Position numbers and translations under genes: made by a program. Positions 1 through 47,180 of a DNA stretch of 47,180 nucleotides are shown piece after piece. How positions within the stretch are numbered: the first letter of the stretch is position 1; every line of letters starts with the position of its first letter. The notes under the pieces are model-generated. The model did not search any database, had not been told where the DNA came from, and saw only the letters and a list, made by a program, of their open reading frames with translations. The stretch is from the sequence record JF770475, one strand, 5' to 3'. The DNA is from Escherichia phage phiEB49.

Positions 1-258
1 TTTGTGTGAAGTCATCATACCATTAAATGCAACCATTGCAAGCATTATCTACGCGTAGAAAAAAGTTATGACCTGTTATTTTTTATGGTTACGCCGCCAG
101 CCCTTGCACTGCAAGGTTGTTATACCGTAGAAAAATGTAGATTGATTTTTTACCCACCTCTTGATGCCCCTCTGGATTGCGCTTCTTGCAAGTATTTATC
201 ACCAGCGCAATATAAAAAATATCACCAATATCTCAGATAATCATGGTTACGGAATAAC

Positions 259-283
259 ATATAATAATAATAATAATAATAAT
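259..283. repeat. (ATA)7 microsatellite in AT-rich control region
   Basis: Direct read: ataataataataataataata; a shorter (ATA)3-4 copy with similar flanks lies at about 19589-19602. Confidence 0.8.
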
Positions 284-460
284 AAATCTAAAGTGTTGTT
301 ATATAAGGGATTTATTTTGTAACCAGCGCGTAAATTCGCGTGAATGTCGTAGATGTGGCTAAATGTCTACACGGTTGAACAGTTTATAACGCGTATATAA
401 AGGAAGGATCTCCGCGGGCGACAAAACCAACCAACTAGTTGATACATCCTCCTTCATTCC

Positions 461-580
461 ATCAATCTATCAATCATTGCTCAATTCGCAACAGTCCAGA
501 AAATCATTGCAAAGGATGCAATATTGCTATAAGTGCAATAGTACAGAGAATCATTGCAATATCTGCAACAATCCGTAAAT
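461..580. repeat. iteron-like cluster of ATCATTGCAA / TGCAATA repeats
   Basis: ATCATTGC at 473, 503, 550; TGCAATA at 517, 534, 555; palindrome GCAATATTGC; non-coding, between divergent gene sets. Confidence 0.6.
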
Positions 581-586
581 CTCACC

Positions 587-632
587 AATAGCACTTTTTG
601 CTAATGACCGCTCAGTCCTGATTGGGTATAGT
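587..632 (+). promoter_or_regulatory. dyad-motif promoter (TAGCA-N5-TGCTA, then TATAGT)
   Basis: Dyad core 589-603, 23-nt spacer, TATAGT 627-632, leader with GAGGAG SD before ATG 661. Confidence 0.5.
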
Positions 633-660
633 CATCACATCAACAGCGAGGAGATATAAA

Positions 661-879
661 ATGAAATCGATTATTATCAACAACGAAATCAAATTTGACG
701 AAGATGCATTGAGCCTGGCTGATATGGGCTATGAGATTGGTGAAGGGGTTGAAGTTTTTGAGCTTGGTGGAGATTACTTTATTGATGCAAAGCAAAATGT
801 TGTTATTGACGGCATTGTAGCCATTTACGAAGGTGAAGAGGTTTACGTAACAAAAGAAGAAATCGAGGTATTAGCATGA
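661..879 (+). CDS. hypothetical early protein (73 aa)
   Basis: ORF track 622..879 trimmed to ATG 661 preceded by GAGGAG SD; stop overlaps next start (ATGA). Confidence 0.5.
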   Translation: MKSIIINNEIKFDEDALSLADMGYEIGEGVEVFELGGDYFIDAKQNVVIDGIVAIYEGEEVYVTKEEIEVLA

Positions 880-1115
880 AGATTCGCTGCACTAATGTTA
901 TTCAAAGCACAGACAAGAAAGTATTAACACCATTCGTAAAAGGCTCTGTATACGACGCTGAGCAGTTAATCATTAACGGTAAGGCAATCCCGAACGAGTG
1001 GTTGATTAATGGCGCTGAGCGACCGCACAAGCACGATTCTGGATGGATTGCTATCGCTGGCTGGAAGGTTGGAATGTTTATACCTGGAATCGCAACTTTT
1101 GACGAGGTGAAATGA
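876..1115 (+). CDS. hypothetical protein (79 aa)
   Basis: ORF track; start overlaps upstream stop. Confidence 0.45.
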   Translation: MKIRCTNVIQSTDKKVLTPFVKGSVYDAEQLIINGKAIPNEWLINGAERPHKHDSGWIAIAGWKVGMFIPGIATFDEVK

Positions 1116-1268
1116 ATGCTAAAGCCATCTGATTTGAATTATTACGATCTGGAAACCATAGCGAAGTACAGCGGCAAAGGCTGGCCTGTTGGTGACTACT
1201 TTAAGGAAGACCTGATAGAGAGCTTTCAGGTTGTCCAGGAAGCAATTACAAAAGCAGCAAAGAAATAG
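1116..1268 (+). CDS. small hypothetical protein (50 aa)
   Basis: ATG immediately after upstream TGA; below ORF-track cutoff; stop lies inside next dyad motif. Confidence 0.3.
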   Translation: MLKPSDLNYYDLETIAKYSGKGWPVGDYFKEDLIESFQVVQEAITKAAKK

Positions 1269-1308
1269 CACTAATTGCTAAAGCACTTACAGAAATTTGA
1301 TGTATATT
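1264..1308 (+). promoter_or_regulatory. dyad-motif promoter
   Basis: TAGCA-ctaat-TGCTA 1266-1280, 22-nt spacer, TATATT 1303-1308, leader AACGAGAGGA before ATG 1338. Confidence 0.5.
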
Positions 1309-1337
1309 TATTTCACACCAAACGAGAGGATATAAAC

Positions 1338-1727
1338 ATGGCAACTACCATTACTAAGAACTGGGTGAGCAGCGATAACAAATTATTTAAAGCTCGCGTT
1401 AAGTTTGTTGATGAATTTGTTAATGGCGTAGTCGAGAAGGTGGGATATGAACAAATAAAGCTTAATGGGAAGTGGGTACAGAAGCCAAAGGGAGGGAGAT
1501 ACATTAATACAAAGACACTGCTTTGCACCAAGGTTGACCACAGCAATCCACTCAAAAAATCATTTACTGAGGGGAAGCGTTATCAGATCGCCATGCACGC
1601 TGGATTAGGTCGTAACGCTGGCTATATCTACGACAATGAAGGTGACGGCTGGCAGCTAACTAGAGACGATGAAGTTGGCTATGATGTTGGTTTTGGCATG
1701 TATAAATTTGAAGCTCAATATAAGTAA
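1338..1727 (+). CDS. hypothetical protein (129 aa)
   Basis: ORF track 1275..1727 trimmed to ATG 1338 with SD GAGAGGA. Confidence 0.5.
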   Translation: MATTITKNWVSSDNKLFKARVKFVDEFVNGVVEKVGYEQIKLNGKWVQKPKGGRYINTKTLLCTKVDHSNPLKKSFTEGKRYQIAMHAGLGRNAGYIYDNEGDGWQLTRDDEVGYDVGFGMYKFEAQYK

Positions 1728-1772
1728 ATAGCACTTTTTGTTAATGACACTACCCGCTCCGGCGGGTATATT
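1727..1772 (+). promoter_or_regulatory. dyad-motif promoter (variant TAGCA-N5-TGTTA) with hairpin in spacer
   Basis: Core 1729-1743; spacer holds hairpin CCCGC-tcc-GCGGG; TATATT 1767-1772; leader CATCGATAACAACGAGAGAG before ATG 1805. Confidence 0.5.
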
Positions 1773-1804
1773 TATATCCATCGATAACAACGAGAGAGAA
1801 TAAG

Positions 1805-3388
1805 ATGTTTGATTTTAACGAAGATAAGTTATCAGTAGAACAGGTAATGTCTGTTGCGGCAGCTGAGAATTTACCACCTTTGCGAGTTGCTATTAATGCA
1901 AATGGCTATCGTCAAAGCGCTTCATTCTGGAAGGCTCCGGTCGAGATTGATTCAACTGGTGATAAATATCCAGTCATCTCACTTGGAAATGATTGTGATG
2001 TTGTCGGGAAGCTATCTAGCAACATTGCACGCTCCGTTCAGTTCCCTGAATCATCTGCTTACATGCATTTTCTTGGATGCATATCAGCTGCAATGCTTGG
2101 TCGATTCACTGTTGAGTATCACGGAACTCAGCAGCCGACATCCCTGTACGTCGTAACCAGTCAGCCGCCATCAACTGGTAAATCAGCAATCAACTCACTC
2201 GCACTCGCGCCAATGATTGCAGAGACCGAGCGACTGAATGAGATTCGCAAGCGTGACCGTAAGAAGATTATGGCTAAGCTGTCAGCTCTGGCAAAAGAGA
2301 TGAAGCAGGAGAAGTCACCTTCCGAGATGGCTGGATTGTTCGAGGAAAAGGAAGAGTTAGAGGAGAAACTAGAGAAACTTTGCGATATCGTATTTCCAGT
2401 ATCAGACACTACGCCTGAAGGTCTTGCGCGAATAAACAACCGTCAGGGTAACTTCTCCGTGATTTCTGATGAAGCGACAAGTGTTAACTCATTACTCGGC
2501 ATGACATATGGCGATGGCTCGAAGAAAACAAACAGTGAACTTGTTCTTAAAGCATGGGATGCCGGTAACGTATCCATCGCACGCGCTAATGCAGAGAACA
2601 ACATGAGCTTTATCGCTATGGGCTGTATCTCAGTAATTGCTCAGGACGAAACGATCGTCGCAATCATGAATGCTGGCGCTCGCGGTATCGGTGTATCAGA
2701 GCGTTTCCTTCTTGTGCGTGAGAAGTCATTCCTTGGTGAGCGTGTTTTCGTCGATGATAATGGAGAATCAACATATGAGCCTATCGATGGCACCCTTAAA
2801 GCTGACTACTTCCGCCTGGTACATGAAATAATGAATGAGCAAGATGTGAGGCTTACCGTAAGCAATTCAGCGATGAAGCATCTCAACCGTGCGCGCCAGG
2901 AAATGGAACCTCACCTTGCAGATGGCGGTAAGTATTCACATACAATGTTGCGCGGCGCGTTAGGTAAAATGGATAAACAGGTAATTCGCATTGCGGCAGT
3001 TCTTCACACTATCCGCAATTGGTTCAACCCTAATGGCGGTAGTCCGCAGAAGTCAAGGGAGATTGAACTAGAAACGATGCAAGAGGCTTTATTGATGTTT
3101 GAAGAACTGAGTAAGACTTATTTGTCTTCCGCTAACGCGGCTGGTCACGCTGGTGATAATGCAGAGATGAATAAGCTAATTGATATCCTTATTAAGCAAG
3201 GTAAGAACAGCAAAGGAGTTGTAGGGTTGCGCTCACTATATGAAGCGGCGCGTAAGGTTAGACCGTTTGAGGCTCAGGCTGGCGTAATGGCTAAGATTAA
3301 AGACCATTTACTGCCGATGCTTGATGAGAAAAACTACACCTGCCTGACTGGCGATAAGATTTACATTAATCCACGACTGCTGGGGTGA
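1805..3388 (+). CDS. large early protein with P-loop-like motif (PSTGKS); N- and C-terminal domains shared with 46106..46648
   Basis: 527-aa ORF; N-terminus MFDF..RVAINANGYRQSA and C-terminus NSKGVVGLRSLYEAARKV..GDKIYINPRLL recur in the 180-aa paralog; function not assigned. Confidence 0.6.
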   Translation: MFDFNEDKLSVEQVMSVAAAENLPPLRVAINANGYRQSASFWKAPVEIDSTGDKYPVISLGNDCDVVGKLSSNIARSVQFPESSAYMHFLGCISAAMLGRFTVEYHGTQQPTSLYVVTSQPPSTGKSAINSLALAPMIAETERLNEIRKRDRKKIMAKLSALAKEMKQEKSPSEMAGLFEEKEELEEKLEKLCDIVFPVSDTTPEGLARINNRQGNFSVISDEATSVNSLLGMTYGDGSKKTNSELVLKAWDAGNVSIARANAENNMSFIAMGCISVIAQDETIVAIMNAGARGIGVSERFLLVREKSFLGERVFVDDNGESTYEPIDGTLKADYFRLVHEIMNEQDVRLTVSNSAMKHLNRARQEMEPHLADGGKYSHTMLRGALGKMDKQVIRIAAVLHTIRNWFNPNGGSPQKSREIELETMQEALLMFEELSKTYLSSANAAGHAGDNAEMNKLIDILIKQGKNSKGVVGLRSLYEAARKVRPFEAQAGVMAKIKDHLLPMLDEKNYTCLTGDKIYINPRLLG

Positions 3389-3545
3389 CTTATGAGAAAG
3401 ATTGAAAGTTTTGTCATGTATTCATTAATACCTATTCACTTGATTAGCATTTTGTTTTGCATACTATCATTAATCCACGACTTCTGGGGTAGATTATGAA
3501 AAATCTTAAAAACTTTATTGTGCATTCATTAATACCTTTTTTGTT
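3365..3545 (+). repeat. tandem duplication (2 copies, about 105 bp apart) covering the 3' end of the 527-aa gene and a small peptide gene
   Basis: ATTAATCCACGACT(G/T)CTGGGGT at 3365-3388 and 3469-3492, each followed by ATGA and a hydrophobic mini-ORF. Confidence 0.6.
3392..3499 (+). CDS. small hydrophobic peptide (35 aa)
   Basis: MRKIESFVMYSLIPIHLISILFCILSLIHDFWGRL; SD GGGGTGA; paralog of next ORF. Confidence 0.3.
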   Translation: MRKIESFVMYSLIPIHLISILFCILSLIHDFWGRL

Positions 3546-3585
3546 TTTCACATTTGTTTTGGTAATGACTTTAATTTATGGGTGA
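3496..3585 (+). CDS. small hydrophobic peptide (29 aa), paralog of preceding
   Basis: MKNLKNFIVHSLIPFLFFTFVLVMTLIYG; start overlaps upstream stop (ATGA). Confidence 0.3.
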   Translation: MKNLKNFIVHSLIPFLFFTFVLVMTLIYG

Positions 3586-3588
3586 TTT

Positions 3589-3924
3589 ATGTTCTTACTA
3601 GACGTTTTCAGATTTTGTGAGAGTTATGAGAGGTTTAATCGGCAGCACCTGGCGGTATTCATTTATCGCCACAAGGACTGCGAAAGAATGGCAAAAGCCG
3701 CGGGAGTTACTACACGTTACTTTGCATCATCTGCTTCAAAGGAGTTTTTGGCCAGGTGCATGACTGAAGGTTACATCGATGTGGTTAATGGTAATTACTG
3801 CAGCAAAGGCAGCACAAAGCGACCATTCGGATTCAGCTTCAGGTGCCTTAATGGTGAGAGCGATAAGTACACTAAAGAGATGATGACAATAGGTGAAATG
3901 ACAGACGACCAGCTATTTGCATAA
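3589..3924 (+). CDS. hypothetical protein (111 aa)
   Basis: ORF track; followed by bidirectional terminator. Confidence 0.5.
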   Translation: MFLLDVFRFCESYERFNRQHLAVFIYRHKDCERMAKAAGVTTRYFASSASKEFLARCMTEGYIDVVNGNYCSKGSTKRPFGFSFRCLNGESDKYTKEMMTIGEMTDDQLFA

Positions 3925-3926
3925 AA

Positions 3927-3955
3927 GAAAGGAGCCATTAGGCTCCTTTTTTGTT
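3927..3955. terminator. bidirectional intrinsic terminator between convergent genes
   Basis: AAAGGAGCC-atta-GGCTCC followed by TTTTTTG; A-run on the other side. Confidence 0.6.
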
Positions 3956-4342
3956 TCCTGCAAATCTTAAAGCGAAGTAAGTTAGCAAACCTGAAAATAA
4001 TCCAGCCAGAACTCCCCAGACTAAAGAGTCAACACCAGAATTTTCAGTGCTATGAATTTCGATCTTTTCAGCTGTTATTGTGTTAGCTGAGAGGCCCGTA
4101 GCTGCAGTCTTTTTTTGGCTTGATGAGTCTACATCTCTGTTAGTTGAGTTGCGCATATCGCTTTCTACAGAGCTAGATTTGTCTGTTTGATTTGATAATC
4201 CAATACCTGTCTTCTGGTTAGATTCACCAACCTGAGCCGTTGCCTCGATGCCATCCTTTGCTGGTAACAAATCAGAGATGGCTGACATAGCAGAGCAACC
4301 AGTCAGTAAGGTAATTGCCAGAACTACAACTCCGACACGCAT
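3938..4342 (-). CDS. unimolecular spanin (N-terminal lipoprotein signal, C-terminal TMD)
   Basis: Lipobox LLTGCS near N-terminus, hydrophobic C-terminal helix, last gene of lysis cassette and overlapping endolysin 3' end; architecture of T1 gp11-type u-spanin. Confidence 0.6.
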   Translation of the reverse strand: MRVGVVVLAITLLTGCSAMSAISDLLPAKDGIEATAQVGESNQKTGIGLSNQTDKSSSVESDMRNSTNRDVDSSSQKKTAATGLSANTITAEKIEIHSTENSGVDSLVWGVLAGLFSGLLTYFALRFAGNKKGA

Positions 4343-4809
4343 AGTTTAATCTCCGCTTTACGCCTGTTAACCAGGCCTTTGCTAACAACCTTCTTACCAC
4401 CAACGGTAATTTTATTCCACATGGAGAAAGCGTCACACCCACCACGAATATCACCACGATTCATACGCCTGATAACGGTTGAGTTGCGCATTGCGTTGGT
4501 GCCAATATTGTATGACAAGCTGTATAGTGCAGCCCTGGTGCTAACAGGAACATCAACATTTAGCGCCGAATCTACAGCCTTTTGATGAATAGACAAATGC
4601 TTTTCAAGAAGTGTGTCACACTCGCGCTGTGTGTAAACCTTACCCAGAATAACGTCTGGACCAGTAATTCCCTGGCAGACGGTCCATACCCCAGCCACAT
4701 CCTTGTAAGGCTTATATTCAACCCCTTCATACTTATTCAGGAACGGAACAGCCAAAGCCATAGCACCAGCGACTACTGAGCCTATAATCTTATTCTTAAA
4801 ACTCATCAC
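4324..4809 (-). CDS. SAR endolysin (T4-lysozyme-like muramidase with signal-arrest-release N-terminus)
   Basis: Gly/Ala-rich weakly hydrophobic N-terminus followed by YEG..D..T lysozyme catalytic region; start overlaps holin stop. Confidence 0.75.
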   Translation of the reverse strand: MMSFKNKIIGSVVAGAMALAVPFLNKYEGVEYKPYKDVAGVWTVCQGITGPDVILGKVYTQRECDTLLEKHLSIHQKAVDSALNVDVPVSTRAALYSLSYNIGTNAMRNSTVIRRMNRGDIRGGCDAFSMWNKITVGGKKVVSKGLVNRRKAEIKLCVSEL

Positions 4810-5021
4810 TTGCTCCTTATCCTCATTGCCTCACGGATATCGCCATCCTCAAGTGCCTTATGGAGCGCCTTGCTGTCCATCCAGCGCAGCCATGCGCCAA
4901 AGATACCAAAGCACACGGCTACGATTAAGCCAATAATGCCGATGATTGTATTGTCAGATAAACCGCCGCCCATAGCTACTCCGCTACCGGACAAAGCGGC
5001 TGCGTCATAGAAATGCTTCAT
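4806..5021 (-). CDS. holin (small, pinholin-like)
   Basis: 71 aa, hydrophobic TMD IIGIIGLIVAVCFGIFGAWL and charged C-terminus; immediately upstream of endolysin. Confidence 0.6.
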   Translation of the reverse strand: MKHFYDAAALSGSGVAMGGGLSDNTIIGIIGLIVAVCFGIFGAWLRWMDSKALHKALEDGDIREAMRIRSK

Positions 5022-5044
5022 GTTGCGGCCTCTTTAAGTTAATT

Positions 5045-5062
5045 TGGTTAAATAATACCAGA
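5045..5062 (-). promoter_or_regulatory. putative extended -10 promoter for lysis cassette
   Basis: Minus-strand TGGTATTAT (TGn plus TATTAT) about 30 nt upstream of holin ATG, downstream of a terminator. Confidence 0.3.
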
Positions 5063-5081
5063 CATTACACTTTGACATAAA

Positions 5082-5110
5082 CGAAAAAAGGCAGCCTTAA
5101 AGGCCGCCTG
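5082..5110 (-). terminator. intrinsic terminator (minus strand) upstream of lysis cassette
   Basis: Minus-strand GGCGGCC-tttaa-GGCTGCC followed by TTTTTT. Confidence 0.55.
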
Positions 5111-5135
5111 TTTGCAACATGATGTTTTGTATATG

Positions 5136-5309
5136 TTAGTCTGCGATAATGAATTCCACCAATTCCCCATCGGTCGGTGCGAAAATCCAGGTCATGTCAT
5201 CGCCATAAATCTTGTAGTTTCCGTCACCCTGGTACTCAGCGCTATACGGATTGTTTACAGTGAACGGCAGAGTTTTTGATTTGTTGCTTACGCAGAATAA
5301 TTTAGTCAT
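5136..5309 (-). CDS. hypothetical protein (57 aa)
   Basis: ORF track 5136..5387 trimmed to ATG 5309, directly after upstream stop. Confidence 0.4.
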   Translation of the reverse strand: MTKLFCVSNKSKTLPFTVNNPYSAEYQGDGNYKIYGDDMTWIFAPTDGELVEFIIAD

Positions 5310-5310
5310 T

Positions 5311-5496
5311 TCATTTTTCTCCAAGAGCAATAAGGATTGCGTTAGCAATTTCACGAGCATTTTTAGCGGTAAGGTTAATAGTGTCAACTTTCACATCTTC
5401 CTCGCTAGAGCCGTAAGCCTGCGCAATCTTAAATGTCTTACCAAAACCAACATCTTTAACTTCAATCTGCGCATCTGATTGTGTGAACTTAGCCAC
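5311..5496 (-). CDS. hypothetical protein (about 61 aa, GTG start)
   Basis: ORF track 5311..5562 trimmed to GTG at 5496 with conserved leader and SD GAGAGGA. Confidence 0.4.
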   Translation of the reverse strand: MAKFTQSDAQIEVKDVGFGKTFKIAQAYGSSEEDVKVDTINLTAKNAREIANAILIALGEK

Positions 5497-5528
5497 CTTT
5501 GTATCCTCTCGTTTGTTTCGATGGAGTA

Positions 5529-5573
5529 AATATAACCCATCTTTTGATTTTTGTTTTAGCAATTAGTGCTGTT
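5529..5573 (-). promoter_or_regulatory. dyad-motif promoter
   Basis: Core 5557-5571 (TAGCA-attag-TGCTG); minus-strand TATATT at 5529-5534; leader CATCGAAACAAACGAGAGGA. Confidence 0.5.
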
Positions 5574-5575
5574 TA

Positions 5576-6703
5576 TTACATGCCTGGGCGGTAAATGAAT
5601 CGACCAACCTCACCAAACTGCTTGTGGTAAACAATTACTGCAGCCTGTCGATAGCTCCTCCAACCACCACGAGCAGCGTAAGCATCCTTACTAGCTAGTG
5701 CCGGGTGAACCTCGTCAATACCAAGCGTGCACTCGGTTACTGTTGCATGATGGAAATGGCCTGAGTGGCAGTAAACGAACTCACATTCACCAAAGTCCTT
5801 GCGATAATCAGTAGCCATGGCAGCGAGTCGACCCTCGGCTTTCTTCATGGTGTGACCATGCGTATACCCAAGCAAAGTTGATCCGTAGCGAGTCTTGTGC
5901 ATGATTGCAGGACTTACATCAACATGGACTCGTGGCTCGTTGTCATAGAATGCAGCCATTGCAGCTCGAAGCCAAATCATTGATGCCTGATCGTGGTTGC
6001 CTTCAATAACCTGAATCTCAACCTCTTTATGCTTCATTGGCATCTTAGTTACAGTTGCACACAGAGATCGAATGGCAACATATACCAACTTGGCAAATCG
6101 ACTATCCTGATCAAGTACGTGCTTACTTGCTGGTGTAACCGCATCAAGACCATCAGAGTGAAGGAAATCACCACCAATCAGAAGCACTGCCTTCTCTGAA
6201 TTTGGAGCTTTGCTAATTGAATAGTCAAAGTATGAGTTCATCAACTTTTCAGCTGTTGCCGTGTCGTAGTTCTCACCAGCCTCGTGGGCGTGAGCCATCA
6301 TGCCAATGTGAATGTCAAAAACCGGGTAAAGCGTTAACGTCTCATCGAAATCAACTTTATCACTCTCAACAACTTCAGCCTTCGGGAGTTCTGAGCAAAA
6401 TGCCTCTTTTGCTTGAGCCATAATCTCTTCAAGTCGCTCATTATCAATACTAGTCTTCACCCAGCGAATCTTCTCGTTACCTTCAGCATCAATCATGGTT
6501 GAAGTTCCTTTAACCATGTAGCCATCTGGAACTAGCTTCTTGATACCTTCATTTCCGTGACCATCACCAGCTTTAGCTAGCTTGCTGCGACGAAGCTCAA
6601 CGTTACGAATATTCATACCGTACTTCTCTGCGATTGCCTTGTTAGTCATACCGTTAGCCAATTCTTGCTTTAACTCTTCGTTGGTTATTTTAGCGATAGC
6701 CAT
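5576..6703 (-). CDS. calcineurin-like metallophosphoesterase with N-terminal HTH-like domain
   Basis: Motifs DIHIG, GGDFLH, GNHD, GHTH, HSGHFH; N-terminal 45 aa resemble a DNA-binding helix-turn-helix. Confidence 0.7.
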   Translation of the reverse strand: MAIAKITNEELKQELANGMTNKAIAEKYGMNIRNVELRRSKLAKAGDGHGNEGIKKLVPDGYMVKGTSTMIDAEGNEKIRWVKTSIDNERLEEIMAQAKEAFCSELPKAEVVESDKVDFDETLTLYPVFDIHIGMMAHAHEAGENYDTATAEKLMNSYFDYSISKAPNSEKAVLLIGGDFLHSDGLDAVTPASKHVLDQDSRFAKLVYVAIRSLCATVTKMPMKHKEVEIQVIEGNHDQASMIWLRAAMAAFYDNEPRVHVDVSPAIMHKTRYGSTLLGYTHGHTMKKAEGRLAAMATDYRKDFGECEFVYCHSGHFHHATVTECTLGIDEVHPALASKDAYAARGGWRSYRQAAVIVYHKQFGEVGRFIYRPGM

Positions 6704-6782
6704 TATTTAATTTCCTGTTAGCAGATTATGAAGTACATGATTATAAAGGTTAATGGCATAGCCATCAACGGTAGTAATGTTT

Positions 6783-6986
6783 TCATTGAGCAATTGACCA
6801 GTCAAGGTATTCCTTGTCAACTAGGTCTATCGATATAACATCGCCAGTGTCATCCTCTATGTATACTATGCAGTAGAAGTCGCTATCAACCTTCTTTACA
6901 TCATAAACCTTGCCAATTGTCAGGAAAGTTAAGAAGAAGTCGTGAAGACCTGTACCAAAAGTTACGTCATTTAATTTTACTTTCAT
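6783..6986 (-). CDS. hypothetical protein (67 aa)
   Basis: ORF track; preceded by dyad promoter and conserved leader. Confidence 0.45.
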   Translation of the reverse strand: MKVKLNDVTFGTGLHDFFLTFLTIGKVYDVKKVDSDFYCIVYIEDDTGDVISIDLVDKEYLDWSIAQ

Positions 6987-7021
6987 TGCCTTACTCTCTC
7001 ATCTCTCGTTTCGATGAACGC

Positions 7022-7066
7022 ACTATACGCCATCATTGGCGATGCGTTTTAACAAAAAGTGCTATT
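7022..7066 (-). promoter_or_regulatory. dyad-motif promoter with hairpin in spacer
   Basis: Core 7050-7064 (TAACA-N5-TGCTA); spacer hairpin CGCCA-atga-TGGCG; minus TATAGT 7022-7027; leader TTCATCGAAACGAGAG. Confidence 0.5.
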
Positions 7067-7319
7067 TAATCTCTTTTAGCCAGTAATCAAGAAACTCAGT
7101 TTCTAGCGCCGCTACTGCTGGTGAGTACTCGCTAGGCATCATCATATTGCAGCCTGGAGAGTAATACATCAGCTCAGCCTTACCCACTTCAATTTGCACC
7201 AGCACATCAAGGTAGTCTGGTGGAATCCAATCAGAGAAGGGAATCTTCCTGTAAGGTTCCTCACCAAAAAAAACAACTGGATACTTACTCTCATCAAAAT
7301 CAAGACCTGGTAAATTCAT
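7062..7319 (-). CDS. hypothetical protein (85 aa)
   Basis: ORF track. Confidence 0.45.
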   Translation of the reverse strand: MNLPGLDFDESKYPVVFFGEEPYRKIPFSDWIPPDYLDVLVQIEVGKAELMYYSPGCNMMMPSEYSPAVAALETEFLDYWLKEIK

Positions 7320-7555
7320 TTCTTAGCACCCTTCTTAAATATCTTCTTACCTTCCTCGCGATACATCGCGAGGCTAGGCGTCGCTGGAACCCTTACATAC
7401 TTACGCGGACGCTGGTTCATGTAACTAAACTTCCCGTTAAAAACTACGGATATGTCATCAATATCAAAATGCTTGCTTATCATCTTAATATCATCCTGCA
7501 AACCCGCCTCTCCGCAGTGCGCCCATACCGCGGCGCGTCCGGTTTCAACTATCAT
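7316..7555 (-). CDS. hypothetical protein (79 aa)
   Basis: ORF track; start overlaps upstream stop. Confidence 0.45.
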   Translation of the reverse strand: MIVETGRAAVWAHCGEAGLQDDIKMISKHFDIDDISVVFNGKFSYMNQRPRKYVRVPATPSLAMYREEGKKIFKKGAKK

Positions 7556-7677
7556 AAGCCGTAAGCTATTCTCAGGTATTCTTTAGCGCACATCCAGCAA
7601 TATTCAGAGCTATTTTTAACTGCGTCACTTGCGAAAGACTGCGCAATTTCAAACATCTCTTTGTCTACGATTTTCAT
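7552..7677 (-). CDS. small hypothetical protein (41 aa)
   Basis: ATGA-coupled to both neighbours; below ORF-track cutoff. Confidence 0.3.
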   Translation of the reverse strand: MKIVDKEMFEIAQSFASDAVKNSSEYCWMCAKEYLRIAYGL

Positions 7678-7874
7678 CTCACAATCTCCACATCCAATTT
7701 TGAAACACTAACAACAATACCCGCATCGTTTTTAACGATGTATCTATCTGAGTCAGCGGAAATTTCAAGAACAAAATAGCTATTCCCGCGCTTTAGAAGG
7801 TACTCATCAATATCCATCCGTGGGGTGTTGTTTCTTGGCTTAAACGTAACAACGAACGGTCTATTATTAATCAT
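7674..7874 (-). CDS. hypothetical protein (66 aa)
   Basis: ORF track 7674..7892 trimmed to ATG 7874 with GGAGG SD. Confidence 0.4.
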   Translation of the reverse strand: MINNRPFVVTFKPRNNTPRMDIDEYLLKRGNSYFVLEISADSDRYIVKNDAGIVVSVSKLDVEIVR

Positions 7875-8089
7875 AAAAAATCCTCCGGGCAATCTTTTTT
7901 CATTTCTGCGATATCTGCAACCATACGGTCACGCCATGTTTCGATATCGGTGTTCAGGTAATCATGATCAAAACTCATGTCCAGGCACCAAGCCATATCC
8001 CAGCCGTCATATTTATACCCAGCTTTATGCAACTCCTGAGCCGCCATCTCCTTAAAAAGTTCCCATTTAGTTTCGAAATAAGTTTTCAT
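7871..8089 (-). CDS. hypothetical protein (72 aa)
   Basis: ORF track 7871..8125 trimmed to ATG 8089 just after upstream stop 8094. Confidence 0.45.
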   Translation of the reverse strand: MKTYFETKWELFKEMAAQELHKAGYKYDGWDMAWCLDMSFDHDYLNTDIETWRDRMVADIAEMKKDCPEDFL

Positions 8090-8093
8090 ATAA

Positions 8094-8417
8094 TTATGCC
8101 TTATCGTAAGAGATTCGAGATACAAGGATTGCGATATCTTTAATATCCATTTCGCTTTTTGTTTTAGCGACTATTGAGTCATACTTATTAGTCAATTCAT
8201 CCTTACTAATCTTGCCGCGAGATTCTATTGCCGTCTCGCAAGTATTGATATACATAGAAACTGTTTTAGCATTAACCACATCAGTTTTGTTAGCGCCCCA
8301 TTCGTTAACTGCAAGGTTGTAAGCGTACTGAACGATGTCATGGCAGTTGTTAGCTTTTGCGTCTGCATTAACACTTGCCACTGCCATCAGGATAGTTGCG
8401 ATAATTAACTTTTTCAT
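8094..8417 (-). CDS. small secreted protein (signal peptide)
   Basis: ORF track trimmed to MKKLIIATILMAVASVNADA signal-peptide start at 8417 with SD GAGGGGAG. Confidence 0.5.
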   Translation of the reverse strand: MKKLIIATILMAVASVNADAKANNCHDIVQYAYNLAVNEWGANKTDVVNAKTVSMYINTCETAIESRGKISKDELTNKYDSIVAKTKSEMDIKDIAILVSRISYDKA

Positions 8418-8456
8418 TTTGCTCCCCTCATTTGTTTGTTTCGTTTCGATGAAGTG

Positions 8457-8501
8457 ATAATACACCACTTCATCGATTCGTCTTTAGCAATTCGTGCTAT
8501 T
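8457..8501 (-). promoter_or_regulatory. dyad-motif promoter
   Basis: Core 8485-8499 overlapping 3' end of VRR-NUC gene; minus TATTAT 8457-8462; leader CATCGAAACGAAACAAAC. Confidence 0.5.
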
Positions 8502-8873
8502 TGATAGATAGTCCTCAATTGCCATTTTAAACATTTCGAACCCGTAGCAGATTGCTGCGTAACCTCCTGTTTCTGATACCTTTTCAAGGAACTCCTTTTG
8601 CTCCTTAGAAACTTTGCTATCTGATTTTATTGCCCGTTTAAGCTCTATTGCGGCAAATCCATTTGGTCCAATCAGTAAGATATCTGACACTCCCTTGACA
8701 ACCCCCTCCTGCTTATCCTTCATGGCTGTACCGATTGACTTCAGCCCCTCGTTCTTTACGTGAAACGCGAATATCTCAGGGTGATTATGTCTCACCCATG
8801 CAATCGAATTAATTTGATGGACTACCTCTTTAGCCTTGTCAGTGCTTGTCTTGTCGTGAAATAACTTAATCAT
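8484..8873 (-). CDS. VRR-NUC domain nuclease
   Basis: PD-(D/E)XK-like core ...GFAAIELKRA...KEQKEFL... typical of VRR-NUC; start overlaps helicase stop. Confidence 0.6.
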   Translation of the reverse strand: MIKLFHDKTSTDKAKEVVHQINSIAWVRHNHPEIFAFHVKNEGLKSIGTAMKDKQEGVVKGVSDILLIGPNGFAAIELKRAIKSDSKVSKEQKEFLEKVSETGGYAAICYGFEMFKMAIEDYLSNSTNC

Positions 8874-10816
8874 CAGAACTCCTTATTTGCCATGTTATCG
8901 CCGCCTTTGGCGGTCTTGCGGTGAGTTACTCGCTTCGGAGCCTGAATGTACTGCGCATACTCCATAATCTTGCGAGCATTGCGATATGCAGCCATATATC
9001 GCTTGGCATTCATATCAACTACGTGACCCTTAATGCCATTATTAAGCCAGAGTGTTTTACATACTCGATGGTCAGACTCTACGAAGAAAACCTCATGAGC
9101 TTTAAATGTCCCACCCATGCCATCATCAAGGATGTAGTTGTAGATGATTCCTGATTGGTTCTTTGTTAGCCCAACCTTAAAGTCAACAACATCAAACCAG
9201 TCGTTCTTGCGGTAATGTTTGCCGCTTAACTTGAGATTTGGATCAAGCAAAGTGCAATCGCAACCCCTACAAATCTTAGCTGCAACGTCATTCTGAACTC
9301 CACAGCCTTTAACGATAACCTTTCCTGTTCGTGGGTCTTTCTGGTCTTCACATGTGCGACTTACCCAGAAGTAAGAGCATCGATCACCACTCTCATCAAC
9401 ATGCATGCATCGGCGAGCATAAAAACTATTCTCAGTTCCGCAAACTGGGCACTGCTTAGTCTCCTTGCCGTTGCTCTTGCGTAGCTGATACTGAGCCTGT
9501 TCAAGAATGGGATTGAAGTACAATGATGCCATCGAGTCCATAGTTCCAGCAAAATCTAAAACCAAATGGTCATTCTTAACCATTCCTTTATCTTCATGTA
9601 GCTTCTTCAGTTTGCGCATTCCGCGACCTAGAAGTTGGACTAGAAGAGTTAAGCTGCCAATCTTGCGTAGGATTACGCTTGTATCCCATGGTGGAATAGA
9701 TACGCCAGTAGTTAGTGCTTGCACTTGAAAACAAAACTTAATCTCTCCATTTAAGCACTTATCCAGTAGCTCCTTACGCTGCTTCTCACCAGTTTTTCCA
9801 GTAATTATGCAGTAAGTCTCACCTTCCGGAAGGTAACTTGCAGCCTCCTTGCAATGGCGCTCACCAGCGCACGTCACGAGAACACCGTTACGATCTTTTG
9901 CCGCCAACCACACCTTCTTCATAATCTCAGCTGTCATTGTACCTGACTGCTGAATCTTCTTCTCCATTGCTTCTAGCTGAGATTTAGTGAAGTCCTGAAC
10001 GCCATCATCAGCTGAAGTGTCGAACTCTGACAGGTCATAACCAACGCCATCAGTAGACCCAAAATTCGTAGGAACAACAGAGCCAAACTCAACTAGATAG
10101 TTGGTATCAATGTTAGTCACTGTTTCACGCCAGAATCCAAGTTCCTTAAGGTTCTCCACAACAATTGGCGTGGTCCCGCGAAAAGGAGAGCCAGTCAGTC
10201 CGAATATCCTAAGTTCACGACCATACTTGGCGCGGCATCTCTCCATCAATGTAAGAATGATGATTGTATACTGACTGCGTCCTTTGTCTCTTGCTTGCTG
10301 AGGTGTCTCATTGTTATCTATTGCCTCAGCGATATCCTGGTCATCAACCATATGACACTCATCTATTGCCACCACAGCCGGGCAAAAATCACCAAGAGCC
10401 TTATCCAATCCACCAACAACTGTACCTTCAGAGCCGACAATTACAGGGAAGTAAGATGACTTAACGCCAAGACCAGAACAGTAAATAGAGTTAGGAACTC
10501 CATAATCTGAGATTTCAGATGCGTTTTGGCTAACCAGCTCTGCCTGGCGAGCAAGTAGAAGCATTGGCAAACCAAGTTCAGAACAGCGTTTTGCAACCAT
10601 AGCGAAAACCAGAGTCTTACCAGCAGAAACTGAAGCCATTGCGATGAACGGGTGCTTATATTTACCAATGCGCTTGGCGATCTCATCATACATTACGCAC
10701 TGATAACTGTATGGAACCATTCCATTTGATGATGTAAATTTTTCCTGAATCTCTTTAATCTTATCTTCGCCTAGTTCTTCAGTCTGTTTTTGTATTGATT
10801 TCAATCGCATAGTCAT
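8873..10816 (-). CDS. superfamily 2 DNA helicase with C-terminal Cys-rich zinc-finger region
   Basis: Walker A SAGKTLVFA, DECH box, helicase C-terminal motifs, CPVCG..C..C cluster. Confidence 0.8.
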   Translation of the reverse strand: MTMRLKSIQKQTEELGEDKIKEIQEKFTSSNGMVPYSYQCVMYDEIAKRIGKYKHPFIAMASVSAGKTLVFAMVAKRCSELGLPMLLLARQAELVSQNASEISDYGVPNSIYCSGLGVKSSYFPVIVGSEGTVVGGLDKALGDFCPAVVAIDECHMVDDQDIAEAIDNNETPQQARDKGRSQYTIIILTLMERCRAKYGRELRIFGLTGSPFRGTTPIVVENLKELGFWRETVTNIDTNYLVEFGSVVPTNFGSTDGVGYDLSEFDTSADDGVQDFTKSQLEAMEKKIQQSGTMTAEIMKKVWLAAKDRNGVLVTCAGERHCKEAASYLPEGETYCIITGKTGEKQRKELLDKCLNGEIKFCFQVQALTTGVSIPPWDTSVILRKIGSLTLLVQLLGRGMRKLKKLHEDKGMVKNDHLVLDFAGTMDSMASLYFNPILEQAQYQLRKSNGKETKQCPVCGTENSFYARRCMHVDESGDRCSYFWVSRTCEDQKDPRTGKVIVKGCGVQNDVAAKICRGCDCTLLDPNLKLSGKHYRKNDWFDVVDFKVGLTKNQSGIIYNYILDDGMGGTFKAHEVFFVESDHRVCKTLWLNNGIKGHVVDMNAKRYMAAYRNARKIMEYAQYIQAPKRVTHRKTAKGGDNMANKEF

Positions 10817-10853
10817 GTTCTCAAATGCCTTTCATGTTCGTTCTATTGACGCT

Positions 10854-10897
10854 ATAATAACAGCCATCAAAGCCAATGTTTAACAAAAAATGCTATC
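10854..10897 (-). promoter_or_regulatory. dyad-motif promoter for helicase operon; dyad also lies in 5' UTR of divergent HTH gene
   Basis: Core 10881-10895 (TAACA-aaaaa-TGCTA); minus TATTAT 10854-10859; plus-strand TATAAT 10853-10858 serves the divergent gene. Confidence 0.45.
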
Positions 10898-10909
10898 GAG
10901 GTGATAAAA

Positions 10910-11383
10910 GTGAGTGAAATTGATAAGCGTACTCTTAACGGTAATAACGGAACAATACGAACAGAAGACAAGAAGCCTCGGAAACGACCGTCAGGTTACT
11001 ATGTTTTAAAGGATGAGGTAAGGGCGGGATTGAGGGCAAGACTTGAAATTGTTTTAGACTTTTACGGCAGCAAGGCGAATATGGCGAAACAATTGAAGGT
11101 TACTCGCCAGGCTGTTGAGGAGTGGTTTAATCGCGGCATGATGTCGGCGCGCGGTGCTCAGCTAGCTCACAATCGATACAAGCGAACAGGTGAGGGCTTT
11201 AGAGCTACATTCTGCCGTCCAGATCTTCAATTTGACGGCAACGGTAAGCCTCTCACTCTTCGTTGCAAAAAGCGCCACATGCTTCGCGTGGTTACTGATG
11301 CTGAATTAGCAACTAAGCCTGAGTGCCGTTCATGGCGCAAAATTAAAGCCGCAAACGAAGCAGCACGAAAAGCTAAAGAGTAA
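10910..11383 (+). CDS. HTH DNA-binding protein (Cro/YdaS-like), candidate transcription regulator
   Basis: GTG start with SD GAGGTGA; helix-turn-helix-like segment SKANMAKQLKVTRQAVEEWFNRG; basic C-terminus. Confidence 0.5.
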   Translation: MSEIDKRTLNGNNGTIRTEDKKPRKRPSGYYVLKDEVRAGLRARLEIVLDFYGSKANMAKQLKVTRQAVEEWFNRGMMSARGAQLAHNRYKRTGEGFRATFCRPDLQFDGNGKPLTLRCKKRHMLRVVTDAELATKPECRSWRKIKAANEAARKAKE

Positions 11384-11389
11384 CAATTG

Positions 11390-11423
11390 AGGTTGTGCCA
11401 TAATCGGTGCAACCTTTTTTATT
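11390..11423 (+). terminator. intrinsic terminator followed by ATTGGAG SD cassette
   Basis: GGTTGTGCC-ataatc-GGTGCAACC followed by TTTTTTATTGGAG. Confidence 0.6.
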
Positions 11424-11426
11424 GGA

Positions 11427-12377
11427 GTGAATACAGTGAGCGAGATAAGTTACCAAAAAGAAGAAGTCCTGCCGTACATGAAAGGCTTGTGGAGGGAGGC
11501 GCTCCAGTCTATATGCGGCCTTAATGATTCATACTTTAGCAAAAAACACGGCCCGTGCCCCCATTGCTCGGGAAAAGACAGGTTCCGCTGGACTGACAAC
11601 ATTAACTCTCCTGGTGACGGCGGGGCTATCTGCAACCAATGCGGTAATGACTCTGGCGTTGGCTGGATGATGAAATTGACTGGTGAGCCTTACAGTGAGG
11701 TGATTAATATTCTGGGTCGATTCCTTGGTAAAGTTCCGCAGGATTACAAGGCAAAGGCTTACCGCAGAGCATCGCGAGTACCTGAGAAAGGATTGGGTAA
11801 GATGTCTGACCATGAGTCATGCTTGGATGTAATGGAGCGCACAGAGAAACGCGAGAGTACTGATTTAAGCTTGTATGAGTGTTTGACTGAGGATTCGTAT
11901 GATGTTGGTGTAAAGTTGCGCAAGGATGGCTCTGAGGAGCTAATACACGCACTGCCATGCTATATGGTTCATGCTGATGGGGTTGATGATGAAATGTGTA
12001 ACGTAATGTTCGCTTATGATAACGGCGAATACACCTTTCTGGCTCGTGATTATTCGCGCGGCTCAGTGGTTAAGCTTGGAAGCGGAGAGGAGGATGCAGC
12101 CATATATATGACAAGCGATCTTATTGATGGCTACCGAGTTAAGATGGCAACCAGTCAGGAGGTGTGGGTTACTTTCACACCAGAGAACCTTGAAATAGTG
12201 GCCTATCGTTATCGCGGGGAACGCGAGTTGCGGGCAGCTTGCCTTCCTGATGATTTGCGAACTCTTTATCTGGCTGATGAGCGAGATTTGAAAGTGGTCG
12301 TGCCTAACCATGGAAACTTCAAAATGGGACTTGAGCGAAGGCTATATAAACCACAAGATCTGATAGATAAGTGCTAA
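11427..12377 (+). CDS. putative DNA primase (zinc-ribbon domain)
   Basis: HGPCPHCSG..(19)..CNQCG resembles primase zinc-binding domains; GTG start. Confidence 0.5.
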   Translation: MNTVSEISYQKEEVLPYMKGLWREALQSICGLNDSYFSKKHGPCPHCSGKDRFRWTDNINSPGDGGAICNQCGNDSGVGWMMKLTGEPYSEVINILGRFLGKVPQDYKAKAYRRASRVPEKGLGKMSDHESCLDVMERTEKRESTDLSLYECLTEDSYDVGVKLRKDGSEELIHALPCYMVHADGVDDEMCNVMFAYDNGEYTFLARDYSRGSVVKLGSGEEDAAIYMTSDLIDGYRVKMATSQEVWVTFTPENLEIVAYRYRGERELRAACLPDDLRTLYLADERDLKVVVPNHGNFKMGLERRLYKPQDLIDKC

Positions 12378-12385
12378 TGAAAATT

Positions 12386-12408
12386 ACCCGCTTCGGCGGG
12401 TTTTTTTA
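12386..12408 (+). terminator. intrinsic terminator
   Basis: CCCGC-ttcg-GCGGG followed by TTTTTTT. Confidence 0.7.
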
Positions 12409-12422
12409 TGCAAGGAAGATGG

Positions 12423-12449
12423 TATACTTTATTTTAGCAAATCGTGCTA
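12423..12449 (+). promoter_or_regulatory. TATACT -10 element with dyad in operator position (+1 to +15)
   Basis: TATACT 12423-12428 directly followed by TAGCA-aatcg-TGCTA 12435-12449; SD TAAGGA before ATG 12476. Confidence 0.4.
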
Positions 12450-12475
12450 TCAACTTAAATTAAGGATTTACAATT

Positions 12476-15469
12476 ATGGCGATTTATGACGCGGGCACTG
12501 CCTCGCTAGATGCTGATGGTACAGTTACTGGCGTAGGGACAACCTGGCGACAACCACTAACGCTCATTCGCGTTGGTGCAACAATGATTTTCAATACATC
12601 ACCGATTAGCATCGTGACAATCGCTGAGATCTTGAGTGATACAAGCATTCGCGCGTTTAACGATAAGGGATTTATAGCTCCGGAAGGCACTCAGTATTTC
12701 ATCCTGGCTCATGACGGGATTACAGTTCAAGGGCTGGCTCAAGACGTCGCTGAGACTCTTCGTTACTATCAGTCAAGTGAGACGCAGATTGCGGATCTTG
12801 TTGAGCTTGCTAAGTCTGGTGATTTTGATTTTGATAAGTTACAGCGATTAGTTAATGAAGCAAAGGCAAGCGAAACAAATGCAGCATCAAGCGCATTGGC
12901 AGCATCAGCCAGCCAGCAAGCTGCCGCTACAAGCCAGACTCTGGCTGAATCAAGCGCAAGCAGTGCGCAAGCGGCATACAATAACACGGTTGATGTTATT
13001 GCTAATGCTGGTGATGCTGGAACCTTGGTTACGCTTGCTAATATTGGTATAGCTACAGATTCAACACCGCTAATAAATAACTTCGATTGGCAGAATTTTA
13101 CCTTTAAGTCAGGAGGACTTTATCGCGCCAATGTTTCATCAATGATGAACACCCCGGGCGATATCACTTTAACCTTCGGTGAATCCATAGCTGCCTTATG
13201 TATTCAAGTTATATCAAAGTCAAGTAATACAACAACGCACTCCTTAAGGGTTGTATCTCAGTCATCAACAAGCAACCAGTATAGCAGGGAAATTTACATC
13301 CAGTTTACAGGAGCGCCTGGCGCAAGGGTTTTTGCACCAGGTAGAGAAATGGTGATGGTTGGGGCTGGCAAGTCCGGAGGTGGAGCTACGGCATCGAGGG
13401 CTAGAAACTTACTTGATGTTTACTCAAAAGCCGAATCTGACGCAATAAGGACAATTGCTCTTGGTGGGAACTTTCAGGATGGAATGACTATCCAGTCGAA
13501 AAGCCAGCAAATCTTAAATGTTAAAAATGGAATTGCGGAGGCTTATGTGTGGGCGGGGTCACTCCCTAAAGTTGTTCCAGCAAACTCAACGCCTGAAACA
13601 TCTGGCGGGATTGGTGATGGAGCTTGGGTTCAGCTTGGCGGATACTCTTCTGGTGTTAGCTCTATTTATGACTTAATTAACAAACAAGCACAACCTCAGT
13701 CAATTGTGAATGTTAAGTCTTATATTTCTGGCTCCAATTCTGGTGGTGGTGTTTTCTATTGGAGCGAAACAACTCCAAAAAGTAGACACAATGGGGTTAC
13801 AGTGTTCAGCCCCACCGTTCCATTTGACGGAACGCATAGCGGAATTGCTGATTTCATTTCCGCTTCTGGCGAATCTGATCCGTCAGGTCTTGGGTGTTGG
13901 GTTCGAATCACCTCTGGATTTGATGAAATTCACACCGAATGGGCTGGGCATGATGTTTCTGGCATCAACACATCAAATGCATCAGTAATGAAGTGCATTC
14001 AGATGGGTCACGAACAGTCAAAGACTGTGAGACTCAGTGCAGGAAGGCTAAAAGTCTCTTTCGACAATGGGGTTCAGTACAACGACAAATATAGTGTTTT
14101 TAGGCAGACTGCCTTTTTCTTGAGCGGCTTAAAGGTAAAGATTTTTGCCAAAAACGATGTAGAGATTGATATATCAGCGAGCTCTTCTCCGGAAAGGGTT
14201 GTTTTTGGACTTAAGGGTTGTGATTTCATCGCTGAAGGCTTTAACTGGAATAGTGATTTTTCAGACTATTCAATCGGTGAATCAGACACAACTCACAGGG
14301 CTAGGGAAGACTGGTTTGGATTCCTTGCTGAAGGTTGCTCATCAGTTGTTGTTGATAAGATGATTGTTAACGCCTCAAGGGCATTCATAAACGCTGATGC
14401 TTTAAATGGAGACTCAAACGCATTCATTGCCCTAAGGAACTCAAAGTTTAAATATAACGTAAACTACTGCCTGATAACCAGGAATTGTGACTATTCTGAA
14501 TTTATTGGAAATGAAACAAAGCAGTCTGGTAGGGTGTGGCATACTTATGGTGAGGACTATGCGATTTCAGAGCGCAGCAGAAGGTCTTATGCTCACAACA
14601 ATAAGTTCTATTATCCTATATCCATCCAGTCAAGGATAACCCCAGCTGGAGAGAACATAACAGTTACTGATAACTATTATGCTGGCTCAGGGATTTTTGT
14701 TGAAGCCTTCGCTTGTAACAATGTGATATGTAAGGGAAATACAAGCATTATTACAACCGACTCTGTTGGCAGAGCGTCGTCTCACTATCTTTTGATAACT
14801 AACGACGATTCCAATGATTGGGGTGTTAATGAAGGATTGAGTAACATCATTATATCTAACAACATAATGATTGGAGGGGGAATATCTGTGCAGGGTTACA
14901 ACGAAGGGGTGCAGGTTAAAAATGGATTGATTATCACAGATAATACAATGACTGATACAAAAGCGCCTGTGCTTGGTGCTTCGTCGTGGGTTGGAACTAC
15001 ATTCTCTGGTAACAAATGCAGGTTTACACCTGGATATGGTGGCCTTGGGGTTGGAGGGCAGTACCCTACAGTCAGCAATAACATTATAGACGGTGGGTAT
15101 ATTTCGTGCAGGTTTGGGTATGAAATAACATCACCAACGTTTGAAAACAACATTTTTAGAAACACAACTGGAGCGACACTATCAACCATTTTTGATATTG
15201 ATAGTTTTTCTGGTGGTATTTTTAGAAACAACAACTTCAGGGCCTCTAGCTTCCTTATGGTGTTCCCAATTAACGATAACGTTGTTAAGGTTGGTTTTAG
15301 ATATGTTGACTATGGTTTCAGTTCAAGGCCAACAGATACGTATGGTTCAAAGTGCGTAATTAGAGCTGGTGACTGGATTATTAACGACAACCCATCAACT
15401 TATGGCTCTGCTGCTGCCTGGATTGGTGGATCAAACGGTGCTTATCTTCAACTAAGTACTGCTGTATAA
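12476..15469 (+). CDS. tail fiber / tailspike with beta-helix-like C-terminal region
   Basis: N-terminus MAIYDAGTASLDADGTVTGVGTTW typical of tail fiber N-domains; C-terminal NNI/GN-rich repeats suggest parallel beta-helix. Confidence 0.65.
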   Translation: MAIYDAGTASLDADGTVTGVGTTWRQPLTLIRVGATMIFNTSPISIVTIAEILSDTSIRAFNDKGFIAPEGTQYFILAHDGITVQGLAQDVAETLRYYQSSETQIADLVELAKSGDFDFDKLQRLVNEAKASETNAASSALAASASQQAAATSQTLAESSASSAQAAYNNTVDVIANAGDAGTLVTLANIGIATDSTPLINNFDWQNFTFKSGGLYRANVSSMMNTPGDITLTFGESIAALCIQVISKSSNTTTHSLRVVSQSSTSNQYSREIYIQFTGAPGARVFAPGREMVMVGAGKSGGGATASRARNLLDVYSKAESDAIRTIALGGNFQDGMTIQSKSQQILNVKNGIAEAYVWAGSLPKVVPANSTPETSGGIGDGAWVQLGGYSSGVSSIYDLINKQAQPQSIVNVKSYISGSNSGGGVFYWSETTPKSRHNGVTVFSPTVPFDGTHSGIADFISASGESDPSGLGCWVRITSGFDEIHTEWAGHDVSGINTSNASVMKCIQMGHEQSKTVRLSAGRLKVSFDNGVQYNDKYSVFRQTAFFLSGLKVKIFAKNDVEIDISASSSPERVVFGLKGCDFIAEGFNWNSDFSDYSIGESDTTHRAREDWFGFLAEGCSSVVVDKMIVNASRAFINADALNGDSNAFIALRNSKFKYNVNYCLITRNCDYSEFIGNETKQSGRVWHTYGEDYAISERSRRSYAHNNKFYYPISIQSRITPAGENITVTDNYYAGSGIFVEAFACNNVICKGNTSIITTDSVGRASSHYLLITNDDSNDWGVNEGLSNIIISNNIMIGGGISVQGYNEGVQVKNGLIITDNTMTDTKAPVLGASSWVGTTFSGNKCRFTPGYGGLGVGGQYPTVSNNIIDGGYISCRFGYEITSPTFENNIFRNTTGATLSTIFDIDSFSGGIFRNNNFRASSFLMVFPINDNVVKVGFRYVDYGFSSRPTDTYGSKCVIRAGDWIINDNPSTYGSAAAWIGGSNGAYLQLSTAV

Positions 15470-15500
15470 AAAAAGCCCCGAAAGGGGCTTTATCTTTTAT
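15467..15500. terminator. bidirectional intrinsic terminator
   Basis: AAAAAAA-GCCCC-gaaa-GGGGC-TTTATCTTTT between convergent genes. Confidence 0.7.
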
Positions 15501-15919
15501 CCGTTTAATCCTTCTCCGTTTTCTGCGTGCCATTGCATATGGTGAGCTTGGCATAGCCATCTTACATCCATTGGTTTTGAGTAATCATCATGATGAGCTA
15601 CCGCCTTATCATTCCCGCAAACCTCGCAAGGTTTTTTATTGATCTCACCATCCCTTATCGCGTTATTTAAAATCGTGTGGCAATTATATTTTATGGGGTT
15701 TCTTGATCTATACTCCTTAACGTAACCATCCTTCTGTCTATTGCCCTTTTCTCTATCGTACTCTCTGTAATATTCTATTTTTGATTTTCTATTTGATTTA
15801 ACATCAACCTTATTGCATTCCTTACACTTATTTACACGTCCGTCAGCCATGGCTTTATGTTTATAGAACTCCGTGATGGGCTTAAGCCCACCACATTTGA
15901 AACAGCCTTTATAGTACAT
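15497..15919 (-). CDS. HNH endonuclease (zinc-finger type)
   Basis: CEVCG..AHHDDYSKP..WLCQAHHMQWH; ORF track 15497..16054 trimmed to ATG 15919 because the upstream part overlaps SSB. Confidence 0.6.
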   Translation of the reverse strand: MYYKGCFKCGGLKPITEFYKHKAMADGRVNKCKECNKVDVKSNRKSKIEYYREYDREKGNRQKDGYVKEYRSRNPIKYNCHTILNNAIRDGEINKKPCEVCGNDKAVAHHDDYSKPMDVRWLCQAHHMQWHAENGEGLNG

Positions 15920-16370
15920 AAATATTTGACATACCGTACTGAAGACCAATGGGAGCAAACGGAATATCGTCTTCAAACTGGCTTTGATGCTGTGGTTGCT
16001 GCCGCTGCTGTTGCTGAGGCTGCTGGCGCTGTTGCTGTGGTGCTGATTCCCCACCTCGCTGGCTGAACATCAATCGAGGATTCTGCAACTCAAGCGTAAT
16101 ATAAACCTTTCCATTATGCTCACGCTCATTAACCGCCAATGAATCACCACTCACAGAAATAACTTTCCCTTCCTGAAATGCTTCATCATACCAACTAATC
16201 TGCGCCTCACTGGCAAACATCGTAATCCGGTAATTACTGTACTTACGCTCGCCATCTTTAGTCTTGTATGATTCGCTCATCTCGATGGCGTACATTTTCC
16301 AGTTACCTTTGGCATTCTGACCATCTTTAGTGTAAGGAGCTTTGCGAATCTGACCTGTAATTACGTGCAT
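15909..16370 (-). CDS. ssb: single-stranded DNA-binding protein
   Basis: OB-fold-like N-terminus, Gln/Pro-rich linker, acidic tail ending DDIPF. Confidence 0.8.
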   Translation of the reverse strand: MHVITGQIRKAPYTKDGQNAKGNWKMYAIEMSESYKTKDGERKYSNYRITMFASEAQISWYDEAFQEGKVISVSGDSLAVNEREHNGKVYITLELQNPRLMFSQRGGESAPQQQRQQPQQQQRQQPQHQSQFEDDIPFAPIGLQYGMSNIYVL

Positions 16371-16417
16371 GTTATTCTCTCTTCTCGTTTGATTTTGGGG
16401 CCTAAGCCCCGTTTAAT

Positions 16418-17065
16418 TTAGAACTGCTCGATTGGTTGTGATTCTACAGCTTCACTCGGTGCATTTACAACAACTTTAGTTACTTCTTTTGGTTTCGCTG
16501 GGTTGAAGCCGCTTGCAGAAGCCATCTTAATCTCTGCTTGCTTTTCGATGATGGCCTTCTCAACAATACCCCACGTTGCGGCATCAGCTTGTGATTTGCA
16601 AGCCTTGTAAACCTCTACAAGTTCATCGCGAGTCTCTGCTTTTTCCACTTCGCGCTTCCAATCTTTTACGCTCTTGACTGCCATCTGAGCATCATCATCT
16701 GATTGGCTAATTCCAAGCGCCGCAGCCAATGAGTAGCGTCGTGCATATGTGAATGCTGAGCCTACGCCTTGCGGGTCCTTCTTAACAATAGGCATAATCA
16801 TGAAGAAGCTAACCCACTCACCAGAAACGTGATAAAGGGTTGTTTCAACATTAAGATTATCAGAAGTTGATGTCTCTAGCATACTCTGCATAATCATTAA
16901 GTCATTGTCATCAAGCGCAGGCACTACCGCCTCCAGCATCGAATCAAGCGTCGCGTATCGATTCTTAAGGTGGCTGTTTTGCTTGTCTCTCGCTGCTTTA
17001 GCGAAGCCTGTGCGAGCCTTAAAGAGCGCCTGTAAAACTGATTTATTACTTTCTGAAGTCTTCAT
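16418..17065 (-). CDS. ssDNA annealing protein (ERF-like recombinase)
   Basis: GSAFTYARRYSLAAALGI segment, position between exonuclease and SSB; family assignment by eye only. Confidence 0.45.
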   Translation of the reverse strand: MKTSESNKSVLQALFKARTGFAKAARDKQNSHLKNRYATLDSMLEAVVPALDDNDLMIMQSMLETSTSDNLNVETTLYHVSGEWVSFFMIMPIVKKDPQGVGSAFTYARRYSLAAALGISQSDDDAQMAVKSVKDWKREVEKAETRDELVEVYKACKSQADAATWGIVEKAIIEKQAEIKMASASGFNPAKPKEVTKVVVNAPSEAVESQPIEQF

Positions 17066-17083
17066 CTTTCTTCCTCTCGCTGT

Positions 17084-17138
17084 CGATGAGGTAACTATAC
17101 CTCACCGATTTAATCTTTTTTTAGCTATTCGTGCTGTT
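17084..17138 (-). promoter_or_regulatory. dyad-motif promoter (variant TAGCT-N5-TGCTG)
   Basis: Core 17122-17136; minus TATAGT 17084-17089 inside hairpin GGTGAGGTATAGTTACCTCA; leader CATCGACAGCGAGAGGAAG. Confidence 0.45.
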
Positions 17139-18089
17139 TTCGTATTTTGACATATAGTAAGAAGGAACCTGCAACTCCATCGAATCCTCAATCGCGTTGT
17201 AACCGGGCCAGACATTAAACTTCTTGCACTGCTTGTATGTTGCCAATGCCTCCATATACTGCCTACGACCTAAAGCAATGTGAGCATCTGATAATGTGTA
17301 AAGCATAGGCAGGTACGGGGCTTTCTTTTCCTGCGCCAGTAATTGCACAACAACTCGACGCTTTTCGTTAAAAGCACGCACAAATAGATCGCGCTGTAAA
17401 CTCATCTTAAGCAAGTAGCCATAGTTAGCAGCCAACCTACCAAAACCTTCAGGAGATGCGTCTGATGTCGTTTTGAAATCGGTAATGATAACCGTGTCAC
17501 CAACCACATCGACATGGTCCAGTCTAACCTTCACTCCACACTCGTTAATCTCGCCGAAGATTGATAGCTCTCGCTGAGCGGTTTCACTGTTAACTATTGC
17601 ATTGTAAGCAGGAATGCCACACAAAACCTCTCGCATCGCCCGCACGGTGTCAAAGTCCTTAGCTGATACAATCTCTCGACCTTCAGCTTTAATCTCGCTA
17701 GAGCGCTGGATATCCCACCATACGTTGAGTGATTCACCAGTCAGCGCCAGCATCTCCATCAATTCGGGATAATCCTTACCAGAAGTGCCAGCAATCCCCA
17801 TCGACTTCAATCGAGTTGCTAATGCCGCCTTGCTAGTAATCAGGTCTTCAAACTCCTCCTGTGCTGGTTGGCGGTAGTAAGTCGCGTCAAATACCGAATT
17901 CTCAAGTATGCATGTGTGAGCGCATGTGCCAAACTTTAAAGCCTTATTGCTATCATCATGCTCGGCAAACTTATATGCAGCTGGGCAAGTTGAGAAGATA
18001 TGAGCCAGACCGGAGCCAGACACATGTTCAGACTCCTGATGGTAGGCTTCGTTGGTTAACTCATCGTTAGTGTAAACCTTGAAGCTCAT
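17121..18089 (-). CDS. PD-(D/E)XK recombination exonuclease (RecE/YqaJ-like)
   Basis: D..ITDFKT nuclease core and QR..Y motif; located upstream of annealing protein and SSB. Confidence 0.55.
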   Translation of the reverse strand: MSFKVYTNDELTNEAYHQESEHVSGSGLAHIFSTCPAAYKFAEHDDSNKALKFGTCAHTCILENSVFDATYYRQPAQEEFEDLITSKAALATRLKSMGIAGTSGKDYPELMEMLALTGESLNVWWDIQRSSEIKAEGREIVSAKDFDTVRAMREVLCGIPAYNAIVNSETAQRELSIFGEINECGVKVRLDHVDVVGDTVIITDFKTTSDASPEGFGRLAANYGYLLKMSLQRDLFVRAFNEKRRVVVQLLAQEKKAPYLPMLYTLSDAHIALGRRQYMEALATYKQCKKFNVWPGYNAIEDSMELQVPSYYMSKYENSTNS

Positions 18090-18093
18090 CGTA

Positions 18094-18288
18094 TTATTCC
18101 TTAACCTTAATCACTTTAACAACGCCACCAAACTCCTCATCGTTAATGCTACCCCACTCCATAGCCTCAGCTTTCGTATTGAACCGCTTAGCATCAGCTT
18201 TGTGGTCGCAGTACCCAGAACCCTCATCCGTGTAGTAGACATTACCGAAAATCGGATTGTTTCGCTCTTGAATAATGAAGTATGCCAT
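18094..18288 (-). CDS. hypothetical protein (64 aa)
   Basis: ORF track; conserved leader upstream. Confidence 0.4.
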   Translation of the reverse strand: MAYFIIQERNNPIFGNVYYTDEGSGYCDHKADAKRFNTKAEAMEWGSINDEEFGGVVKVIKVKE

Positions 18289-18364
18289 TTCTCTATCTCT
18301 CTTTGTTTGTGTGAGTTAACTATGCCATCCGTGGCTAAGTTTATCCAATTGGTTTTGCCTATTA

Positions 18365-18580
18365 TTAACTAAATTTTGGAGGATTTGGTGCCAGCATGTA
18401 ATGCGTCACATCATCAATCTCCTCGCAACCAAGAGTAGTGAAGCACCTATACTTCTTAAACGTTTTAGGATCCACTAAGTAATTCCAATAAGCAGGCATC
18501 ACACCATAACTACTTGAATTAACAATAATAAATACTTGGTCATCGCTTGGCTTTGCGTCTTTAACATCAATCCATTTCAT
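18365..18580 (-). CDS. hypothetical protein (71 aa)
   Basis: ORF track. Confidence 0.4.
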   Translation of the reverse strand: MKWIDVKDAKPSDDQVFIIVNSSSYGVMPAYWNYLVDPKTFKKYRCFTTLGCEEIDDVTHYMLAPNPPKFS

Positions 18581-18654
18581 AATTAATACCTATATATATT
18601 ATTTAAATTAACTATATAATAATTTAATTTCTATTATCCAATCGGTTTTGCCTA

Positions 18655-19284
18655 TTAGTTCAGTTTCAAAATCTCGCTATTTTTATCAACCAGCTTATTA
18701 ATCAACTCATCCTTATCGTTTAACTTCTGGCAAAGAATTTCACACTGAGATTGATATGAGTAAACTAACTCCTGAGAATCGAAGTATCTACTAGAATCAA
18801 ACTTAAGCTCATACATCTTCTCGTCAACCTCTTCACCATTTGAAGCCTTATCAATGTACTTATAGATAATCTTCTCTAGCTTGTAAACTTCATCTTCGGC
18901 GCGATTTCGTGCTGCTAGCTCCTTGTTGGTTTGCAGCCTCTCCTTCAACACCATGTCGTAAGATACCATTTTTGCCATATGTTCCTTAAGTAGTTTGTTT
19001 TCCCTCTCAAGAACCTTAATCTTCTTAATCATGTTCATTCTTGCTTTTGCGCTATATTTTGCAACAAGGCAAATGGTGTGATCTTTGTCGAGAACTGCCA
19101 CATTGTGCATCTTTCCATTATGGTATTCTTGCTCCTCAAATTGAGGAGCACTACCTTCACCATACAGCTCAACGTACATCGCCTTAACATCCCTCATTAC
19201 GTTATCGTGACGAACATCAACAATTTTAGCAATATCAGCGGTTGTCATGGTCATCTCTTCATCAACTTTAATAATATCCATCAT
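18655..19284 (-). CDS. Rha-like phage regulatory protein with coiled-coil C-terminus
   Basis: N-terminal TTADIAKIVDVRHDNVMRDVKAM resembles Rha family; first gene of leftward operon from control region B. Confidence 0.5.
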   Translation of the reverse strand: MMDIIKVDEEMTMTTADIAKIVDVRHDNVMRDVKAMYVELYGEGSAPQFEEQEYHNGKMHNVAVLDKDHTICLVAKYSAKARMNMIKKIKVLERENKLLKEHMAKMVSYDMVLKERLQTNKELAARNRAEDEVYKLEKIIYKYIDKASNGEEVDEKMYELKFDSSRYFDSQELVYSYQSQCEILCQKLNDKDELINKLVDKNSEILKLN

Positions 19285-19326
19285 CTATTACTCGTTTATA
19301 GCAACGCCATTGCTGCCGATGAGTGC

Positions 19327-19371
19327 ACTATAACCAATCATGAAGCATCCTTTTTGATTATTCGTGCTATT
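19327..19371 (-). promoter_or_regulatory. dyad-motif promoter (half-site variant)
   Basis: TGCTA 19365-19369 with degenerate partner; minus TATAGT 19327-19332; leader before ATG 19284. Confidence 0.4.
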
Positions 19372-19726
19372 TTGTATATCGGTGTAAACCGCACATAAAT
19401 ACGCCTCGCGAGTCTCTGGGCTGCATGGATGCTGAATGTAACTGTTGTAACCAATGTATCCACCACTTTTGCACCCTATCTATATCTATATGCATTTCCT
19501 CCTTAACTGGAAATAAAACATAGTCTTTTAGAAAAACATACAAACATAGCTATAGAGAGTAGTTACAATATATACATAGTAATATATATAATAATAATAA
19601 TACTCTAAACCCTTATTATATAAGGATTTATAGATGTAACTAATGCGTATCTGCGCGTAAAAAGCGTATACAATTTTCCGCGGATGATATTGTATACATC
19701 GAGTTACATCGGTTACGCGTATATCA

Positions 19727-19772
19727 AATAGCACGATTTGCTAAAGACTCCAGCAGCAGCCTTTGCTATAGT
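19727..19772 (+). promoter_or_regulatory. dyad-motif promoter
   Basis: Core 19729-19743; 23-nt spacer; TGcTATAGT 19764-19772; leader CATCGAAACGAAAC and SD AAGGA before ATG 19813. Confidence 0.5.
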
Positions 19773-19812
19773 TACTCCATCGAAACGAAACACACTTACT
19801 AAGGAATACAAA

Positions 19813-20043
19813 ATGACTAACTTCATCAAATCAGCAATCATCGCAGCAGCAGTAATCATGACAGTAGGTTGTTCTTCTGGCCCGCGCCCTGACGGCTGGT
19901 GTGCGACTGAAGTTAACGGTTCTTGTGTTGCTAAATGGAAAGGCGGTGTAGTTGTAGCTTCAGGTGAAACTGATATCCGCTGGGATGGTATCAAGAACTT
20001 CTCTGGCTCAGTTAAAGATCACGGCACAAAGGAGTGGAAATAA
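19813..20043 (+). CDS. cor: Cor-like superinfection-exclusion lipoprotein
   Basis: 76 aa, lipobox MTVGCS, located next to J as in phi80/T1-type phages; ORF track 19738 start trimmed to ATG 19813. Confidence 0.5.
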
Positions 20044-21005
20044 TGCCTCAAGGTATCTTAATAGACCTTAATGACGGAAGGCCAAGAATGGAGATTACGG
20101 CAGGGTTAAGAGCCCCAGCCGTAACAGGAAGCCTTAGCAGCGGCTCTACGTTCGATTCTGCTAACAGCACCAGAGACTTCAGTCTAACAATGACTCAGGG
20201 CTCTACGGCCTTTATATTGCCCACAAAGGCTGTTGATGTTTATGACTTCGACTTTATACCAGAGGTTTATTTCATGAATGGATTCTCAAGGGTTAATAAC
20301 TCAACAGGTAGGATAAGCATAGGAAACTTCAATGGATCATCAGGACACCTGATTGGGTTCGGAGCTCAGGGCTTCGAGGTCCTTGGAGCGTCATCTGGAA
20401 GTGAGGGTATATTTGTTAGTGACTCGACAAATTTCACGGCGATAACATCAAACTCAAGGCTTCTTACTGCTCAATATGTTGGTTCCGTTACAGTTAACGG
20501 CAGCTACACCCTACCAATAACAGGAATACCTTTTGCAAGATGGAATAACGCTAACGTGACGCTTGAGTTTGACGGAACAAGGCTGCTATGTACTAACAAC
20601 ACGTACACTGGAATTGATAACGTTACAGGTTCAGTAACAATTGACCTTGTGATATTTAACAATACCGCACCAACTGCTGGCCCTGGGTTAACAATGTCAA
20701 ACGCAGCTGGTCAGATTGTGTTCTCAAGCGTAAAGAGGCCATTTGTTCTAAGTGGATTCTTGCAGTTATCTAACTCATACCAATCTATAGGAGGTGGATT
20801 CTTCCCAGTACTACGATGCGGCGCTATGGTTGAGGTTACTGGAGGATATAACAACCTAAGATATAAAGGCGTTGCAATGTCCAATGGTCAGGTTAGGGCG
20901 CACAAAGGAAGCGTTTACGGTAACTACTCAACCCAGTCAGGCGCAAACTTTCCATTCAACACCAACATCTCAATGCAGCTGCCTTACATACCAAGCATGT
21001 ACTAA
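20043..21005 (+). CDS. Ser/Thr/Asn/Gly-rich protein, possible tail-fiber-associated or receptor-binding protein
   Basis: About 320 aa, beta-rich low-complexity composition; ATG overlaps Cor stop (TAATG); convergent with J. Confidence 0.4.
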   Translation: MPQGILIDLNDGRPRMEITAGLRAPAVTGSLSSGSTFDSANSTRDFSLTMTQGSTAFILPTKAVDVYDFDFIPEVYFMNGFSRVNNSTGRISIGNFNGSSGHLIGFGAQGFEVLGASSGSEGIFVSDSTNFTAITSNSRLLTAQYVGSVTVNGSYTLPITGIPFARWNNANVTLEFDGTRLLCTNNTYTGIDNVTGSVTIDLVIFNNTAPTAGPGLTMSNAAGQIVFSSVKRPFVLSGFLQLSNSYQSIGGGFFPVLRCGAMVEVTGGYNNLRYKGVAMSNGQVRAHKGSVYGNYSTQSGANFPFNTNISMQLPYIPSMY

Positions 21006-21034
21006 AAAAGGCCCCAGAAGGGGCCTATATTTTA
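21003..21034. terminator. bidirectional intrinsic terminator
   Basis: AAAAAA-GGCCCC-agaa-GGGGCC-TATATTTT between convergent genes. Confidence 0.7.
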
Positions 21035-24000
21035 ATTCCAAACTCCAACTACAACCCTTCCTCCGCCAGGTAAGTTAACAGTGATTCCGTTACCGTTAAT
21101 CTGAACAGTATTACTTGTTCCGTTAAATGCGAAGTTACCATTGTTAGCGTACAGGCTACCGCGAACAGTGGCGTTACTTAACTCAGCAAAACCAGATTTA
21201 TCAATTGCCCATCCAGCGCTACCTGCAACATAGTTGTTTGATTGAATCCTGTTACCAATCTTAGCGTTAGTAATTGAACCATCCTGAATCACCGCGCTCT
21301 GAATGAACACCTGGTTATTCTCGACAACGAAAGGCAGCGACCACTGACCGGAACCAGAGCTAATGCCGTTGCTGATTGCGAACCTGTTAGCATCGAAAAT
21401 GAACTGACTACGAACGTTTCCACCACTTCCAGTTAGCTCCATGCTCATACCGGCGCCATACTCAACTCCATTGTACTTCAGGCCAAGCTTAACGCCGTAC
21501 TGAACACCAACGCCTTCAACTGTAGCGTAAGAATCAAGCTTCTGATTTAACGCCGCTGTATTCTCACCTAGTTGCGCAGTTAATGCGGTATCTGCCGTAG
21601 CCCTTGCTTCCGTCTCCGTAGCTAGAGCGGTTTCAATTGTCGTAATCTGTCCAACAATCTCATCATCAATCTGCGCTTTGAGCTCCGTGAGGGCGTCTAC
21701 ACGGGCTTGAGTTTCATCAGCAATCAAACTCACGGCCTGACGATATTCAGCCTTCCTGTTAAGATTCTCCTTTGTCATAACGCGTACATCAGTATCGTTT
21801 GCTAGAGCGTTCTCTATAATTGCCTCAGCCTGATTCTGGATGTCAGTATTTGCATCAATAGCGTTCTGGAGAAGATATTTGTACCCATCAGAGTTTTCGA
21901 TATCAACCTTTATATCGCCAATGATCGCACTTACATCATCGGATGCCATGCCTCTGACAAAATCAGTCCATGGAGATACGTTACCTATCCTGTCAATAAT
22001 CCTCGCCCTGTACCACCTCACGTTTCCTGCTGGAAGAGTTGTGTGCCAGTACTCATATTGAGGGTAAGGAACCAGCGTAAGCAGTGATGCGTTTTCTGGA
22101 TTGTATGTACCGTAACCATTATCAGGAACCTGCTGAATCTCAGTGTACGCAGTATCGGCTGAATCAGTAGGAAACCCCCACTTAACCCTAATCCCGAAAA
22201 CCTCATCATCAGACGCGGTAATTACAGGCGGCGCTGATGGCTCTCCAATCTTACCAGTCAAGCTGACTGTCGTTATTTCAGACCATGCCGATACTGATTT
22301 TTGGTCAGTTACAGCACGAACCCTGACGTCGTAAATGCCAGCGTAGATACCTTCAATATCAACTTCAGTGTTAGCCGTCTCGGGAACGTTAATCCAGTTT
22401 CCGTTATTCTTACGCCATTGTACGTTGTATGTTTTCGCATACTGCACCTTGTCGTAACCGATAACCATGGTCTCAACGCTTAATCCCTGAACTACCTTAC
22501 TGTAGCTAGTAACGGTGATATTTTCAGGTGGTAAAATCCTGTCAGGGTCAACGATGCTTGTTGGCCTGTCATCGATGTTTACTCCGTAGTCGATCTCATC
22601 GTACTTGTTAGGGTCATACTGAACAGCTGTGATGCTGTACTGGAATGAGTCCTCGCCGTCCGTGTTAGCTTTTTGAATCCCGGTAACCACATATTGCTGC
22701 AACGCAAGATTCTGCTTGTCGATTGCGAATACCGTATCAGGCTGGGGCGTGAAGCTGAATGCTGTATTCAGTTCAAGCGTAAGCTTATCAGCAGATACGG
22801 AAGCGATAGTCCTGTACTCCGGGCTTCCATCTGGCTTGTTGATTAAAATCCTGTCGCCAGGGTCAGCATCAATAGCGAACGGAACAAAAACCTGTAATCC
22901 TGTAGCTTCAACGATTCGACCCGAAAGGTTCAATGTGTAGTTGCTAGACCACGCCTGGTCATTGACAGCAATTACATCACCAATCATAGGAATCATGCCT
23001 TCCAGGCCAGTTGTGAAAGTTACCGTTTCACTGCGAAGGTTTGTTTTCAGCAACCATCTACCTCGACGGTTAGCCTCACTACGCCTTACGCAGCCAATTG
23101 CGGTCAGGTCTACAGGGTTGTAACCAAATCTACGAGTCGCCTCAAGGTCAAATACTGGCTCGACATCTTGCTGATAGTTATTCTCTACGTCATCAAACTG
23201 AACGTTTGCAGTCGTGTAAAGAGACTTATCACTAGAGAATGTCCTGTTAAACAATCCATCAACAACGTTATCATTGGTGAATACATAGCTAGGCTGGCGC
23301 GGCCTGTCTACAACAATCCCGATTTGCTCACCGTCATAGAAGGTTAGACCTCGGAAAATAGAACAGATGTCACGAATAAGCTGATAAGCTTCCACTTTCT
23401 GCTGAATGACAACGTTACAAGTATATCTCGGCTCCATCCCGCCTTTGCCGTCCGGAACCATCTGGTCACAGAATTGCGCAGCTTCATACAGGCCCCACTT
23501 ATCAATCTCTACACCAAGCTCCCGCTGGTCCAGGCCGTAACGCTGACTAACCACCAGGTCATATAAAACCCAGGCTGGATTATCAGACCATGCCATTTTA
23601 AAAGTGCCATCCCAGGTTCCGCTATAAGTACGAGTCTCTGGGTTGTAGTTTGTTGGTACACGGATAATCTTCCACTTCTTCTTAATAGCTATCGTTGGGA
23701 TGCCGTTTGGGAAAAGGTCAGAGCTGAACTCAACGTAAACAAGAGCCGTAAGAGGGTAGCGGAATTTAGCGTCGATTACTTCCTGATAGGTTGTAATCTG
23801 CATCCCGTTAACCAGTGTGCTGCTTGTTGAGTCCGGAGTTAACTTCCTAATACGAACAAGAGCGCTGCTAAACTCTGCTGGTAAGTTAACCCTGATACTG
23901 CGGTCGTAACCTGTTGTAGTTTTACCGTTAGCCACGCCTCTGGTATATTCCGTGTACGCTGCGCCATTAACTGATAAATCGATTGCATATTCGCATGTTG

Positions 24001-24460
24001 TACCATTTAAATCTCCATTCTCTTCTTGTTTAACTAGTCGAGGCCAGAACAGCTTGACTCGGATTGCTGATAACTGACTGTTGTTAACTGCGATGATGTA
24101 AGGCGTATCGTTGTTAATCTCACGGCTAACCTGAATCTCCGACGCAGCACCATCTAGTCCTGCGATGTAATCTTGGGATTGAGTGCCAGGGCGAAACTCA
24201 GCCGTTACACCTTCGTAGTTGAATGAGTTGTCCTGGTTCTGTACGGGAACATCAGCAAGGTAGAGATCCTTTAGTGAGAAACTTGAGTCAACCTCACCAT
24301 CAGCAACCGCCAACAGAACCTTAATCTTGTTAAGTGAAATCAGGTTATCTTCTTGCTCTACAGGCGTGTGCTGCTTCTGGCTTCCACCCTTGCTTCCATA
24401 AATCTTTGGCAAATCGGTCATATCATATAACCTCGTTGTTTGTTTAACCATTTGTGCCAT
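21032..24460 (-). CDS. J: central tail fiber / host specificity protein (lambda J-like)
   Basis: 1142 aa; N-terminal GSKGGSQKQHTPVEQEDNLIS matches the lambda J N-terminal signature; possible true start at ATG 24421. Confidence 0.85.
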   Translation of the reverse strand: MAQMVKQTTRLYDMTDLPKIYGSKGGSQKQHTPVEQEDNLISLNKIKVLLAVADGEVDSSFSLKDLYLADVPVQNQDNSFNYEGVTAEFRPGTQSQDYIAGLDGAASEIQVSREINNDTPYIIAVNNSQLSAIRVKLFWPRLVKQEENGDLNGTTCEYAIDLSVNGAAYTEYTRGVANGKTTTGYDRSIRVNLPAEFSSALVRIRKLTPDSTSSTLVNGMQITTYQEVIDAKFRYPLTALVYVEFSSDLFPNGIPTIAIKKKWKIIRVPTNYNPETRTYSGTWDGTFKMAWSDNPAWVLYDLVVSQRYGLDQRELGVEIDKWGLYEAAQFCDQMVPDGKGGMEPRYTCNVVIQQKVEAYQLIRDICSIFRGLTFYDGEQIGIVVDRPRQPSYVFTNDNVVDGLFNRTFSSDKSLYTTANVQFDDVENNYQQDVEPVFDLEATRRFGYNPVDLTAIGCVRRSEANRRGRWLLKTNLRSETVTFTTGLEGMIPMIGDVIAVNDQAWSSNYTLNLSGRIVEATGLQVFVPFAIDADPGDRILINKPDGSPEYRTIASVSADKLTLELNTAFSFTPQPDTVFAIDKQNLALQQYVVTGIQKANTDGEDSFQYSITAVQYDPNKYDEIDYGVNIDDRPTSIVDPDRILPPENITVTSYSKVVQGLSVETMVIGYDKVQYAKTYNVQWRKNNGNWINVPETANTEVDIEGIYAGIYDVRVRAVTDQKSVSAWSEITTVSLTGKIGEPSAPPVITASDDEVFGIRVKWGFPTDSADTAYTEIQQVPDNGYGTYNPENASLLTLVPYPQYEYWHTTLPAGNVRWYRARIIDRIGNVSPWTDFVRGMASDDVSAIIGDIKVDIENSDGYKYLLQNAIDANTDIQNQAEAIIENALANDTDVRVMTKENLNRKAEYRQAVSLIADETQARVDALTELKAQIDDEIVGQITTIETALATETEARATADTALTAQLGENTAALNQKLDSYATVEGVGVQYGVKLGLKYNGVEYGAGMSMELTGSGGNVRSQFIFDANRFAISNGISSGSGQWSLPFVVENNQVFIQSAVIQDGSITNAKIGNRIQSNNYVAGSAGWAIDKSGFAELSNATVRGSLYANNGNFAFNGTSNTVQINGNGITVNLPGGGRVVVGVWN

Positions 24461-24468
24461 TCTACACT

Positions 24469-24494
24469 AAATAAAAAACCCGCACTAGGCGGGT
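24469..24494 (-). terminator. intrinsic terminator / attenuator between I and J
   Basis: Minus-strand ACCCGC-ctagt-GCGGGT followed by TTTTTTATTT. Confidence 0.55.
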
Positions 24495-24501
24495 TGTGAT
24501 T

Positions 24502-25077
24502 TTAACTAATATCTTCACTATAGCTACCAGCACTAAATACAGCGCCGCCAACCGTTCGATATCCATAAGGTAGGCAAACAGGGTTGCCAGCAGCAATGGT
24601 GTTTACTGCAGAGCCGAATGCGTATGATGCTCGGTTGCTTGTTTGTGATGCCTGGTCGTTCAATCCTGTTGCTTGTGGTGCCAATAACTGAGCTACACCA
24701 CCAGCAAGAAGGCCCACAGCTACTGGCAAAAGAACAGGAAAGAAGTAGGACGCCACCAGAAGTACACCGCCAAGTATGGTCTGGAATAAGCCACCTGATT
24801 TTCTACCTTGTGGTATTGGCATAATCCTGATTTCACGAACAGTCTGCAGGTCATTAATCTTGTGCTCGTTAACATTTTTACCGTCAACGAATACAGCAAA
24901 CCTCGTGTTCTGGCCCACATGGCTACGCATGAATTCTTTAAATTCAGGAATGTTTACAGAAAGAGCTCGCATTGCTTCTGGGACTGTTTTCACGCAAAGC
25001 TTATGTAGCTTTCCAAACTTCCTGCCCAAACCTAATCCCAACTTAACATCAATCACGTTCTGGGTCATAACCCGCAT
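24502..25077 (-). CDS. I: tail assembly protein (lambda I-like)
   Basis: C-terminal hydrophobic GGV..LLAP segment as in lambda gpI; overlaps K 3' end. Confidence 0.7.
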   Translation of the reverse strand: MRVMTQNVIDVKLGLGLGRKFGKLHKLCVKTVPEAMRALSVNIPEFKEFMRSHVGQNTRFAVFVDGKNVNEHKINDLQTVREIRIMPIPQGRKSGGLFQTILGGVLLVASYFFPVLLPVAVGLLAGGVAQLLAPQATGLNDQASQTSNRASYAFGSAVNTIAAGNPVCLPYGYRTVGGAVFSAGSYSEDIS

Positions 25078-25795
25078 CCTCCGGTAAATCTTTATGCCTT
25101 ACGATTCGCACTGTCCGCTCACGATAGTAGTCGCCGTACAAATCAACCTTACTCATCTTACCATATAAATGGTGTAGGATTTTATTATCACCAATGTAGA
25201 TGGCAGCATGGTTGGTCTTCTCGCTCTGAATCTGCATCATAATCATTGATCCAATTGGTATGTCATTACCTCGAACTAACTCAAACCCTTCAAGTTGCCA
25301 ATTATCATCATAGATGTTGTCAGGGTATTCATTCGTCCACCATTGATAATCTACTCGGTAGTCGTTCAACTTAACTCCGTGAATAGCATGGAAAGCCATA
25401 ATGAGCCCCCAGCAATCAAAGCTACCAAGACCCCAAGGTCTGCCAGATAAAGGCATCTTTTCAGGCTGAATAATACGCAGATCACCCTCAGGAATAGACA
25501 CGATAACATAAGGCAGCTCACACTCGTTACAGCTACAGATATCTGCTGCGGAAGGCCTGGTAGTTGCGCCGTCGCCAGTGTGAGAATGAACAACATAAAC
25601 AATACCTTCATTTTCCAAAATCTCCATGAATTCTGATGAATCAAGAATGAATGATTGCTCTGGTGTTTTAGATAAGTTAGTAATCCTGTGATACTTCTGA
25701 GCCATACCCTTCTGAGTTACAACCCCGCAACACTCATGCGGGTAAAATTCTTTTGCGTGCTTGAAGATTTCCAACTTAACTTTTGGTGTTAACAC
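25049..25795 (-). CDS. K: tail assembly protein (lambda K-like; JAMM/MPN plus NlpC/P60)
   Basis: HSHTGDGATTRPSAADI metalloprotease-like motif and Cys/His peptidase motif; start set to GTG 25795 after GGAGG. Confidence 0.7.
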   Translation of the reverse strand: MLTPKVKLEIFKHAKEFYPHECCGVVTQKGMAQKYHRITNLSKTPEQSFILDSSEFMEILENEGIVYVVHSHTGDGATTRPSAADICSCNECELPYVIVSIPEGDLRIIQPEKMPLSGRPWGLGSFDCWGLIMAFHAIHGVKLNDYRVDYQWWTNEYPDNIYDDNWQLEGFELVRGNDIPIGSMIMMQIQSEKTNHAAIYIGDNKILHHLYGKMSKVDLYGDYYRERTVRIVRHKDLPEDAGYDPERD

Positions 25796-25806
25796 TTTTA
25801 CCTCCA

Positions 25807-25834
25807 ATAAAAAAGGCCAATCTCTCGATTGACC
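25807..25834 (-). terminator. intrinsic terminator followed by ATTGGAGG SD cassette
   Basis: Minus-strand GGTCAATC-gaga-GATTGGCC followed by TTTTTTATTGGAGG. Confidence 0.55.
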
Positions 25835-25854
25835 TAGTTTAACACTAATTTCGT

Positions 25855-26220
25855 TTATTCAAAATAAACCTCAAAGTCTATAAATACTGAAACACCCTTG
25901 GATTTAAGCTCCTCAGCCTCAATCAGCTTTTCATCAAAGAATGACTTAGTAACATCAATGCCATTCATTCTATATTTCATCTCTCCATCATGCGTATCAC
26001 TTAACAAATTGACACCCTCATCATTAAGGTCAACTCTTGAAAAGTTGTAATAACTATCATGAAAAAAGCTTCTAAATTTTACAGTTTTACCATCATCATC
26101 CATAACCTGATAGTAAACACCTGAGTCGACAACATCACATGCGTAAGTATCACCAACAGAAAACAAACCATAGCATTCTTCTTTGTGTTTTTTGTATCCG
26201 TTAAATTTAATGTAGAACAT
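25855..26220 (-). CDS. moron protein (121 aa) with own promoter and terminator, inserted between L and K
   Basis: Flanked by dyad promoter 26250-26295 and terminator 25807-25834; paralog of split ORF at 40191-40522. Confidence 0.5.
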   Translation of the reverse strand: MFYIKFNGYKKHKEECYGLFSVGDTYACDVVDSGVYYQVMDDDGKTVKFRSFFHDSYYNFSRVDLNDEGVNLLSDTHDGEMKYRMNGIDVTKSFFDEKLIEAEELKSKGVSVFIDFEVYFE

Positions 26221-26249
26221 TTTTCATCTCCTCTCGTTTGTGTGAGGTA

Positions 26250-26295
26250 ACTGTAATCCAATCCTGTCTGCGCGTCTTTAGCAATTCGTGCTATT
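26250..26295 (-). promoter_or_regulatory. dyad-motif promoter
   Basis: Core 26279-26293; minus TACAGT 26250-26255; leader CCTCACACAAACGAGAGGAG. Confidence 0.5.
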
Positions 26296-27059
26296 TAGTT
26301 CTGATTGGCTTTGGCCTGAAGACTTGCTGCCGCACAACCGCCAAATGATAATTGGTTATTCTCTCCGAACCTTAGCTTGCAAGCCGTTACCGTTCCGGCA
26401 CAAAAGTCTTGTGATGGATCGGATACAGGCACGTTGTCTTTATCAAAATACCTATTACCCATATAGTCACATCCATTACCTGAGCGGTAAAGCCCTCGCT
26501 GTGCCCAATAGCAAACAGACTGAACAAGTCGCGCAGGAATGTAAATACCATCCATATCCATTGGGCTAGTTAATTCAAATGACGCCGTGTTGTAGTCAAC
26601 CTGCTTAGGTCGCTCAATGAAGTAAACCAACTTACGGTAATCCCCATCAGCAATGGTTCCATCTTCGTTAATATTCTCTCGAAGGGTGATCCAGATAGTA
26701 ACCTTTGCCTGAACAAGCCCGTTGTAAGTCCTGATTAGTGCGGAAATGTTCTGGTCTACGTTGGATACAACAAGCGTTACCTTGTTTGCCTTGCCGTCAG
26801 AAGTCATGTTAATACCCTGAATACCAAAAGGCCTTGCGCCGTACTCTTCTCCACGGAAAGTGATTGTCTTTGCTGGCAGTGGCTGACCTGTTGATTGCGC
26901 CATCATGATTTCTTCTGGCGTATAGCTGATATTCTCCCCATGAAAGCGGTAAACTGGTGCACCAAACTTTCCTCCGTCAACCTCAATAAGTGTAACGACC
27001 TCACCAGGGAACAAGCTTTGTAATTGATTCTCAAACTTAGTGCTTAATGGCGTTGCCAT
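26295..27059 (-). CDS. L: minor tail protein (lambda L-like) with C-terminal Cys cluster
   Basis: 254 aa; four C-terminal cysteines consistent with the Fe-S cluster of gpL. Confidence 0.7.
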   Translation of the reverse strand: MATPLSTKFENQLQSLFPGEVVTLIEVDGGKFGAPVYRFHGENISYTPEEIMMAQSTGQPLPAKTITFRGEEYGARPFGIQGINMTSDGKANKVTLVVSNVDQNISALIRTYNGLVQAKVTIWITLRENINEDGTIADGDYRKLVYFIERPKQVDYNTASFELTSPMDMDGIYIPARLVQSVCYWAQRGLYRSGNGCDYMGNRYFDKDNVPVSDPSQDFCAGTVTACKLRFGENNQLSFGGCAAASLQAKANQN

Positions 27060-27070
27060 GATATTTCTCC

Positions 27071-27096
27071 AATAAAAAAAGACCCCGTAGGGTCTT
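27071..27096 (-). terminator. intrinsic terminator followed by ATTGGAG SD cassette
   Basis: Minus-strand AGACCC-tacg-GGGTCT followed by TTTTTTTATTGGAG. Confidence 0.55.
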
Positions 27097-27099
27097 AGT

Positions 27100-27453
27100 T
27101 TACTGCATACTGGTAAAAACTTCTACAAACTGCATTGATACAGTCTGCAATTCCCTAGTATTTGGCGTGACGCTGATGCTATCCTGAGCCACAACAAACA
27201 GCTTAAGCTCACCCTGCGGATTTGTCCATGCGAACGGGGTGATGATATGTGCAAAGCAGAAGTCCAATACTTCCTTCCAGTTGGTGTTGGTGTATGTCAT
27301 GTTGTAGGTTCTGACGTTTGTGTTATATCCTCCACTTCCAATTTGCTTGTAGCCGCCACCAAATGAAACCGTCCTTACGTTGCTTGTATTGGTGAAGGAA
27401 CCCCCTCCATTTTGAATCTGAGTACACCAGTTAAAACTTTCTAATGCCATCAT
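27100..27453 (-). CDS. M: minor tail protein (lambda M-like)
   Basis: 117 aa, position between tape measure and L. Confidence 0.65.
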   Translation of the reverse strand: MMALESFNWCTQIQNGGGSFTNTSNVRTVSFGGGYKQIGSGGYNTNVRTYNMTYTNTNWKEVLDFCFAHIITPFAWTNPQGELKLFVVAQDSISVTPNTRELQTVSMQFVEVFTSMQ

Positions 27454-27929
27454 TTACTCCCGTGATTTTTATGAAATCCGTGCTCTACCTCAGCATCCCT
27501 TCTTACCTTTATCGCATCTTCGAGATTTTCATAAATCCCAAGATAGTATTTTTTACCATTTGCGTGTATTGATGCGCACCACTTTGATGCAGCTTTATGC
27601 CACTCAACGCCTACGCATCCACTCTTATTTCTCTTGCTTATGCTTAAGTTCTGATTGTTATGGAATATTGTAACAACCCTTAGGTTTTCAATCCTGTTAT
27701 CTGTCCTGACGTGATTTATATGATCGATTTGCATTCCTTCTGGTATTGGGCCATTATGCATCTCCCAAATCAATCTATGAGCAAGCATGCGATTCTTCAT
27801 GTATGATACCGTTATGTAACCTTGCTTTGTTTTTGCTCCAACGATGTCACCAATGTTGGTCCTATATCTTGGCTTCACCTTCCAGTAAAGAACACCATCT
27901 CTATACTCAAAAATATCATTCCAGTTCAT
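27450..27929 (-). CDS. HNH homing endonuclease with AP2 domain
   Basis: HRL.WE...G.IP.G..IDHIN..R.DNRI.NLR plus AP2-like C-terminus; stop overlaps M start. Confidence 0.75.
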   Translation of the reverse strand: MNWNDIFEYRDGVLYWKVKPRYRTNIGDIVGAKTKQGYITVSYMKNRMLAHRLIWEMHNGPIPEGMQIDHINHVRTDNRIENLRVVTIFHNNQNLSISKRNKSGCVGVEWHKAASKWCASIHANGKKYYLGIYENLEDAIKVRRDAEVEHGFHKNHGSK

Positions 27930-27957
27930 TTCTTAAATCCTCGGTTAATTTTCACTC

Positions 27958-28002
27958 ATTGTATCAAGCCAAGTCCATTTGGCTTTAACAAAAAGTGCTA
28001 TT
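27958..28002 (-). promoter_or_regulatory. dyad-motif promoter for HNH gene
   Basis: Core 27986-28000 (TAACA-N5-TGCTA) abutting tape measure stop; minus TACAAT 27958-27963. Confidence 0.45.
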
Positions 28003-30979
28003 AACTGTAACCGCGCAAGAACTGGTAAGCAGTCCCGCCTTGCTGGAAGGACTGAGTAATCTCTTCTGCGATGATAACCCTGATACCAGATTCTAACTGT
28101 TTAGCGTCATTACCGCCACCACCGCCAAGACCTGTCTGAACGGTAACATTCACACCACCAACGTTAACATTGCTTCCACCAACAAGTCCACCAGTCGCAT
28201 AACCAGGACCAGACCCAACGACACCGCCGTTTGCGTATCCGCGCATCAACTTGTACAGGTTGTCTACGCCAATCCTTGAAGTTGCCTCCTTCGTAAACAC
28301 GAATTCACCACGATGCACCGTACCAGCTGGTTCATACTTACCTCCGTTACCAGTGTAGCCACCAGATGCAAAGCCAAAAGATTTACCAAAGTTAGATATG
28401 GCTGTACCTGTTGAGCCGCCACTACCGCCAAAACTAGATATCGTTGACTCAATCGCCTTAATCAAAAGAAGCTGCGTTGCAATGCGTGCAATCTGCTTCA
28501 AAATCGATGCTGTAAACTCACGGAAATTAGCCTCACCAGTAGTTACCAGGTTTGTGATCTGGTCAGTCAATCCATTGAAAGCACTCATTGCCAGCTCAGA
28601 GCCAATCTGGTTGAAGTTAGACAATTCGTCAGCCGTCTCTGCAAATGCAGACTTAACTCCAGCCAACCAATCGCCACGCAAGGCATCTTCCTGATTGTAG
28701 AAATTCTGACGAGCCTGCAATAGTGCCTGGAAATCAGTGTCATCTACGGAGCCACCTTTAGAAACTTGCTGAGCCTTAAGCGCTTCTATCTCCTTCAGTC
28801 TGTCAGCTTCTCGATTTGCTAATCCAGCACCAAGGCTAACTGATGAGGCTTCAGCGTTAATCTGGCGTGTCTTCTTGATGTTATCATCAAGGAGTTTATT
28901 GGCCCTTTCCTGTAATACAATCTGGTCTCCGAGCTCAGCCTTCTCTCGAGCAAGCCCTAAGATTTTATCCTGTTGCAACAGTAAAGCCCTCTGTTGCTTT
29001 GTGATGGTTCCGTCTGCGAGCCTTTCATTAAGGATTGCAAACTTAGCTTCTTCTGCGAACAACTGCTTGCGCTCGTTGCTGACAACATCACTAATCTGGC
29101 GGTGTTCCTGAAGAACCTTAAGCTGAGCTTGCAGGGCTAAAACGCCAGACTCGTAGTTGATGGTAAGGTCTCGCTGGTCCTTAACACCCTCCTTCCTTTT
29201 CTTGTTTGCCTCCTCAATGTCCTTTAGCTCCTGCTCTCTAGCTTTCCTGCGCTTCTCGAACTCGGCATCAGACTCACCAGTTCTCTGCTGCTCTTCCTGG
29301 GTTGAGGTAACATAACCAAGCTCACCTTTACGAATCCTTGCGTCACGCTCAGCTACTGACTTAACTAACTCTTCGTTAGCTTTCTTTATCCCTTCGTTTT
29401 GCTTTTCGAACTGCTGAACTAGCTCGCTACCAACCCCGTCGGCACCAGGAATGTTCTGGAATGCTTTAATTGTTGAGATCAGGAAGTTATTAATCAGAAC
29501 ATCACCCTGACCAATCAATAGCTGAATCTGCTCAATAGTACCGGCAACAACATCTACGATGAGGTTTAGTGCGCCAAGCGTCCTGTTACCAATATCAGTC
29601 CAAACCCGAGAAACGAAGTTTTTGAAGCTATCCCAGGCCCTCTCGAGAGGCGTTAGTGACTCTGCAACTTTGTTTAGGCGATTCTCCATTACATCAGCAA
29701 ATAGCTTCGTAGCAGCCGTTACAGCCTGCGTCTGACCCTCTGTAATCCTAATCTGCTCGATGTACTTAAGCTGACCAGCAGTTAAGAAGTTAAACTGCTT
29801 ATCAAGCTCAGCCAGACCTTTGACCGGGTCATTTGCGATTTTATCGAAGTTCTTGACGATATCATCAGCTGAATCACCAGTAACAGTTGCCCAGCGCGCA
29901 GTTGCCTCGGTAATAATTGAAATCTGAGCTACCGTGCGGCTTCCACTTGCGACCAATCCATTAGCAATCTCCTGACCAAGGCCTTGAGTTGCTCCAGCAG
30001 CCTCAGCCGCATTTCTCGCCAGATTCTGAACTGCACCTGCTGATAAGTTTGCTGATTGCCCGGTCAGGGTAAGCGTCTGGTTTAACTGCGATGTGTTCTG
30101 ATAGGCCTGATAAGCTGATAGTCCCAAAGCGCCAAGAGCAACACCCAGGGCTCCAGCTGCGACAATGAACGGATTTAATGCAGCAAGAGCAAACCTGAAC
30201 GTGTTGGCAACACCACCAAAGCTATCCTTAATCTGACCACCCTGCTGAATTGCAATTAGCCAGATTGGAATGCCGCCAGCCAATGAAGTTCCAATATCTG
30301 TAATCTGCGCTGGCAACTGCCTAATGGCGTTCTTATATGCGCCAACAGATAGACCAGAACGCTGCAATGCCTGAGATTGCCTTGTTAATGCTGCTGCGGA
30401 TTGGTCGGCTGCCGCTCCGATTTGTGCAATAATTGGCGCAGCCTGGCTTGAGACTCCTAGTTCTGCCGCCCTTAGCTTTAACAGCTCCTCGCGCGTTAAT
30501 GTTGCTGCCTGAGCCTCAGCTTGCAAAGACTTGAGGAATCTTTCAGCCTGGTTTGCGGCTTGAGCCTTAGCTTTTGACGCCTCGATTGCAGCCCTGCCTT
30601 CCTCTGTTAATGCACGCTGCGAGTTACGAAGCCTATTAGTCTGAGTCTCAAGAGCCTCACTTAAACGGTAGAATTCAGCCTCAGGAACAACGCCAGCAGA
30701 GAATGATTTATCCAGTGCGTCAGCTGCTTCCTGTAGTTTGCGAAGTTTTCCTGCTGTTGGGTCGATTGCCGTTTGCAGTTGACGGAAAGCCTGACGCTGT
30801 TCAGACAAGTATCTTGCCGTGTCGCGGGCCTGATTCTTGGCAACCAACTCAGCGTTAACGAACTCACTAACACCAGCAGCCGCCTGTTCATTGGCGCGTT
30901 TAAATTCTTGCAGGGACTTTGTGCCCTGGTCAACCTGGCGAACGTCAACGCCAAGTGTGATACCTGCAAATTCTGCCAT
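28001..30979 (-). CDS. tail tape measure protein
   Basis: About 990 aa, Ala/Gln-rich coiled-coil, Gly-rich C-terminus; start set to ATG 30979 after GGAGG. Confidence 0.85.
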   Translation of the reverse strand: MAEFAGITLGVDVRQVDQGTKSLQEFKRANEQAAAGVSEFVNAELVAKNQARDTARYLSEQRQAFRQLQTAIDPTAGKLRKLQEAADALDKSFSAGVVPEAEFYRLSEALETQTNRLRNSQRALTEEGRAAIEASKAKAQAANQAERFLKSLQAEAQAATLTREELLKLRAAELGVSSQAAPIIAQIGAAADQSAAALTRQSQALQRSGLSVGAYKNAIRQLPAQITDIGTSLAGGIPIWLIAIQQGGQIKDSFGGVANTFRFALAALNPFIVAAGALGVALGALGLSAYQAYQNTSQLNQTLTLTGQSANLSAGAVQNLARNAAEAAGATQGLGQEIANGLVASGSRTVAQISIITEATARWATVTGDSADDIVKNFDKIANDPVKGLAELDKQFNFLTAGQLKYIEQIRITEGQTQAVTAATKLFADVMENRLNKVAESLTPLERAWDSFKNFVSRVWTDIGNRTLGALNLIVDVVAGTIEQIQLLIGQGDVLINNFLISTIKAFQNIPGADGVGSELVQQFEKQNEGIKKANEELVKSVAERDARIRKGELGYVTSTQEEQQRTGESDAEFEKRRKAREQELKDIEEANKKRKEGVKDQRDLTINYESGVLALQAQLKVLQEHRQISDVVSNERKQLFAEEAKFAILNERLADGTITKQQRALLLQQDKILGLAREKAELGDQIVLQERANKLLDDNIKKTRQINAEASSVSLGAGLANREADRLKEIEALKAQQVSKGGSVDDTDFQALLQARQNFYNQEDALRGDWLAGVKSAFAETADELSNFNQIGSELAMSAFNGLTDQITNLVTTGEANFREFTASILKQIARIATQLLLIKAIESTISSFGGSGGSTGTAISNFGKSFGFASGGYTGNGGKYEPAGTVHRGEFVFTKEATSRIGVDNLYKLMRGYANGGVVGSGPGYATGGLVGGSNVNVGGVNVTVQTGLGGGGGNDAKQLESGIRVIIAEEITQSFQQGGTAYQFLRGYS

Positions 30980-30989
30980 GTAACCTCCA

Positions 30990-31021
30990 TAAAAAAACCT
31001 CCACAAAGGGAGGTTATTTTT
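30990..31021 (-). terminator. hairpin with flanking T/A runs upstream of tape measure gene
   Basis: CCTCC-acaaag-GGAGG with A-run and T-run flanks. Confidence 0.45.
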
Positions 31022-31268
31022 GCCTTACTTGCATCATCTCAAGTGCTTTGCACTCCAGTACTCGCAAGTCATTTAAAGTCATCTCTTTGTCCTTGACATT
31101 ATACACATCAAAGAGGAAAGGGAGTACTGAATAATCTATTCCGGTAGCGCCGTTCATACCTACACGCCATTGAGTTGAAACTGCCTGATAAACAGTCCAT
31201 GCCAGCATCATGTCGTCATCGAAGAATAATTCCTCTGGCTCCTCATCTTCATAATCCGAACGCCGCAT
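31014..31268 (-). CDS. putative tail assembly chaperone extension (GT-like -1 frame segment)
   Basis: ORF in -1 frame relative to upstream chaperone, open through the G stop; no canonical slippery heptamer seen. Confidence 0.35.
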   Translation of the reverse strand: MRRSDYEDEEPEELFFDDDMMLAWTVYQAVSTQWRVGMNGATGIDYSVLPFLFDVYNVKDKEMTLNDLRVLECKALEMMQVRQK

Positions 31269-31330
31269 GCCAATAGCTTCAAGCTCGGCGTCCGTTGGCT
31301 CTCTTTGGTATTGTAGATATACTGCGCGCT

Positions 31331-31645
31331 TTAGACCTTTGCGCGCTGGCCCGCCAGAGCTTGCATATAAGCGTTAGTCAGTGCCAGGACGGATGCAGGG
31401 AAAAGAGACACCAGCTCCTCGATGTTCTCGTCATTAAATTCTTCCTCAAGGTTCCAGCCGCTGCAGATCTCTTTCACAAAATCAAAATCCTTAAGACCCT
31501 CAGTCTGAAAAACTTCCTGAATCTCTTTTGCCTTACGATGCTTTGCTGTAAAGATAACCTCAGCTTCATCACCGTTAATCATCTGGAATTTTACAGGTAA
31601 CTTGAAGTCAGGCAACGCGCCAAGTTTGAGTTTGAATTTTGCCAT
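31331..31645 (-). CDS. tail assembly chaperone (lambda G-like)
   Basis: Position between major tail and tape measure; acidic C-terminal half; start set to ATG 31645 after GAGAGGAG. Confidence 0.5.
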   Translation of the reverse strand: MAKFKLKLGALPDFKLPVKFQMINGDEAEVIFTAKHRKAKEIQEVFQTEGLKDFDFVKEICSGWNLEEEFNDENIEELVSLFPASVLALTNAYMQALAGQRAKV

Positions 31646-31681
31646 TTTTATTACTCCTCTCGTAAATTGAATCATGATTAT

Positions 31682-31710
31682 AAAATAAAAAAGCCCTCAT
31701 TGCGAGGGCC
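31682..31710 (-). terminator. intrinsic terminator after major tail gene
   Basis: Minus-strand GGCCCTC-gcaat-GAGGGC followed by TTTTTTATTTT. Confidence 0.6.
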
Positions 31711-31717
31711 TTGTAAC

Positions 31718-32311
31718 TTATGCTGCCAGGAAGCTGTAGCGTCCACGCACCGTAATCGCTACGGATACAGTTTCGATTTCATTAACGGAAACGTTTGGAG
31801 TTTCGTTAAAAGCAACGGTACCAGTCCACAAGCGAACTTCGCTAGCTTTCGGTACATATGCACGAATCGCAGTAACCTTGCCACTTTCATCCAGTTCACG
31901 AAGGATTGGGTAGATTGGGTTATTGTATTCATGAGCAAAAGTATAGGTCGTGTTTACTGCAGACTTGTAGGTAGGAATCTGCTGTTCACGGTCATCGCTC
32001 AAGCACTGATAGGTAACGAACTGCTGCTCACCACCATCAGTAGAAACATCCTGAATACAAGGCATTTCAAACCAGGTAAGAACCTTAGCGATAGTTGCCG
32101 TGCCGCCAGCCGGGAATTTCAGGGTTGAAGTGGTATCGATACCTTCGACGGTGATAGTCGTATCGGTGGTAGACACTACGCGAAGCTGCTTATCAGCCAG
32201 GTTAGACCAGGTTGCAGATTCAACAACAATGAAATCGCCGTCAGCGAAGGTTGAAGCGTCAGCGACAGTCATGACTGGTTGTGTCGCGTTAGTAATGGCT
32301 GAAACGGTCAC
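31718..32311 (-). CDS. major tail (tube) protein
   Basis: 197 aa, Thr/Val-rich, position before chaperones; GTG start, 5' extent uncertain. Confidence 0.55.
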   Translation of the reverse strand: MTVSAITNATQPVMTVADASTFADGDFIVVESATWSNLADKQLRVVSTTDTTITVEGIDTTSTLKFPAGGTATIAKVLTWFEMPCIQDVSTDGGEQQFVTYQCLSDDREQQIPTYKSAVNTTYTFAHEYNNPIYPILRELDESGKVTAIRAYVPKASEVRLWTGTVAFNETPNVSVNEIETVSVAITVRGRYSFLAA

Positions 32312-32389
32312 AGCCTCCGAGCGCGAGCCCTCGATGAAAATTTGAGATCCGTTTGCGAGATGGGCAATAATACACCTCCAAGTAACAAG

Positions 32390-32872
32390 TTAATATTTAA
32401 TGTCTCTCATTGCATGATTGCGATGATAGCCTAATGAAACCTCTGCAACAATTCTTGCTTCGCACGCTGAGATAAAGGACTTGTAATGACCGAGGCTTAT
32501 AGCCTTACCATTGTCTGATATCATTGCGTGCCACAAATCGTCGCGCTGGTTGTAGTTTACACCATTGACGCCAGGCAGTCTACGACGCCTTTTACATAAA
32601 TTTCTTCTATTTCCAGATGCTGAAACGCATCGGAGGTTTTCTATACGATTATCATCCCTAATGCCGTTTATGTGATCAATTTGCATTCCATCAGGTATCG
32701 CCCCATTGTGCATCTCCCATATAATCCTATGCACATACATCTTACCTGTCATTGTGACGTACATTTGTAGGTATCCATTTGGTTTGTTGTATCCGAGTCG
32801 CTTACTACAACCATTCTTCGTGAGATATCCTTCGCTGTGATATTCGTAATTTGAATTTAGAAAATCTTTCAT
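32390..32872 (-). CDS. HNH homing endonuclease with AP2 domain
   Basis: HRIIWEMHNGAIPDGMQIDHINGIRDDNRIENLR motif. Confidence 0.75.
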   Translation of the reverse strand: MKDFLNSNYEYHSEGYLTKNGCSKRLGYNKPNGYLQMYVTMTGKMYVHRIIWEMHNGAIPDGMQIDHINGIRDDNRIENLRCVSASGNRRNLCKRRRRLPGVNGVNYNQRDDLWHAMISDNGKAISLGHYKSFISACEARIVAEVSLGYHRNHAMRDIKY

Positions 32873-32899
32873 ATAAACACCCTCATTTAAGTTACTTCC

Positions 32900-32944
32900 A
32901 TAATAACAAAAGCCCCAGGAGGGGCTTTAACAAAAAGTGCTATC
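32900..32944 (-). promoter_or_regulatory. dyad-motif promoter with GC hairpin in spacer
   Basis: Core 32928-32942; spacer hairpin GCCCC-tcct-GGGGC; minus TATTAT 32900-32905. Confidence 0.45.
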
Positions 32945-33329
32945 AATCGATTCTGACGTAGAACCTTACAGGTAAAAACCAGCCGCTCTGGGATTTAACT
33001 GGAGGGTACACGGACCCACCCTCGTAAATGTATCCATAATCAAGCCGCCTGCCATCGAAGAAGTGATCAGCTAATCTCCCAGCCAATTGGCGAGGCCTAT
33101 CAGTTCCCTCACCTGGTGAAAAGAATATAGAGACCTGAACCATTCCTACGTAATAACGGCATGTTCTCTGCAGTCCCCACGTCACACTATCAACCTCCGT
33201 ATAGTCAAACTTCAACCATGAACTTCCGTTTTTGGGCGGGGTGAAACCGCAGTTCTCATAATCCACTGGAAGTCCGCCAGCAATATCAACAGCGGCATCA
33301 CTAACCAGCTTTCTTGCTGCTACCATCAT
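32943..33329 (-). CDS. putative tail terminator / tail completion protein
   Basis: Position between neck proteins and major tail; ORF track 32943..33458 trimmed to ATG 33329. Confidence 0.4.
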   Translation of the reverse strand: MMVAARKLVSDAAVDIAGGLPVDYENCGFTPPKNGSSWLKFDYTEVDSVTWGLQRTCRYYVGMVQVSIFFSPGEGTDRPRQLAGRLADHFFDGRRLDYGYIYEGGSVYPPVKSQSGWFLPVRFYVRID

Positions 33330-33330
33330 T

Positions 33331-33759
33331 TCATAGTGCACGTTTAGCCTCCTGTACCGCCTCAGCGAAGTAACGACCCAGCCTTTTTTGGACCACACCA
33401 AGAACGCCAGAAGGCGCCTGATTGGATGAACCAAACTCAAGTCCTTGCGCATAATCAAGGCGGTTGGTAATGTAAATTACTTTAGTATTGGTATCCCTGG
33501 CGAGTGCGTAGATCTGCCTACGAAGAGAGTTTCGAGTCTCATTGCCGTCAGGGTCGTAATTATTCAGTGACTGCGCTGCTGGTGAGTTTCCAGTAGCCTG
33601 CCAGTTACCTCTAAATCTACCCGTATCAACCGGAGATAGCTTAACTATGTCGTTGGCAGCCTTGGTTAATGTGCCATCCACGATCAATTCTACGCCCTCT
33701 GTTACCCCATCAATCCATTCGTTAATTGAATTCCTGAAACTTACAACGTCATTAGCCAT
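33331..33759 (-). CDS. putative neck / tail completion protein (HK97 gp10-like)
   Basis: SPVDTGRFRGNW segment resembles gp10-family signature. Confidence 0.4.
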   Translation of the reverse strand: MANDVVSFRNSINEWIDGVTEGVELIVDGTLTKAANDIVKLSPVDTGRFRGNWQATGNSPAAQSLNNYDPDGNETRNSLRRQIYALARDTNTKVIYITNRLDYAQGLEFGSSNQAPSGVLGVVQKRLGRYFAEAVQEAKRAL

Positions 33760-34129
33760 AAGTTGCAGCCCTCCGCAATACTGGCCTGTAGGCGATTACC
33801 GTACCGGTTGGCTTTACTGGCCTTGGGTCAATGACTGTATAGGCTTCCTGGTCAATGTAGATGCGATCGCCTTCCGATACAACTGAATCAGCAGTAAAAA
33901 TTCCGCGACGGTCACCTAATTTGATTATATCACCGTCAATGTCTCGCGCTTTGAATTCACGGATAACACCTCGCACTGTGTATGAAGTGCCAGGCGTGCG
34001 CACTTCGTAGCCATTTACGATCGAGATGGTTGGTTGAGTTGTAGCTTCGAAAACGCCATCACCATCTGAAAGTAGATTGATTCCAGTTTTGATCTGCTGT
34101 TGCAAAAGTGCATGATTCATCTGCAGCAC
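33752..34129 (-). CDS. putative head-tail joining protein
   Basis: ORF track, position. Confidence 0.4.
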   Translation of the reverse strand: MLQMNHALLQQQIKTGINLLSDGDGVFEATTQPTISIVNGYEVRTPGTSYTVRGVIREFKARDIDGDIIKLGDRRGIFTADSVVSEGDRIYIDQEAYTVIDPRPVKPTGTVIAYRPVLRRAATYG

Positions 34130-34518
34130 CTCGGACCACTAGCGGTAATTAAGCCCCAGCGACCAACCTTGCGACGCATCAAATCAATGTAAAGCTTACC
34201 CCATGAGGATGCTTCAAGGTTAGATGAGCTTGCGGCAGCAGTGCTGGTATCATAGCTAATCGTGTACTCGCCGGAGAGTGAGTAGGACTTAACCCGGTCA
34301 GAGGATGTCTGGCTTGAATCATTCTCAGTCTTAAGCGCGATGTCCTGGCTAAGCAAGTGAAGCGTGTAGAATGCTAGTGCCTGAACCTGTTTATCGCCAA
34401 ACTTATCAAGACAGATAAACAGCTTCGCTACCTCAATCCATGCATTAAGAACATCATCAGTCTGATTGTTAAGTGGCGGGTAAAGGGTGCGCATGTACGC
34501 AATTACTTCTTCATTCAT
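34117..34518 (-). CDS. putative head-tail connector protein
   Basis: ORF track 34117..34668 trimmed to ATG 34518 to avoid overlap. Confidence 0.4.
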   Translation of the reverse strand: MNEEVIAYMRTLYPPLNNQTDDVLNAWIEVAKLFICLDKFGDKQVQALAFYTLHLLSQDIALKTENDSSQTSSDRVKSYSLSGEYTISYDTSTAAASSSNLEASSWGKLYIDLMRRKVGRWGLITASGPRCCR

Positions 34519-34561
34519 TTGATATCTCCATACAATAAAGGACGCCGAAGCGCCCTGTTTG

Positions 34562-34807
34562 TTATTTGTACTCGTTACCAGTCTCAGCTTCGGAGATGGT
34601 TTTCGGTTCTTTGCGCTTCTTCTTGCTAACAATTTCTTGCGCGATCTGTTTGGTTGCTTTAGCGTCACCTTCGATGGTCAGTTTACCATCTGCGATTAAA
34701 CGCTTGAGTCCGTCGCAAATTGCATCAACCTCGAAAGTGTCACCAGGTAAATATTTCTCACCCTTGTAAACGATAAGGCAAGCGCCAGTGTGTTCTAAAC
34801 GAATCAT
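34562..34807 (-). CDS. hypothetical head-associated protein (81 aa)
   Basis: ORF track. Confidence 0.4.
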   Translation of the reverse strand: MIRLEHTGACLIVYKGEKYLPGDTFEVDAICDGLKRLIADGKLTIEGDAKATKQIAQEIVSKKKRKEPKTISEAETGNEYK

Positions 34808-34852
34808 TTTTATCTCCTTTGTTTATCTGATTTGGTGATTATACGTCAATAG

Positions 34853-35377
34853 CTAAACTCTAGCAAATTCCTTGCATAGCTCCCTCTGCTTTTCTTCGTA
34901 AGCTAAAGCCGCCATCTCTGCCGTTTCGAAGTACCCTAAGTTTATTTCCTTCCCATCATACCTTAACCTAGCCCTACATCTGCCAGTTTGTTTAAAGTAT
35001 GACACACCCTTAAACCCGCTTGAGTTATCTCTGTGTGCTTTTTTGTTTGCGCTGTTTTGCTTTCTGTTAGCAAGTCTTAGATTTGATATTGAATTATTTA
35101 TCCCATTCATATCAATATGATCAACCTCGAATCCATACGGTATATCCCCATTCGCCACTATCCATAATAATCTATGAGCTAAGTGTGACTTCCCATTTAT
35201 AGAAATCCTGATGTATTTAGGGCCTGACTTGCACTCAAGCAATGAACCAGCGACTTTTCCGGCATTCCTTCCATTCCATTGCGGACTTAAATCATCCCTA
35301 TACTTCCATTTGATTAATCCAGTCTTAAAATCAACATCAAGTATCTTGTTTATCTCTTCTTTTTTTGGGTATTTCAT
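34853..35377 (-). CDS. HNH homing endonuclease with AP2 domain
   Basis: HRLLWIVANGDIPYGFEVDHIDMNGINNSISNLR motif. Confidence 0.7.
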   Translation of the reverse strand: MKYPKKEEINKILDVDFKTGLIKWKYRDDLSPQWNGRNAGKVAGSLLECKSGPKYIRISINGKSHLAHRLLWIVANGDIPYGFEVDHIDMNGINNSISNLRLANRKQNSANKKAHRDNSSGFKGVSYFKQTGRCRARLRYDGKEINLGYFETAEMAALAYEEKQRELCKEFARV

Positions 35378-35399
35378 AAACCCTCCGTTTTGCTATAGA

Positions 35400-35449
35400 C
35401 AAAAAAATAGCACCCCGAAGGGTGCTTATCATTAGCAAATCGTGCTATT
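35400..35449 (-). promoter_or_regulatory. dyad motif plus hairpin upstream of HNH gene
   Basis: Core 35433-35447 at capsid gene stop; hairpin GCACCC-ttcg-GGGTGC followed by T7. Confidence 0.4.
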
Positions 35450-36389
35450 ACGCGAAGGTGATACCCTTCATTACTGCAAACGTTAAAGGCCTGTAAATTA
35501 CCAAACCTGTCGACTTGGAAGTCACTGGGTATTTGATGTGTAAATCCTTCACTTGACCCGGAAGTACGTTGGTAGCTTCTGGAATCTCGATGCTAGCGTT
35601 CAGCGGATTCTTCTCAAAAGCCAGTGCAGCTTTACCACCTGCGCCATCGTAGTTATCCAGGAACTGAAGGTAACGCAGATTGATACCCGAGTTGTTGGTG
35701 GCGAACAGCTGCGCGTAACTGATAGAGGTGTTAGGAACCAGCTCTTGCATCAGGCGTCGAGCGGAAGCGGGCAGCAAGATATCAGTTGCGGTGTGAGTGC
35801 CATTGGTTGAAGTCTCGATTGCATCAATAAGTGCGGTGATATCAGTCATGGCAGCAGCTGCTGAGTTCCAAGTACCAGCAACAACGTTGTTGATGTTCGG
35901 ATGGTCGAATACGCTAGGGATACCGTGCGGAGCAGAGCCAGACCAAACCAGCTTATCAAGCAGGTTGTCGTGCGCTTCGAATGCAAGTGCCTGTTTGCGC
36001 GTTGATAGAGACTGACCAGTTGCAGCGCCAGCTTTAATTTCATCCGTAGAAATCAGGAATGCGTTACCGAAACGGAACACTTTACCTTGTTTCTCAGTCA
36101 TGAAAGCATCAACCAGCGGCAGGTCGTCAGAGTAATCAGCGATAATCTGAGCAATACCAACACCATCAAATTCTGGATATTCGAAATACTTCGCATGACC
36201 AGGGATTTCATTGGTTACAGGGAAAATGTTAACAACAGAGTTTTCTGCATATTCTTTTTCATAAGCGCGATTAAGAGCGGCGGTCAGCTGGCTAACGGTC
36301 CAGATACCAGCGGCATCTGCTTTATCTACGCCCATTTGCTCTAGGTGAGCGGTGATTTTTGCTTGTTCTGCATCAAATTTAATGGCCAT
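35448..36389 (-). CDS. major capsid protein
   Basis: 313 aa, position after scaffold and decoration-like genes, TATAAT and good RBS upstream; fold assignment not verified. Confidence 0.6.
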   Translation of the reverse strand: MAIKFDAEQAKITAHLEQMGVDKADAAGIWTVSQLTAALNRAYEKEYAENSVVNIFPVTNEIPGHAKYFEYPEFDGVGIAQIIADYSDDLPLVDAFMTEKQGKVFRFGNAFLISTDEIKAGAATGQSLSTRKQALAFEAHDNLLDKLVWSGSAPHGIPSVFDHPNINNVVAGTWNSAAAAMTDITALIDAIETSTNGTHTATDILLPASARRLMQELVPNTSISYAQLFATNNSGINLRYLQFLDNYDGAGGKAALAFEKNPLNASIEIPEATNVLPGQVKDLHIKYPVTSKSTGLVIYRPLTFAVMKGITFA

Positions 36390-36481
36390 TCTTTATTGTT
36401 CCTTTTCAGTTATGTGTCTACGGATTCATTATACAGTAGGGCGACTGCAAATCAACAGATAAGTTAGTCGCCCACGATGCG

Positions 36482-37171
36482 TTAGCTTGCGATGATCTTA
36501 GCTACGCGAAGCTGCGCGAGAAGGTCGTTTAGCTTAGTGCCTACCGCGTTAACTGCAGCGGTGGCTGATGTAGCTACTTCGGCGGCTTCAGCACCAGTCA
36601 CGGTCTGGCTCCCAACGTTAGCAACCGCCGCACCAGCAACAAACTTGTTACCCGGCATTGCGTTAGTCGCGCCAGTGCCAATCTGGATGGCTCCAGCAGC
36701 AGTGGTGCTTGCAAGTGGGAGACCAGACACAGGAACTACGCCACCAATGTTAGTCAAAGTCTTGTTTCCAGCCATAGCCTGGTTTGCTGCGGTGCCGACA
36801 ATTGGCGAGAAAGTGGATGGCTTTCCAGTTACGTCTCCCCACGCCACAGAGACGGAGCCGCCAGCACTGCCTTTATATGCATAGGCAAAGAACTGACCTG
36901 ACGACAGACTCAGGCTTGATGTGTCAATGGTGAAGCCATCATCAGACGCGGCCTCGATAGCATCGAACAGATTGCGCATATTGGTGGAGGTGATTACCTT
37001 CGCTTCGGTGATTGAGCTGTCAGCACCTTTTGCGACAACGACAGAATATGACTGAGAGCCACTTACCGTGATTTTACTTACTGGCTGAAAACCATCATCG
37101 ATAGCGGCTTGAAGCAGCGTGTTGAATCTACCGCTATCCGCACTGATAGCTTTAACTTCGGTATAAGCCAT
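36482..37171 (-). CDS. structural protein with Ala/Gly-rich repeats
   Basis: ORF track; repeats like AMAGNK / AMPGNK. Confidence 0.4.
   Translation of the reverse strand: MAYTEVKAISADSGRFNTLLQAAIDDGFQPVSKITVSGSQSYSVVVAKGADSSITEAKVITSTNMRNLFDAIEAASDDGFTIDTSSLSLSSGQFFAYAYKGSAGGSVSVAWGDVTGKPSTFSPIVGTAANQAMAGNKTLTNIGGVVPVSGLPLASTTAAGAIQIGTGATNAMPGNKFVAGAAVANVGSQTVTGAEAAEVATSATAAVNAVGTKLNDLLAQLRVAKIIAS

Positions 37172-47180: not shown

Follow-up and report, generated by a model that had tools for sequence, protein, structure and literature searches.

A candidate pac and divergent-promoter region in the T1-like Escherichia phage phiEB49

Organization of the divergent intergenic region

The stretch of DNA analyzed here (the window; 47,180 bp) is the complete genome of the T1-like siphovirus phiEB49 (Drexlerviridae, Rogunavirinae), whose closest matches at the DNA level are Shigella phage Sf12, the Opt-719/Opt-79 group and vB_EcoS_AKS96 (84-88% identity). 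The majority of its genes are encoded on the minus strand, and a block of plus-strand genes occupies positions 661-3924. On the circularised map, positions 1-660 and 47164-47180 together form a divergent intergenic region, whose left border is a minus-strand gene for a DUF7174 protein of 171 aa (46648-47163) and whose right border is a plus-strand gene for a 72-aa protein (661-879). These flanking genes bear out the preliminary description of this DNA, in which positions 1-660 had been recognised as a non-coding, divergent region, and an intergenic gap of about 675 bp is common to the relatives of phiEB49. Rfam yielded no match in positions 1-900 at E<=1, and we therefore rejected a structured RNA in the region.

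To assess conservation, we used an alignment of the region from eight phages that represent at least three lineages (Rogunavirinae, Braunvirinae and Nouzillyvirus). The share of invariant columns varies strongly along this alignment: it amounts to 15% in positions 1-205, 65% in 257-330, 9% in 401-445, 66% in 476-569 and 82% in 589-610. The DNA similarity of the relatives to the window begins only at about 195-257, and the TTGCAA sites in the left-hand part are therefore lineage-specific. This variable spacer (1-205) holds the palindrome CCTTGCAcTGCAAGG (102-116), which had been listed previously and is present but not conserved, along with two further TTGCAA-like sites. Of the six TTGCAA elements reported for the region, exact hexamers are found at positions 36, 186, 507 and 554 only; those assigned to positions 103 and 110 are TTGCAc and TGCAAG inside the palindrome. 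TTGCAA is not enriched genome-wide (23 observed vs 27 expected), and in a k-mer test of positions 1-205 the best candidate, TGCAAG (three copies; p~9e-5), lost its significance after correction for multiple testing. The left-hand elements (37-190), proposed to be iterons, are neither significant nor conserved; one of them is the -35 hexamer of a predicted promoter (see below), and no function can be demonstrated for the other TTGCAA-like sites in 1-205, which are chance matches or promoter hexamers. The GC-rich sites of the region were found as described, with CGCGT at positions 52, 327, 337 and 390 and CCGCGG at 412-417.

Two promoters can be predicted in the region. The leftward one (14-41, minus strand) is of the sigma70 type and combines the -35 hexamer TTGCAA (41-36) with a 16-bp spacer and the extended -10 element TGgTATGAT (22-14); it would drive the DUF7174 gene, which starts at 47163. 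Phages AKS96, Opt-79 and C119 carry TTGCGA-16-TGgTAAGAT at the aligned position. Since TTGCAA at 36-41 fits an extended -10 promoter, one supposed iteron is a -35 hexamer. The rightward promoter and its leader are predicted at 586-660 (plus strand), where the only TAGCA dyad of the region (589-603) is located at the right edge, as noted before. The box is followed by a -35-like ATGACC (604-609), a -10 element TATAGT (627-632), the ribosome-binding site GAGGAG (649-654) and the ATG at 661. TAGCA boxes form a family of 21 genomic sites (2.3 are expected by chance), 19 of which share a common layout: the box, 6 nt resembling xxGACx, 17 nt, a -10 element resembling TATAGT, TATATT or TATTAT, and a conserved leader. 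From this fixed layout over the aligned boxes it follows that the TAGCA box is positioned at about -37 to -51 of a promoter. The family corresponds to the 21-nt intergenic repeat, aaATAGCACnnnTTGnTAAAA, described for TLS, T1 and Rogue1 (PMC11447400), and one of its 21 copies in phiEB49 is AATAGCACTTTTTGCTAAT (587-605, plus strand), 74 nt upstream of the ATG at 661. Our literature search for transcription start sites of Drexlerviridae found nothing relevant. The two predicted promoters, both of host type (leftward extended -10; rightward TAGCA-box at 589-632), would bracket the dyad array to which we now turn.

The dyad array and the packaging termini of related phages

The right-hand part of the region contains an array of four 17-bp dyads of the type ATTGC-N7-GCAA(T/C), at positions 476-492, 506-522, 523-539 and 553-569. 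They are arranged in two tandem 47-bp units that are 74% identical to each other, and AATC precedes three of the four dyads. Only one of the five exact dyads in the genome lies elsewhere (28476-28492); the other four fall within the 94 bp of the array (476-569, plus strand). The repeats previously noticed in this part are present and strongly enriched, as computed for positions 440-590: three of the four genomic copies of ATCATTGC lie at 473, 503 and 550 (0.01 expected; p~4e-8), and TGCAATA occurs three times, at 517, 534 and 555 (0.01 expected). The second palindrome listed for the region, GCAATATTGC, is present at 518-527. The genome contains no second copy of the dyad array, unlike the neighboring block at 246-400. 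AATCATTGC is present in three copies that are all oriented alike, as would suit packaging in a single direction.

Across Rogunavirinae, Braunvirinae and Nouzillyvirus, the half-sites of the dyads are invariant and the N7 spacers vary, a pattern that suggests a protein-binding site. A 40-aa open reading frame is annotated in AKS96 at the array; the array lacks codon periodicity (14, 20 and 16 variable columns by position mod 3), so that this small reading frame is not the cause of its conservation, and the open frames are inconsistent among the relatives. A coding explanation was accordingly rejected. Conservation of the array contrasts with the variation of the adjacent first rightward gene among the phages; the array is therefore not an operator for the product of this neighbor, and its conservation argues for a core function such as packaging.

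The chromosome ends of related phages point in the same direction. For phage UDF157lw, classed as headful with a preferred pac site, the terminus found by PhageTerm was made the start of the record (PMC10838988), and position 1 of this record maps to 445/446 of the window. For MSK, PhageTerm placed a forward-strand terminus at 36,862 (p=1.6e-9; PMC8421802), which maps to about 438/439, and the end of SU57, for which PhageTerm was combined with a sudden step in sequencing coverage (PMC7718038), maps to about 421/422. Positions 421-446 (minus strand) are therefore the inferred packaging-start zone of phiEB49, in which pac cleavage would take place and from which the packaged DNA would run leftward. 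The zone contains the perfect palindrome CAACTAGTTG (432-441) and the only match of the region to the IHF consensus (432-444, minus strand), and it belongs to the poorly conserved part of the alignment (401-445). A second class of reference points lies inside the array: in the T1 record (NC_005833), positions 1-2800 are annotated as a terminal repeat and the start lies in the equivalent intergenic region, where position 1 aligns to 522/523, the centre of GCAAT/ATTGC at the junction of the two 47-bp units; the record starts of Rtp, Rogue1, ACG-M12 and TH27 fall at about 519-537. The ends or record starts of SU57, MSK, UDF157lw, T1 and Rtp are hence located within 421-537, as placed by homology. 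In TLS, pac was mapped by restriction analysis, equals position 1 of the record and was assigned by its likeness to the AGATTT of P22 (PMC11447400); it is found at the same relative place as the phiEB49 region. All mapped termini are forward in the T1 orientation, and in every mapped case the packaged DNA runs from the array towards the AT-rich tract, i.e., leftward and towards terS, a polarity consistent with unidirectional packaging. The record starts of several other phages were discarded as uninformative: that of Sf12 reflects an assembly overlap, those of BECP10 and ESCO41 lie at the TAGCA box, and those of the vB_EcoS-xxxx series are arbitrarily permuted.

phiEB49 encodes a P22 gp3-like small terminase, TerS (42708-43223, minus strand; 171 aa; phrog_606, PF16677), which shares 31% identity with gp3 of P22/L and is the presumed reader of pac. 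The large terminase, TerL (40592-42154, minus strand; 520 aa), is also encoded, and a gene for an HNH endonuclease (42154-42642) is situated between terS and terL. We found no definition of the pac site of the T1 family at the sequence level in the accessible literature. In light of the array and the termini of the relatives, positions 1-660 probably combine the pac site of a T1-like phage that packages by the headful mechanism with its divergent promoters. The idea of a regulatory hub put forward in the preliminary description holds, with predicted sigma70-type and TAGCA-box promoters pointing leftward and rightward, respectively, and with the packaging start of the relatives. We infer that TerS binds the dyads, that the cut is made at the homologous place in phiEB49 and that the predicted promoters fire. 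In such a scheme, the gp3-like TerS would assemble on the four dyads, and TerL would introduce the initial cut into each concatemer, either within the array or next to it, at the homologous positions 421-446 and ~522-537; this cut has been shown in the relatives and is carried over to phiEB49 by homology. From there, packaging would proceed leftward until the capsid is filled, taking in the AT-rich block together with the leftward promoter and the small early genes before it reaches terS, terL and the structural genes.

Several findings stand against the pac reading. Between the reference points at 421-446 and those at 522-537 there is a distance of about 80-100 bp, and 17-bp dyads of this dimer type would equally suit a Cro-like HTH regulator of 160 aa encoded by the phage. 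Furthermore, the candidate pac is located about 4.4 kb upstream of terS in the direction of packaging, unlike the situation in P22, Sf6 and SPP1, in which pac lies in or next to terS; the same arrangement as in phiEB49 is found in T1 and TLS, with terS-to-pac distances of 8.4 kb and 8.8 kb, respectively. TerS of TLS, a phage without the dyads, is 49% identical to that of phiEB49, and TerS of T1, which has two dyads, is 57% identical; co-variation therefore speaks neither for nor against the assignment of TerS to the array.

The duplicated AT-rich block and the question of a replication origin

The second conserved element of the region is an AT-rich block with GCGT repeats (copy A; 246-400, plus strand). 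It comprises an ATA tract of 8.3 copies (261-285; seven had been counted before), TCTAAA, TTATATAAGGGATTTAT, GTAACC, three GCGT repeats in a 10-bp phase (326-354) and ACGCGTATAT (389-398); CCGCGG is found just beyond the block. The 40 bp starting at 261 are 90% AT, and the ATA tract adjoins the GCGT repeats. A second copy of the block (copy B; 19562-19726, plus strand) abuts the TAGCA-box promoter at 19729-19743 and lacks the dyad array. Positions 257-344 of copy A and 19574-19661 of copy B are 76.7% identical over 90 bp (E=8.5e-10), and both copies possess the AT tract and the three GCGT repeats in 10-bp phase. At copy A, the block and the promoter are about 190 bp apart, and the intervening insert holds the terminus zone and the dyad array. 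Since the insert is lacking at copy B, the array behaves as a discrete element specific to the packaging-start locus; conversely, the duplication of 246-400 without the array marks this block as an element of its own.

Syntenic duplications of the block are present in T1 (220-309 vs 30016-30095; E=2e-8) and in TLS (194-313 vs 28812-28929; E=8e-4). The duplicates resemble each other within each phage, but copy A of the window has no detectable similarity to copy A of T1, which indicates concerted evolution in each genome. All six genomic copies of TGTAACA in T1 lie in copy A or B, as do four of the eight copies of GTGAACA in TLS; TGTAAC, GGTTAC and TCCGCGG of the window are modestly enriched in the two block regions. 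This pattern fits two sites that are read by one phage-specific protein, either as a bipartite origin or as a pair of control sites for early promoters. Origin-like anatomy in the region is confined to this block and does not extend to the TTGCAA array, and a sequence-specific initiator acting on the block is plausible.

Positions 246-400 and 19562-19726 could represent a two-site replication element resembling ori/crr of P4 or oriL/oriR of SPP1, with a single phage-specific reader such as the winged helix of the phage helicase, a possibility that we consider rather unlikely. The helicase in question is a DUF3987 protein of 527 aa with a C-terminal winged helix (1805-3388, plus strand), and a paralog of 180 aa (46106-46648, minus strand) consists of the N-terminal 48 aa of the helicase and the C-terminal winged helix, with no ATPase. 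The shared arrangement of AT tract and phased GCGT repeats, the concertedly evolving syntenic duplications in T1 and TLS, and the lineage-specific short repeats confined to the two regions are in favor of such an element. Yet, both copies lie in divergent regions upstream of TAGCA-box promoters, and a shared promoter or operator function (OL/OR-like) would explain the same facts; AT-rich DNA moreover yields many promoter-like matches, e.g., TTTAGA-17-TATTAT on the minus strand of both copies, and the enrichment of the window's own short repeats is only modest. A two-site replication function of the block is compatible with the pac reading of the array.

Alternatively, the four dyads might be operators through which a dimeric HTH regulator, e.g., the 160-aa Cro-like protein (10901-11383; its Pfam match is below the cut-off), would act on the rightward TAGCA-box promoter; the nearby packaging cut would then be set by some other sequence. 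Dyads of 17 bp with variable spacers are typical of HTH dimers, and the array is situated at about -70 to -165 of this promoter. We nevertheless judge an operator function improbable: none of the 20 other TAGCA-box promoters is equipped with such an array, the array is retained by phages that differ in the genes under its supposed control, and its coincidence with the termini in five relatives would be left unexplained.

The preliminary description had viewed the TTGCAA and ATCATTGC repeats as possible iterons of a replication origin; in such a reading, the helicase (the "P-loop protein" of that description) or the 180-aa paralog would bind them and open the AT-rich DNA nearby. Several observations lend themselves to this view: no origin has been found for TLS (PMC11447400) or SU57 (PMC7718038), nor is one defined for T1 in the accessible literature; the primase is of the P4-alpha/T7 gp4 type; and the cumulative GC skew, suggested as a check, indeed reaches its minimum at the intergenic region. 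This minimum is confounded, however, because it coincides with the switch in transcription direction, and an iteron origin is improbable, given that the array abuts the packaging termini, that its palindromic dyads (centre spacing of 30/17/30 bp) are not helically phased direct iterons, that the AT tract lies about 190 bp away from it and that copy B of the AT-rich block has no such array. Moreover, a perfect DnaA box (TTWTNCACA) is absent from positions 1-700, which contain one-mismatch matches only, and the left-hand TTGCAA sites offer no support for the reasons given above. Nor is the array beside the helicase gene, as had been claimed; the two are 1.1 kb apart, with four genes between them. 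Winged-helix folds serve also as protein-interaction modules, and the predicted helix 3 of the helicase winged helix is not basic. This domain is 95% shared between the window and AKS96, although positions 1-205 of the two are unrelated. Among the window, T1 and TLS, the identities of TerS (49-57%) and of the winged helix (48-59%) show that all components diverge about equally, and co-variation with the repeats is therefore uninformative as to whether TerS or the helicase reads them.

Other non-coding gaps of the genome were considered as rival locations of an origin. Positions 3389-3588 were rejected since they contain two tiny paralogous open reading frames, 43.7-45.0 kb since it contains tRNAs, and the gap at 10817-10900 since its 84 bp are too small; among these other gaps, only 19.3-20.0 kb was informative. 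Nothing directly supports a replication origin in positions 1-660, the TTGCAA array is not tied to one, and the origin reading lives on, speculatively, for the duplicated AT-rich block only. It is conceivable, but doubtful as a joint proposition, that the region unites two adjacent cis systems: a four-dyad pac as landing site of TerS, which would be the first of the T1 family at the sequence level, and one half of a bipartite element akin to P4 ori/crr, for which the winged helix of the DUF3987 helicase would serve as reader and the 180-aa paralog as competitor or regulator.

Significance and comparison with known systems

T1 belongs to the original set of T phages and is notorious as a contaminant of laboratories. 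A candidate pac element would allow a consistent orientation of genomes across the T1 family, would explain the transduction of plasmids and host DNA by T1-like phages and would be of use in designing vectors that can be packaged. With its duplication and concerted evolution, the AT-rich block provides a specific place to seek the missing origin or a control element of early promoters.

With respect to the block at 246-400 only, the ori/crr system of P4 and its alpha primase-helicase offer a parallel, since there, too, short repeats recur in two cis regions at a distance from each other. T1's primase carries a P4-alpha-like annotation, and the phiEB49 helicase ends in a winged helix; unlike in P4, we found no sequence or fold match specific to the origin-binding domain of the P4 alpha protein.

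As for packaging, phiEB49 shares with P22 the headful mode and a homologous small terminase (PF16677; gp3). The pac site of P22 is a single asymmetric site of about 22 bp inside gene 3, whereas the candidate of phiEB49 is a non-coding array of several dyads far from terS. The pac sites of SPP1 (pacL-pacC-pacR) and P1 (hexamer clusters flanking the cut) consist of repeated terminase-binding elements around or beside the cleavage zone. phiEB49 resembles these phages in having several short repeats by the putative cleavage zone and in unidirectional headful packaging; its units, however, are 17-bp dyads in two 47-bp tandem units 4.4 kb from terS, and Dam methylation sites (GATC) are not involved, with a single GATC in the region. 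By analogy only, the array also recalls cosB of lambda (R sites, and IHF site I1 beside cosN), in which multiple TerS sites lie beside and not on the cut, and the putative cut zone of phiEB49 likewise has a match to the IHF consensus (432-444). Unlike lambda, phiEB49 is a headful and not a cos phage, its array is on the side left unpackaged after the first cut, and its IHF match is not conserved outside the Rogunavirinae.

The closest counterparts are the pac regions of T1 and TLS, which likewise lie in the divergent intergenic gap that separates two clusters of small early genes, with packaging directed towards terS as in phiEB49. T1 keeps two RTTGC-N7-GCAAC dyads and CAATCA repeats, with position 1 of its record inside the array, but the right half of the array is replaced by TTCCA/TGGAA repeats; TLS carries entirely different repeats (AGACCAATCGGTCT, two copies, and a GATC cluster). 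The dyad array is not described in the accessible literature on Rogue1/AKS96-type phages, TLS, SU57 and MSK, and the phiEB49 region therefore extends the description of an already known kind of element and does not establish a new one.

Duplicated AT-rich/GCGT block and the TAGCA-box family

The genome of phiEB49 and those of its T1-like relatives T1 and TLS each possess two copies of a non-coding block that combines an AT-rich tract with GCGT repeats. These copies occupy syntenic positions: 246-400 and 19562-19726 in phiEB49, 220-309 and 30016-30095 in T1 (L021), and 194-313 and 28812-28929 in TLS (L022). Since the two copies within a genome resemble each other more closely than they resemble the orthologous copies of other subfamilies, the pattern of sequence similarity indicates concerted evolution of the block. 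Lineage-specific short repeats are restricted to the two block regions; e.g., all six copies of TGTAACA in T1 lie inside them.

We found 21 copies of a TAGCAC-N3-TTGCTA box across the genome, compared to 2.3 expected (e.g., at 589-603, 1266-1280, 1729-1743, 19729-19743, and 46094-46108). The box is followed in a fixed layout by a weak -35 element (xxGACx) and, after a 17-bp spacer, by a TATAGT-like -10 element, 3' of which lies a conserved CATCGAAACGAGAGG-type leader. This fixed spacing places the TAGCA box at about -37 to -51, and the sites look like a family of activator-dependent promoters. The TAGCA-box repeat has already been described for TLS, without a function being assigned to it (PMC11447400).

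Zone of relatives' packaging termini and the outlying dyad

A perfect 10-bp palindrome (CAACTAGTTG) in 432-444 overlaps a minus-strand match to the IHF consensus (TATCAACTAGTTG). Both fall right within the zone to which the packaging termini of relatives map, and they are kept in the closest relatives only. In the whole window, one exact ATTGC-N7-GCAAY dyad (28476-28492) is present outside the four-dyad array at 476-569. It is located inside a 1001-aa ORF (28001-31006), in a short stretch where TGCGTTGCAA occurs twice in tandem, and is probably a chance match.

The DUF3987 helicase, its paralog and downstream ORFs

The 180-aa protein encoded at 46106-46648 (-) is paralogous to the DUF3987 helicase (1805-3388, +) but core-less: it retains the N-terminal 48 amino acids of the helicase (58% identity) and the C-terminal winged helix (73% identity), and the ATPase domain is absent. 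It may have a competing or regulatory role at whatever target the helicase ends bind. The gap 3' of the helicase gene is not repeat-rich non-coding DNA; it is filled by two tiny tandem paralogous ORFs (3392-3499 and 3496-3585, +) for hydrophobic products of 35 and 29 aa that start with MRKIESFVMYSLIP and MKNLKNFIVHSLIP, respectively.

Mosaicism, tRNA genes and GATC content

TerS (42708-43223) shares 97% identity with its Rogue1 counterpart, whereas the DUF7174 protein (46648-47163), encoded beside the 1-660 region, shares only 37% with that of Rogue1 and 72% with that of AKS96; this differing relatedness to Rogue1 is mosaicism. The variable sequence at 1-205 seems to move with the DUF7174 allele. 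Between terS and terL lies an inserted gene (42154-42642, -) for an HNH endonuclease that carries an AP2-like domain.

Adjacent genes encode tRNA-Val(AAC) and tRNA-Arg(CCT) (43830-43906 and 43908-43983, -); for published relatives (Rogue1, the AHP24 group), an arginyl-tRNA alone has been reported. GATC is about three-fold rarer in the window than expected (57 copies versus about 180, by plain arithmetic from base composition). The TLS genome reportedly has GATC at 254 sites and encodes a Dam methylase.

Follow-up and report, generated by a model that had tools for sequence, protein, structure and literature searches.

Two unannotated short ORFs in phage phiEB49 and a variable slot between the helicase gene and gp6 of T1-like phages

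Introduction

In phage phiEB49, a T1-like coliphage of the Drexlerviridae, a sequence element occurs twice between two conserved genes, that for a DUF3987 "DNA helicase" and gp6, and two short open reading frames (ORFs) can be read in the same interval. What is the repeated element, are the short ORFs genes, and how did two of them come to lie one behind the other? The original prediction for this locus, made from the sequence of phiEB49, was of a tandem duplicated module encoding two small hydrophobic peptides. Here we analyze the locus in the window, by which we mean the whole stretch of DNA studied (47,180 nt; sequence record JF770475), and in related phages.

Results

Setting of the short ORFs

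The features on which the analysis turns are as follows.

1744..1772, + strand: candidate sigma-70-like promoter upstream of the helicase gene (ATGACA-17-TATATT, 10/12 consensus matches)
1805..3388, + strand: 527-aa DUF3987/"DNA helicase" gene, phiEB49 gp5, T1 gp09 homologue (Pfam, PHROG and ORF list)
3364..3386, + strand: repeat copy 1, CATTAATCCACGACTGCTGGGGT, true 3' end of the helicase gene (..INPRLLG)
3383..3394, + strand: junction 1, GGGTGACTTATG, GGGGTGA containing the helicase stop TGA, a 3-nt spacer and the ORF1 ATG
3392..3499, + strand: ORF1, MRKIESFVMYSLIPIHLISILFCILSLIHDFWGRL, 35 aa, predicted type A single-helix micro-protein with a chimeric C-terminus
3468..3490, + strand: repeat copy 2, CATTAATCCACGACTTCTGGGGT, apparent relic of the helicase 3' end
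3487..3498, + strand: junction 2, GGGTAGATTATG, a Shine-Dalgarno-like site and the overlap of the ORF1 stop with the ORF2 start (ATGA)
3496..3585, + strand: ORF2, MKNLKNFIVHSLIPFLFFTFVLVMTLIYG, 29 aa, predicted type B single-helix micro-protein
3580..3591, + strand: junction 3, GGGTGATTTATG, the ORF2 stop TGA, a 3-nt spacer and the ATG of the 111-aa gene
3589..3924, + strand: 111-aa gene, phiEB49 gp6, phrog_2794, labeled "YdbL" in some records
3928..3949, no strand assigned: GC-rich hairpin, candidate bidirectional terminator between the convergent + strand operon and - strand lysis genes

The 527-aa gene matches Pfam PF13148 (E 6e-43) and phrog_2373 (E 9e-257), and the OzMSK annotation note names T1 gp09. 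In the phiEB49 record gp6 is annotated as only 78 aa, starting from an internal Met. The 200-nt gap between the two genes is wholly filled by ORF1 and ORF2, with stop/start spacings of 3, -4 and 3 nt along the series helicase-ORF1-ORF2-gp6. The insert has 27% GC (45% T), compared with 46% and 44% GC in the flanking genes and 44% in the genome; T-rich sequence tends toward hydrophobic residues, a point against reading the ORFs as genes.

Each ORF start is preceded by a Shine-Dalgarno-like GGGGT. Pairing with the 16S rRNA tail has a duplex energy of -6.0 kcal/mol at either ORF (the median for the phage's genes is -5.1), which places their Shine-Dalgarno strength in the top 6% of all + strand ATGs. 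The window contains three occurrences of the motif GGGTRRNTTATG, all of them at the three unit borders, against 0.03 expected; a role as a genome-wide gene-boundary signal was rejected on account of this restriction. The ending found at junction 3 also closes the single type A ORF of Sd1 and Opt-79. By its consensus match, the candidate promoter at 1744..1772 may be where the transcript with the small ORFs begins, and at the position equivalent to the candidate terminator hairpin terminators are annotated in Rogue1.

The peptides are strongly hydrophobic, with a maximum Kyte-Doolittle mean over 17 residues of 2.64 for ORF1 and 2.46 for ORF2, and the AlphaFold2 model of ORF1 consists of one helix spanning residues 2-34 (mean pLDDT 88). 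The prediction of a single hydrophobic helix per peptide is thus supported by the hydropathy values for both ORFs and by the model for ORF1. The body of ORF1 is 97.6% identical to the Sd1 ORF, all differences being synonymous, and its C-terminus reads ..SLI followed by HDFWGRL in place of ..SLIYG. The only known relative of ORF2 is a 26-aa ORF in the Logan contig L120. The slot peptides end only in ..YG, ..WS or HDFWGRL; the ending ..YG* arises from GGGTGA and ..WS* from GGAGTTAA.

The repeated element

The element ATTAATCCACGACTKCTGGGGT is present at 3365-3386 and at 3469-3490 on the + strand, with its copies 104 nt apart, and at no other site in the window even when 3 mismatches are allowed; shuffled sequences give an expectation of 0.00 matches. 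It was originally described as a 24-nt element occurring twice. The two copies are real, and the length is 22 nt as written or 23 nt with the preceding C. The element is the best-kept part of a 104-nt tandem unit, the first 73 nt of which are 79% identical between units.

The ORF list bears out that the 527-aa gene at 1805-3388 has its last codons (INPRLLG*) in copy 1, and the sequence of copy 1 is kept at the helicase end in every aligned relative. Copy 2, read in the helicase frame, has a single difference, which is synonymous (CTG to CTT, Leu), and then still the stop TAG. In another frame it forms the tail of ORF1, and it also supplies the Shine-Dalgarno-like site for ORF2. Judged by its sequence, therefore, the repeated element is the 3' end of the helicase gene, the second copy being a relic, and not a regulatory motif or a module signal. 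Of the proposed tandem module this leaves the two homologous small ORFs (35 aa at 3392-3499 and 29 aa at 3496-3585, each following a copy of the element and ATGA, as described), and removes the element as their signal.

The junction in related phages

The helicase gene and gp6 are separated by at most 4 nt in 75 of 80 IMG/VR loci, and by 3-4 nt in Rogue1, JK06 and Sf12; the Sf12-type junction is GGGGTAATTTATG. Across the relatives this slot holds none, one or two small single-helix ORFs, belonging to at least four sequence types that we call unrelated, or an HNH endonuclease. The occupied slots were these.

Single type A copy: Sd1, the Opt-79 group, L118, L119 and L125
Type C: JulesPiccard, T145P1, 2725-N35, ZL19/IME253, OzMSK/Msk, vB_Ec-G8, L123 and L124
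Stacked type B-like ORF and new type D ORF: L120
HNH gene: ETEP102 and L126/L127

In L120 the type B-like ORF directly follows the helicase stop. Identity to relatives is 92-97% immediately upstream of the junction, but over the first 100 nt of gp6 it has fallen to 79-83%. Homology of types A and B to type C was unsupported by pairwise alignment, blastn and hhalign. Within the window, neither a source of the module bodies nor paralogues of the small ORFs were found elsewhere. The small slot genes are dispensable, because most relatives lack them and one lineage has seemingly been losing its copy.

None of the relatives' records examined annotates these ORFs, and an exact look-up of eight of the peptides in a collection of 15 billion proteins found none, in agreement with the expectation that annotation had missed them. 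A search of ORF1, ORF2 and the Sd1 peptide against Pfam and PHROGs gave nothing at E <= 0.1 (best, phrog_13188 at E 0.4), and a profile built from the type A/B alignment had 0 matches among 1.84 billion representative proteins. No DNA match was found in 5,426 E. coli genomes. Exact-pattern scans of IMG/VR with the cassette ending and with the helicase-tail/start junction returned only phiEB49 and Sd1, the other matches being unrelated, and a pattern scan of JGI metagenomes returned chance matches only. Literature searches yielded no expression data for these phages and no relevant work on the function of this locus or on the timing class to which the region belongs.

Signs of selection on the reading frames

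The samples available for this analysis are small, comprising tens of substitutions in few independent lineages, and the following counts are to be read within that scope. Distinct changes among type A ORFs number 9 synonymous and 5 nonsynonymous (P 4e-4 to 8e-3). Between Sd1 and Opt-79 the ratio of synonymous to nonsynonymous changes is 7:3 in frame, compared with 2:8 and 1:9 out of frame. ORF2 and its L120 relative differ at 24 sites, distributed 9/0/15 over the codon positions, none being at the second, and the variable columns of type C are distributed 18/7/20 (P 0.04), with T at codon position 2 in 57-75%. Every indel between homologues comprises whole codons. The ORF frame is open across diverged homologues, whereas stops are numerous in the other five frames; in simulated random divergence an open and equally hydrophobic ORF survived in only 1.6-3% of trials. 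In contrast, the copy in L121/L122 has a 2-nt frameshift, a synonymous:nonsynonymous ratio of 2:10 and changes distributed 5/5/2 over the codon positions.

The frames of the small ORFs thus look to be under selection. The original prediction named a lack of conservation of the peptide frame in related phages as part of what would refute it, and the frame is indeed kept, with a synonymous excess in type A and codon-position patterns in types B and C. Within type C, ZL19 and OzMSK differ by 2 synonymous and 13 nonsynonymous changes; any constraint there would therefore be on hydrophobicity and not on residue identity.

Origin of the phiEB49 pair

The best explanation as a whole, which we consider fairly probable from the sequence comparisons, holds that in T1-like phages the helicase-gp6 junction is an accessory slot of variable content, for the most part empty; that both ORFs are genuine protein-coding genes, each peptide being essentially one transmembrane helix; and that recombination between diverged alleles produced the phiEB49 pair and fits better than a recent duplication in place. 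Most likely, the parents were a phage with a type A gene and a diverged phage with a type B gene, which recombined at CATTAAT. This 7-nt microhomology is found in the helicase tail as well as close to the end of the type A ORF, and a crossover there would have brought in a second helicase tail, that is, the repeated element, together with the new C-terminus of ORF1. Recombination of diverged alleles is favored because the two units are only ~66-71% identical in the ORF bodies vs 21/22 in the element; the fall in identity to relatives across the junction also speaks for it. The donor is predicted to have one type B gene alone and a helicase gene ending in ..CTTCTGGGGTAG; L120 is a relative and not the source, and the direct donor was not found among the slot sequences compared.

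A tandem duplication in place, in which a type A unit was doubled by unequal crossover at CATTAAT and the second copy then evolved quickly into type B, is unlikely. The architecture is the exact outcome of an unequal crossover between the CATTAAT in the helicase tail and that at the ORF end, and A and B are clearly homologous, sharing the SLIP motif, the LIYG end and the ending sequence. However, copy 1 is ~2% from Sd1, whereas copy 2 is ~30% from every type A. The 22-nt element in copy 2 has nonetheless only one change, synonymous in a helicase frame that is now unused, and retains its stop. Moreover, L120 stacks unrelated types, and its type B-like gene exists alone directly after the helicase, so type B is an independent allele lineage.

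Expression and possible function

Under the best explanation, the small ORFs, which lack a promoter and a terminator of their own, would be carried on the helicase-gp6 mRNA. Passage of ribosomes from each gene to the next is probable, because the starts follow GGGGT and lie 3 nt past, or overlap, the previous stop. The products would most likely insert in the host inner membrane, where the basic N-terminus of types A and B suggests an N-in orientation. There the peptides would act on a host membrane component for the benefit of the phage, for example in phage exclusion or by altering membrane function. This proposed activity is a guess by analogy, as the peptides have no homologue with an assigned function.

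Alternatively, the peptide itself might be irrelevant, and what matters could be the insertion or the act of translation, as a ribosome relay or as disruption of an HNH target site. Stop/start coupling is kept at every junction, the next gene's Shine-Dalgarno site determines the C-terminal residues, type C conserves little residue identity, and HNH genes occupy the same slot. A relay is not needed, however, because the helicase gene and gp6 are coupled directly where the slot is empty, and the avoidance of second codon positions (0/24 in type B, 7/45 in type C) together with the synonymous excess in type A argues for selection on the product. We therefore regard this alternative as quite improbable.

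It is very doubtful that the peptides are accessory lysis proteins of a holin, pinholin or antiholin-like kind, small single-helix membrane peptides though they are, encoded ~350 nt from the spanin, endolysin and holin genes. Those genes lie on the opposite strand in another transcription unit, with gp6 and the terminator hairpin between, so that the ORFs are outside the lysis cassette. The phage already has a 71-aa T1-type holin at 4806-5021 by its endolysin (PF27028 in relatives), and most relatives lyse without the small ORFs. The peptides have the helix and lack the charged C-terminal domain typical of holins.

That the ORFs are incidental, the region being a noncoding scar of recombination or else an element that acts in regulation or as RNA (promoter, terminator or small RNA), is the least credible reading, despite the AT-rich composition (27% vs 44% GC) and the repeated element: a consensus scan found no promoter-like or terminator-like site in 3389-3588, Rfam gave no match in the region, the ORF frame alone is open across diverged homologues, and the codon-position patterns are coding-like. 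A structured RNA was rejected, as folding is no better than that of shuffled sequences on either strand (z +1.96 for the mRNA strand, which is less structured than the shuffles, and -0.43 for the opposite strand). On the - strand of the region, scans for an antisense RNA gene or promoter found no promoter-like site, Rfam match or unusual structure, scans that a novel small RNA could escape.

Discussion

A more speculative extension, which we hold to be doubtful, is that the junction is a dedicated micro-protein slot, repeatedly colonized by unrelated single-helix genes, possibly arising de novo from T-rich DNA. These would be promoter-less, translationally coupled cassettes, and the 12-nt Shine-Dalgarno/stop/start repeat GGGTGAYTTATG on either side would allow them to be added, stacked, swapped or lost by short-homology recombination, with the HNH homing endonucleases of this junction perhaps driving the traffic. 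The peptides would be fast-evolving weapons at the inner membrane in conflicts of phage with host or of phage with phage.

The slot genes resemble morons, which are extra phage genes inserted at a point where related phages have two neighboring genes with nothing in between. The phiEB49 ORFs sit at a precise junction that is closed in close relatives, have an atypical base composition and are presumably accessory. A classical moron comes with a promoter and a terminator of its own, and its expression is typically from a prophage; T1-like phages are classically virulent. Unlike morons, the phiEB49 ORFs have neither signal, are coupled into an existing operon and are stackable.

Type I toxins (Ibs, TisB and Hok) and small inner-membrane regulators (AcrZ, MgtS and KdpF) are 19-50 aa long and consist of a single helix with almost no soluble part. 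The slot peptides are like them in size and in both of these respects, but differ in having no family match and no E. coli DNA match. By analogy, PfsE of the Pseudomonas filamentous phage Pf4 offers a working model. PfsE is a very small predicted inner-membrane protein with a cytoplasmic N-terminus that binds the host inner-membrane protein PilC and blocks superinfection, a function that needs conserved aromatic residues (PMC8764522). It has no sequence similarity to the slot peptides, belongs to another type of phage and host, and such aromatic residues are not visibly common to the slot peptides.

Many predicted small phage proteins are membrane proteins with no assigned function. According to a review, recent work has brought millions of small phage proteins to light (PMC11323111). 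The slot families differ from such predicted sets in being absent from every protein collection searched, and in that the evidence for them is locus-specific, consisting of comparisons that support selection and of a defined slot with variable content.

If the favored explanation holds, phiEB49, which serves as a transducing tool, would gain two real genes, and the T1-like phages, which are employed in phage therapy and in screens for defense systems, would gain at least four unannotated peptide families. Gene callers and curators missed all of these families. The slot would constitute a compact natural experiment, since genomes that are otherwise alike have it empty, singly occupied, stacked, decaying or taken by an endonuclease, and both the function of tiny phage membrane peptides and the gain and loss of such genes would therefore be directly testable by simple deletions and swaps.

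Two small ORFs at the helicase-gp6 junction

The element originally predicted to be repeated, ATTAATCCACGACTKCTGGGGT, was found twice in the window, at 3365-3386 and 3469-3490, with no further match even when three mismatches were allowed; by chance, none would be expected. It is 22 to 23 nt long, the predicted 24 nt being a miscount. Within a 104-nt tandem unit, with 79% identity between the copies over the first 73 nt, it is the most conserved part. As had also been proposed, copy 1 doubles as the end of the 527-aa gene, encoding its last codons (INPRLLG*). The features of this region are the following.

1805-3388, + strand: helicase gene, 527 aa (DUF3987; phrog_2373, "DNA helicase")
3392-3499, + strand: ORF1, 35 aa
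3496-3585, + strand: ORF2, 29 aa
1744-1772: nearest candidate promoter-like site
3928-3949: nearest candidate hairpin
Junction 1: helicase gene ..GGGGTGA (stop TGA), CTT, ATG of ORF1
Junction 2: ORF1 ..GGGGTAGATTATGA ORF2, with overlapping stop and start
Junction 3: ORF2 ..TGGGTGA (stop TGA), TTT, ATG of gp6

With their 3-nt spacers, ORF1 and ORF2 occupy all 200 nt up to the gp6 ATG at 3589. No other small ORF in + strand intergenic sequence of the window's first 40 kb both starts with ATG and is strongly hydrophobic, and the AlphaFold2 model of ORF1 is a single helix (pLDDT 88). The motif GGGTRRNTTATG was found three times genome-wide (0.03 expected) and is confined to the three unit borders. 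Base pairing predicted between the 16S rRNA tail and the GGGGT(G/A) in front of each small ORF was -6.0 kcal/mol in both cases, stronger than for the median phage gene (-5.1) and in the top 6% of all + strand ATGs. The small-ORF region contains neither a promoter-like nor a terminator-like site, and Rfam gave no match there. The region has 27% GC and 45% T (genome, 44% GC); its mRNA strand is predicted to be less structured than shuffled sequences (z = +1.96), and the opposite strand was unremarkable by the same comparison. We infer that the helicase gene, ORF1, ORF2, and gp6 are carried on one mRNA with translational coupling.

The ORF at 3589-3924 matched "gp6 [Escherichia phage phiEB49]" with 100% identity. 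In the deposited annotation gp6 is 78 aa long, beginning from an internal Met (near 3688); all relatives support a start at 3589 and a length of 111 aa. Since gp6 is annotated from near 3688, about 300 nt (3389-3687) are unannotated in the deposited genome, and both small ORFs fall inside this stretch. The window, which is the whole phiEB49 genome of 47,180 bp, is also present in IMG/VR as UViG_2700988963.

A further hydrophobic ORF of 22 aa (MKTLLPLMAMPLTFIIMYFIIC; 6718-6786, - strand) lies between a 67-aa gene and a 375-aa exonuclease-like gene, in a stretch 94 to 98% conserved among relatives. Two promoter-like sites and a hairpin overlap this stretch, which may therefore be a promoter region instead of a gene.

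Occupancy of the slot in related phages

Over 1800-4400, the nearest relatives belong to the Drexlerviridae, subfamily Rogunavirinae (Shigella phage Sd1 [86.8%], Sf12, Rogue1, and JK06). Alignment of the junction revealed three states of the slot between the helicase gene and gp6: empty, with 3 to 4 nt from helicase stop to gp6 start (Rogue1, JK06, and Sf12); one ORF of 30 aa, MRK[IV]E[SN]FVMYSLIPIHL[IM]SILFCILSLIYG (Sd1 and Opt-79); and two ORFs (phiEB49). In an IMG/VR survey the gap was ≤4 nt in 75 of 80 Drexlerviridae loci, and small-ORF inserts were confined to phiEB49, Sd1, and one IME253-like genome; of the two remaining exceptions, one was a truncated locus and the other an assembly artefact, and an apparent 507-nt gap proved to be a frameshifted gp6. 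Irregularities were also seen in single relatives: gp6 is frameshifted in L044 (1680-2190), and the helicase gene of L072 (1150-1700; UViG_2974785742) has an internal direct duplication of about 240 nt, maybe an assembly artefact.

The pattern was the same when 50,697 phage records were queried with a spliced junction. The small ORFs fall into sequence types, ORF1 being type A and ORF2 type B. Type C ORFs occupy the identical place in the Braunvirinae JulesPiccard, T145P1, 2725-N35, ZL19/IME253, OzMSK/Msk, and vB_Ec-G8; they are hydrophobic, 27 to 28 aa long, and different from types A and B (e.g., MIESILLIILGVVVTISMLLFVLAVLRS), and end in GGAGTTAATTATG. Additional contigs from Logan and ENA, found via the gp6 protein cluster, yielded further copies of type A (L118, L119, and L125) and type C (L123, and L124 with a premature stop), as well as empty slots (L113 to L117). 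In contig L120 from this set, the helicase stop is immediately followed by a type B-like ORF of 26 aa, MKEFLVHSMLPFIFFTLFFLLSLIYG, and then by a 23-aa ORF that belongs to a fourth type, MWFIILCVIFVIWTILRVFFEEM. Types A and B are homologous; no homology of either to type C was detectable.

Like phiEB49, L120 (545-700; Logan SRR18398420, a 45.6-kb contig) is a phage in which two small hydrophobic ORFs are stacked in the slot; here the two are unrelated and join cleanly at GGGTGACTTATG, without a helicase-tail relic. A second variable spot lies beside the slot, where Opt-79-like phages have a 65-aa ORF between gp6 and the spanin gene (L005 [Opt-79], 2521-2718; L125, 1033-1230) that is absent from phiEB49 and Sd1.

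Evidence for coding

Several independent lines of evidence indicate that the small slot ORFs are genes. Intact type A members differ by 9 synonymous and 5 nonsynonymous distinct substitutions, where 20 to 30% synonymous would be expected (P = 4e-4 to 8e-3); between Sd1 and Opt-79 the synonymous:nonsynonymous ratio is 7:3 in the ORF frame, as against 2:8 and 1:9 in the two remaining frames. The type B ORFs of phiEB49 and L120 are 70% identical, and their 24 differences are distributed 9/0/15 over codon positions 1/2/3; by our own calculation, the probability of zero second-position changes is ~6e-5. Variable columns of type C are distributed 18/7/20 (P = 0.04). Residue identity is weakly constrained in type C (ZL19 and OzMSK differ at 2:13 synonymous:nonsynonymous sites), but hydrophobicity is kept. 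Second codon positions are T at 57 to 75% in all types, indels between homologous slot ORFs are whole codons in every case, and the five alternative frames each contain several stop codons. When composition-matched random divergence was simulated, an open and equally hydrophobic ORF survived in only 3% and 1.6% of trials.

A natural contrast, showing how relaxed constraint looks, is provided by a type A copy at 599-713 of L121 and L122 (Logan SRR22560153 and SRR28867353; the same sequence in two independent samples). It has a 2-nt insertion near its end, a 2:10 synonymous:nonsynonymous ratio, changes at 5/5/2 over codon positions, and SLIP replaced by SRIK; its substitution pattern looks relaxed, and it appears to be decaying. 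By these lines of evidence the peptide frame, whose lack of conservation in related phages would have counted against the original prediction, is conserved.

Origin of the two-ORF arrangement

The single-copy type A ORF ends in ..CTATCATTAATTTATGGGTGA and the helicase gene in ..TACATTAATCCACG..GGGGTGA, with CATTAAT common to both. A crossover at this CATTAAT would generate exactly the phiEB49 arrangement and would swap the ..LIYG end of ORF1 for ..LIHDFWGRL, which is the helicase tail in another reading frame. The rival explanation, that the pair arose by duplication in place followed by divergence, explains the data less well. The body of ORF1 is 97.6% identical to that of the Sd1 ORF. For ORF2, identity to any type A ORF is about 66 to 71%; the flanking genes show 85 to 90% identity. 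Identity to relatives falls from 92 to 97% just upstream of the junction to 79 to 83% over the first 100 nt of gp6. In the helicase frame, which is no longer in use there, copy 2 differs in a single Leu codon (CTG to the synonymous CTT), and a stop codon has been kept after it (TAG, versus TGA at the helicase end). Finally, type B stands independently in L120, as the first gene after the helicase gene. For these reasons recombination between two diverged alleles fits better than duplication. No direct type B donor was found among the phages and contigs compared. We also considered the repeated element as a signal of its own and rejected this; copy 2 is a helicase 3' end that probably came along with ORF2.

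The spliced-junction query also surfaced an HNH endonuclease gene in the slot of ETEP102 (L025, 869-1351), and others lie there in L126 (130-645) and L127 (183-698; both PF13392), which come from the Logan and ENA contigs. HNH homing endonuclease genes in the slot of some T1-like phages suggest that the junction is a homing site; if so, homing could drive recombination there. The HNH gene of L127 has its own hairpin and Shine-Dalgarno site.

Possible function of the slot peptides

No informative homologue was found in Pfam, PHROGs, 1.84 billion representative proteins, or E. coli genomes. The N termini of types A and B are basic (MRK.., MK..K), suggesting by the positive-inside rule an N-in/C-out orientation; that of type C is acidic. 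The slot genes are dispensable, because they are absent from most relatives and one lineage appears to be losing its copy, and they are fast evolving and swapped as cassettes. Such traits characterize accessory genes that take part in interactions with the host or with competitors. A role for ORF1 and ORF2 in lysis is unlikely, given that they are on the other strand, in another operon, and that phiEB49 already has a T1-type holin. Our working model, drawn by analogy with PfsE, is of small inner-membrane peptides that would bind or perturb a host membrane component. PfsE is a phage protein of very small size in the inner membrane; it blocks superinfection and has PilC as its binding partner (PMC8764522).

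Near the slot, a 134-aa ORF (3938-4342, - strand) has a lipoprotein-type signal (..LLTGCS..) at its start and a hydrophobic stretch at its end; its annotation in relatives is Rz-like spanin or u-spanin, the spanin type of phage T1 that consists of one component.

A review refers to millions of small phage proteins (PMC11323111). Small hydrophobic accessory phage genes are a known kind, and the present families are new and unannotated. A cassette that has no promoter, is translationally coupled, can be stacked, and sits in a single defined slot shared with HNH genes is a neat variation and introduces no new principle.

Follow-up and report, generated by a model that had tools for sequence, protein, structure and literature searches.

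The lysis locus and its boundaries

The lysis genes of Escherichia phage phiEB49, a T1-like siphophage (Drexlerviridae, Rogunavirinae), lie on the minus strand as three overlapping ORFs in the order holin, endolysin, spanin (Table 1). The ORF list for the window (the whole analysed stretch of 47,180 nucleotides, sequence record JF770475) placed the 71-aa holin, the endolysin and the 134-aa protein where the original prediction had put them. A Shine-Dalgarno-like sequence precedes each of the three starts, and the overlaps, which extend over 19 nt between the endolysin and spanin genes, indicate translational coupling. The endolysin reading frame is open from a GTG at 4809 (4324..4809, 161 aa), but the true start is the ATG at 4806, which is preceded by AAGGAG, overlaps the holin stop codon as ATGA and gives a product of 160 aa.

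Table 1. Genes and regulatory features of the phiEB49 lysis locus, listed by decreasing coordinate
Feature	Coordinates	Strand	Evidence
DUF7244 (SH3-clan) gene, 57 aa, T1 gp14 homologue	5136..5309	-	PF23896 E 7.5e-29; 43% identity
Intrinsic terminator, ends the upstream DUF7244/gp14-side unit before the cassette	5083..5109	-	hairpin 5109..5089 followed by TTTTTT
Candidate extended -10 element, TGGTATTAT	5052..5060	-	30 nt upstream of the holin ATG
Holin, 71 aa, T1 gp13 homologue	4806..5021	-	PHROG 2877 E 2e-35; T1 gp13 37% identity, E 1e-15
Predicted SAR-type endolysin, 160 aa, GH24/T4-lysozyme family, T1 gp12 homologue	4324..4806	-	PF00959 E 1.3e-37
Predicted u-spanin, 134 aa, T1 gp11 family	3938..4342	-	PHROG 1804 E 1.7e-46; T1 gp11 33% identity, E 1e-14
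Bidirectional intrinsic terminator	3928..3949	both	minus-strand scan match; loop holds the spanin stop codon

The endolysin and spanin sequences were exact matches to phiEB49 gp8 and gp7, respectively. PHROG profiles returned holin, endolysin and spanin families for the three cassette proteins, and the endolysin also matched Pfam Phage_lysozyme. In NCBIfam, neither the holin nor the spanin nor the DUF7244 protein matched a specific family. The genes flanking the cassette are syntenic with T1 genes 16, 14, 10 and 9. The T1-like ancestry put forward earlier holds, because all three cassette proteins are homologous to T1 proteins and the flanking genes are syntenic as well.

A terminator had been predicted at 5082-5110, and an independent scan found it there, with a 9-bp stem containing 6 GC pairs. 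Its predicted fold (-15.3 kcal/mol, z = -3.9) was not equalled by any of 200 shuffled sequences. A terminator is annotated at the matching site in AKS96, and hairpins with different stem sequences occupy the equivalent position in Rtp, T1, Stevie and RAD2. The DUF7244 gene lies upstream of this terminator, outside the interval covered by the original prediction. A recent proposal gives its SH3-clan product an accessory role in the lysis module of Drexlerviridae (PMC13164509).

At the other end of the cassette, the bidirectional terminator sits between the spanin gene and a converging gp10-like gene (3589..3924, plus strand). It folds well in both orientations, at -15.1 kcal/mol (z -4.7) for the minus strand and -17.7 kcal/mol (z -6.3) for the plus strand. 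In AKS96 and Rogue1 the annotation gives the same element for both strands, and T1 has a counterpart at the equivalent site. This terminator, the DUF7244/SH3 gene and the catalogue listing of the spanin described below had not been part of the original prediction.

Endolysin and spanin

The best PDB matches of the endolysin were RrrD (4zpu; 48% identity) and R21 (3hde), with E about 1e-38, and R21 3hde was also the best fold match of its AF2 model (TM 0.74). The best solved relatives are SAR endolysins, then, not a cytoplasmic, non-SAR lysozyme. The E-x8-D-x5-T triad (E27, D36, T42) is invariant in the homologue alignment. At the N-terminus, K4 and K6 are followed by IIGSVVAGAMALAVPFL (residues 7-23), a run of 17 uncharged residues whose best 19-residue Kyte-Doolittle mean of 1.61 is borderline. 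A Gly/Ala-rich SAR N-terminus had been claimed. The basic residues and the uncharged run are there, and Gly, Ala, Ser and Thr make up 41% of the run, compared with 65% of the 23-residue segment of RrrD and 53% in T1 gp12. Judged on these features, the segment would fit the SAR type in form, as one of the more hydrophobic and Gly-poor examples. The same design of basic residues and uncharged run is found in the aligned T1 gp12 and in the Stevie protein annotated as a SAR endolysin.

The spanin N-terminus, MRVGVVVLAITLLTGC, satisfies a PROSITE PS51257-style lipoprotein rule through R2 and the lipobox LTGC, with the lipidation candidate Cys16 followed by Ser17. Across 10 homologues, neither Gly15 nor Cys16 varies. 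There is no Asp at the +2 position, which is the feature expected for outer-membrane sorting. The C-terminal TMD was called from an uncharged run, Kyte-Doolittle hydrophobicity and an AF2 helix, and comprises 20 uncharged residues (106-125, KD19 peak 1.87) followed by the basic RFAGNKKGA. Both halves of the claimed architecture, lipobox and C-terminal TMD, were recovered in this way. Downstream of the lipobox there are no further Cys residues, the periplasmic domain is polar, and the gene is the last of the cassette.

In the AF2 model of the spanin, built on a 10-sequence alignment (mean pLDDT 53), the only helices were residues 3-23 and 102-133, the latter with pLDDT 68-85, and residues 24-101 contained none. 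Since the periplasmic domain was modelled with pLDDT < 50, the structure favours no particular fusion mechanism. The SpaninDB supplement lists phiEB49 under USP, with a 90-residue periplasmic domain of 3.3% helix and 30% strand and without a coiled coil. SpaninDB assigns a protein to a family at 40% identity to a member across 40% of the length; the phiEB49 protein is 43% identical to that of Rtp and 88-96% identical to Rogue1-type members. By these sequence measures the product would belong to the T1 gp11 family of unimolecular spanins, in agreement with the T1-type single-component spanin first suggested for this gene, and the literature already places phiEB49 in the T1 u-spanin family (Kongari 2018, Table 5; PMC6139136).

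Two other assignments of these proteins have to be considered. A Sec signal peptide cleaved from the endolysin would yield a soluble periplasmic enzyme instead of a tethered one, and the N-terminus has the look of such a signal: K4/K6 could serve as the n-region and IIGSVVAGAM as the h-region, A17-L18-A19 before V20 resembles a signal-peptidase I site, and the segment has a higher mean Kyte-Doolittle hydrophobicity (2.23) and a lower Gly/Ala content than that of RrrD. Predictors, however, commonly mistake SAR domains for signal peptides, and a muramidase that was secreted in active form from the start would leave the holin no control over timing. R21 and RrrD, the closest characterised relatives, are SAR endolysins that were crystallised with the N-terminal segment retained, and Drexlerviridae homologues that carry the SAR-endolysin annotation share this N-terminal design. 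We therefore regard cleavage as improbable and infer SAR behaviour for the endolysin. Still harder to sustain is the idea of the 134-aa protein as an Rz1-type o-spanin in need of a separate i-spanin. It does share an N-terminal lipoprotein signal with Rz1, and it is labelled "putative Rz1 protein" or "Rz-like spanin" in Sf12, Rogue1, AKS96 and RefSeq. But it has a C-terminal TMD of its own, SpaninDB classes it as a USP, and the cassette contains no gene for a protein with an N-terminal TMD and a periplasmic coiled coil. Its homologue T1 gp11, the only family member for which outer-membrane disruption is known, complements the lambda RzRz1 lysis defect by itself (PMC6139136). An o-spanin is accordingly very improbable here, and u-spanin is a more accurate label than the imprecise public ones. 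We also looked for an o- or i-spanin embedded in alternative frames. The sole sizeable ORF (4272..4457, minus strand, 61 aa) was rejected as a gene because it is interrupted by stop codons in Sf12, Rogue1, AKS96 and JK06.

Holin type and candidate promoter

The holin consists of a weakly hydrophobic, Gly/Ala/Ser-rich segment (residues 7-22), a strong TMD (residues 25-45, KD19 2.56) and a charged C-terminal tail. It had been described as pinholin-like. That it is a holin is borne out by its PHROG family and by its homology to T1 gp13, but BLASTP against the S21-type pinholin EssD of E. coli DLP12 detected no similarity (E 0.2), and no Pfam family, holin families included, or NCBIfam family matched. 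The holin therefore falls outside the S21 sequence family, and "pinholin" can only be a functional label for it. We propose that it may act as a class II pinholin, from its architecture and its pairing with a predicted SAR endolysin. We found no experimental data on hole size in the literature on T1-type holins.

For the promoter, an extended -10 element had been predicted upstream of the holin gene. TGGTATTAT does occur, and at a plausible site, but the window contains 3 matches to the pattern TGNTATTAT where 2.1 are expected, so that by itself the match could have arisen by chance. The -35 region is weak, with TTATGT at a spacing of 17 nt or TTTATG at 18 nt and a 3/6 match at best. A two-hexamer promoter scan did not recover TGGTATTAT; its hits fell inside coding regions and were no commoner than in shuffled sequences. 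The AKS96 annotation has no promoter at this site, though its authors predicted promoters genome-wide. We also considered a conserved motif upstream of the terminator (CATCACCTTAC in T1 and RAD2, AAACATCATGTTGCAAAC in the window) and dropped it because neither version is repeated in the window beyond chance.

Both the type of holin and the source of its transcripts allow another explanation. The holin could be a canonical large-hole protein, or a single-TMD protein with its N-terminus out and C-terminus in. Residues 25-45 are the only segment at transmembrane-level hydrophobicity, and the N-terminal segment is short for a true TMD1, because it comprises just 16 uncharged residues (KD 1.03) and is separated from TMD2 by two residues (Asp-Asn). 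The GenBank records of T1 and AKS96 state a single TMD, and the lack of similarity to EssD/S21 points the same way. Nor does the partner enzyme settle the matter, as SAR endolysins function with either holin type, for example in phage P1. u-Spanins likewise occur with both types of holin-endolysin system (Kongari 2018, PMC6139136). Set against this, the N-terminal run resembles TMD1 of EssD/S21 in composition (75% Gly/Ala/Ser/Thr, compared with 63% over the 19 residues of EssD TMD1, KD 0.59), and a length of 71 aa with at most two TMDs is the class II pinholin format. Specialist groups have called homologues of this protein pinholins (Stevie record; PMC6139136; PMC11447400; PMC13164509), and for the T1 u-spanin family the cassettes are said to combine a pinholin with a SAR endolysin (PMC6139136). 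On balance we find a large-hole or single-TMD holin unlikely, if by no means far-fetched, and prefer the pinholin assignment.

A cassette without its own promoter is a somewhat stronger contender, though still the less probable one. Here TGGTATTAT would be a chance match, and expression would depend on read-through of the terminator from one or more promoters of the upstream leftward genes. The chance-level count, the poor -35 and the silence of the AKS96 annotation all agree with this. TGGTATTAT is identical in Sf12, AKS96, Rogue1 and JK06, but its conservation within the Rogunavirinae is uninformative because overall identity is about 85%. What speaks against dependence on read-through is that -10 hexamers with 5/6 matches also lie 30-45 nt upstream of the holin ATG, past the terminator, in T1 (TAAAAT) and in Rtp and RAD2 (TATCAT), despite diverged surroundings. 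In addition, a TG dinucleotide makes up for a weak -35, and the strength of the terminator directly upstream makes a restart of transcription plausible. The cassette is thus probably transcribed from its own sigma-70 promoter just past the upstream terminator. Several Drexlerviridae lineages have, ahead of the holin gene, a terminator and then a -10-like element, an arrangement that bears on the timing of lysis-gene expression and on whether the SH3-like neighbour shares the transcription unit of the cassette.

Proposed lysis route and comparison with known systems

We consider it very probable that the cassette works by the pinholin/SAR-endolysin/u-spanin route of T1-family phages. The structure of the genes, their homologies and motifs, the terminators and the synteny come from the present analysis; for the way the proteins sit in the membrane, the release of the SAR helix, the formation of small holes, the activity of the promoter and the mechanism of fusion, the account below draws on relatives and on the literature. 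The three genes would be transcribed leftward as a single unit, from a probable host sigma-70 promoter after the upstream terminator and possibly also by read-through, with the bidirectional terminator as the end point. The lysozyme would be exported by Sec and then held inactive at the inner membrane by its weakly hydrophobic N-terminal SAR helix. Meanwhile the holin would build up in the inner membrane until it triggers at a set time and collapses the proton-motive force. The SAR helix could then leave the bilayer, the enzyme would be expected to refold as R21 does, and the released endolysin would cut the glycan strands of the peptidoglycan through E27, D36 and T42.

The spanin would receive its lipid at Cys16 and, as Ser at +2 predicts, be delivered to the outer membrane, and its C-terminal helix would stay in the inner membrane, so that the protein should bridge the periplasm through the murein mesh. 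Once the murein is removed, nothing would keep it from disrupting the outer membrane, with fusion of the two membranes as the probable mechanism. A more speculative variant, to which we give little credence, is suggested by the weakly hydrophobic TMD with its glycine zipper and by the periplasmic domain, which is of low complexity and disordered-looking: the Rogunavirinae u-spanin might act unlike gp11, for example through TMD-driven oligomerisation or as a releasable, SAR-like anchor. As part of the same variant, the SH3 protein might be an accessory lysis protein that is expressed apart from the cassette, given the conserved terminator.

On its sequence, the locus reads as an ordinary T1-like module of a holin, a membrane-tethered lysozyme and a single-protein spanin. 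This reading is already known, and the spanin is included in a published spanin database. The significance of the present analysis is modest and lies mainly in the correct annotation of the cassette, including an endolysin start fixed at ATG 4806.

Among the Rogunavirinae (Sf12, Rogue1, AKS96, JK06, e4/1c and others), the cassette DNA is 85-89% identical to that of phiEB49, the spanin is 88-96% identical, and the differences are point substitutions only. The upstream regulatory region, with TGGTATTAT and the terminator, differs by no more than a few bases. The homologues in Citrobacter phage Stevie are annotated as pinholin, SAR endolysin and unimolecular spanin.

The resemblance to phage 21 and DLP12 is uneven. 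The endolysin is a true homologue, sharing the catalytic triad, four conserved Cys positions and a SAR-type N-terminus, although its SAR segment is shorter and less Gly/Ala-rich. The holin is alike in size and layout: a protein of 71 aa in which a weakly hydrophobic N-terminal segment is followed by a strong TMD and a charged tail, it has no detectable sequence similarity, and its two segments are joined by a 2-residue loop as opposed to about 10 residues in EssD. Where phiEB49 has a unimolecular spanin, these systems have the two-component Rz/Rz1.

T1 is the closer model. Gene order is identical, the proteins are of nearly the same size (phiEB49/T1: 71/71, 160/162 and 134/133 aa), and the alignment to the T1 lysis proteins proposed earlier gave identities of 37% to gp13, 46% to gp12 and 33% to gp11. 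Both phages have the flanking gp16, gp14, gp10 and gp9 homologues, a terminator upstream of the holin gene, a converging terminator after the spanin gene, and a lipobox of the form xxGC with Ser at +2. They differ mainly in the spanin. Its periplasmic domain is strongly diverged in phiEB49 and rich in Ser, Asn and Asp, and its TMD is far less hydrophobic (KD 1.73 versus 2.97 in gp11) and contains G110xxxG114xxxG118, which gp11 lacks. The overlap between the endolysin and spanin genes is 19 nt in phiEB49 and 1 nt in T1, and the candidate promoter of phiEB49 is of the extended TG type with a weaker -35, whereas that of T1 reads TTGTGT-17-TAAAAT.

Organization of the lysis cassette

On the minus strand of the window, 3938-5110 contains three tightly packed ORFs, with a GC content like that of the window as a whole (45.4% vs 44.0%). 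In a mechanical ORF listing the lysozyme begins at GTG 4809. The region reads AAGGAGcaagtgATGA, so the real start is ATG 4806, which overlaps the holin stop codon. The start of the spanin gene is preceded by GGAG and overlaps the end of the endolysin gene by 19 nt. A 61-aa ORF lying out of frame in this junction (4272-4457, minus strand) was rejected as a conserved gene because it carries stop codons in the related phages Sf12, Rogue1, AKS96 and JK06.

Features of the lysis cassette and its borders (window coordinates)
Feature	Coordinates	Strand	Basis or remark
DUF7244 (SH3-clan) protein, 57 aa	5136-5309	-	T1 gp14 homologue, directly upstream of cassette
Upstream terminator	5109..5089 + TTTTTT	-	Independent terminator scan
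Candidate extended -10, TGGTATTAT	5060..5052	-	30 nt before holin ATG; weak -35
Holin, 71 aa	5021..4806	-	ORF listing
Endolysin (lysozyme), 160 aa	4806..4324	-	ORF listing; start corrected by sequence
Spanin, 134 aa	4342..3938	-	ORF listing
Bidirectional terminator	3928..3949	both	Scan and folding

Exact protein look-up identified the endolysin as phiEB49 gp8 and the 134-aa protein as gp7. The best DNA match to the window in the phage collection was Shigella phage Sf12 (89%), followed among the matches listed by Rogue1-type phages (85-86%), all of them Drexlerviridae of the subfamily Rogunavirinae; the matches listed did not include phiEB49 itself.

The three lysis proteins

The 134-aa protein had been predicted to carry an N-terminal lipobox and a C-terminal transmembrane helix, as in the single-component spanin of phage T1, and both elements were found. 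Its N-terminus, MRVGVVVLAITLLTGC, fits the rule for lipoprotein signals: Cys16 is followed by a Ser at +2. Gly15 and Cys16 do not vary among ten homologues from several Drexlerviridae lineages (Rogunavirinae, Braunvirinae, Tunavirinae, Tempevirinae, Webervirus, Sauletekiovirus) and an Autographiviridae podophage. By hydrophobicity, a C-terminal helix lies at residues 106-125, followed by a basic tail; the structure model also has a helix there (102-133). The protein was assigned to PHROG 1804 (E 1.7e-46) and is 33% identical to T1 gp11 (E 1e-14); tblastn found relatives in 976 phage records. A sequence scan found no periplasmic cysteine, and the periplasmic domain was modeled without confidence (pLDDT below 50). 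The helix contains G110xxxG114xxxG118 (3938-4030, minus strand), with Gly110 nearly invariant across the family alignment. Together with the low hydrophobicity of the segment, this motif could reflect helix-helix oligomerization of the spanin.

Two observations concern relatives of this protein. In Rtp, the annotated spanin CDS (1789-2151) begins just five codons ahead of the lipobox Cys (M-CVALSGC) and thus has no signal-peptide n/h-region; this start was probably mis-called, as reported for u-spanins (Kongari 2018). The Klebsiella podophage KPV811 (Autographiviridae, Drulisvirus) encodes a u-spanin of the T1 gp11 family at 1480-1884, 33% identical to the one in the window. Its gene adjoins a terminase gene, apart from the lysozyme gene, so the family crosses both phage families and cassette layouts.

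The endolysin belongs to Pfam Phage_lysozyme (E 1.3e-37) and is 46% identical to T1 gp12 and 48% identical to RrrD, the SAR endolysin of E. coli DLP12. Its E-x8-D-x5-T catalytic triad (E27, D36, T42) is invariant in eight homologues. At the N-terminus, a stretch of 17 uncharged residues with borderline hydrophobicity (best 19-residue Kyte-Doolittle mean, KD19, 1.61) comes after K4 and K6. With A-L-A preceding V20, this segment could formally be a cleavable signal, a reading opposed by the homology to RrrD and to phage 21 R21. These two proteins, rather than a cytoplasmic non-SAR lysozyme, are the best solved relatives (4zpu and 3hde/3hdf, E about 1e-38), and R21 is the best match of the AlphaFold2 model (pLDDT 79, TM 0.74). 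These relatives support the SAR assignment of the original prediction as the probable one.

The 71-aa holin was assigned to PHROG 2877 'holin' (E 2e-35) and, along its whole length of 71 residues, is 37% identical to T1 gp13; Pfam and NCBIfam searches matched no family. It has a single strongly hydrophobic segment (residues 25-45, KD19 2.56) and a charged C-terminal tail. A 16-residue uncharged run precedes the segment (75% Gly/Ala/Ser/Thr, mean KD 1.03), but this putative TMD1 is short and just two residues from TMD2. Database records give one TMD for relatives in T1 and AKS96, and the protein is not similar in sequence to EssD, a pinholin of the S21 type (E 0.2). "Pinholin" therefore cannot be a claim of membership for this protein, only a putative functional label. 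Large-hole holins can also serve SAR endolysins.

An exact look-up in a collection of 15 billion proteins returned the neighboring endolysin and spanin but not the holin. The gene may be missing from the public record or be annotated there with another start; no alternative in-frame start lies upstream, since a TAA occurs 15 nt upstream. The Opt-79 holin is annotated at 90 aa, against 71 aa elsewhere.

In the model for T1-family phages (PMC6139136, PMC11447400, PMC13164509), the SAR helix would keep the exported endolysin inactive in the inner membrane. Triggering of the holin would depolarize the membrane and free the helix, whereupon the enzyme would refold and degrade the murein. The u-spanin, spanning the periplasm between a lipid anchor in the outer membrane and a helix anchor in the inner membrane, would be released from the murein mesh and disrupt the outer membrane, with membrane fusion as the probable means. 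Replacement of lambda Rz/Rz1 has been shown experimentally only for T1 gp11 (PMC6139136); the rest of the route is extended to phiEB49 by homology.

Terminators and candidate promoter

The terminator predicted at 5082-5110 was recovered independently and is strong (-15.3 kcal/mol, z -3.9). In AKS96 a terminator is annotated at the corresponding site before the holin. Hairpins occupy the same position in T1, Rtp, RAD2 and Stevie with other stem sequences; conservation is thus at the level of structure, not of sequence. The bidirectional terminator, missing from the original prediction, closes the cassette against a converging gp10-like gene.

The proposed extended -10 promoter fared less clearly. 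The motif TGGTATTAT is present, but its three matches in the window do not exceed chance (2.1 expected), a two-hexamer promoter scan missed the site, and the AKS96 annotation has no promoter at this place. T1, Rtp and RAD2 have a 5/6 -10 hexamer after the terminator, 34-45 nt before the holin start, in otherwise diverged sequence; the T1 candidate reads TTGTGT-17-TAAAAT. On these motif comparisons, the phiEB49 promoter is plausible but unproven.

T1 ancestry and place among known systems

The predicted T1-like ancestry is established, beyond mere suggestion. Besides the alignments of the three lysis proteins to T1, flanking genes homologous to T1 gp16 (66% identity), gp14 (43%), gp10 (56%) and gp9 (56%) keep the T1 order and orientation. 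The gp14 homologue, a DUF7244 protein without a signal sequence, has been proposed as an accessory lysis-module protein (2026 paper, PMC13164509). The terminator separating its gene from the holin is conserved in position in T1 and Rtp, which suggests something other than simple co-transcription of this gene with the lysis genes. A terminator precedes the holin in RAD2 and Stevie too, but these phages lack the DUF7244 gene at this place.

The observation was thus confirmed and its interpretation supported; the interpretation is correct and already published. Kongari et al. 2018 include phiEB49 in their 28-member T1 u-spanin family (Table 5), list its 134-aa protein as 'USP' in the supplementary tables, and place all members except J8-65 and Limezero in cassettes with a pinholin and a SAR endolysin (PMC6139136). 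The homologues in Citrobacter phage Stevie are annotated in exactly these terms: pinholin, SAR endolysin and unimolecular spanin. Relative to T1, the phiEB49 spanin has a Ser/Asn/Asp-rich periplasmic domain and a weakly hydrophobic TMD (KD 1.73 vs 2.97 in gp11) with a glycine zipper, whereas gp11 has no glycine motif, and the candidate promoter has an extended -10 where T1 has a better -35. Judged by sequence, these differences are variations within the family.

Follow-up and report, generated by a model that had tools for sequence, protein, structure and literature searches.

Phage lambda cI, bound at OR, activates PRM from OR2 near −42 and represses PR, and P22 c2 acts alike. The position near −42 is that of class II activators as well as that of cI at PRM. 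The controller (C) proteins of restriction-modification systems, for example C.BclI and C.EcoT38IS, activate and then repress depending on which dyad is filled, and autoregulate. Other phage factors (phi29 p4, Mu Mor and C, T4 MotA) let the host sigma-70 polymerase use promoters that have no good −35, and p4 also represses other promoters, depending on the position of its site. Position-dependent activation and repression by a single phage HTH protein is a classic principle. Bidirectional promoters of bacteria most commonly have start sites about 18 bp apart, and CRP placed at −40.5 of such a promoter activates one direction and blocks the other via polymerase competition (PMC12825309).

T1 is a classic coliphage; for T1-like phages, genome papers give only a handful of sigma-70 promoters and an unexplained repeat. 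The 2024 re-annotation of the related phage TLS describes this repeat as a 21-nt "direct repeat" aaATAGCACnnnTTGnTAAAA with 21 copies, also found in T1, Rtp and Rogue1, oriented with transcription and located about 76 nt ahead of start codons (PMC11447400). A stoperator, an enhancer site and a UP element were offered as ideas and the function was left open; just three sigma-70-like promoters were found, P57 among them (PMC11447400). The motif itself is therefore already published. The −42 geometry, the −10 shared at the regulator gene and the reversed copy at the tail-fibre gene, all described below, are absent from that paper (PMC11447400) and from the other literature found. In the literature searched, in part with an ill-targeted query, nothing relevant came up on transcriptomes, transcription starts or protein binding in T1-like phages, nor on the motif string. 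The annotated "promoter" features of phage AHP24 mark the plus-strand promoter of the HTH gene and leave the motif unmarked.

The window, i.e. the whole stretch of 47,180 bp analyzed here, is the complete genome of the T1-like siphophage phiEB49, with 84–87% nucleotide identity to Rogunavirinae phages (Opt-719, e4/1c, Sf12, AHP24). An earlier note had pointed to one dyad in two unusual places of this genome, right behind the −10 of the tail-fibre gene and in the leader of an HTH gene that diverges from a helicase operon, and had suggested that a single factor activates early promoters and represses or autoregulates these two genes. In this region the helicase operon is transcribed from the minus strand, followed on the plus strand by genes for the HTH protein, a primase-type zinc-ribbon protein and a tail fibre/tailspike of 997 amino acids. 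The features are as follows.

8873..10816, minus strand: helicase gene, heading the divergent operon that is predicted to be driven by the motif at 10881.
10831..10836, plus strand: weak −35-like TTCATG of the HTH promoter, 16-nt spacer.
10853..10859, both strands: shared −10 block TATAATA, core of the bidirectional promoter.
10853-10858, plus strand: TATAAT, −10 of the HTH gene, 22 nt upstream of the dyad.
10859-10854, minus strand: TATTAT, preceded by TGt, −10 of the helicase operon, 21 nt from the dyad.
10875..10900, minus strand: family motif CTCGATAGCATTTTTTGTTAAACATT, matrix score 22.2, the −42-type site of the helicase-operon promoter, abutting the Shine-Dalgarno (SD) sequence of the HTH gene.
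10881-10895: dyad core TAACAAAAAATGCTA with one mismatch to the dyad, in the predicted HTH leader.
Directly after this dyad, plus strand: SD GAGGTG of the HTH gene.
10910..11383, plus strand: candidate regulator of 157 amino acids whose HTH core is Cro-like; the listed ORF begins at GTG 10901.
11361-11375, plus strand: weak copy of the motif, CAGCACGAAAAGCTA, in forward orientation within the 3'-terminal part of the HTH gene, corresponding to DR10 of TLS.
11399-11404, plus strand: CATAAT, 23 nt past the CAGCACGAAAAGCTA copy, in the loop of the HTH terminator hairpin.
11427-12377, plus strand: primase-like gene, encoding the zinc-ribbon protein.
12386..12408, plus strand: rho-independent terminator of the primase-like gene (stem-loop 12386-12401 and T-run), a terminator likewise when read on the minus strand.
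12420..12428, plus strand: extended −10 TGgTATACT of the tail-fibre gene (TG 12420-12421, TATACT 12423-12428), with no −35 match.
12429..12454, minus strand: reversed family motif GTTGATAGCACGATTTGCTAAAATAA, putative operator, matrix score 25.1 on the minus strand and below 8 on the plus strand.
12435-12449: perfect dyad core TAGCAAATCGTGCTA, 6 nt (ttattt) past the extended −10 and 26 nt before the tail-fibre ATG.
12462..12478, plus strand: SD AAGGA (12462-12466) and ATG (12476) of the tail-fibre gene.
12476-15469, plus strand: tail-fibre/tailspike gene, 997 amino acids, with the domains Tail_spike_N and Beta_helix.

TAGCA-N5-TGCTA, with one mismatch at most, matches 21 times in the window, nine times more often than expected (2.27), and none of 100 shuffled sequences reached 21. 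Sixteen copies share a common layout: TAGCAC-NNN-TTGCTA, a gap of 21–23 nt and TAnnnT, in most cases followed by a leader resembling CATCGAAACGAGAGGA and a start codon. The half-site centres are 10 bp apart, as expected of an HTH dimer. The two sides of the element differ (AAATAGCAC and TTGCTAAAA), and the term dyad used in the earlier note had to give way to an oriented motif of 21–26 nt. By its sequence, the dyad is the central part of aaATAGCACnnnTTGnTAAAA, an oriented motif found throughout Drexlerviridae.

A position matrix was built from the 16 copies of the window (scan cut-off 8) and applied to a family sample of 72 loci with homologues of the HTH protein (55–99% identity), three more distant loci and the records of TLS, Sf12 and AHP24; the window genome itself is contained in the locus sample as L010 (IMGVR_UViG_2700988963). 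At a score of at least 20, this phage and 77 related or duplicate loci gave 312 distinct oriented copies. A −10-like hexamer lies 21–23 nt 3' of the 15-mer in 288 of them; its start was found 21, 22 and 23 nt after the 15-mer in 39, 226 and 28 cases, respectively. With start sites taken from the −10, this puts the centre of the dyad near −42. The edge of the motif abuts a poor −35, a position that reads AAGACG or ATGACA. The ordinary copies thus have the geometry of class II activator sites (a site around −41.5, a weak −35 and a recognizable −10), which the copy at 12435 does not have, and their rigid spacing fits the −42-type activator site proposed before. What did not survive is the designation "early promoters". 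Among the genes behind −42 copies are those for replication, lysis, portal and tail as well as genes of the capsid region, and these copies therefore would belong to general phage promoters. Only 24 of the 312 copies are without a −10 at 21–23 nt, and 18 of these are the reversed tail-fibre copies, including the one of L064, a genome in which the gene is inverted. In all three layouts, i.e. ordinary, HTH and tail fibre, the −10 is on the TTGCTA side of the motif and only distance and reading direction differ, which would fit a directional contact.

Several further observations concern the ordinary copies and their surroundings. A leader of the type YCAYCGAAAC...AAACGAGAGGA is conserved after most −42-type promoters and runs into the SD (for example 8410-8440 on the minus strand, 19775-19800 on the plus strand and 40520-40545 on the minus strand, among the 16 forward copies); the tail-fibre and HTH leaders are without it. 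It could be a signal in the initially transcribed region or a translation signal. The weak copy at 11361 and the CATAAT behind it (11361..11404, plus strand) form the predicted promoter of the primase-like gene; the copy itself encodes the C terminus AARKAKE of the HTH protein, which is STNS or STNC in other lineages. A hairpin or terminator between motif and −10 is likewise seen at the copies 1729, 7050, 32928, 35433 and 40580. In TLS-like genomes (L077, 18775-18830; L075, 9765-9820) a forward copy lies 10 nt upstream of TTGCAT-N17-CATACT (L077) or CATAGT (L075), with its centre near −53 instead of −42, possibly a class I-like variant. Finally, there are intergenic extended −10 elements free of the motif, all on the minus strand, at 43250-43258, 37201-37209 and 5052-5060. 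They precede the minus-strand ORFs 42708-43223 (collinear with the terminase small subunit of Sf12), 36482-37171 and 4806-5021 (collinear with the holin of Sf12), and the first two follow a T-run. These three are candidates for activator-independent promoters.

At the HTH gene, the arrangement proposed in the earlier note was borne out: a single dyad (10881-10895) is the −42-type site of the minus-strand helicase operon and at the same time lies in the leader of the HTH gene, past the plus-strand TATAAT at 10853. Moreover, the copy recurs in all 50 distinct HTH upstream regions of the family sample, always oriented toward the helicase operon and abutting the SD of the HTH gene, 22–24 nt from the plus-strand −10. 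In each of the 50 regions the plus- and minus-strand −10 are offset by exactly 1 nt. The plus-strand −10 matches the consensus in 5.7 of 6 positions on average and is mostly TATAAT; the minus-strand −10 reaches 4.86 of 6. With a mean of 3.9 of 6, the −35 on the plus strand is of medium quality; it reads TTGTCA in the T1 group and TTGACT in TLS, both stronger than the TTCATG of the window. TLS has the same regulator/helicase layout, and its P57 is located there. The rule derived for TLS, orientation with transcription and a distance of 76 nt, describes the 10881 copy with respect to the helicase gene and fails with respect to the HTH gene. The two −10s overlap on opposite strands and, if each start is 7 nt from its −10, the starts are about 18 bp apart, as in bidirectional promoters. 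Counted from such a start, the dyad in the HTH leader covers about +17 to +31 and so lies where the polymerase footprint ends. Because of this position, competition of polymerases for the shared −10 is likelier than a simple operator.

At the tail-fibre gene the copy is arranged differently. As described before, the dyad directly follows TATACT, at about +1 to +15 if transcription starts some 7 nt after the −10, instead of at −42. Since it scores on the minus strand only, it points away from the tail-fibre gene; it is the window's only strong copy oriented against the neighbouring gene and thus departs from the TLS rule of orientation with local transcription about 76 nt before the start. This layout is no accident of one genome. 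A reversed copy between an extended −10 and the ribosome-binding site of the tail-fibre gene was found in 23 distinct sequences from several lineages, always reversed, among them a TLS-like Salmonella phage (L077) and the T1-type genome with the inverted gene (L064). All 23 have the order terminator, extended −10, reversed motif, SD and a start encoding MAIY, MSIY or MALY; TGnTAnnnT is present in 22 of the 23, and between −10 and dyad 11 sequences have 6 nt, another 11 have 12 nt and L077 has 15 nt. The half-sites have an identity of 0.95 vs 0.60–0.62 in the flanks, the position of the motif stays within +1 to +23 (counted from starts deduced from the −10), and the HTH proteins of the lineages concerned are as low as 54–68% identical to that of the window. 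The extended −10 is also kept in lineages without the motif (AHP24, Sf12, TLS, L073, L075); L071 has a copy with one mismatch, and L036 and L076 have decayed remnants. Since the promoter persists where the motif was lost or has decayed, it is apparently autonomous and the motif dispensable. With the start deduced in this way, the site lies within about −35 to +20 of the predicted promoter, the range of operators that overlap a promoter core. The motif would then be an accessory that covers about +1 to +21, and a protein bound to it would keep RNA polymerase from the promoter.

There is no usable −10 at activating distance from the tail-fibre copy, on either strand. On the minus strand, the hexamer at 21–23 nt is TGCATA, which is no −10. 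A TTGATA-N16-TAAAGT match and an extended −10 made by the motif itself, TGcTAAAAT, are found on the minus strand of this genome only and not in relatives. The latter (12431-12439) consists of the right motif half and its flank, points into the bidirectional terminator and, being unconserved, is probably due to chance. On the plus strand, TACAAT (12469-12474, 19 nt past the dyad) and AATTAT (12472-12477, 22 nt) were considered and rejected as −10 of the tail-fibre gene because the start would fall beyond the ATG. In 15 of 22 extended −10s of this type (tail-fibre promoters of L003-L070, window 12420-12428) the variable base is C, which gives TGCTA, identical to a half-site; no partner half-site was found 10 bp from it. 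Together with 19726-19743 (plus strand), 12432-12449 (minus strand) forms an 18-nt perfect inverted repeat, ATAGCACGATTTGCTAAA, which flanks a module of the tail-fibre gene and the SSB/Erf/exonuclease genes; this module is inverted in T1-type genomes (L076, L064). An inversion of this module mediated by the motif was considered; in L064 the whole cassette of terminator, −10 and motif has moved with the inverted gene, which suggests that the breakpoint was not in the motif itself.

Which protein could bind? The HTH protein had been named as a candidate, and its Cro-like core and the site adjacent to its own gene speak for it. It appears to be the only plausible phage-encoded one. In the annotation of the collinear phage Sf12, the HTH gene is the one conserved transcriptional regulator, and a 64-aa "putative transcription factor" beside an HNH endonuclease gene is the sole other candidate. 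SD spacing and the alignment of homologues make GTG 10910 the likelier start, giving 157 amino acids; the listed GTG 10901 overlaps the SD GAGGTG. As to its family, it is assigned to phrog_2856, "transcriptional regulator". Pfam matches are below the cut-offs (P22_Cro, 22.2 bits vs 30.2; YdaS_toxin, 21.4 vs 30), and profile matches to Cro proteins in the PDB have E values of 0.016–0.05. The core is modelled as all-alpha and Cro-like, in a structure of moderate confidence (pLDDT 77–89 for residues 41-100, mean 60 for the whole protein); the best Foldseek match is Xfaso1 Cro (E = 0.04, TM 0.70 on target, about 62 residues), with N15 Cro, P22 Cro and restriction-modification controller proteins lower in the list. 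The family is confined to Drexlerviridae-type contigs of about 50 kb that carry the motif, and homologues down to 47–55% identity all come from the same phage group with the same motif. Invariant parts are NGNNG/KRKR in the N-terminal region and FCRPDL...NGK toward the C terminus. The helix predicted to recognize the DNA differs from lineage to lineage (TRQAVEEW, SIQVVQQW, SNSLLTIW, SHATLYEW) and the motif is constant, which is unexpected if that helix sets specificity.

Geometry, conservation and the Cro-like core are what the sequences show; from them we infer the transcription starts, that the motif is bound by a protein, which protein this is and whether it activates or represses at each place. 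The most likely reading, to which we give about even chances, is that the dimeric Cro-like protein encoded by 10910-11383 binds the motif, activates at −42, occludes the tail-fibre promoter and autoregulates. At the −42 copies the bound protein would recruit the host sigma-70 RNA polymerase, like cI at PRM or CRP at class II promoters, and these promoters would drive replication, lysis, head and tail genes alike. The regulator and tail-fibre genes would each have an activator-independent sigma-70 promoter of their own that reads toward the motif. Thus, the regulator would first be made by unaided polymerase from the near-consensus TATAAT promoter, then bind the motif 22 nt away and recruit polymerase toward the helicase gene; polymerase engaged in that direction would be excluded from the regulator direction, so that we propose autoregulation by competition, possibly helped by a roadblock further on in the HTH transcript, between about +17 and +31. 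At the tail-fibre gene, the protein on the reversed motif would block access of polymerase, and transcription would be capped or shut down. In sum, one phage protein probably switches most genes on while throttling the tail-fibre and regulator genes. The repression or autoregulation of two genes that was proposed before is supported in part, by geometry and conservation at both genes; at the HTH gene the mechanism would rather be competition than an operator. Several points speak against the model. Besides the variable recognition helix, the HTH matches below the cut-offs with a structure model of moderate confidence, and the loss or decay of the tail-fibre copy in several lineages, it is counter-intuitive that an activator of the other structural genes should repress a structural gene, and the consistent asymmetry of the motif is unexplained by a symmetric dimer.

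An alternative that we regard as unlikely is that the motif is recognized by RNA polymerase or a host protein, in the manner of a UP element or enhancer, and not by the phage HTH protein. In that case the reversed copies that lie downstream would trap polymerase or stall it close to the start, by poor escape or proximal pausing, or bind a host repressor. UP-element and enhancer ideas were raised by the authors of the TLS study (PMC11447400). The motif is invariant in phages of Escherichia, Klebsiella, Salmonella, Pantoea and Erwinia despite the varying HTH helix, and its A-rich flanks and strict polarity toward the −10 would suit a contact with polymerase. However, the core TAGCAC/TTGCTA is unlike the general A/T-tract consensus of UP elements, and we know of no E. 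coli factor with a site of this type. Moreover, motif and HTH family are equally narrow in distribution and the motif is always found beside the HTH gene, as expected if the HTH protein is the factor.

It is also rather improbable, in our view, that the tail-fibre copy is of little consequence for regulation and only a by-product, such as the relic of a duplicated promoter module of the regulator type or a junction of tail-fibre cassette exchange. The similarity of the tail-fibre gene to its relatives stops shortly past the N terminus and tail-fibre genes are mosaic; several lineages have retained the promoter with a decayed copy or none, and the 18-nt inverted repeat with 19726-19743 flanks the module that is inverted in T1-type genomes. 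All this would be expected of a relic or junction, but not the 0.95 identity of the half-sites against 0.60 in the flanks across lineages with HTH proteins 54–68% identical to the window's, nor the constant orientation and a position that never leaves +1 to +23.

If the site is bound, the effect might not be repression: the factor could activate or time the gene from downstream, or repression could be lifted late by titration, making the tail fibre a late gene. Tail fibres are structural proteins needed late, and with some 20 sites per genome titration is conceivable. However, a site at +1 to +21 is inside the polymerase footprint, where activators are rarely known to act, and there is no −10 at activating distance on either strand; we consider this quite unlikely.

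An RNA element, i.e. a 5'-UTR hairpin near the SD that controls translation or stability of the tail-fibre and HTH mRNAs, has very little probability. The dyad is indeed in both predicted leaders, 1–12 nt from the SD, and the tail-fibre leader folds into a 5-bp hairpin (−3.8 kcal/mol, z = −2.5). But the copy in the HTH leader is unfolded (0 kcal/mol), and a common variant, TAACA...TGCTA, used by the HTH sites and by 12 of the 23 at the tail-fibre gene, has an A.C mismatch in the stem that is uncompensated. Most copies are at a fixed distance upstream of a −10, suggesting a property of the DNA.

Sigma-54 promoters have the consensus TGGCAC-N5-TTGCW, with GG at −24 and GC at −12. A promoter of this type or a stoperator array like that of mycobacteriophage L5 is next to impossible: the likeness of TAGCAC-N3-TTGCTA is superficial (the gap is 3 nt and not 5, the near-invariant GG is AG), a sigma-70-type −10 lies at 21–23 nt in 94% of the copies, and, although stoperators were mentioned for TLS (PMC11447400) and the orientation is biased, the copies are upstream of promoters instead of within transcription units. 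Neither an integrase nor an immunity repressor is annotated in Sf12, which is collinear with the window.

To come back to the Cro-like protein as the factor, it is tempting to speculate that this one protein and one oriented site govern almost all transcription of a virulent T1-like phage, by recruitment at −42, by a flip at the shared −10 and with the tail fibre as the single structural gene under negative feedback. In this full extent the proposal is tentative and rather doubtful. If true, the feedback could set the stoichiometry of the fibre or delay fibres until replicated genomes titrate the protein. With the analysis, the published repeat becomes a testable circuit that consists of a −42 activator site, a conserved bidirectional promoter through which the activator would limit itself, and a host-range-determining tail fibre with a site in repressing position. 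If confirmed, this would account for the scarcity of promoters in Drexlerviridae genomes, help to annotate them, provide a natural case of activator-driven polymerase competition at a shared −10, and yield a compact pair of activator and operator with which T1-like therapeutic phages and their tail-fibre cassettes could be engineered. A circuit that activates and throttles in this way is of a classic kind, not yet described for the T1-like phage family.

How close are the known systems? To phi29 p4, Mu Mor/C and T4 MotA no relation in sequence or fold was detected, and their sites are elsewhere (p4 near −82, the MotA box at −30); we know of no AsiA-like co-factor for the T1-like phage system. 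The C proteins resemble the phage protein in being small all-alpha HTH dimers, a likeness seen in the fold matches of Foldseek and in their known function. However, they have one C-box and serve their own operon, whereas the phage protein would serve some 20 promoters and has additional conserved N- and C-terminal regions. With lambda cI and P22 c2 the circuit proposed here would share an HTH dimer acting on dyads, activation at −42 beside a weak −35, repression at the promoter core and control of its own gene from a divergent region. It differs in that the phage is virulent, with about 20 sites genome-wide and no lysogeny switch; the divergent promoters of lambda are about 80 bp apart, whereas those of phiEB49 share one −10 block. 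Furthermore, there is no sign of cooperative multi-site binding, and the protein is related only via the Cro-like HTH core. The "direct repeats" of TLS are the identical sequence element in the same intergenic place, and DR11 and P57 are arranged alike at the regulator and helicase genes; TLS differs by being without the tail-fibre copy. The helicase/HTH promoter matches the geometry of the CRP promoters of Warman et al. (NAR 2026; PMC12825309), with an activator site near −40.5 beside a shared −10. Those constructs are semi-synthetic and from E. coli, whereas the arrangement in phiEB49 is natural and conserved in the family, and the gene that would be blocked encodes the presumed activator itself.

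Follow-up and report, generated by a model that had tools for sequence, protein, structure and literature searches.

The long open reading frame between the primase and recombination genes of phage phiEB49 raises two questions: what its 997-aa product recognizes on the host and how its expression is controlled. The window, i.e., the whole stretch of DNA analyzed here, is the complete phiEB49 genome (47,180 bp). The reading frame is 100% identical to phiEB49 gp24, and its product is covered along its full length by PHROG 24092 ("tail fiber protein").

12476..15469, plus strand: gp24, lateral tailspike / receptor-binding protein, 997 aa plus stop codon, ATG start

The explanation that best accounts for the evidence jointly, to which we assign a probability of about 0.7, is that gp24 is a modular lateral tailspike that binds the O6 O antigen, most likely as an endoglycosidase, and that it has its own promoter with a start site covered by a dyad.

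A sequence-only reading of this DNA had placed the gene between primase and recombination genes, and this was confirmed. The primase gene adjoins gp24 upstream (11427..12377; Zn_Ribbon_Prim, E = 1.7e-12), and HNH, SSB, Erf, and exonuclease VIII genes lie on the other side, on the opposite strand. The same reading had singled out the location of the gene apart from the tail module. The location is as described but is not a peculiarity: the Drexlerviridae locus of primase, tail fiber, and SSB-Erf-exonuclease genes has already been published, with only the 5′ end of the fiber gene conserved (PMC8594841). T1 itself has this locus, and synteny and terminators show the same layout in CEB_EC3a, Opt-719, ACG-M12, and T1. 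With the fiber loci of T1 (ST26), the BASEL Drexlerviridae, and the Rogunavirus BECP10 (tail spike), gp24 shares its position, conserved N terminus, bidirectional 3′ terminator, hypervariable remainder, and proposed role in O-antigen recognition. What differs is the receptor-binding allele, which is a fiber in T1 and an O157-type spike in BECP10 and Rogue1-type phages. gp24 is a normal, previously described feature of T1-like phages and not a novel type of system. In passing, we observed an HNH/SSB transfer tract that we rate as more intriguing than the spike, as is the promoter-dyad architecture. phiEB49 also encodes a 1142-aa J-like protein, flanked by further genes. Virions of phage AHP24 contain a 124-kDa "tail fiber"; this is above the mass of the lateral spike (~870 aa in related phages), and judged by mass it is probably the J-like protein.

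gp24 divides into four modules.

12476..13045, plus strand: module A (aa 1 to 190), virion anchor (aa 1 to ~110) and then a long alpha-helical segment (aa 89 to 189)
13073..13363, plus strand: core of module B (aa 200 to 296), small beta-strand domain, pLDDT about 78 to 89, five strands in the model
13442..13639, plus strand: module C (aa 323 to 388), TSP1/Gp66-type tailspike N-terminal domain (Pfam PF18668)
13643..15466, plus strand: module D (aa 390 to 997), receptor-binding, probably catalytic part, with an N-terminal cap (~aa 390 to 530), a right-handed parallel beta-helix (~aa 530 to 940), and a small C-terminal beta domain

The tail fiber anchor proposed for the N terminus was borne out. 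Residues 1 to 199 match the N termini of Depo32 (phage GH-K3) and DpK2, Webervirus depolymerases of the Klebsiella K2 capsule (PDB 7VZ3, 7VYV, and 7LZJ; E = 4e-43), and several PHROG "tail fiber protein" families match the same region. In the Depo32 paper, residues 1 to 185 are the anchor plus helical bundle, and the model of gp24 has helices at aa 89 to 189. Module A is the only part common to nearly all homologues. Depo32, DpK2, and gp24 have homologous anchors and helical bundles and a common plan of anchor, neck, beta-helix, and C-terminal domain. However, gp24 has no sequence similarity to them past aa 199 and no detectable carbohydrate-binding-module homology, and unlike them it has two extra adaptor modules (aa 200 to 320 and the TSP_N domain). 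The spike would be trimeric, with residues 1 to ~110 holding it on the tail.

Module B ends near aa 320 at a conserved LLDVYSK joint. It is 85% identical to P0002 and 31 to 39% identical to the ACG-M12-type spikes; phage Msk matches it with 79.5% nucleotide identity but has a different C terminus. PF18668 aligns with aa 323 to 388 (E = 6.9e-19; 68.2 bits versus a cutoff of 25), and PDB sequence matches of module C are to CBA120 TSP1, TSP3, and TSP4 and other spikes. The monomer model of this module is poor (pLDDT 30 to 45); low confidence in the TSP_N domain and stalk is what regions needing the trimer to fold would give, but it proves nothing. The precomputed domain PF27114 is present on gp24 and its homologues.

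Over 100 homologues follow gp24 from aa 1 to ~155 or to ~321 before diverging, and the homologues break off sharply at ~aa 155, at aa 321 to 328, and at aa 390. Siphophages and podophages of other families also have the receptor-binding part, among them Kagunavirus, Kayfunavirus, and Vectrevirus phages and one Citrobacter phage. Kagunavirus 536P11, Vectrevirus T147P1 and LF31P3, Kayfunavirus T147P5, and Citrobacter phage K1M have modules 32 to 40% identical to it. These data show that gp24 is a four-part mosaic of modules exchanged between phages, as the suggestion of an exchangeable module had anticipated. The closest full-length relatives are the Guelphvirus "tail fiber proteins" of ACG-M12 (gp31), ECH1, CEB_EC3a (gp40), and UALMA_PCEc3 (58 to 61% identical overall), which share with gp24 the locus, the upstream box-dyad arrangement, and O6 hosts. 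They differ from gp24 in lacking the PF18668 TSP_N domain, in the middle module (31 to 39% identical), and in length (936 to 942 aa versus 997 aa).

The C-terminal repeats noted from the sequence proved to be those of a beta-helix. Residues 531 to 997 have a high content of S, G, N, and I, and all 8 copies of the rung motif [IVLFMC]x[NDGK]Nx[IFMCVL] fall within aa 530 to 997, with none in aa 1 to 529; shuffled sequences contain 0.94 ± 0.96 copies, and none of 1,000 reach 8. Six consecutive copies, from aa 793 to 916, are spaced 23 to 27 aa apart. Structure prediction, which the sequence-only reading had proposed as a check, agreed: AlphaFold2 modeled aa 390 to 997 confidently as short beta-strands, and the stacked three-strand rungs of a right-handed parallel helix were found. 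The Pfam Beta_helix family scored below threshold on gp24 itself (17.6 bits versus a cutoff of 25.9), and gp24 homologues pass the Pfam beta-helix families. Together, these results establish the tailspike / pectin-lyase-like fold, a right-handed parallel beta-helix, for the C-terminal 600 aa.

The best structural matches to this region are mixed (epimerases, GH110 galactosidases, the adhesin PfbA, and tailspikes, all at 9 to 15% identity), with K5 lyase, K1 lyase, and alginate lyases also among them; therefore, the fold gives no specific enzyme class. A profile search of PDB sequences gave weak matches to the AlgE epimerase beta-helix cap, a GH55 glucanase, and a GH110 galactosidase (E = 0.005 to 0.03), too little for assigning an enzyme class. 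An NCBIfam search of gp24 returned no match, neither Pfam nor NCBIfam placed a lyase family on it, and distant homologues match only the generic PF12708 cap. Identity to the HK620 tailspike (an endo-N-acetylglucosaminidase; PDB 2VJI) and to CBA120 TSP1 to TSP4 is 9 to 13%, a level at which catalytic residues are not transferable, and different anchors attach those spikes to podovirus or myovirus tails. Within the family, at least 93% of 27 homologues retain D537, E573, E611, D641, E693, and E743, and basic residues are conserved to the same extent. Conserved Asp, Glu, Arg, and His residues lie on successive rungs, down to 23 to 30% identity. If gp24 cleaves O6 as an endoglycosidase, it would do so through the conserved Asp and Glu residues on successive rungs, and E573, E611, D641, E693, and E743 are the candidates.

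The likely ligand is indicated by host genetics. In a 2025 paper, phiEB49 gave 0 PFU on waaL, wzy, and waaG mutants of CFT073, and complementation restored plating. The K2 capsule was dispensable and blocked infection at 37°C; removing the capsule from CFT073 left plating normal at 20°C and improved it greatly at 37°C. That paper, which established the O6 dependence, does not name the protein responsible. ACG-M12 lyses O6:H1 uropathogenic isolates as well as CFT073, and the gp24 beta-helix is 77 to 80% identical in this phage, taking P0004/P0012 as its spike on the basis of matching length and overall identity. The isolation host of UALMA_PCEc3, whose spike is of this type (59% overall identity), was ATCC 25922, a strain with an O6 antigen. 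A literature search found no host O types for 536_P11, LF31_P3, and T147_P1, whose spikes are 32 to 37% identical. We conclude that gp24 most likely recognizes the O6 surface sugar of urinary-tract E. coli. The beta-helix would bind the O6 O antigen of hosts such as CFT073, and this contact would draw the tail tip to the outer membrane and be needed for infection of smooth O6 strains. Because some O-rough isolates were lysed by ACG-M12 as well, there may be hosts in which the spike is not strictly needed. In the BASEL model, the O-antigen interaction is dispensable on rough hosts (PMC8594841), whereas phiEB49 needs the O antigen absolutely on CFT073.

The O6 repeat unit consists of 3 Hex and 2 HexNAc (892 Da) and therefore offers no uronic acid to a lyase and no O-acetyl group to an esterase. 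For this reason, an O6-specific endoglycosidase, or a plain binder, is favored over a lyase. The earlier description of the helix as "pectate-lyase-like" captured the fold correctly but probably not the chemistry, since the likely O6 substrate lacks uronic acid. The probable substrate of gp24 is a neutral O antigen, while that of Depo32 and DpK2 is an acidic capsule.

The alternative that survives best is a nonenzymatic spike, an adhesin-type beta-helix that holds the phage on O6 without cutting the O antigen. This is possible but unlikely: the conservation of Asp, Glu, Arg, and His on the rungs across such distant homologues is a pattern typical of an active-site groove, most characterized O-antigen tailspikes of the same fold are enzymes (e.g., HK620 and CBA120 TSP2), and the BASEL papers regard such spikes as enzymatic. 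It is improbable that gp24 targets another glycan, such as the lipopolysaccharide core or enterobacterial common antigen, with the need for O6 arising from the J-like tail tip or a partner. The presence of the J-like gene and further adjoining genes, and the lysis of some O-rough strains by ACG-M12, would fit such an arrangement; however, gp24 has the only glycan-enzyme fold identified in the subset of phiEB49 ORFs scanned, it lies at the hypervariable locus that varies with O-antigen type in Drexlerviridae, and its spike type recurs in phages isolated on, or lysing, O6 strains. A capsule-directed role for gp24, whether as a depolymerase or as a polysaccharide lyase, with K2 or some other acidic capsule as the target, might be suggested by the anchor shared with the Klebsiella K2 enzymes and by the lyases among the structural matches. 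It is very improbable, given that the Depo32 homology ends at aa 199, that gp24 has no Pfam pectate-lyase match, that the CFT073 K2 capsule is unneeded and blocks phiEB49 at 37°C (so the phage evidently cannot clear it), and that O6, the genetically required glycan, contains no uronic acid. We therefore retain an O6-binding, most likely O6-cleaving spike as the preferred reading.

The second question concerns expression of the spike gene, which is flanked by the following elements.

12386..12401, plus strand: intrinsic terminator 3′ of the primase gene, ACCCGC-ttcg-GCGGGT followed by T7, 6-bp GC stem
12420..12428, plus strand: predicted extended −10-like promoter box TGGTATACT, read from the sequence, without a convincing −35
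12435..12449, no strand assigned: dyad TAGCA-N5-TGCTA, TAGCAAATCGTGCTA, 6 nt 3′ of the −10-like box
12462..12466, plus strand: Shine-Dalgarno-like AAGGA, 9 nt 5′ of the ATG, likewise read from the sequence
15472..15491, no strand assigned: bidirectional intrinsic terminator AAAGCCCC-gaaa-GGGGCTTT, 8-bp stem, common to the converging recombination operon

Both strong terminators that had been described as bracketing the gene are conserved in relatives. The primase-side terminator is kept in Opt-719, CEB_EC3a, ACG-M12, and T1 with compensatory stem changes (CCCGC, CCCTC, CCTCC, and CCGCC), and it insulates the spike gene from transcription arriving from upstream. The terminator 3′ of gp24 is nearly identical in Opt-719 and CEB_EC3a; the CEB_EC3a and T1 annotations list it as two terminators. 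In alignments, the −10-like box is conserved as TGATACAAT or TGCTACAAT in Opt-719, CEB_EC3a, and ACG-M12, and its T1 counterpart is TGATAAAAT. The box pattern is not enriched genome-wide (10 matches versus 7.7 expected), and a promoter scan did not report the gp24 box; the gp24 promoter is a consensus-level prediction. The hexamer TACAAT at 12469 to 12474 (19 nt after the dyad) was rejected as an alternative −10: transcription from it would begin within the ORF, past the conserved MAIYD with which the protein starts, and neither CEB_EC3a nor ACG-M12 keeps the hexamer. We take it to coincide by chance with the stretch separating the ribosome-binding site from the ATG. With terminators of its own, the conserved −10-like box, and the dyad, the gene is insulated, in line with the proposal that it has its own regulation.

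An operator-type dyad had also been proposed, and it is present upstream of gp24. By direct pattern search, the motif has 21 sites in the genome versus 2.27 ± 1.55 expected; an inverted-repeat scan around gp24 (seed 6, minimum length 8) detects only the terminators and misses the dyad, whose arms are 5 bp. No report of the sequence as a phage motif was found in the literature searched. As an RNA hairpin, the dyad was rejected: the predicted leader (−6.8 kcal/mol) is no better than shuffled sequences (z = 0.11), which favors a DNA site. The order of box, N6/7, and dyad recurs 5′ of the fiber genes in CEB_EC3a, ACG-M12, and T1; the region upstream of the Opt-719 fiber gene lacks the dyad.

Where the proposal needed correction was in the arrangement, which differs from that elsewhere in the genome. 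Canonical promoters have the dyad TAGCAC-N4-TTGCTA beside a −10 box, without a −35; there are 16 in phiEB49 and at least 15 in T1. These canonical dyads, in T1 as in phiEB49, are centered about 42 bp upstream of the start, whereas the gp24 dyad lies 6 nt downstream of its −10-like box and therefore over the predicted transcription start. The canonical dyads would be in an activator-type position, and the gp24 dyad alone would be in a repressor-type position, over the start of a separate extended −10 promoter. gp24 would be transcribed from this promoter of its own, with the common dyad of the phage covering the start site. More tentatively, and with considerable doubt, one dyad-binding factor might turn the general promoters on and keep the spike gene off, or the reverse, and an HNH homing-endonuclease hot spot might bound the cassette downstream and promote recombination at the locus. 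Possible candidates for the dyad-binding factor are a 160-aa HTH protein (10901..11383) and a Rha-like protein (18655..19284). If this is true, the opposite dyad wiring gives the exchangeable spike cassette its own timing control.

phiEB49 serves for generalized transduction in uropathogenic E. coli. Assigning gp24 to the published O6 dependence, with module boundaries and candidate catalytic residues, makes it a directly testable reagent, and a protein that specifically binds or cleaves O6 would have uses in typing, in decapsulation-independent targeting, and in host-range engineering of T1-like phages. Otherwise, gp24 confirms textbook modular tailspike exchange and opens no new question. 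Since little has been described of how transcription is controlled in T1-like phages, their conserved promoter-dyad architecture may be a more useful lead.

The 997-aa ORF that the sequence-only reading called a tailspike is real and matches gp24 of Escherichia phage phiEB49 at 100% identity, a genome (JF770475, 47,180 bp) placed in the T1-like 'Jk06likevirus' group by a 2014 taxonomy paper. By whole-region megablast, Rogunavirinae phages such as Opt-719, AKS96, Rogue1, and e4/1c are 84 to 87% identical to it over ~65% of the left 24 kb. The tailspike claim was confirmed as an observation and essentially right as an interpretation, and every element listed with it was found. The feature is a standard Drexlerviridae lateral tailspike in an already published genome. 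The primase gene precedes gp24, genes for HNH, SSB, Erf, and exonuclease VIII lie beyond it on the opposite strand, and two strong intrinsic terminators bracket it.

Features of the spike locus
11389-11416, intrinsic terminator 3′ of the HTH regulator gene
12386-12401, intrinsic terminator 3′ of the primase gene, upstream of gp24
12420-12428, predicted extended -10-like box TGGTATACT, between the upstream terminator and the gp24 ATG
12435-12449, dyad TAGCAAATCGTGCTA
12476..15469, + strand, gp24, 997 aa
15472-15491, intrinsic terminator 3′ of gp24
15497..15919/16054, - strand, HNH ORF
15909..16370, - strand, SSB ORF

The layout of the locus is not unusual. According to the BASEL paper (PMC8594841), conserved and syntenic genes, for recombination and for primase/helicase, flank the Drexlerviridae lateral tail fiber locus. 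Gene order is identical in CEB_EC3a, Opt-719, ACG-M12, and T1, and CEB_EC3a and T1 have the same terminators annotated. Both phiEB49 terminators align with those of relatives; in the upstream one, the changes in the stem are compensatory. The HTH regulator, primase, and spike genes form a plus-strand island (10901-15491) in surroundings otherwise encoded on the minus strand; each has its own terminator, suggesting that they are transcribed as three units under separate control.

The first gene past the spike terminator is that of the HNH endonuclease (gp25). Opt-719 and CEB_EC3a have no such gene there; ACG-M12 encodes an endonuclease at this site that shares 96% identity with the gp25 product. 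Nucleotide identity between phiEB49 and ACG-M12 is 64 to 81% over the final kilobase of the spike gene, 91 to 100% over 15509-16408 (HNH and SSB), and down to 50 to 66% in erf. SSB normally ends in a DDIPF tail, as the Opt-719 protein does; the ORFs of phiEB49 and ACG-M12 run 15 codons beyond it. These comparisons suggest a recent homing-type transfer of the endonuclease plus a flanking gene, one that stops exactly at the spike terminator, adjoining the spike but not including it. Elsewhere, the region at 19738-21005 (+), which converges on the J-like gene (21032..24460, -), contains a 101-aa ORF with a lipoprotein-like signal (…TVGCSS…) and then a 323-aa DUF6453 protein (Pfam E value, 1.7e-136); relatives encode superinfection exclusion and receptor-binding accessory genes there.

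An operator-type dyad had also been proposed for the spike gene, and the dyad at 12435-12449 belongs to a set of 21 TAGCA-N5-TGCTA sites in the genome (2.27 ± 1.55 expected). It begins 6 nt past the extended -10-like box, and an AAGGA ribosome-binding site also precedes the ATG. The fiber genes of CEB_EC3a, ACG-M12, and T1 are preceded by elements in the same order (terminator, TGnTAnAAT-like box, 6 to 7 nt, dyad, 21 to 27 nt, ATG); in Opt-719 the box is kept and the dyad is absent. In T1 (record L006), an annotated small ORF, ST25 (34791-34934), overlaps the tail fiber gene start and spans the box-dyad region, and it may be a mis-call over regulatory sequence. Sixteen phiEB49 copies, read along the local genes, take the form TAGCAC-N4-TTGCTA, 21 to 23 nt, and a TATAAT-like hexamer, followed at many sites by a conserved CATCGAAACGAGAGG leader.

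Canonical dyad sites and candidate dyad-binding factors
Reading +: 589, 1266, 1729, 19729
Reading -: 5557, 7050, 8485, 10881, 26279, 27986, 32928, 35433, 40580, 44961, 45277, 46094
10901..11383, + strand, 160-aa HTH protein (weak Cro-like match; annotated as a transcriptional regulator in relatives)
18655..19284, Rha-like protein

This architecture is always oriented along the local genes and has no -35 element, and its spacing puts the dyad center near -42 of the predicted promoters; all promoter assignments are consensus-level predictions. T1 has at least 15 sites with the same arrangement. Since the dyad is centered near -42 elsewhere, the spike gene, where it lies over the predicted start, is the exception. 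Folded as RNA, the dyad hairpin gains no stability over shuffled sequence, which makes a DNA-binding factor the likelier reader. No description of the motif was found in the literature searched.

Within gp24, the proposed N-terminal anchor is borne out by a match of aa 1 to 199 to the N terminus of the Klebsiella phage depolymerases Depo32 and DpK2 (E value, 4e-43), a region described in the Depo32 paper as virion anchor plus helical bundle. BLASTP against 119 homologues revealed sharp breakpoints. Nearly all share aa 1 to ~155; many match aa 1 to 321 and then carry unrelated C termini, including Pect-lyase, Beta_helix, and peptidase-S74 types (precomputed Pfam lists); a third group joins ~aa 150 directly to the TSP1/Gp66 N-terminal domain, which in gp24 occupies aa 323 to 388 (PF18668, 68 bits). 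Because identities differ region by region, the mosaic is explicit. The middle module (aa 200 to 320) is 85% identical to that of the homologue P0002, versus 31 to 39% for ACG-M12-type spikes, and the latter lack the TSP_N domain yet have a beta-helix 77 to 80% identical to that of gp24. Between stalk and TSP_N, aa 200 to 296 (13073-13363) are confidently modeled as a small beta-strand domain, closed by a conserved LLDVYSK joint and swapped independently of the anchor and the receptor-binding part. The latter (aa 333 to 997) is 58% identical to the Citrobacter phage K1M tail spike and 32 to 38% identical to spikes of Kagunavirus siphophages and Kayfunavirus and Vectrevirus podophages.

Ser, Gly, Asn, and Ile are abundant in the C-terminal half, in keeping with the repeats noted there earlier, and this half contains eight copies of a PbH1-type motif (0.94 expected from shuffles), six of them consecutive and spaced 23 to 27 aa. 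The AlphaFold2 model (mean pLDDT, 74.6) is poor at the anchor, the stalk, and aa 297 to 390; over aa 500 to 997 it is mostly at 85 to 98 and has the short-strand pattern of a beta-solenoid. The top Foldseek matches in the PDB were tailspikes (HK620, CBA120 TSP2, DpK2, Depo32, and Acinetobacter spikes; E value, ~1e-6; 9 to 14% identity). Pfam Beta_helix was below threshold on gp24 itself, and more distant family members passed the Beta_helix or Pect-lyase_RHGA_epim thresholds. The model, the structural matches, and these distant homologues therefore make the beta-helix prediction positive. The solved structures are all too distant from gp24 to assign an enzyme class.

A 2025 study reported that phiEB49 forms no plaques on waaL, wzy, and waaG mutants of CFT073, that plating returns on complementation, and that the K2 capsule is dispensable and is a barrier at 37°C; it mentions neither gp24 nor any tail protein. 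ACG-M12, the phage with the closest full-length relative as its spike, lysed the O6:H1 UPEC isolates and CFT073, and UALMA_PCEc3, with the same spike type, was isolated on ATCC 25922. Since gp24 is the only glycan-enzyme-like protein found among the phiEB49 ORFs examined and occupies the locus that varies with O-type across Drexlerviridae, we infer that O6-specific receptor binding is its role.

The ATCC 25922 O6 repeat unit consists of three hexoses and two N-acetylhexosamines (892 Da), a mass that allows for neither a uronic acid nor an O-acetyl group; lyase (beta-elimination) and esterase chemistry are therefore unlikely for gp24. A 36-sequence alignment was built from a word-indexed search and a full HMMER scan with aa 318 to 997 over 1.84 billion cluster representatives, among which the presumed catalytic family is small (16 clusters at an E value of 1e-30 or better). 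D537, E573/R574, E611, D641, R686/E693, E743, and H770 show at least 93% conservation across 27 family members, and conservation of this acidic/basic set holds down to 23 to 30% identity. It is possible that gp24 is a binder that does not cleave its target; our best guess, supported by the alignment, is that it would be a retaining or inverting endoglycosidase. What is new here is thus limited to three points: a likely role for gp24 as the O6-specific spike, its division into four modules, and the argument for a hydrolase over a lyase.

Follow-up and report, generated by a model that had tools for sequence, protein, structure and literature searches.

In the iteron origins of plasmids such as pSC101 and R6K gamma, an AT-rich tract is combined with an IHF site, three direct repeats, an inverted repeat and the promoter of the adjacent gene; classical iterons are 17-22 bp long, are spaced by ~22 bp and are bound by Rep. 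Another arrangement is found in the SaPI ori, in the P4 ori plus crr and in SV40/papillomavirus, where direct and inverted sites of 5-8 bp flank an AT tract and are bound by the DNA-binding domain of the replicative helicase. P4 requires two separated cis elements with the same repeats. AT-rich DNA at a divergent gene pair may also serve transcription: symmetric bidirectional bacterial promoters have overlapping -10 elements on opposite strands in such DNA, and ~40-60 bp are needed for them. T1 is a classic T phage and a notorious laboratory and fermentation contaminant.

[quoted passage not shown] One of them, oriR, has been proposed to stall replication forks and so to trigger a recombination-dependent switch to concatemer synthesis, and the phage encodes an exonuclease, an annealing recombinase, an SSB and a Holliday-junction resolvase (PMC6316719). 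For the T1-like phages, two recent genome papers report having identified none (PMC11447400, PMC7718038), and in the literature on origins, transcription and promoters we found no replication-origin mapping for any of them. Here we describe a duplicated DNA element of a T1-like phage and ask how it compares with these systems.

The two divergent regions of the genome

The window, i.e., the whole stretch of DNA that was analysed, is the complete genome of Escherichia phage phiEB49 (47,180 bp), and BLAST against phage records places it with the Rogunavirus-like Drexlerviridae, which are T1-like coliphages. The leader of a leftward gene is interrupted by the start of the window, thus the sequence runs on as a circle. 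Region A, between a leftward gene at 47163 and a rightward gene at 661, is a point of gene divergence, and region B is another. The equivalents of regions A and B are the rtp75/rtp1 and rtp45/rtp46 junctions, respectively, in Rtp, and the record ends and the cor/orf49 junction in T1.

The operon to the right of module A, the copy of the element in region A, includes a gene (1805-3388, plus strand) for a DUF3987 protein (Pfam PF13148, E = 6e-43; 56% identity to T1 gp09). This family has been assigned to the SF6, MCM-related replicative helicases, with a winged helix predicted at the C terminus (PMC4889955), and one DUF3987 member is a demonstrated helicase (PMC11724360). The protein is a candidate replicative helicase or initiator; from adjacency only, it may be the initiator for module A. 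The genome also encodes a Cro/C2-like regulator (10901-11383) and small proteins at 1338-1727 and 3589-3924.

Region B had been described, in an earlier reading made from the sequence only, as a 528-bp non-coding gap between a leftward recombination operon and a rightward Cor gene, a description that stands in part. The gap is not empty, as it holds two promoter units with a direct repeat (DR) and a short ORF. The leftward DR unit (19327-19371, minus strand) has its 21-nt direct repeat at 19371→19350 and its -10 element at 19332→19327, and serves an anti-repressor-like gene and the recombination operon. The rightward DR unit (19727-19772, plus strand; AATAGCACGATTTGCTAAAGAC ... TATAGT) abuts module B and lies upstream of the gene at 19813-20043. 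A RecE-like exonuclease gene is indeed found in the operon adjoining module B, but it lies further left, and the first leftward gene from the region is the anti-repressor-like one. The product of the rightward gene is a 76-aa lipoprotein in a position syntenic with cor; its match to T1 Cor is confined to the signal peptide and lipobox. The short ORF (19495→19367) has a strong Shine-Dalgarno site, occurs in Rogunaviruses only, with 14-57 codons in close relatives, and is doubtful as a gene given its variable length and restricted occurrence. Since this truncated ORF is the only one with a strong Shine-Dalgarno site, a protein-coding role was rejected.

The 21-nt direct repeat aaATAGCACnnnTTGnTAAAA is known from TLS and T1 (PMC11447400). 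There are roughly 20 consensus-like copies in the phiEB49 genome (31 loose matches), located upstream of most operons and always oriented with transcription. One copy (19727-19748) abuts the right end of module B and another (587-608) lies ~190 nt to the right of module A, and a variant of the repeat follows the A copies of Braunvirinae. No copy was found inside 244-398 or 19560-19721. The repeat and the module occur in the same genomes but differ in sequence, and the module profile matches the window only twice.

Modules A and B are copies of one element

Modules A (244-398, plus strand) and B (19560-19721, plus strand and hence in the same orientation) are paralogous copies of one DNA element of ~160 bases. 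Local alignment of 230-440 with 19530-19740 gave a score of 72, compared with 24.0 ± 4.2 (maximum 42) for 500 dinucleotide-preserving shuffles (z ~11). When the whole genome was searched on both strands, A and B were each other's best non-self match, the next best scores being 27-36. A profile HMM built from 29 copies of the element yielded two matches in the window (nhmmer, E = 3e-47 for B and E = 2e-32 for A), followed by a match at E = 0.88, and homologues of module A are present at the same locus in relatives.

Both modules are AT-rich and both contain a microsatellite, as one would expect if their similarity were a chance effect of low complexity or the functionless relic of a duplication. 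However, a z of ~11 speaks against chance, and a third extreme AT-rich segment (18558-18637) was not a third copy in either the alignment scan or the profile HMM search, thus AT-richness alone does not account for the similarity. Furthermore, the pair has been retained across genera, with conservation above that of the adjacent genes. Chance or relic similarity can be regarded as effectively refuted.

These results bear out the proposal of the sequence-only reading that two related AT-rich elements have ordered modules in common, a proposal that was to be dropped if their similarity did not exceed that between random AT-rich segments; the similarity found is well beyond that level, and the proposal gains strength from the conservation of the pair across genera, which that reading could not see. 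All of the strings that had been quoted are present at their positions, namely (ATA)n at 19586-19602, TTATATAAGGATTTAT at 19616-19631, GCGCGTAAA at 19653-19661, CCGCGG at 19678-19683 and ACGCGTATA at 19715-19723 in region B, and TTATATAAGGGATTTAT at 299-315, GCGCGTAAATTCGCGT at 326-341, ACGCGTATATAAAGG at 389-403 and CCGCGG at 412-417 in region A. The CCGCGG sequence, which had been listed among the common modules, does occur in both regions but is not positionally homologous between them in this genome.

Anatomy of the element

Read from left to right on the plus strand, the element comprises a GTTACA-type site, an (AAT)n tract, an IHF-like core, an inverted GTAAC site, three GCGTA-type repeats, an inverted repeat and the sequence (T/A)ACGCGTA. 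The left site of module A is TGGTTAC (244-250, plus strand), the inverted partner of GTAACCA at 319-325. At the left end of module B (19560-19578, plus strand), TAGTTACA and ATATACATA form a GTTAC-type site (19560-19567) and an ATATACA element (19570-19578). The succession of GTTACA and (G)ATATACA is kept from Rogunavirus to T1.

The adjoining AT tracts are candidate DNA-unwinding elements. In module A the (ATA/AAT)n tract spans 259-286 and includes ATAATAATAAT, which is invariant in 29/29 aligned copies; in module B an AT tract with (ATA)n spans 19568-19603, its candidacy following from duplex instability. The 80-nt duplex at 19564-19643 (B) has a stability of -77.9 kcal/mol and ties with 18558-18637 (also -77.9 kcal/mol) as the least stable of the genome (mean -107.7, sd 6.1), and the duplex at 210-289 (A) is the third least stable (-81.5 kcal/mol). 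Of the three 80-nt windows with the lowest stability, two are thus in the modules, ~4-5 sd away from the mean of the genome.

To the right of the tract, the plus-strand sequence TAA-N4-TTG(A/T)T corresponds to the IHF core WATCAANNNNTTR on the minus strand. The exact IHF consensus is found at this one alignment column in 13/24 copies. The core in module A (TAACAACACTTTA, 289-301, minus strand) has one mismatch to WATCAANNNNTTR, and the degenerate core in module B (19606-19618, minus strand) has two, in the same column as the exact sites of other genera. The single exact IHF match in the 47-kb genome is at 432-444, just to the right of module A.

The middle, inverted site is TTGTAACCA in module A (317-325, plus strand), where TGTA is invariant in all copies and the site co-varies with the left one, and ATGTAACTA in module B (19634-19642, plus strand), where it is complementary to both the left TAGTTACA and the right AGTTACATC sites. 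It is followed by phased direct repeats, which in module A (326-351, plus strand) are GCGTA at 328, GCGTG at 338 and TCGTA at 347, with spacings of 10 and 9, and in module B (19645-19668, plus strand) are GCGTA repeats at 19645, 19655 and 19664. Four of the 45 plus-strand occurrences of GCGTA in the genome fall inside the 162-nt module B, where ~0.15 would be expected. An inverted repeat, GTATACAAT / ATTGTATAC, surrounds CCGCGG in module B (19666-19697); its arms are not kept complementary in other genera, and it is therefore not a conserved hairpin. The right boundary of module A is ATAACGCGTATAT (386-398, plus strand), with ACGCGT at 389-394 and the (T/A)ACGCGTA element at 388-395. Module B ends (19702-19721, plus strand) with AGTTACAT and GGTTACG, which are GTTAC sites within 19702-19717, and with the palindrome TACGCGTA, the (T/A)ACGCGTA element lying at 19714-19721. 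Regions A and B contain 3/5 of the ACGCGT sites in the genome. As the motif clusters are found mainly at these two loci, they are unlike a genome-wide regulon.

The three GTTACA-type sites (left, middle and right) follow one another in direct, inverted and direct orientation, and within a module they change together; for example, the A copies of Veterinaerplatzvirus have GTATACA at all three positions. Since the third copy, which is direct, co-varies too, the pattern points to a repeated recognition site rather than base pairing, and a stem formed by the left/middle inverted repeat was rejected.

Distribution and conservation

The search for the modules in related phages that the sequence-only reading had suggested turned up A-type and B-type copies in several genera. 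Both types are present in AHP42, Rtp, Veterinaerplatzvirus, A110b and the Nouzillyviruses TH21 and TH27; in Rogunavirus, Rtpvirus, Veterinaerplatzvirus and Nouzillyvirus the two copies are in direct orientation, one at each of the two large regions where transcription diverges. In 2.9 million viral contigs, the strict pattern ATAATAATAAT-N12-20-TATATA-N12-TGTA-N6-GYGTA occurred 24 times, always in T1-like genomes of 44-51 kb. Ten of the 14 contigs concerned have two occurrences, invariably on the same strand, and the remaining 4/14 have one. The A locus of T1 contains a diverged but recognisable homologue (E = 2e-5). The match of the profile to the T1 B locus is partial and non-significant (E = 1.8), and the layout there is similar, with TGTTACAC and GATATACAA sites on either side of ~75 nt of AT-rich DNA.

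Outside these phages, no homologues were found in a plasmid collection or in 5,426 complete E. coli genomes, which gave only chance AT-rich matches. The phage GenBank records that were checked contain no annotation of the element save predicted promoters (AHP24, AHP42, AKS96, ETEP102).

Among Rogunaviruses, module B is 92-97% identical at full length, compared with 74-78% for the neighboring lipoprotein gene (cor) and 66-71% for the next gene (orf323). In Braunvirinae and Nouzillyvirus the identity of module B is 79-82% at full coverage and that of most neighboring genes is 65-80%, TH21 being an exception (cor 93%, orf323 82%). In the alignment of the 29 copies of both types, the invariant columns are ATAATAATAAT, TAAA, TT..TATATA, TGTA, the repeat cores G.GTA, GCGT and CGT(A), ACA and AC..G.A. 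These comparisons indicate strong purifying selection on the module. It is a real and ancient DNA-level element, present in duplicate and strongly constrained.

A possible role in replication

The modules are neither gene nor RNA. Paralogy, conservation, anatomy, extreme duplex instability and the absence of an RNA or protein-coding signal are established; every binding partner and the replication function are what we infer. Our reading, which we favor tentatively, is that the modules may be paired origin-like elements, i.e., protein-bound DNA between divergent promoters. Among the functions that had been offered for the two regions, paired origins would fit the anatomy best, and SPP1 oriL/oriR provide a direct precedent (PMC6316719).

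At such an origin, the GTTACA/GTATACA-type sites (direct-inverted-direct) and the three GCGTA-type repeats, lying on one helix face, would be bound by a phage protein. The DUF3987 (MCM-related SF6) helicase, whose gene lies immediately rightward of module A, is the best candidate and would serve as its own initiator. IHF would bend the center of the module, and the (AAT)n tract would melt with the help of negative supercoiling from the flanking divergent transcription, after which the phage primase and host Pol III could begin synthesis. Module B, beside the recombination operon with its exonuclease, might serve as another origin or, once bound, as a barrier that sets off recombination-dependent concatemer synthesis in the manner proposed for SPP1 oriR. 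In its fully specified form, in which the modules would be the origins of T1-type phages, fired by a DUF3987 self-initiator on phased sites of 5-6 bp, and B would also be an SPP1-oriR-like barrier at the passage from theta replication to recombination-driven concatemers, the proposal is unlikely.

Two features expected of an origin are seen in both copies, namely an easily melted AT tract and clustered, phased short repeats beside it. Against an origin, the repeat units are short (a 5-6 bp core at 10-bp spacing), unlike classical iterons of 17-22 bp, and the IHF core of the window's own module B is degenerate, with two mismatches. DnaA-box-like sites are not consistent across copies, one-mismatch boxes being found in B-type copies of Braunvirinae only; the T1 equivalent of module B is without the GCGTA triplet; and no rep-gene neighborhood of the element was found in plasmids or E. 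coli genomes. The GC/AT skew tracks gene orientation and transcription and is therefore uninformative as an independent replication signal.

Alternative readings

The regulator-binding sites that had also been offered as a function remain a serious rival. The module would then be a bidirectional early promoter with an array of operator or activator sites and no replication role, which is the main rival and, in our view, only slightly less probable than an origin. Host sigma70 polymerase would start leftward at TTTAGA/TTTACT-16..18-TATATT/TATTAT and perhaps rightward at GTTACA-17..19-TATAAT, with the -10 elements overlapping in (AAT)n. A regulator from the phage or the host would bind the GTTACA sites and the GCGTA repeats, which lie around -70 to -95 relative to the leftward start, and would set the timing of the flanking operons, with modulation by IHF. 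Consistent with this, both modules are located at switch regions of divergent transcription, directly upstream of a rightward promoter unit. The predicted leftward sigma70-like promoter (in B, TTTAGA-17-TATATT at 19581-19609, minus strand; in A, 264-292) scores 8-9.5 bits and keeps its alignment column in nearly all copies, yet its -35 hexamer is weak (4/6) and the bases there are equally accounted for by the IHF consensus. The rightward GTTACA-17..19-TATAAT pair is present in many copies, although the plus-strand spacing is mostly 19 nt. The depositors of ETEP102 annotated overlapping plus- and minus-strand promoters at the same spot. The promoter-like matches in the two regions (three in B, seven in A) do not depart by more than about two sd from the number expected from dinucleotide shuffles (~3). 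In Braunvirinae, extra GTTACA, GTATACA and GTATATC sites carry on leftward for ~200 nt and surround a good sigma70 promoter of the recombination operon, which resembles an operator array, and the TACGCGTA palindrome is also found upstream of a leftward sigma70-like promoter at 41→14. On the other hand, both flanks have promoters of their own (the DR units here, ATGTCA-17-TATAAT in Rtp), the sole ORF that would depend on the leftward promoter is the short one described above, which is not conserved, and ~160 nt of dense conservation is more than a simple promoter needs. No transcription-start mapping for T1-like phages and no Drexlerviridae transcriptome was found in the literature. What we take to be OmpR-, CpxR- and LexA-like sites were matched by hand, and no weight is placed on them. 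The promoter/operator and origin readings are not mutually exclusive.

It is very improbable that the module specifies a small non-coding RNA in two paralogous copies. In favor of an RNA, the conservation of this non-coding stretch is strong, B folded as a single sequence does slightly better than its shuffles (z = -2.1 on the plus strand and -3.1 on the minus strand), and some of the changes in the complementary left and middle sites are two-sided. However, pairing cannot account for the concerted change of the third, direct site, and the arms of the B hairpin do not stay complementary in other genera. The consensus fold of the 29 copies is nearly empty on both strands (-3.1 kcal/mol plus, 0.0 minus), with no conserved helix beyond a trivial one of 5 bp; Rfam gave no matches at the gathering threshold or at E = 1, and no terminator was found after the module. 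A structured RNA was rejected on the consensus fold and the Rfam result. A packaging site, another of the functions offered earlier, is improbable, though less so than an RNA. The module resembles P1 pac and lambda cosB in its size, its repeated short motifs and its IHF site, and it would serve as a pac recognition element with the terminase small subunit on repeats around an IHF bend, B being secondary or ancestral. In support of this, region A is the conventional opening point of T1-like genomes, and the authors of the SU57 genome placed both its end, from read coverage, and the pac of T1 in the untranslated region A (PMC7718038). However, position 1 of the T1 and Rtp records corresponds to about 528 and the 476-568 repeats, in a zone of tandem 46-47-nt repeats (about 470-568) which is outside module A and absent from region B; provided that these records were opened at pac, the shared module is probably not pac. 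The terminase genes are ~20 kb from B, and we found no published account of another packaging series that begins near cor. A partition site, which had been offered as well, is unsupported in a virulent phage with headful packaging.

Significance and comparison with known systems

An element of ~160 bp, present twice per genome in the examined genomes of four genera, is a concrete, clonable candidate for a T1-like origin or master early control region. Whichever it proves to be, the map of replication and transcription in Drexlerviridae would gain an anchor point, and there would be a target for engineering or disabling these phages. The origin reading would make the question of the origin of T1-type phages testable, and, if the link with DUF3987 holds, the element would be the first origin for a phage replicon with an SF6 helicase.

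Of the described systems, the symmetric bidirectional promoter leaves out the module's extra 100 nt of conserved repeats. The iteron origins agree with the modules in the order of their parts; the module cores, however, are only 5-6 bp at 9-10 bp spacing, and neither a Rep homologue nor a consistent DnaA box was found for the phage modules. The helicase-initiator origins are alike in having short sites beside an AT tract; the helicases there belong to SF3 and the phage candidate to SF6, the sequences are unrelated, and the binding would have a counterpart here only if the DUF3987 protein recognizes the sites as proposed. Compared with SPP1, there is no sequence similarity, and the initiator gp38 with a DnaB-type helicase and loader stands against the DUF3987/SF6 candidate. 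Moreover, oriL is inside gene 38 and both modules are intergenic, and origin function, proven in SPP1, is putative in phiEB49. [quoted passage not shown]

Short repeats and promoter-like elements

The 21-nt direct repeat of phages T1 and TLS, AAATAGCACnnnTTGCTAAAG, is represented in the genome by approximately 20 copies out of 31 loose matches. Copies are found on the plus strand at 587, 1264, 1727 and 19727, and on the minus strand at 5573, 7066, 8501, 10897, 17138, 19371, 26295, 28002, 32944, 35449, 40596, 42712, 44977, 45293 and 46110, and without exception their orientation is that of transcription. Each is followed about 20 nt later by the hexamer TATAGT, TATATT or TATTAT, and the repeat units frequently carry a conserved leader (tACTCCATCGAAAC... 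or ...TTCACACAAACGAGAGG). What the repeat does is among the open questions listed in the TLS paper (PMC11447400).

A variant upstream element, AATAGGCAAAACC[G/A]ATTGGATAA, occurs in two copies on the minus strand (18340-18372 and 18640-18662), each ahead of a different small leftward gene. After the second copy comes the 60-nt stretch with the highest A+T content in the genome (18577-18636; 92%), a segment unrelated to the paralogous AT-rich modules A (244-398) and B (19560-19721).

Around module A, in region A, a leftward sigma70-type promoter with an upstream TG (TTGCAA-16-TATGAT; 14-60, minus strand) is predicted and rated a good match, and it is without the 21-nt repeat. Immediately upstream of it lies the 10-bp palindrome CTACGCGTAG, the TACGCGTA core of which is shared with the end of module B; module A ends in a variant of this core, AACGCGTA. 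About 35 nt to the right of module A lies TATCAACTAGTTG (432-444, minus strand), which matches the IHF core consensus WATCAANNNNTTR exactly; the 47-kb genome has no other such match. Further right, positions 476-568 form a tandem 46-47-nt repeat (74% identical) containing many AATCATTGCA and TGCAATA motifs; region B, which surrounds module B, has no counterpart of this tandem repeat. Because the GenBank records of both T1 and Rtp have their position 1 within the corresponding zone, 476-568 may be the neighbourhood of pac.

Other repeats and genes

The gene at 1805-3388 (plus strand) encodes a 527-aa protein of DUF3987, an MCM-related SF6 helicase family. The protein shares 56% identity with T1 gp09, while PDB contains no sequence relative of it and NCBIfam gives it no name. 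The genes on either side are small and of unknown function. A 73-nt direct repeat (3364-3436 and 3468-3540; 79% identical, 104 nt spacing) runs from the last part of the DUF3987 gene into the intergenic stretch beyond it, and both copies contain an ATG following GGGGTG or GGGGTA.

Comparison with related phages

In Braunvirinae, additional GTTACA(T/C), GTATACA and GTGTATATC sites (28170-28290 in the Rtp record; 200-320 in the ETEP102 record) extend to the left of module B, by about 100 nt in Rtp and 200 nt in ETEP102. A near-consensus sigma70 promoter, ATGTCA-17-TATAAT, lies between these sites, which run on as far as the first codons of rtp46.

Adjacent genes for tRNA-Val(AAC) and tRNA-Arg(CCT) were called by ARAGORN on the minus strand (43830-43906 and 43908-43983), of which only tRNA-Arg was recovered by Rfam at the gathering threshold; for related genomes, one tRNA, Arg, has been reported in print.

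Three paralogous ORFs of about 160 aa (27450-27929, 32390-32872 and 42154-42642, all minus strand) share a 107-nt repeat family that is 67-74% identical. They are positional counterparts of annotated HNH endonuclease genes in Rtp, which suggests multiple insertions of homing-type endonucleases.

Follow-up and report, generated by a model that had tools for sequence, protein, structure and literature searches.

A probable LptD-type host-recognition cassette next to the J-like gene of Escherichia phage phiEB49

Introduction

Four unrelated families of receptor-binding protein (RBP), specific for FhuA, BtuB, LptD or YncD, have been described at one locus next to the J gene of T1-like siphophages (bioRxiv 10.64898/2026.04.02.716166). 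For the LptD type, structures are available of Rtp45 bound to LptDE (PDB 9RPS) and of the RBP of phage Oekolampad (Bas18; PDB 9RPT) (Dunbar et al. 2025, PMC12685063). Rtp45, which has a mass of ~6 kDa, is bound to LptD from the periplasm, between LptE and LptM, contains a Cys30-Cys38 disulfide, and extends a hairpin up the barrel lumen that displaces extracellular loop 4 (EL4) by up to 20 Å; this displacement is incompatible with RBP binding (PMC12685063). The Oekolampad RBP was solved on the extracellular face of the open LptDE, and the authors of the structures stated that AlphaFold predictions of complexes were wrong for proteins of the Rtp45 and RBP types (PMC12685063). Resistance mutations led to the assignment of LptD as the receptor of BASEL phages including TheodorHerzl, FritzHoffmann, and AugustePiccard (Maffei et al. 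2021, PMC8594841). For phage OzMSK, a targeted deletion of an LptD loop was reported to render E. coli resistant (Black et al. 2025, PMC13035648).

In the genome of phage Rtp, rtp45 (76 aa) and rtp44 share one base, and the two genes face rtp43, the J gene. Cells carrying cloned rtp45 are reported to become resistant to Rtp.

Here we analyzed a stretch of 47,180 nucleotides of DNA from Escherichia phage phiEB49 (JF770475), which is referred to at its full length as the window. The genome is that of a T1-like siphophage of the Drexlerviridae with a Rogunavirinae-like backbone, and its best backbone match was the Rogunavirinae phage vB_EcoD_Opt-719 (87% identity over 69% of the first 25 kb). We estimate a probability of about 0.9 that the two genes at 19813-21005 constitute the LptD-type host-recognition cassette of small T1-like siphophages. 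The assignment of the cassette to its family, which was made from sequence, is held with the same confidence, and LptD as the predicted receptor with slightly less.

Results

Layout of the locus

The homology, domain membership, fold, synteny, lipoprotein signal, and module boundaries described below were derived from the phiEB49 data. The locus contains the following features.

19728-19812, plus strand: promoter-like cassette and leader, with a repeated motif and an SD; putative promoter.
19813-20043, plus strand: lipoprotein gene of the Rtp45-type superinfection exclusion family, 76 aa (PF24052, PDB 9rps_D, identity to Rtp45, lipobox rule).
20043-21005, plus strand: gene for a predicted tail-tip receptor-binding protein of the LptD-specific family (DUF6453; Rtp44/Oekolampad RBP type), 320 aa (PF20051, PDB 9rpt_C, AlphaFold2/Foldseek).
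21009-21026, no strand assigned: bidirectional intrinsic terminator between the RBP gene and J, AGGCCCCAGAAGGGGCCT, a hairpin of 7 bp with 6 GC pairs and T-runs on both strands.
21032-21223, minus strand: last 64 codons of the J-like tail-tip gene, co-inherited with the RBP module; presumed RBP docking site.
21224-24460, minus strand: remainder of the J-like gene (ORF list; homology to J of Rtp (Rtp43), TR1, CJ19, and Opt-719).

The lipoprotein gene and the 320-aa gene overlap by one base within TAATG. Both converge with the J-like gene, which encodes 1142 aa on the minus strand (21032-24460), and 26 nt lie between the stop codon of the 320-aa gene and that of J. A preliminary description of this DNA had placed a 76-aa lipoprotein beside J, followed by a beta-rich 320-aa ORF that overlaps it by TAATG and is convergent with J. 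The present analysis bears this out, with the coordinates of the overlapping ORFs being exact. The order and strands of the genes are identical to those of rtp45, rtp44, and rtp43 in Rtp, and the same lipoprotein-RBP-J layout was found in TR1, CJ19, ETEP102, OzMSK, TheodorHerzl, and AugustePiccard. An Rfam E-value search of 19200-21200 returned a noise match only, to Atu_C8 on the terminator (20.9 bits vs a gathering threshold of 50, E 0.47), and a structured RNA in or around the locus was rejected.

The 76-aa lipoprotein

The lipoprotein ORF starts with ATG at 19813, comprises 76 codons, and ends with TAA at 20041-20043, and the SD AAGGAA is located 5' of the start codon (19801-19806). In a rule-based check the product was recognized by PROSITE PS51257, the pattern ending at Cys20. 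Residues 1-19 form the signal peptide, with K6 in the n-region and an h-region devoid of charge (GRAVY 2.2), the lipobox reads M-T-V-G-C, and Cys20 is the predicted lipidation residue. Position +2 is Ser21 and not Asp, in agreement with the criterion for sorting to the outer membrane. The mature protein would consist of 57 aa (6.1 kDa), which equals the size of mature Rtp45.

The protein belongs to the Pfam family PF24052, 'Phage lipoprotein family' (1.3e-35, 121.7 bits vs a cut-off of 27), with residues 1-75 matching profile positions 1-80; Rtp45 itself scored 128 bits against this profile. It was also assigned to PHROG 4281. A sequence search of the PDB retrieved chain D of 9rps, which is Rtp45 (2.1e-35), and the identity to Rtp45 of phage Rtp was 73% over 75 aa. 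The lipoprotein of phage TR1 is 100% identical to that of phiEB49, and that of OzMSK (gp039) is ~73% identical. Cys30 and Cys38 occupy the same positions as the disulfide pair of Rtp45, and a disulfide may form here as well; in 44 members of the family, conservation of these two residues and of the RPDGWCA motif is 95% or higher. Residues 32-37 read TEVNGS vs TQASGV in Rtp45, where this segment is part of the strand that pairs with LptD. Because tblastn detected matches in 353 phage records, the ORF is not a chance occurrence. On these sequence grounds the 76-aa protein is a genuine lipoprotein of the Rtp45-type exclusion family, with a predicted exclusion activity.

Comparison with Cor

A lipoprotein at this position could instead be a Cor-type protein that inactivates FhuA as in T1, phi80, and N15, in which case the phage would be FhuA-dependent. 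The preliminary description had likened the lipoprotein to Cor in position and architecture, and several features are in line with a Cor-type protein. Both proteins are lipoproteins of similar length (75-78 aa). In T1, cor is found at the corresponding position, between the J module and the exonuclease gene and on the other strand than J, and a T1-like cor is present at the locus in Opt-719, the nearest relative of the phiEB49 backbone. T1 Cor also matched PF24052, but at a sub-threshold score (17.7 bits vs a cut-off of 27) that was unsupported by profile-profile comparison.

When the lipoprotein was compared with T1 Cor by BLASTP, however, only residues 9-25 were aligned, a stretch of 17 residues that corresponds to the signal peptide and lipobox. 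A MAFFT alignment revealed that the RAGYPF motif and the C-terminal Cys of the T1, N15, and HK140 Cor proteins are missing in both the phiEB49 lipoprotein and Rtp45. Comparison of the mature-domain profiles by hhalign gave a probability of 0.3% and an E value of 0.21, at a sensitivity limited by Neff values of 1.4 and 2.2, and the full-length hhalign score to Cor derives from the signal peptide. The gene neighborhood differs as well. In T1, N15, and HK140, J is immediately followed by two gp32/gp31-like genes, and two unnamed ORFs take this place in Opt-719, whereas gp32/gp31-like genes are absent after J in phiEB49, with only the 26 nt separating its stop from that of the RBP gene. Moreover, the partner gene falls into the LptD-specific RBP family.

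Homology to Cor was thus rejected, since BLASTP, MAFFT, Pfam scans, and hhalign aligned the signal peptide only, and we consider a Cor-type inactivator of FhuA highly improbable. What survives of the proposed likeness to Cor is the position in the T1 cor slot, the lipoprotein signal, and the existence of an exclusion protein, Rtp45, as a relative; membership in the family does not survive, because the alignments with T1, N15, and HK140 Cor did not extend beyond the signal peptide. FhuA as the target had to be given up, because the homologous proteins, Rtp45 and the Oekolampad RBP type, target LptD. Judged by these relationships, the lipoprotein is functionally like Cor and T5 Llp in that the phage's own receptor would be blocked from inside, but it is outside the Cor family and its predicted target is LptD.

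The 320-aa receptor-binding protein

The 320-aa ORF begins with ATG at 20043-20045 and terminates with TAA at 21003-21005, and its product contains 11.9% G, 11.2% S, 9.1% T, and 8.4% N. The product is a full-length DUF6453 protein (PF20051; 1.7e-136, 454.8 bits vs a cut-off of 25), with residues 4-297 matching profile positions 1-291. Its sole sequence match in the PDB was chain C of 9rpt (also present in 9rpw and 9rqi), the Oekolampad RBP, with an E value of 4.9e-67 over residues 2-320. A search of 1.84 billion cluster representatives yielded 68 related clusters, mostly standalone proteins of 310-345 aa, and tblastn matched 404 phage records, which indicates that this ORF, too, is not a chance occurrence.

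Identity was 93% to the homologue of CJ19 and 64% to the OzMSK RBP (gp038; over the full 320 aa). The RBPs of FritzHoffmann (45%), TheodorHerzl (44%), and AugustePiccard (43%) aligned over residues 1-320, and Rtp44 was 43% identical. Identity to the Oekolampad RBP was about 30% in the Foldseek alignment; the PNAS paper gives just 33% between the Oekolampad RBP and Rtp44. Toward RBPs of phages whose LptD dependence was assigned experimentally, the 320-aa protein thus exceeds the 30% identity and 99% coverage by which RBP families are defined in the preprint cited above (bioRxiv 10.64898/2026.04.02.716166).

We predicted the structure with AlphaFold2, using 51 of the 68 clusters. The model (pLDDT 92.6, pTM 0.90) is nearly all beta, consistent with the beta-rich character noted previously. 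A Foldseek search of the PDB with this model found 9rpt_C (E 2.2e-20, probability 1.00, target-normalized TM 0.89) and no second significant match, the next entry having an E value of 0.66.

A different role is suggested by existing annotation. PHROG 1265, to which the protein is assigned, is categorized as 'moron, auxiliary metabolic gene and host takeover / membrane protein', and the homologue is labeled 'membrane protein' in several RefSeq records. The 320-aa protein would then be a host-membrane 'moron' protein or a second exclusion factor rather than a virion component. Against this, neither a signal peptide nor a hydrophobic segment was found in the protein (maximum Kyte-Doolittle mean over 19 residues, 1.07), the predicted fold, soluble and all-beta, is shared with the Oekolampad RBP in its complex with the extracellular side of LptDE, and the locus correlates with receptor use in more than 100 phages. 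The 'membrane protein / moron' label was rejected on account of the lack of a hydrophobic segment and the RBP fold, and a non-virion role of either kind is very improbable. The preliminary description had regarded the protein as possibly an accessory receptor-binding or fiber-associated protein or a second exclusion factor. The match to 9rpt_C upholds receptor binding, but as the RBP itself and not as an accessory, and nothing was found in support of a second exclusion factor.

From its homology and modeled fold, we regard the identification of the 320-aa protein as a receptor-binding protein of the LptD-specific family as essentially correct. Since its identity to the structurally solved RBP is moderate (~30%), its fine specificity, for example the LptD alleles that it recognizes, could differ from that of the solved proteins. 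The N-terminal 20 residues are the most conserved part of the RBP family, and this conserved N-terminus is a candidate element for docking to J.

Boundaries of the exchanged module

When compared with Opt-719, the phiEB49 sequence showed 94% similarity up to 19823, which is 11 nt into the lipoprotein ORF, no similarity from there to 21223, and 91% similarity from 21224 onward. The swapped block thus extends from codon 4 of the lipoprotein gene through the last 64 codons of J. Opt-719 has at this place a 34-aa hydrophobic ORF, the T1-like cor, and two genes on the J strand. The last 64 residues of phiEB49 J are 94-95% identical to those of TR1 and CJ19 J, which are associated with the same RBP type, but only 25% identical to those of Opt-719 J, whereas the rest of J is 87-96% identical to Opt-719 J. 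Because the identities of the J tip and the J body are opposite, the exchanged unit consists of the lipoprotein gene, the RBP gene, the terminator, and the J tip, and the tip co-varies with the RBP type. Receptor-specific C-terminal tips of GpJ have been reported (bioRxiv 10.64898/2026.04.02.716166). The co-inheritance of the J tip fits a non-covalent docking of the RBP on the C-terminus of J, which we infer for phiEB49.

The cassette might belong to the Rtp44/45 family and nevertheless have drifted to another outer-membrane receptor, or the phage might use a second receptor beside LptD. The RBP is 30-64% identical to proteins that have been solved or genetically tested, and receptor modules at this locus are exchanged and diversify fast. 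In addition, Bas01, which has an RBP of the same family, is reported to require NupG as well, through a domain of J (bioRxiv 10.64898/2026.04.02.716166). On the other hand, all experimentally typed members in the cited papers use LptD, the preprint ties this RBP family specifically to LptD, and the lipoprotein inherited along with the RBP shares 73% identity with Rtp45, which binds LptD. The 33-residue insertion and the divergent segment of Bas01 J are absent from phiEB49 J, which resembles Rtp43 and TR1 J in this region, and there is accordingly no sign of a NupG-type J domain of the kind ascribed to Bas01. A drifted or second receptor specificity is therefore unlikely, and LptD is retained as the predicted receptor.

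The upstream promoter-like cassette

The region directly upstream of the lipoprotein gene (19728-19812) starts with the motif ATAGCAC-N3-TTGCTAA (19728-19744), which contains the inverted repeat TAGCA-N5-TGCTA. The motif is followed by a variable spacer, a -10-like hexamer TATAGT (19767-19772), the conserved leader CCATCGAAACGAAAC, and the SD of the lipoprotein gene. There are 20 copies of the motif in the window vs 0.63 expected by chance, and an automated scan found an SD and a start codon 69-85 nt downstream on the same strand in 14 of them. Among the genes preceded by such a copy are erf and small ORFs close to the two genome ends. The cassette constitutes the last 85 nt of a conserved non-coding region (19550-19812), which is ~90% identical across phages of different subfamilies and thereby exceeds the flanking genes. 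Related copies were found in other Drexlerviridae, and a stretch of 83 nt is ~80% identical to intergenic DNA of the T4-like Pseudotevenvirus GAP161 and its relatives.

TATAGT is a good -10, and the distance of 23 nt between TTGCTA and TATAGT is not the standard spacing of sigma-70 promoters. A generic sigma-70 scan of 19200-21200 detected 5 sites vs 5.3 expected, which is not above chance. Hairpins are strong in 8 of the 20 copies (z <= -2.4), and the copy at 19728 is weak (z -0.3). A stem in the spacer of this copy is not supported, given the same fold z value and the lack of compensation at the variable columns of an alignment of six phages. The cassette may serve both as the promoter of the lipoprotein-RBP operon and as the left recombination anchor of the module.

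It is conceivable, though rather doubtful, that the conserved flanks, the promoter cassette on the left and the J body on the right, act as recombination anchors that move receptor modules between subfamilies, and that the cassette itself is mobile across phage families. To our knowledge, a mobile regulatory cassette of the promoter type has so far been described within T4-like myoviruses only.

Discussion

The cassette found in phiEB49 is already known, its mechanism, structures, and genomic logic having been published between 2021 and 2026, and the present results do not constitute new biology. LptD binding, the mechanism of exclusion, docking to J, co-transcription, and timing are carried over from relatives, and on this basis the locus would function as follows. 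The lipoprotein and RBP genes probably form one transcription unit that starts from the cassette at 19728-19812, with translational coupling through TAATG, and transcription of the pair would end at the terminator shared with J. The 320-aa RBP would attach non-covalently to the C-terminal tip of the J-like tail fiber and insert into the extracellular mouth of the LptDE lipopolysaccharide translocon, the predicted terminal receptor, from which DNA injection would be triggered. After export, the 76-aa protein would receive its lipid on Cys20, and the Ser at position +2 would direct it to the outer membrane, where it would reside in the inner leaflet. From the periplasm it would bind LptD at a site flanked by LptE and LptM and send a beta-hairpin up the barrel lumen. 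As a result of the displacement of extracellular loop 4, the RBP of a second phage of the same type, or of progeny encountering cell debris, would be unable to bind.

According to the corrected annotation, the predicted terminal receptor of phiEB49 is LptD, an essential translocon, and not FhuA. Production strains that are 'T1-resistant' through fhuA (tonA) would therefore be unprotected, as in the OzMSK outbreak. The 76-aa lipoprotein is predicted to exclude other LptD-dependent phages. As an example of how receptor specificity is known to be exchanged in modules among Drexlerviridae, the measured boundaries could be of use in the engineering of RBP swaps.

Among described systems, the pairs Rtp45/Rtp44 and that of Oekolampad combine PF24052 and PF20051 proteins in the same way, with the lipoprotein gene first, a one-base overlap, and convergence on J. 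The phiEB49 proteins are 73% and 43% identical to Rtp45 and Rtp44, the lipobox and Cys30/Cys38 are kept, and the predicted fold of the RBP is that of the solved Oekolampad RBP. They differ in that the phiEB49 RBP belongs to the branch of OzMSK, AHP42, and CJ19 (64-93% identity), not to that of Rtp and AugustePiccard, and that the phiEB49 backbone is Rogunavirinae-like, not that of Braunvirinae or Dhillonvirus. OzMSK gp038/gp039 share the locus architecture of phiEB49, but in OzMSK a DNA methylase gene is located between the upstream regulatory region and the lipoprotein gene, which is not the case in phiEB49.

The upstream cassette resembles the PeSL cassettes of T4-like phages, repeated intergenic units in which a -35-like box and a -10 are separated by a variable spacer that often forms a hairpin and are followed by an SD with ATG, and it likewise sits at the boundary of an exchanged gene module (Arbiol 2010, PMC2839356; Comeau 2014, PMC4122927). 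It differs from them in its occurrence in a Drexlerviridae siphophage, the 23-nt spacing of the boxes, and the weak hairpin in the copy of the lipoprotein gene. Our literature search found no report linking PeSLs with Drexlerviridae.

Cor proteins of the T1/phi80/N15/HK022 type are, like the phiEB49 lipoprotein, outer-membrane lipoproteins of ~75 aa, encoded beside tail-tip genes; they inactivate the phage's own receptor and so protect the cell during infection or lysogeny, and T1 cor shares the genomic slot and orientation of the phiEB49 gene. They differ in their target, FhuA, in the absence of detectable homology past the signal peptide, and in the gp32/gp31-like genes on the J strand.

T5 offers a similar arrangement in pb5 and Llp, a monomeric RBP at the tip of the central fiber and a small periplasm-facing lipoprotein that binds the same receptor from inside and keeps the RBP from binding; the sequences are unrelated, and the receptor is FhuA. 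In T5 the llp gene is early and the pb5 gene is late. If the phiEB49 genes are co-transcribed, an early-type promoter would drive an exclusion factor and a virion protein together, unlike in T5. The modes of action are also distinct: the effect of T5 Llp is allosteric and is relayed over a long range through the plug, whereas Rtp45 displaces a loop directly and sterically (PMC12685063).

Module exchange and the tip of J

Comparison of positions 19824-21223 of the window with Opt-719 (locus L006), the closest relative in the backbone, revealed that in Opt-719 the locus is occupied by a cor-type module, consisting of a 34-aa hydrophobic ORF, a T1-like cor, and a further two genes that follow J. 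The block that differs between the two phages takes in the last 64 codons of the tail-tip gene J, and thus the J tip travels with the type of receptor-binding protein.

Searches with tblastn detected distant homologues of the lipoprotein (40-51% identity) and of the DUF6453 receptor-binding protein (23-26% identity) in Gordonclarkvirinae-type podophages of ~75 kb, namely phiEco32, Paul, StefiGeyer_Bas88, and ManiMatter_Bas94, in whose genomes the two homologues sit apart from each other. The presence of both proteins suggests that phiEco32-like phages too may use an LptD-type receptor-binding and exclusion pair.

A probable insertion in the window and insertions in its relatives

In some relatives, a DNA methyltransferase gene interrupts the interval from the conserved upstream region to the lipoprotein gene (OzMSK, locus L009, 746-1438; AugustePiccard, locus L013, 3014-3703), the insertion in AugustePiccard containing additional small ORFs. 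The cassette is thus immediately preceded by a stretch that is a hotspot for insertions in its own right. Another ORF of the window resembles HNH endonucleases:

12476-15469, (+), lateral tail fibre gene, 997 aa, one flank
15497-16054, (-), HNH-endonuclease-like ORF with CxxC ... HH ... H motifs
15909-16370, SSB-like gene, other flank

The annotated 5' end of the HNH-like ORF overlaps the SSB ORF, and the ORF is probably a homing endonuclease insertion. TR1 and Opt-719 likewise have HNH genes in this recombination region.

A repeated promoter-like cassette upstream of the lipoprotein gene

The region 19550-19812 contains a promoter-like cassette, which is composed, in order, of ATAGCAC-N3-TTGCTAA, a spacer that varies between copies and forms a hairpin in many of them, TATAGT, the leader CATCGAAACGA, and a Shine-Dalgarno sequence with ATG. 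It occurs 20 times in the window against 0.63 expected by chance, the copies including:

19728-19812, core copy upstream of the lipoprotein gene
588, 1265, 1728, (+), further copies
8500, 17137, 26294, 35448, 40595, 44976, 45292, 46109, (-), further copies

An AT-rich segment of the same upstream region (19574-19661), which contains ATGTAACTAATGCGTA and the repeated words GCGTA and GTTAC, has a second copy (77% identical) at 257-344, close to the left end of the window. This repeated segment may serve as a regulatory site or have a role connected with replication or packaging.

The 270-nt non-coding stretch that holds the cassette copy of the lipoprotein gene is ~90% conserved across Drexlerviridae subfamilies. 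About 83 nt of this stretch also match, at ~80% identity, intergenic sequence from GAP161 and other T4-like phages of the Pseudotevenvirus group. No paper linking PeSLs, the promoter-early stem-loop cassettes of T4-like phages, to Drexlerviridae was found; the repeated cassette of the window resembles these PeSLs.
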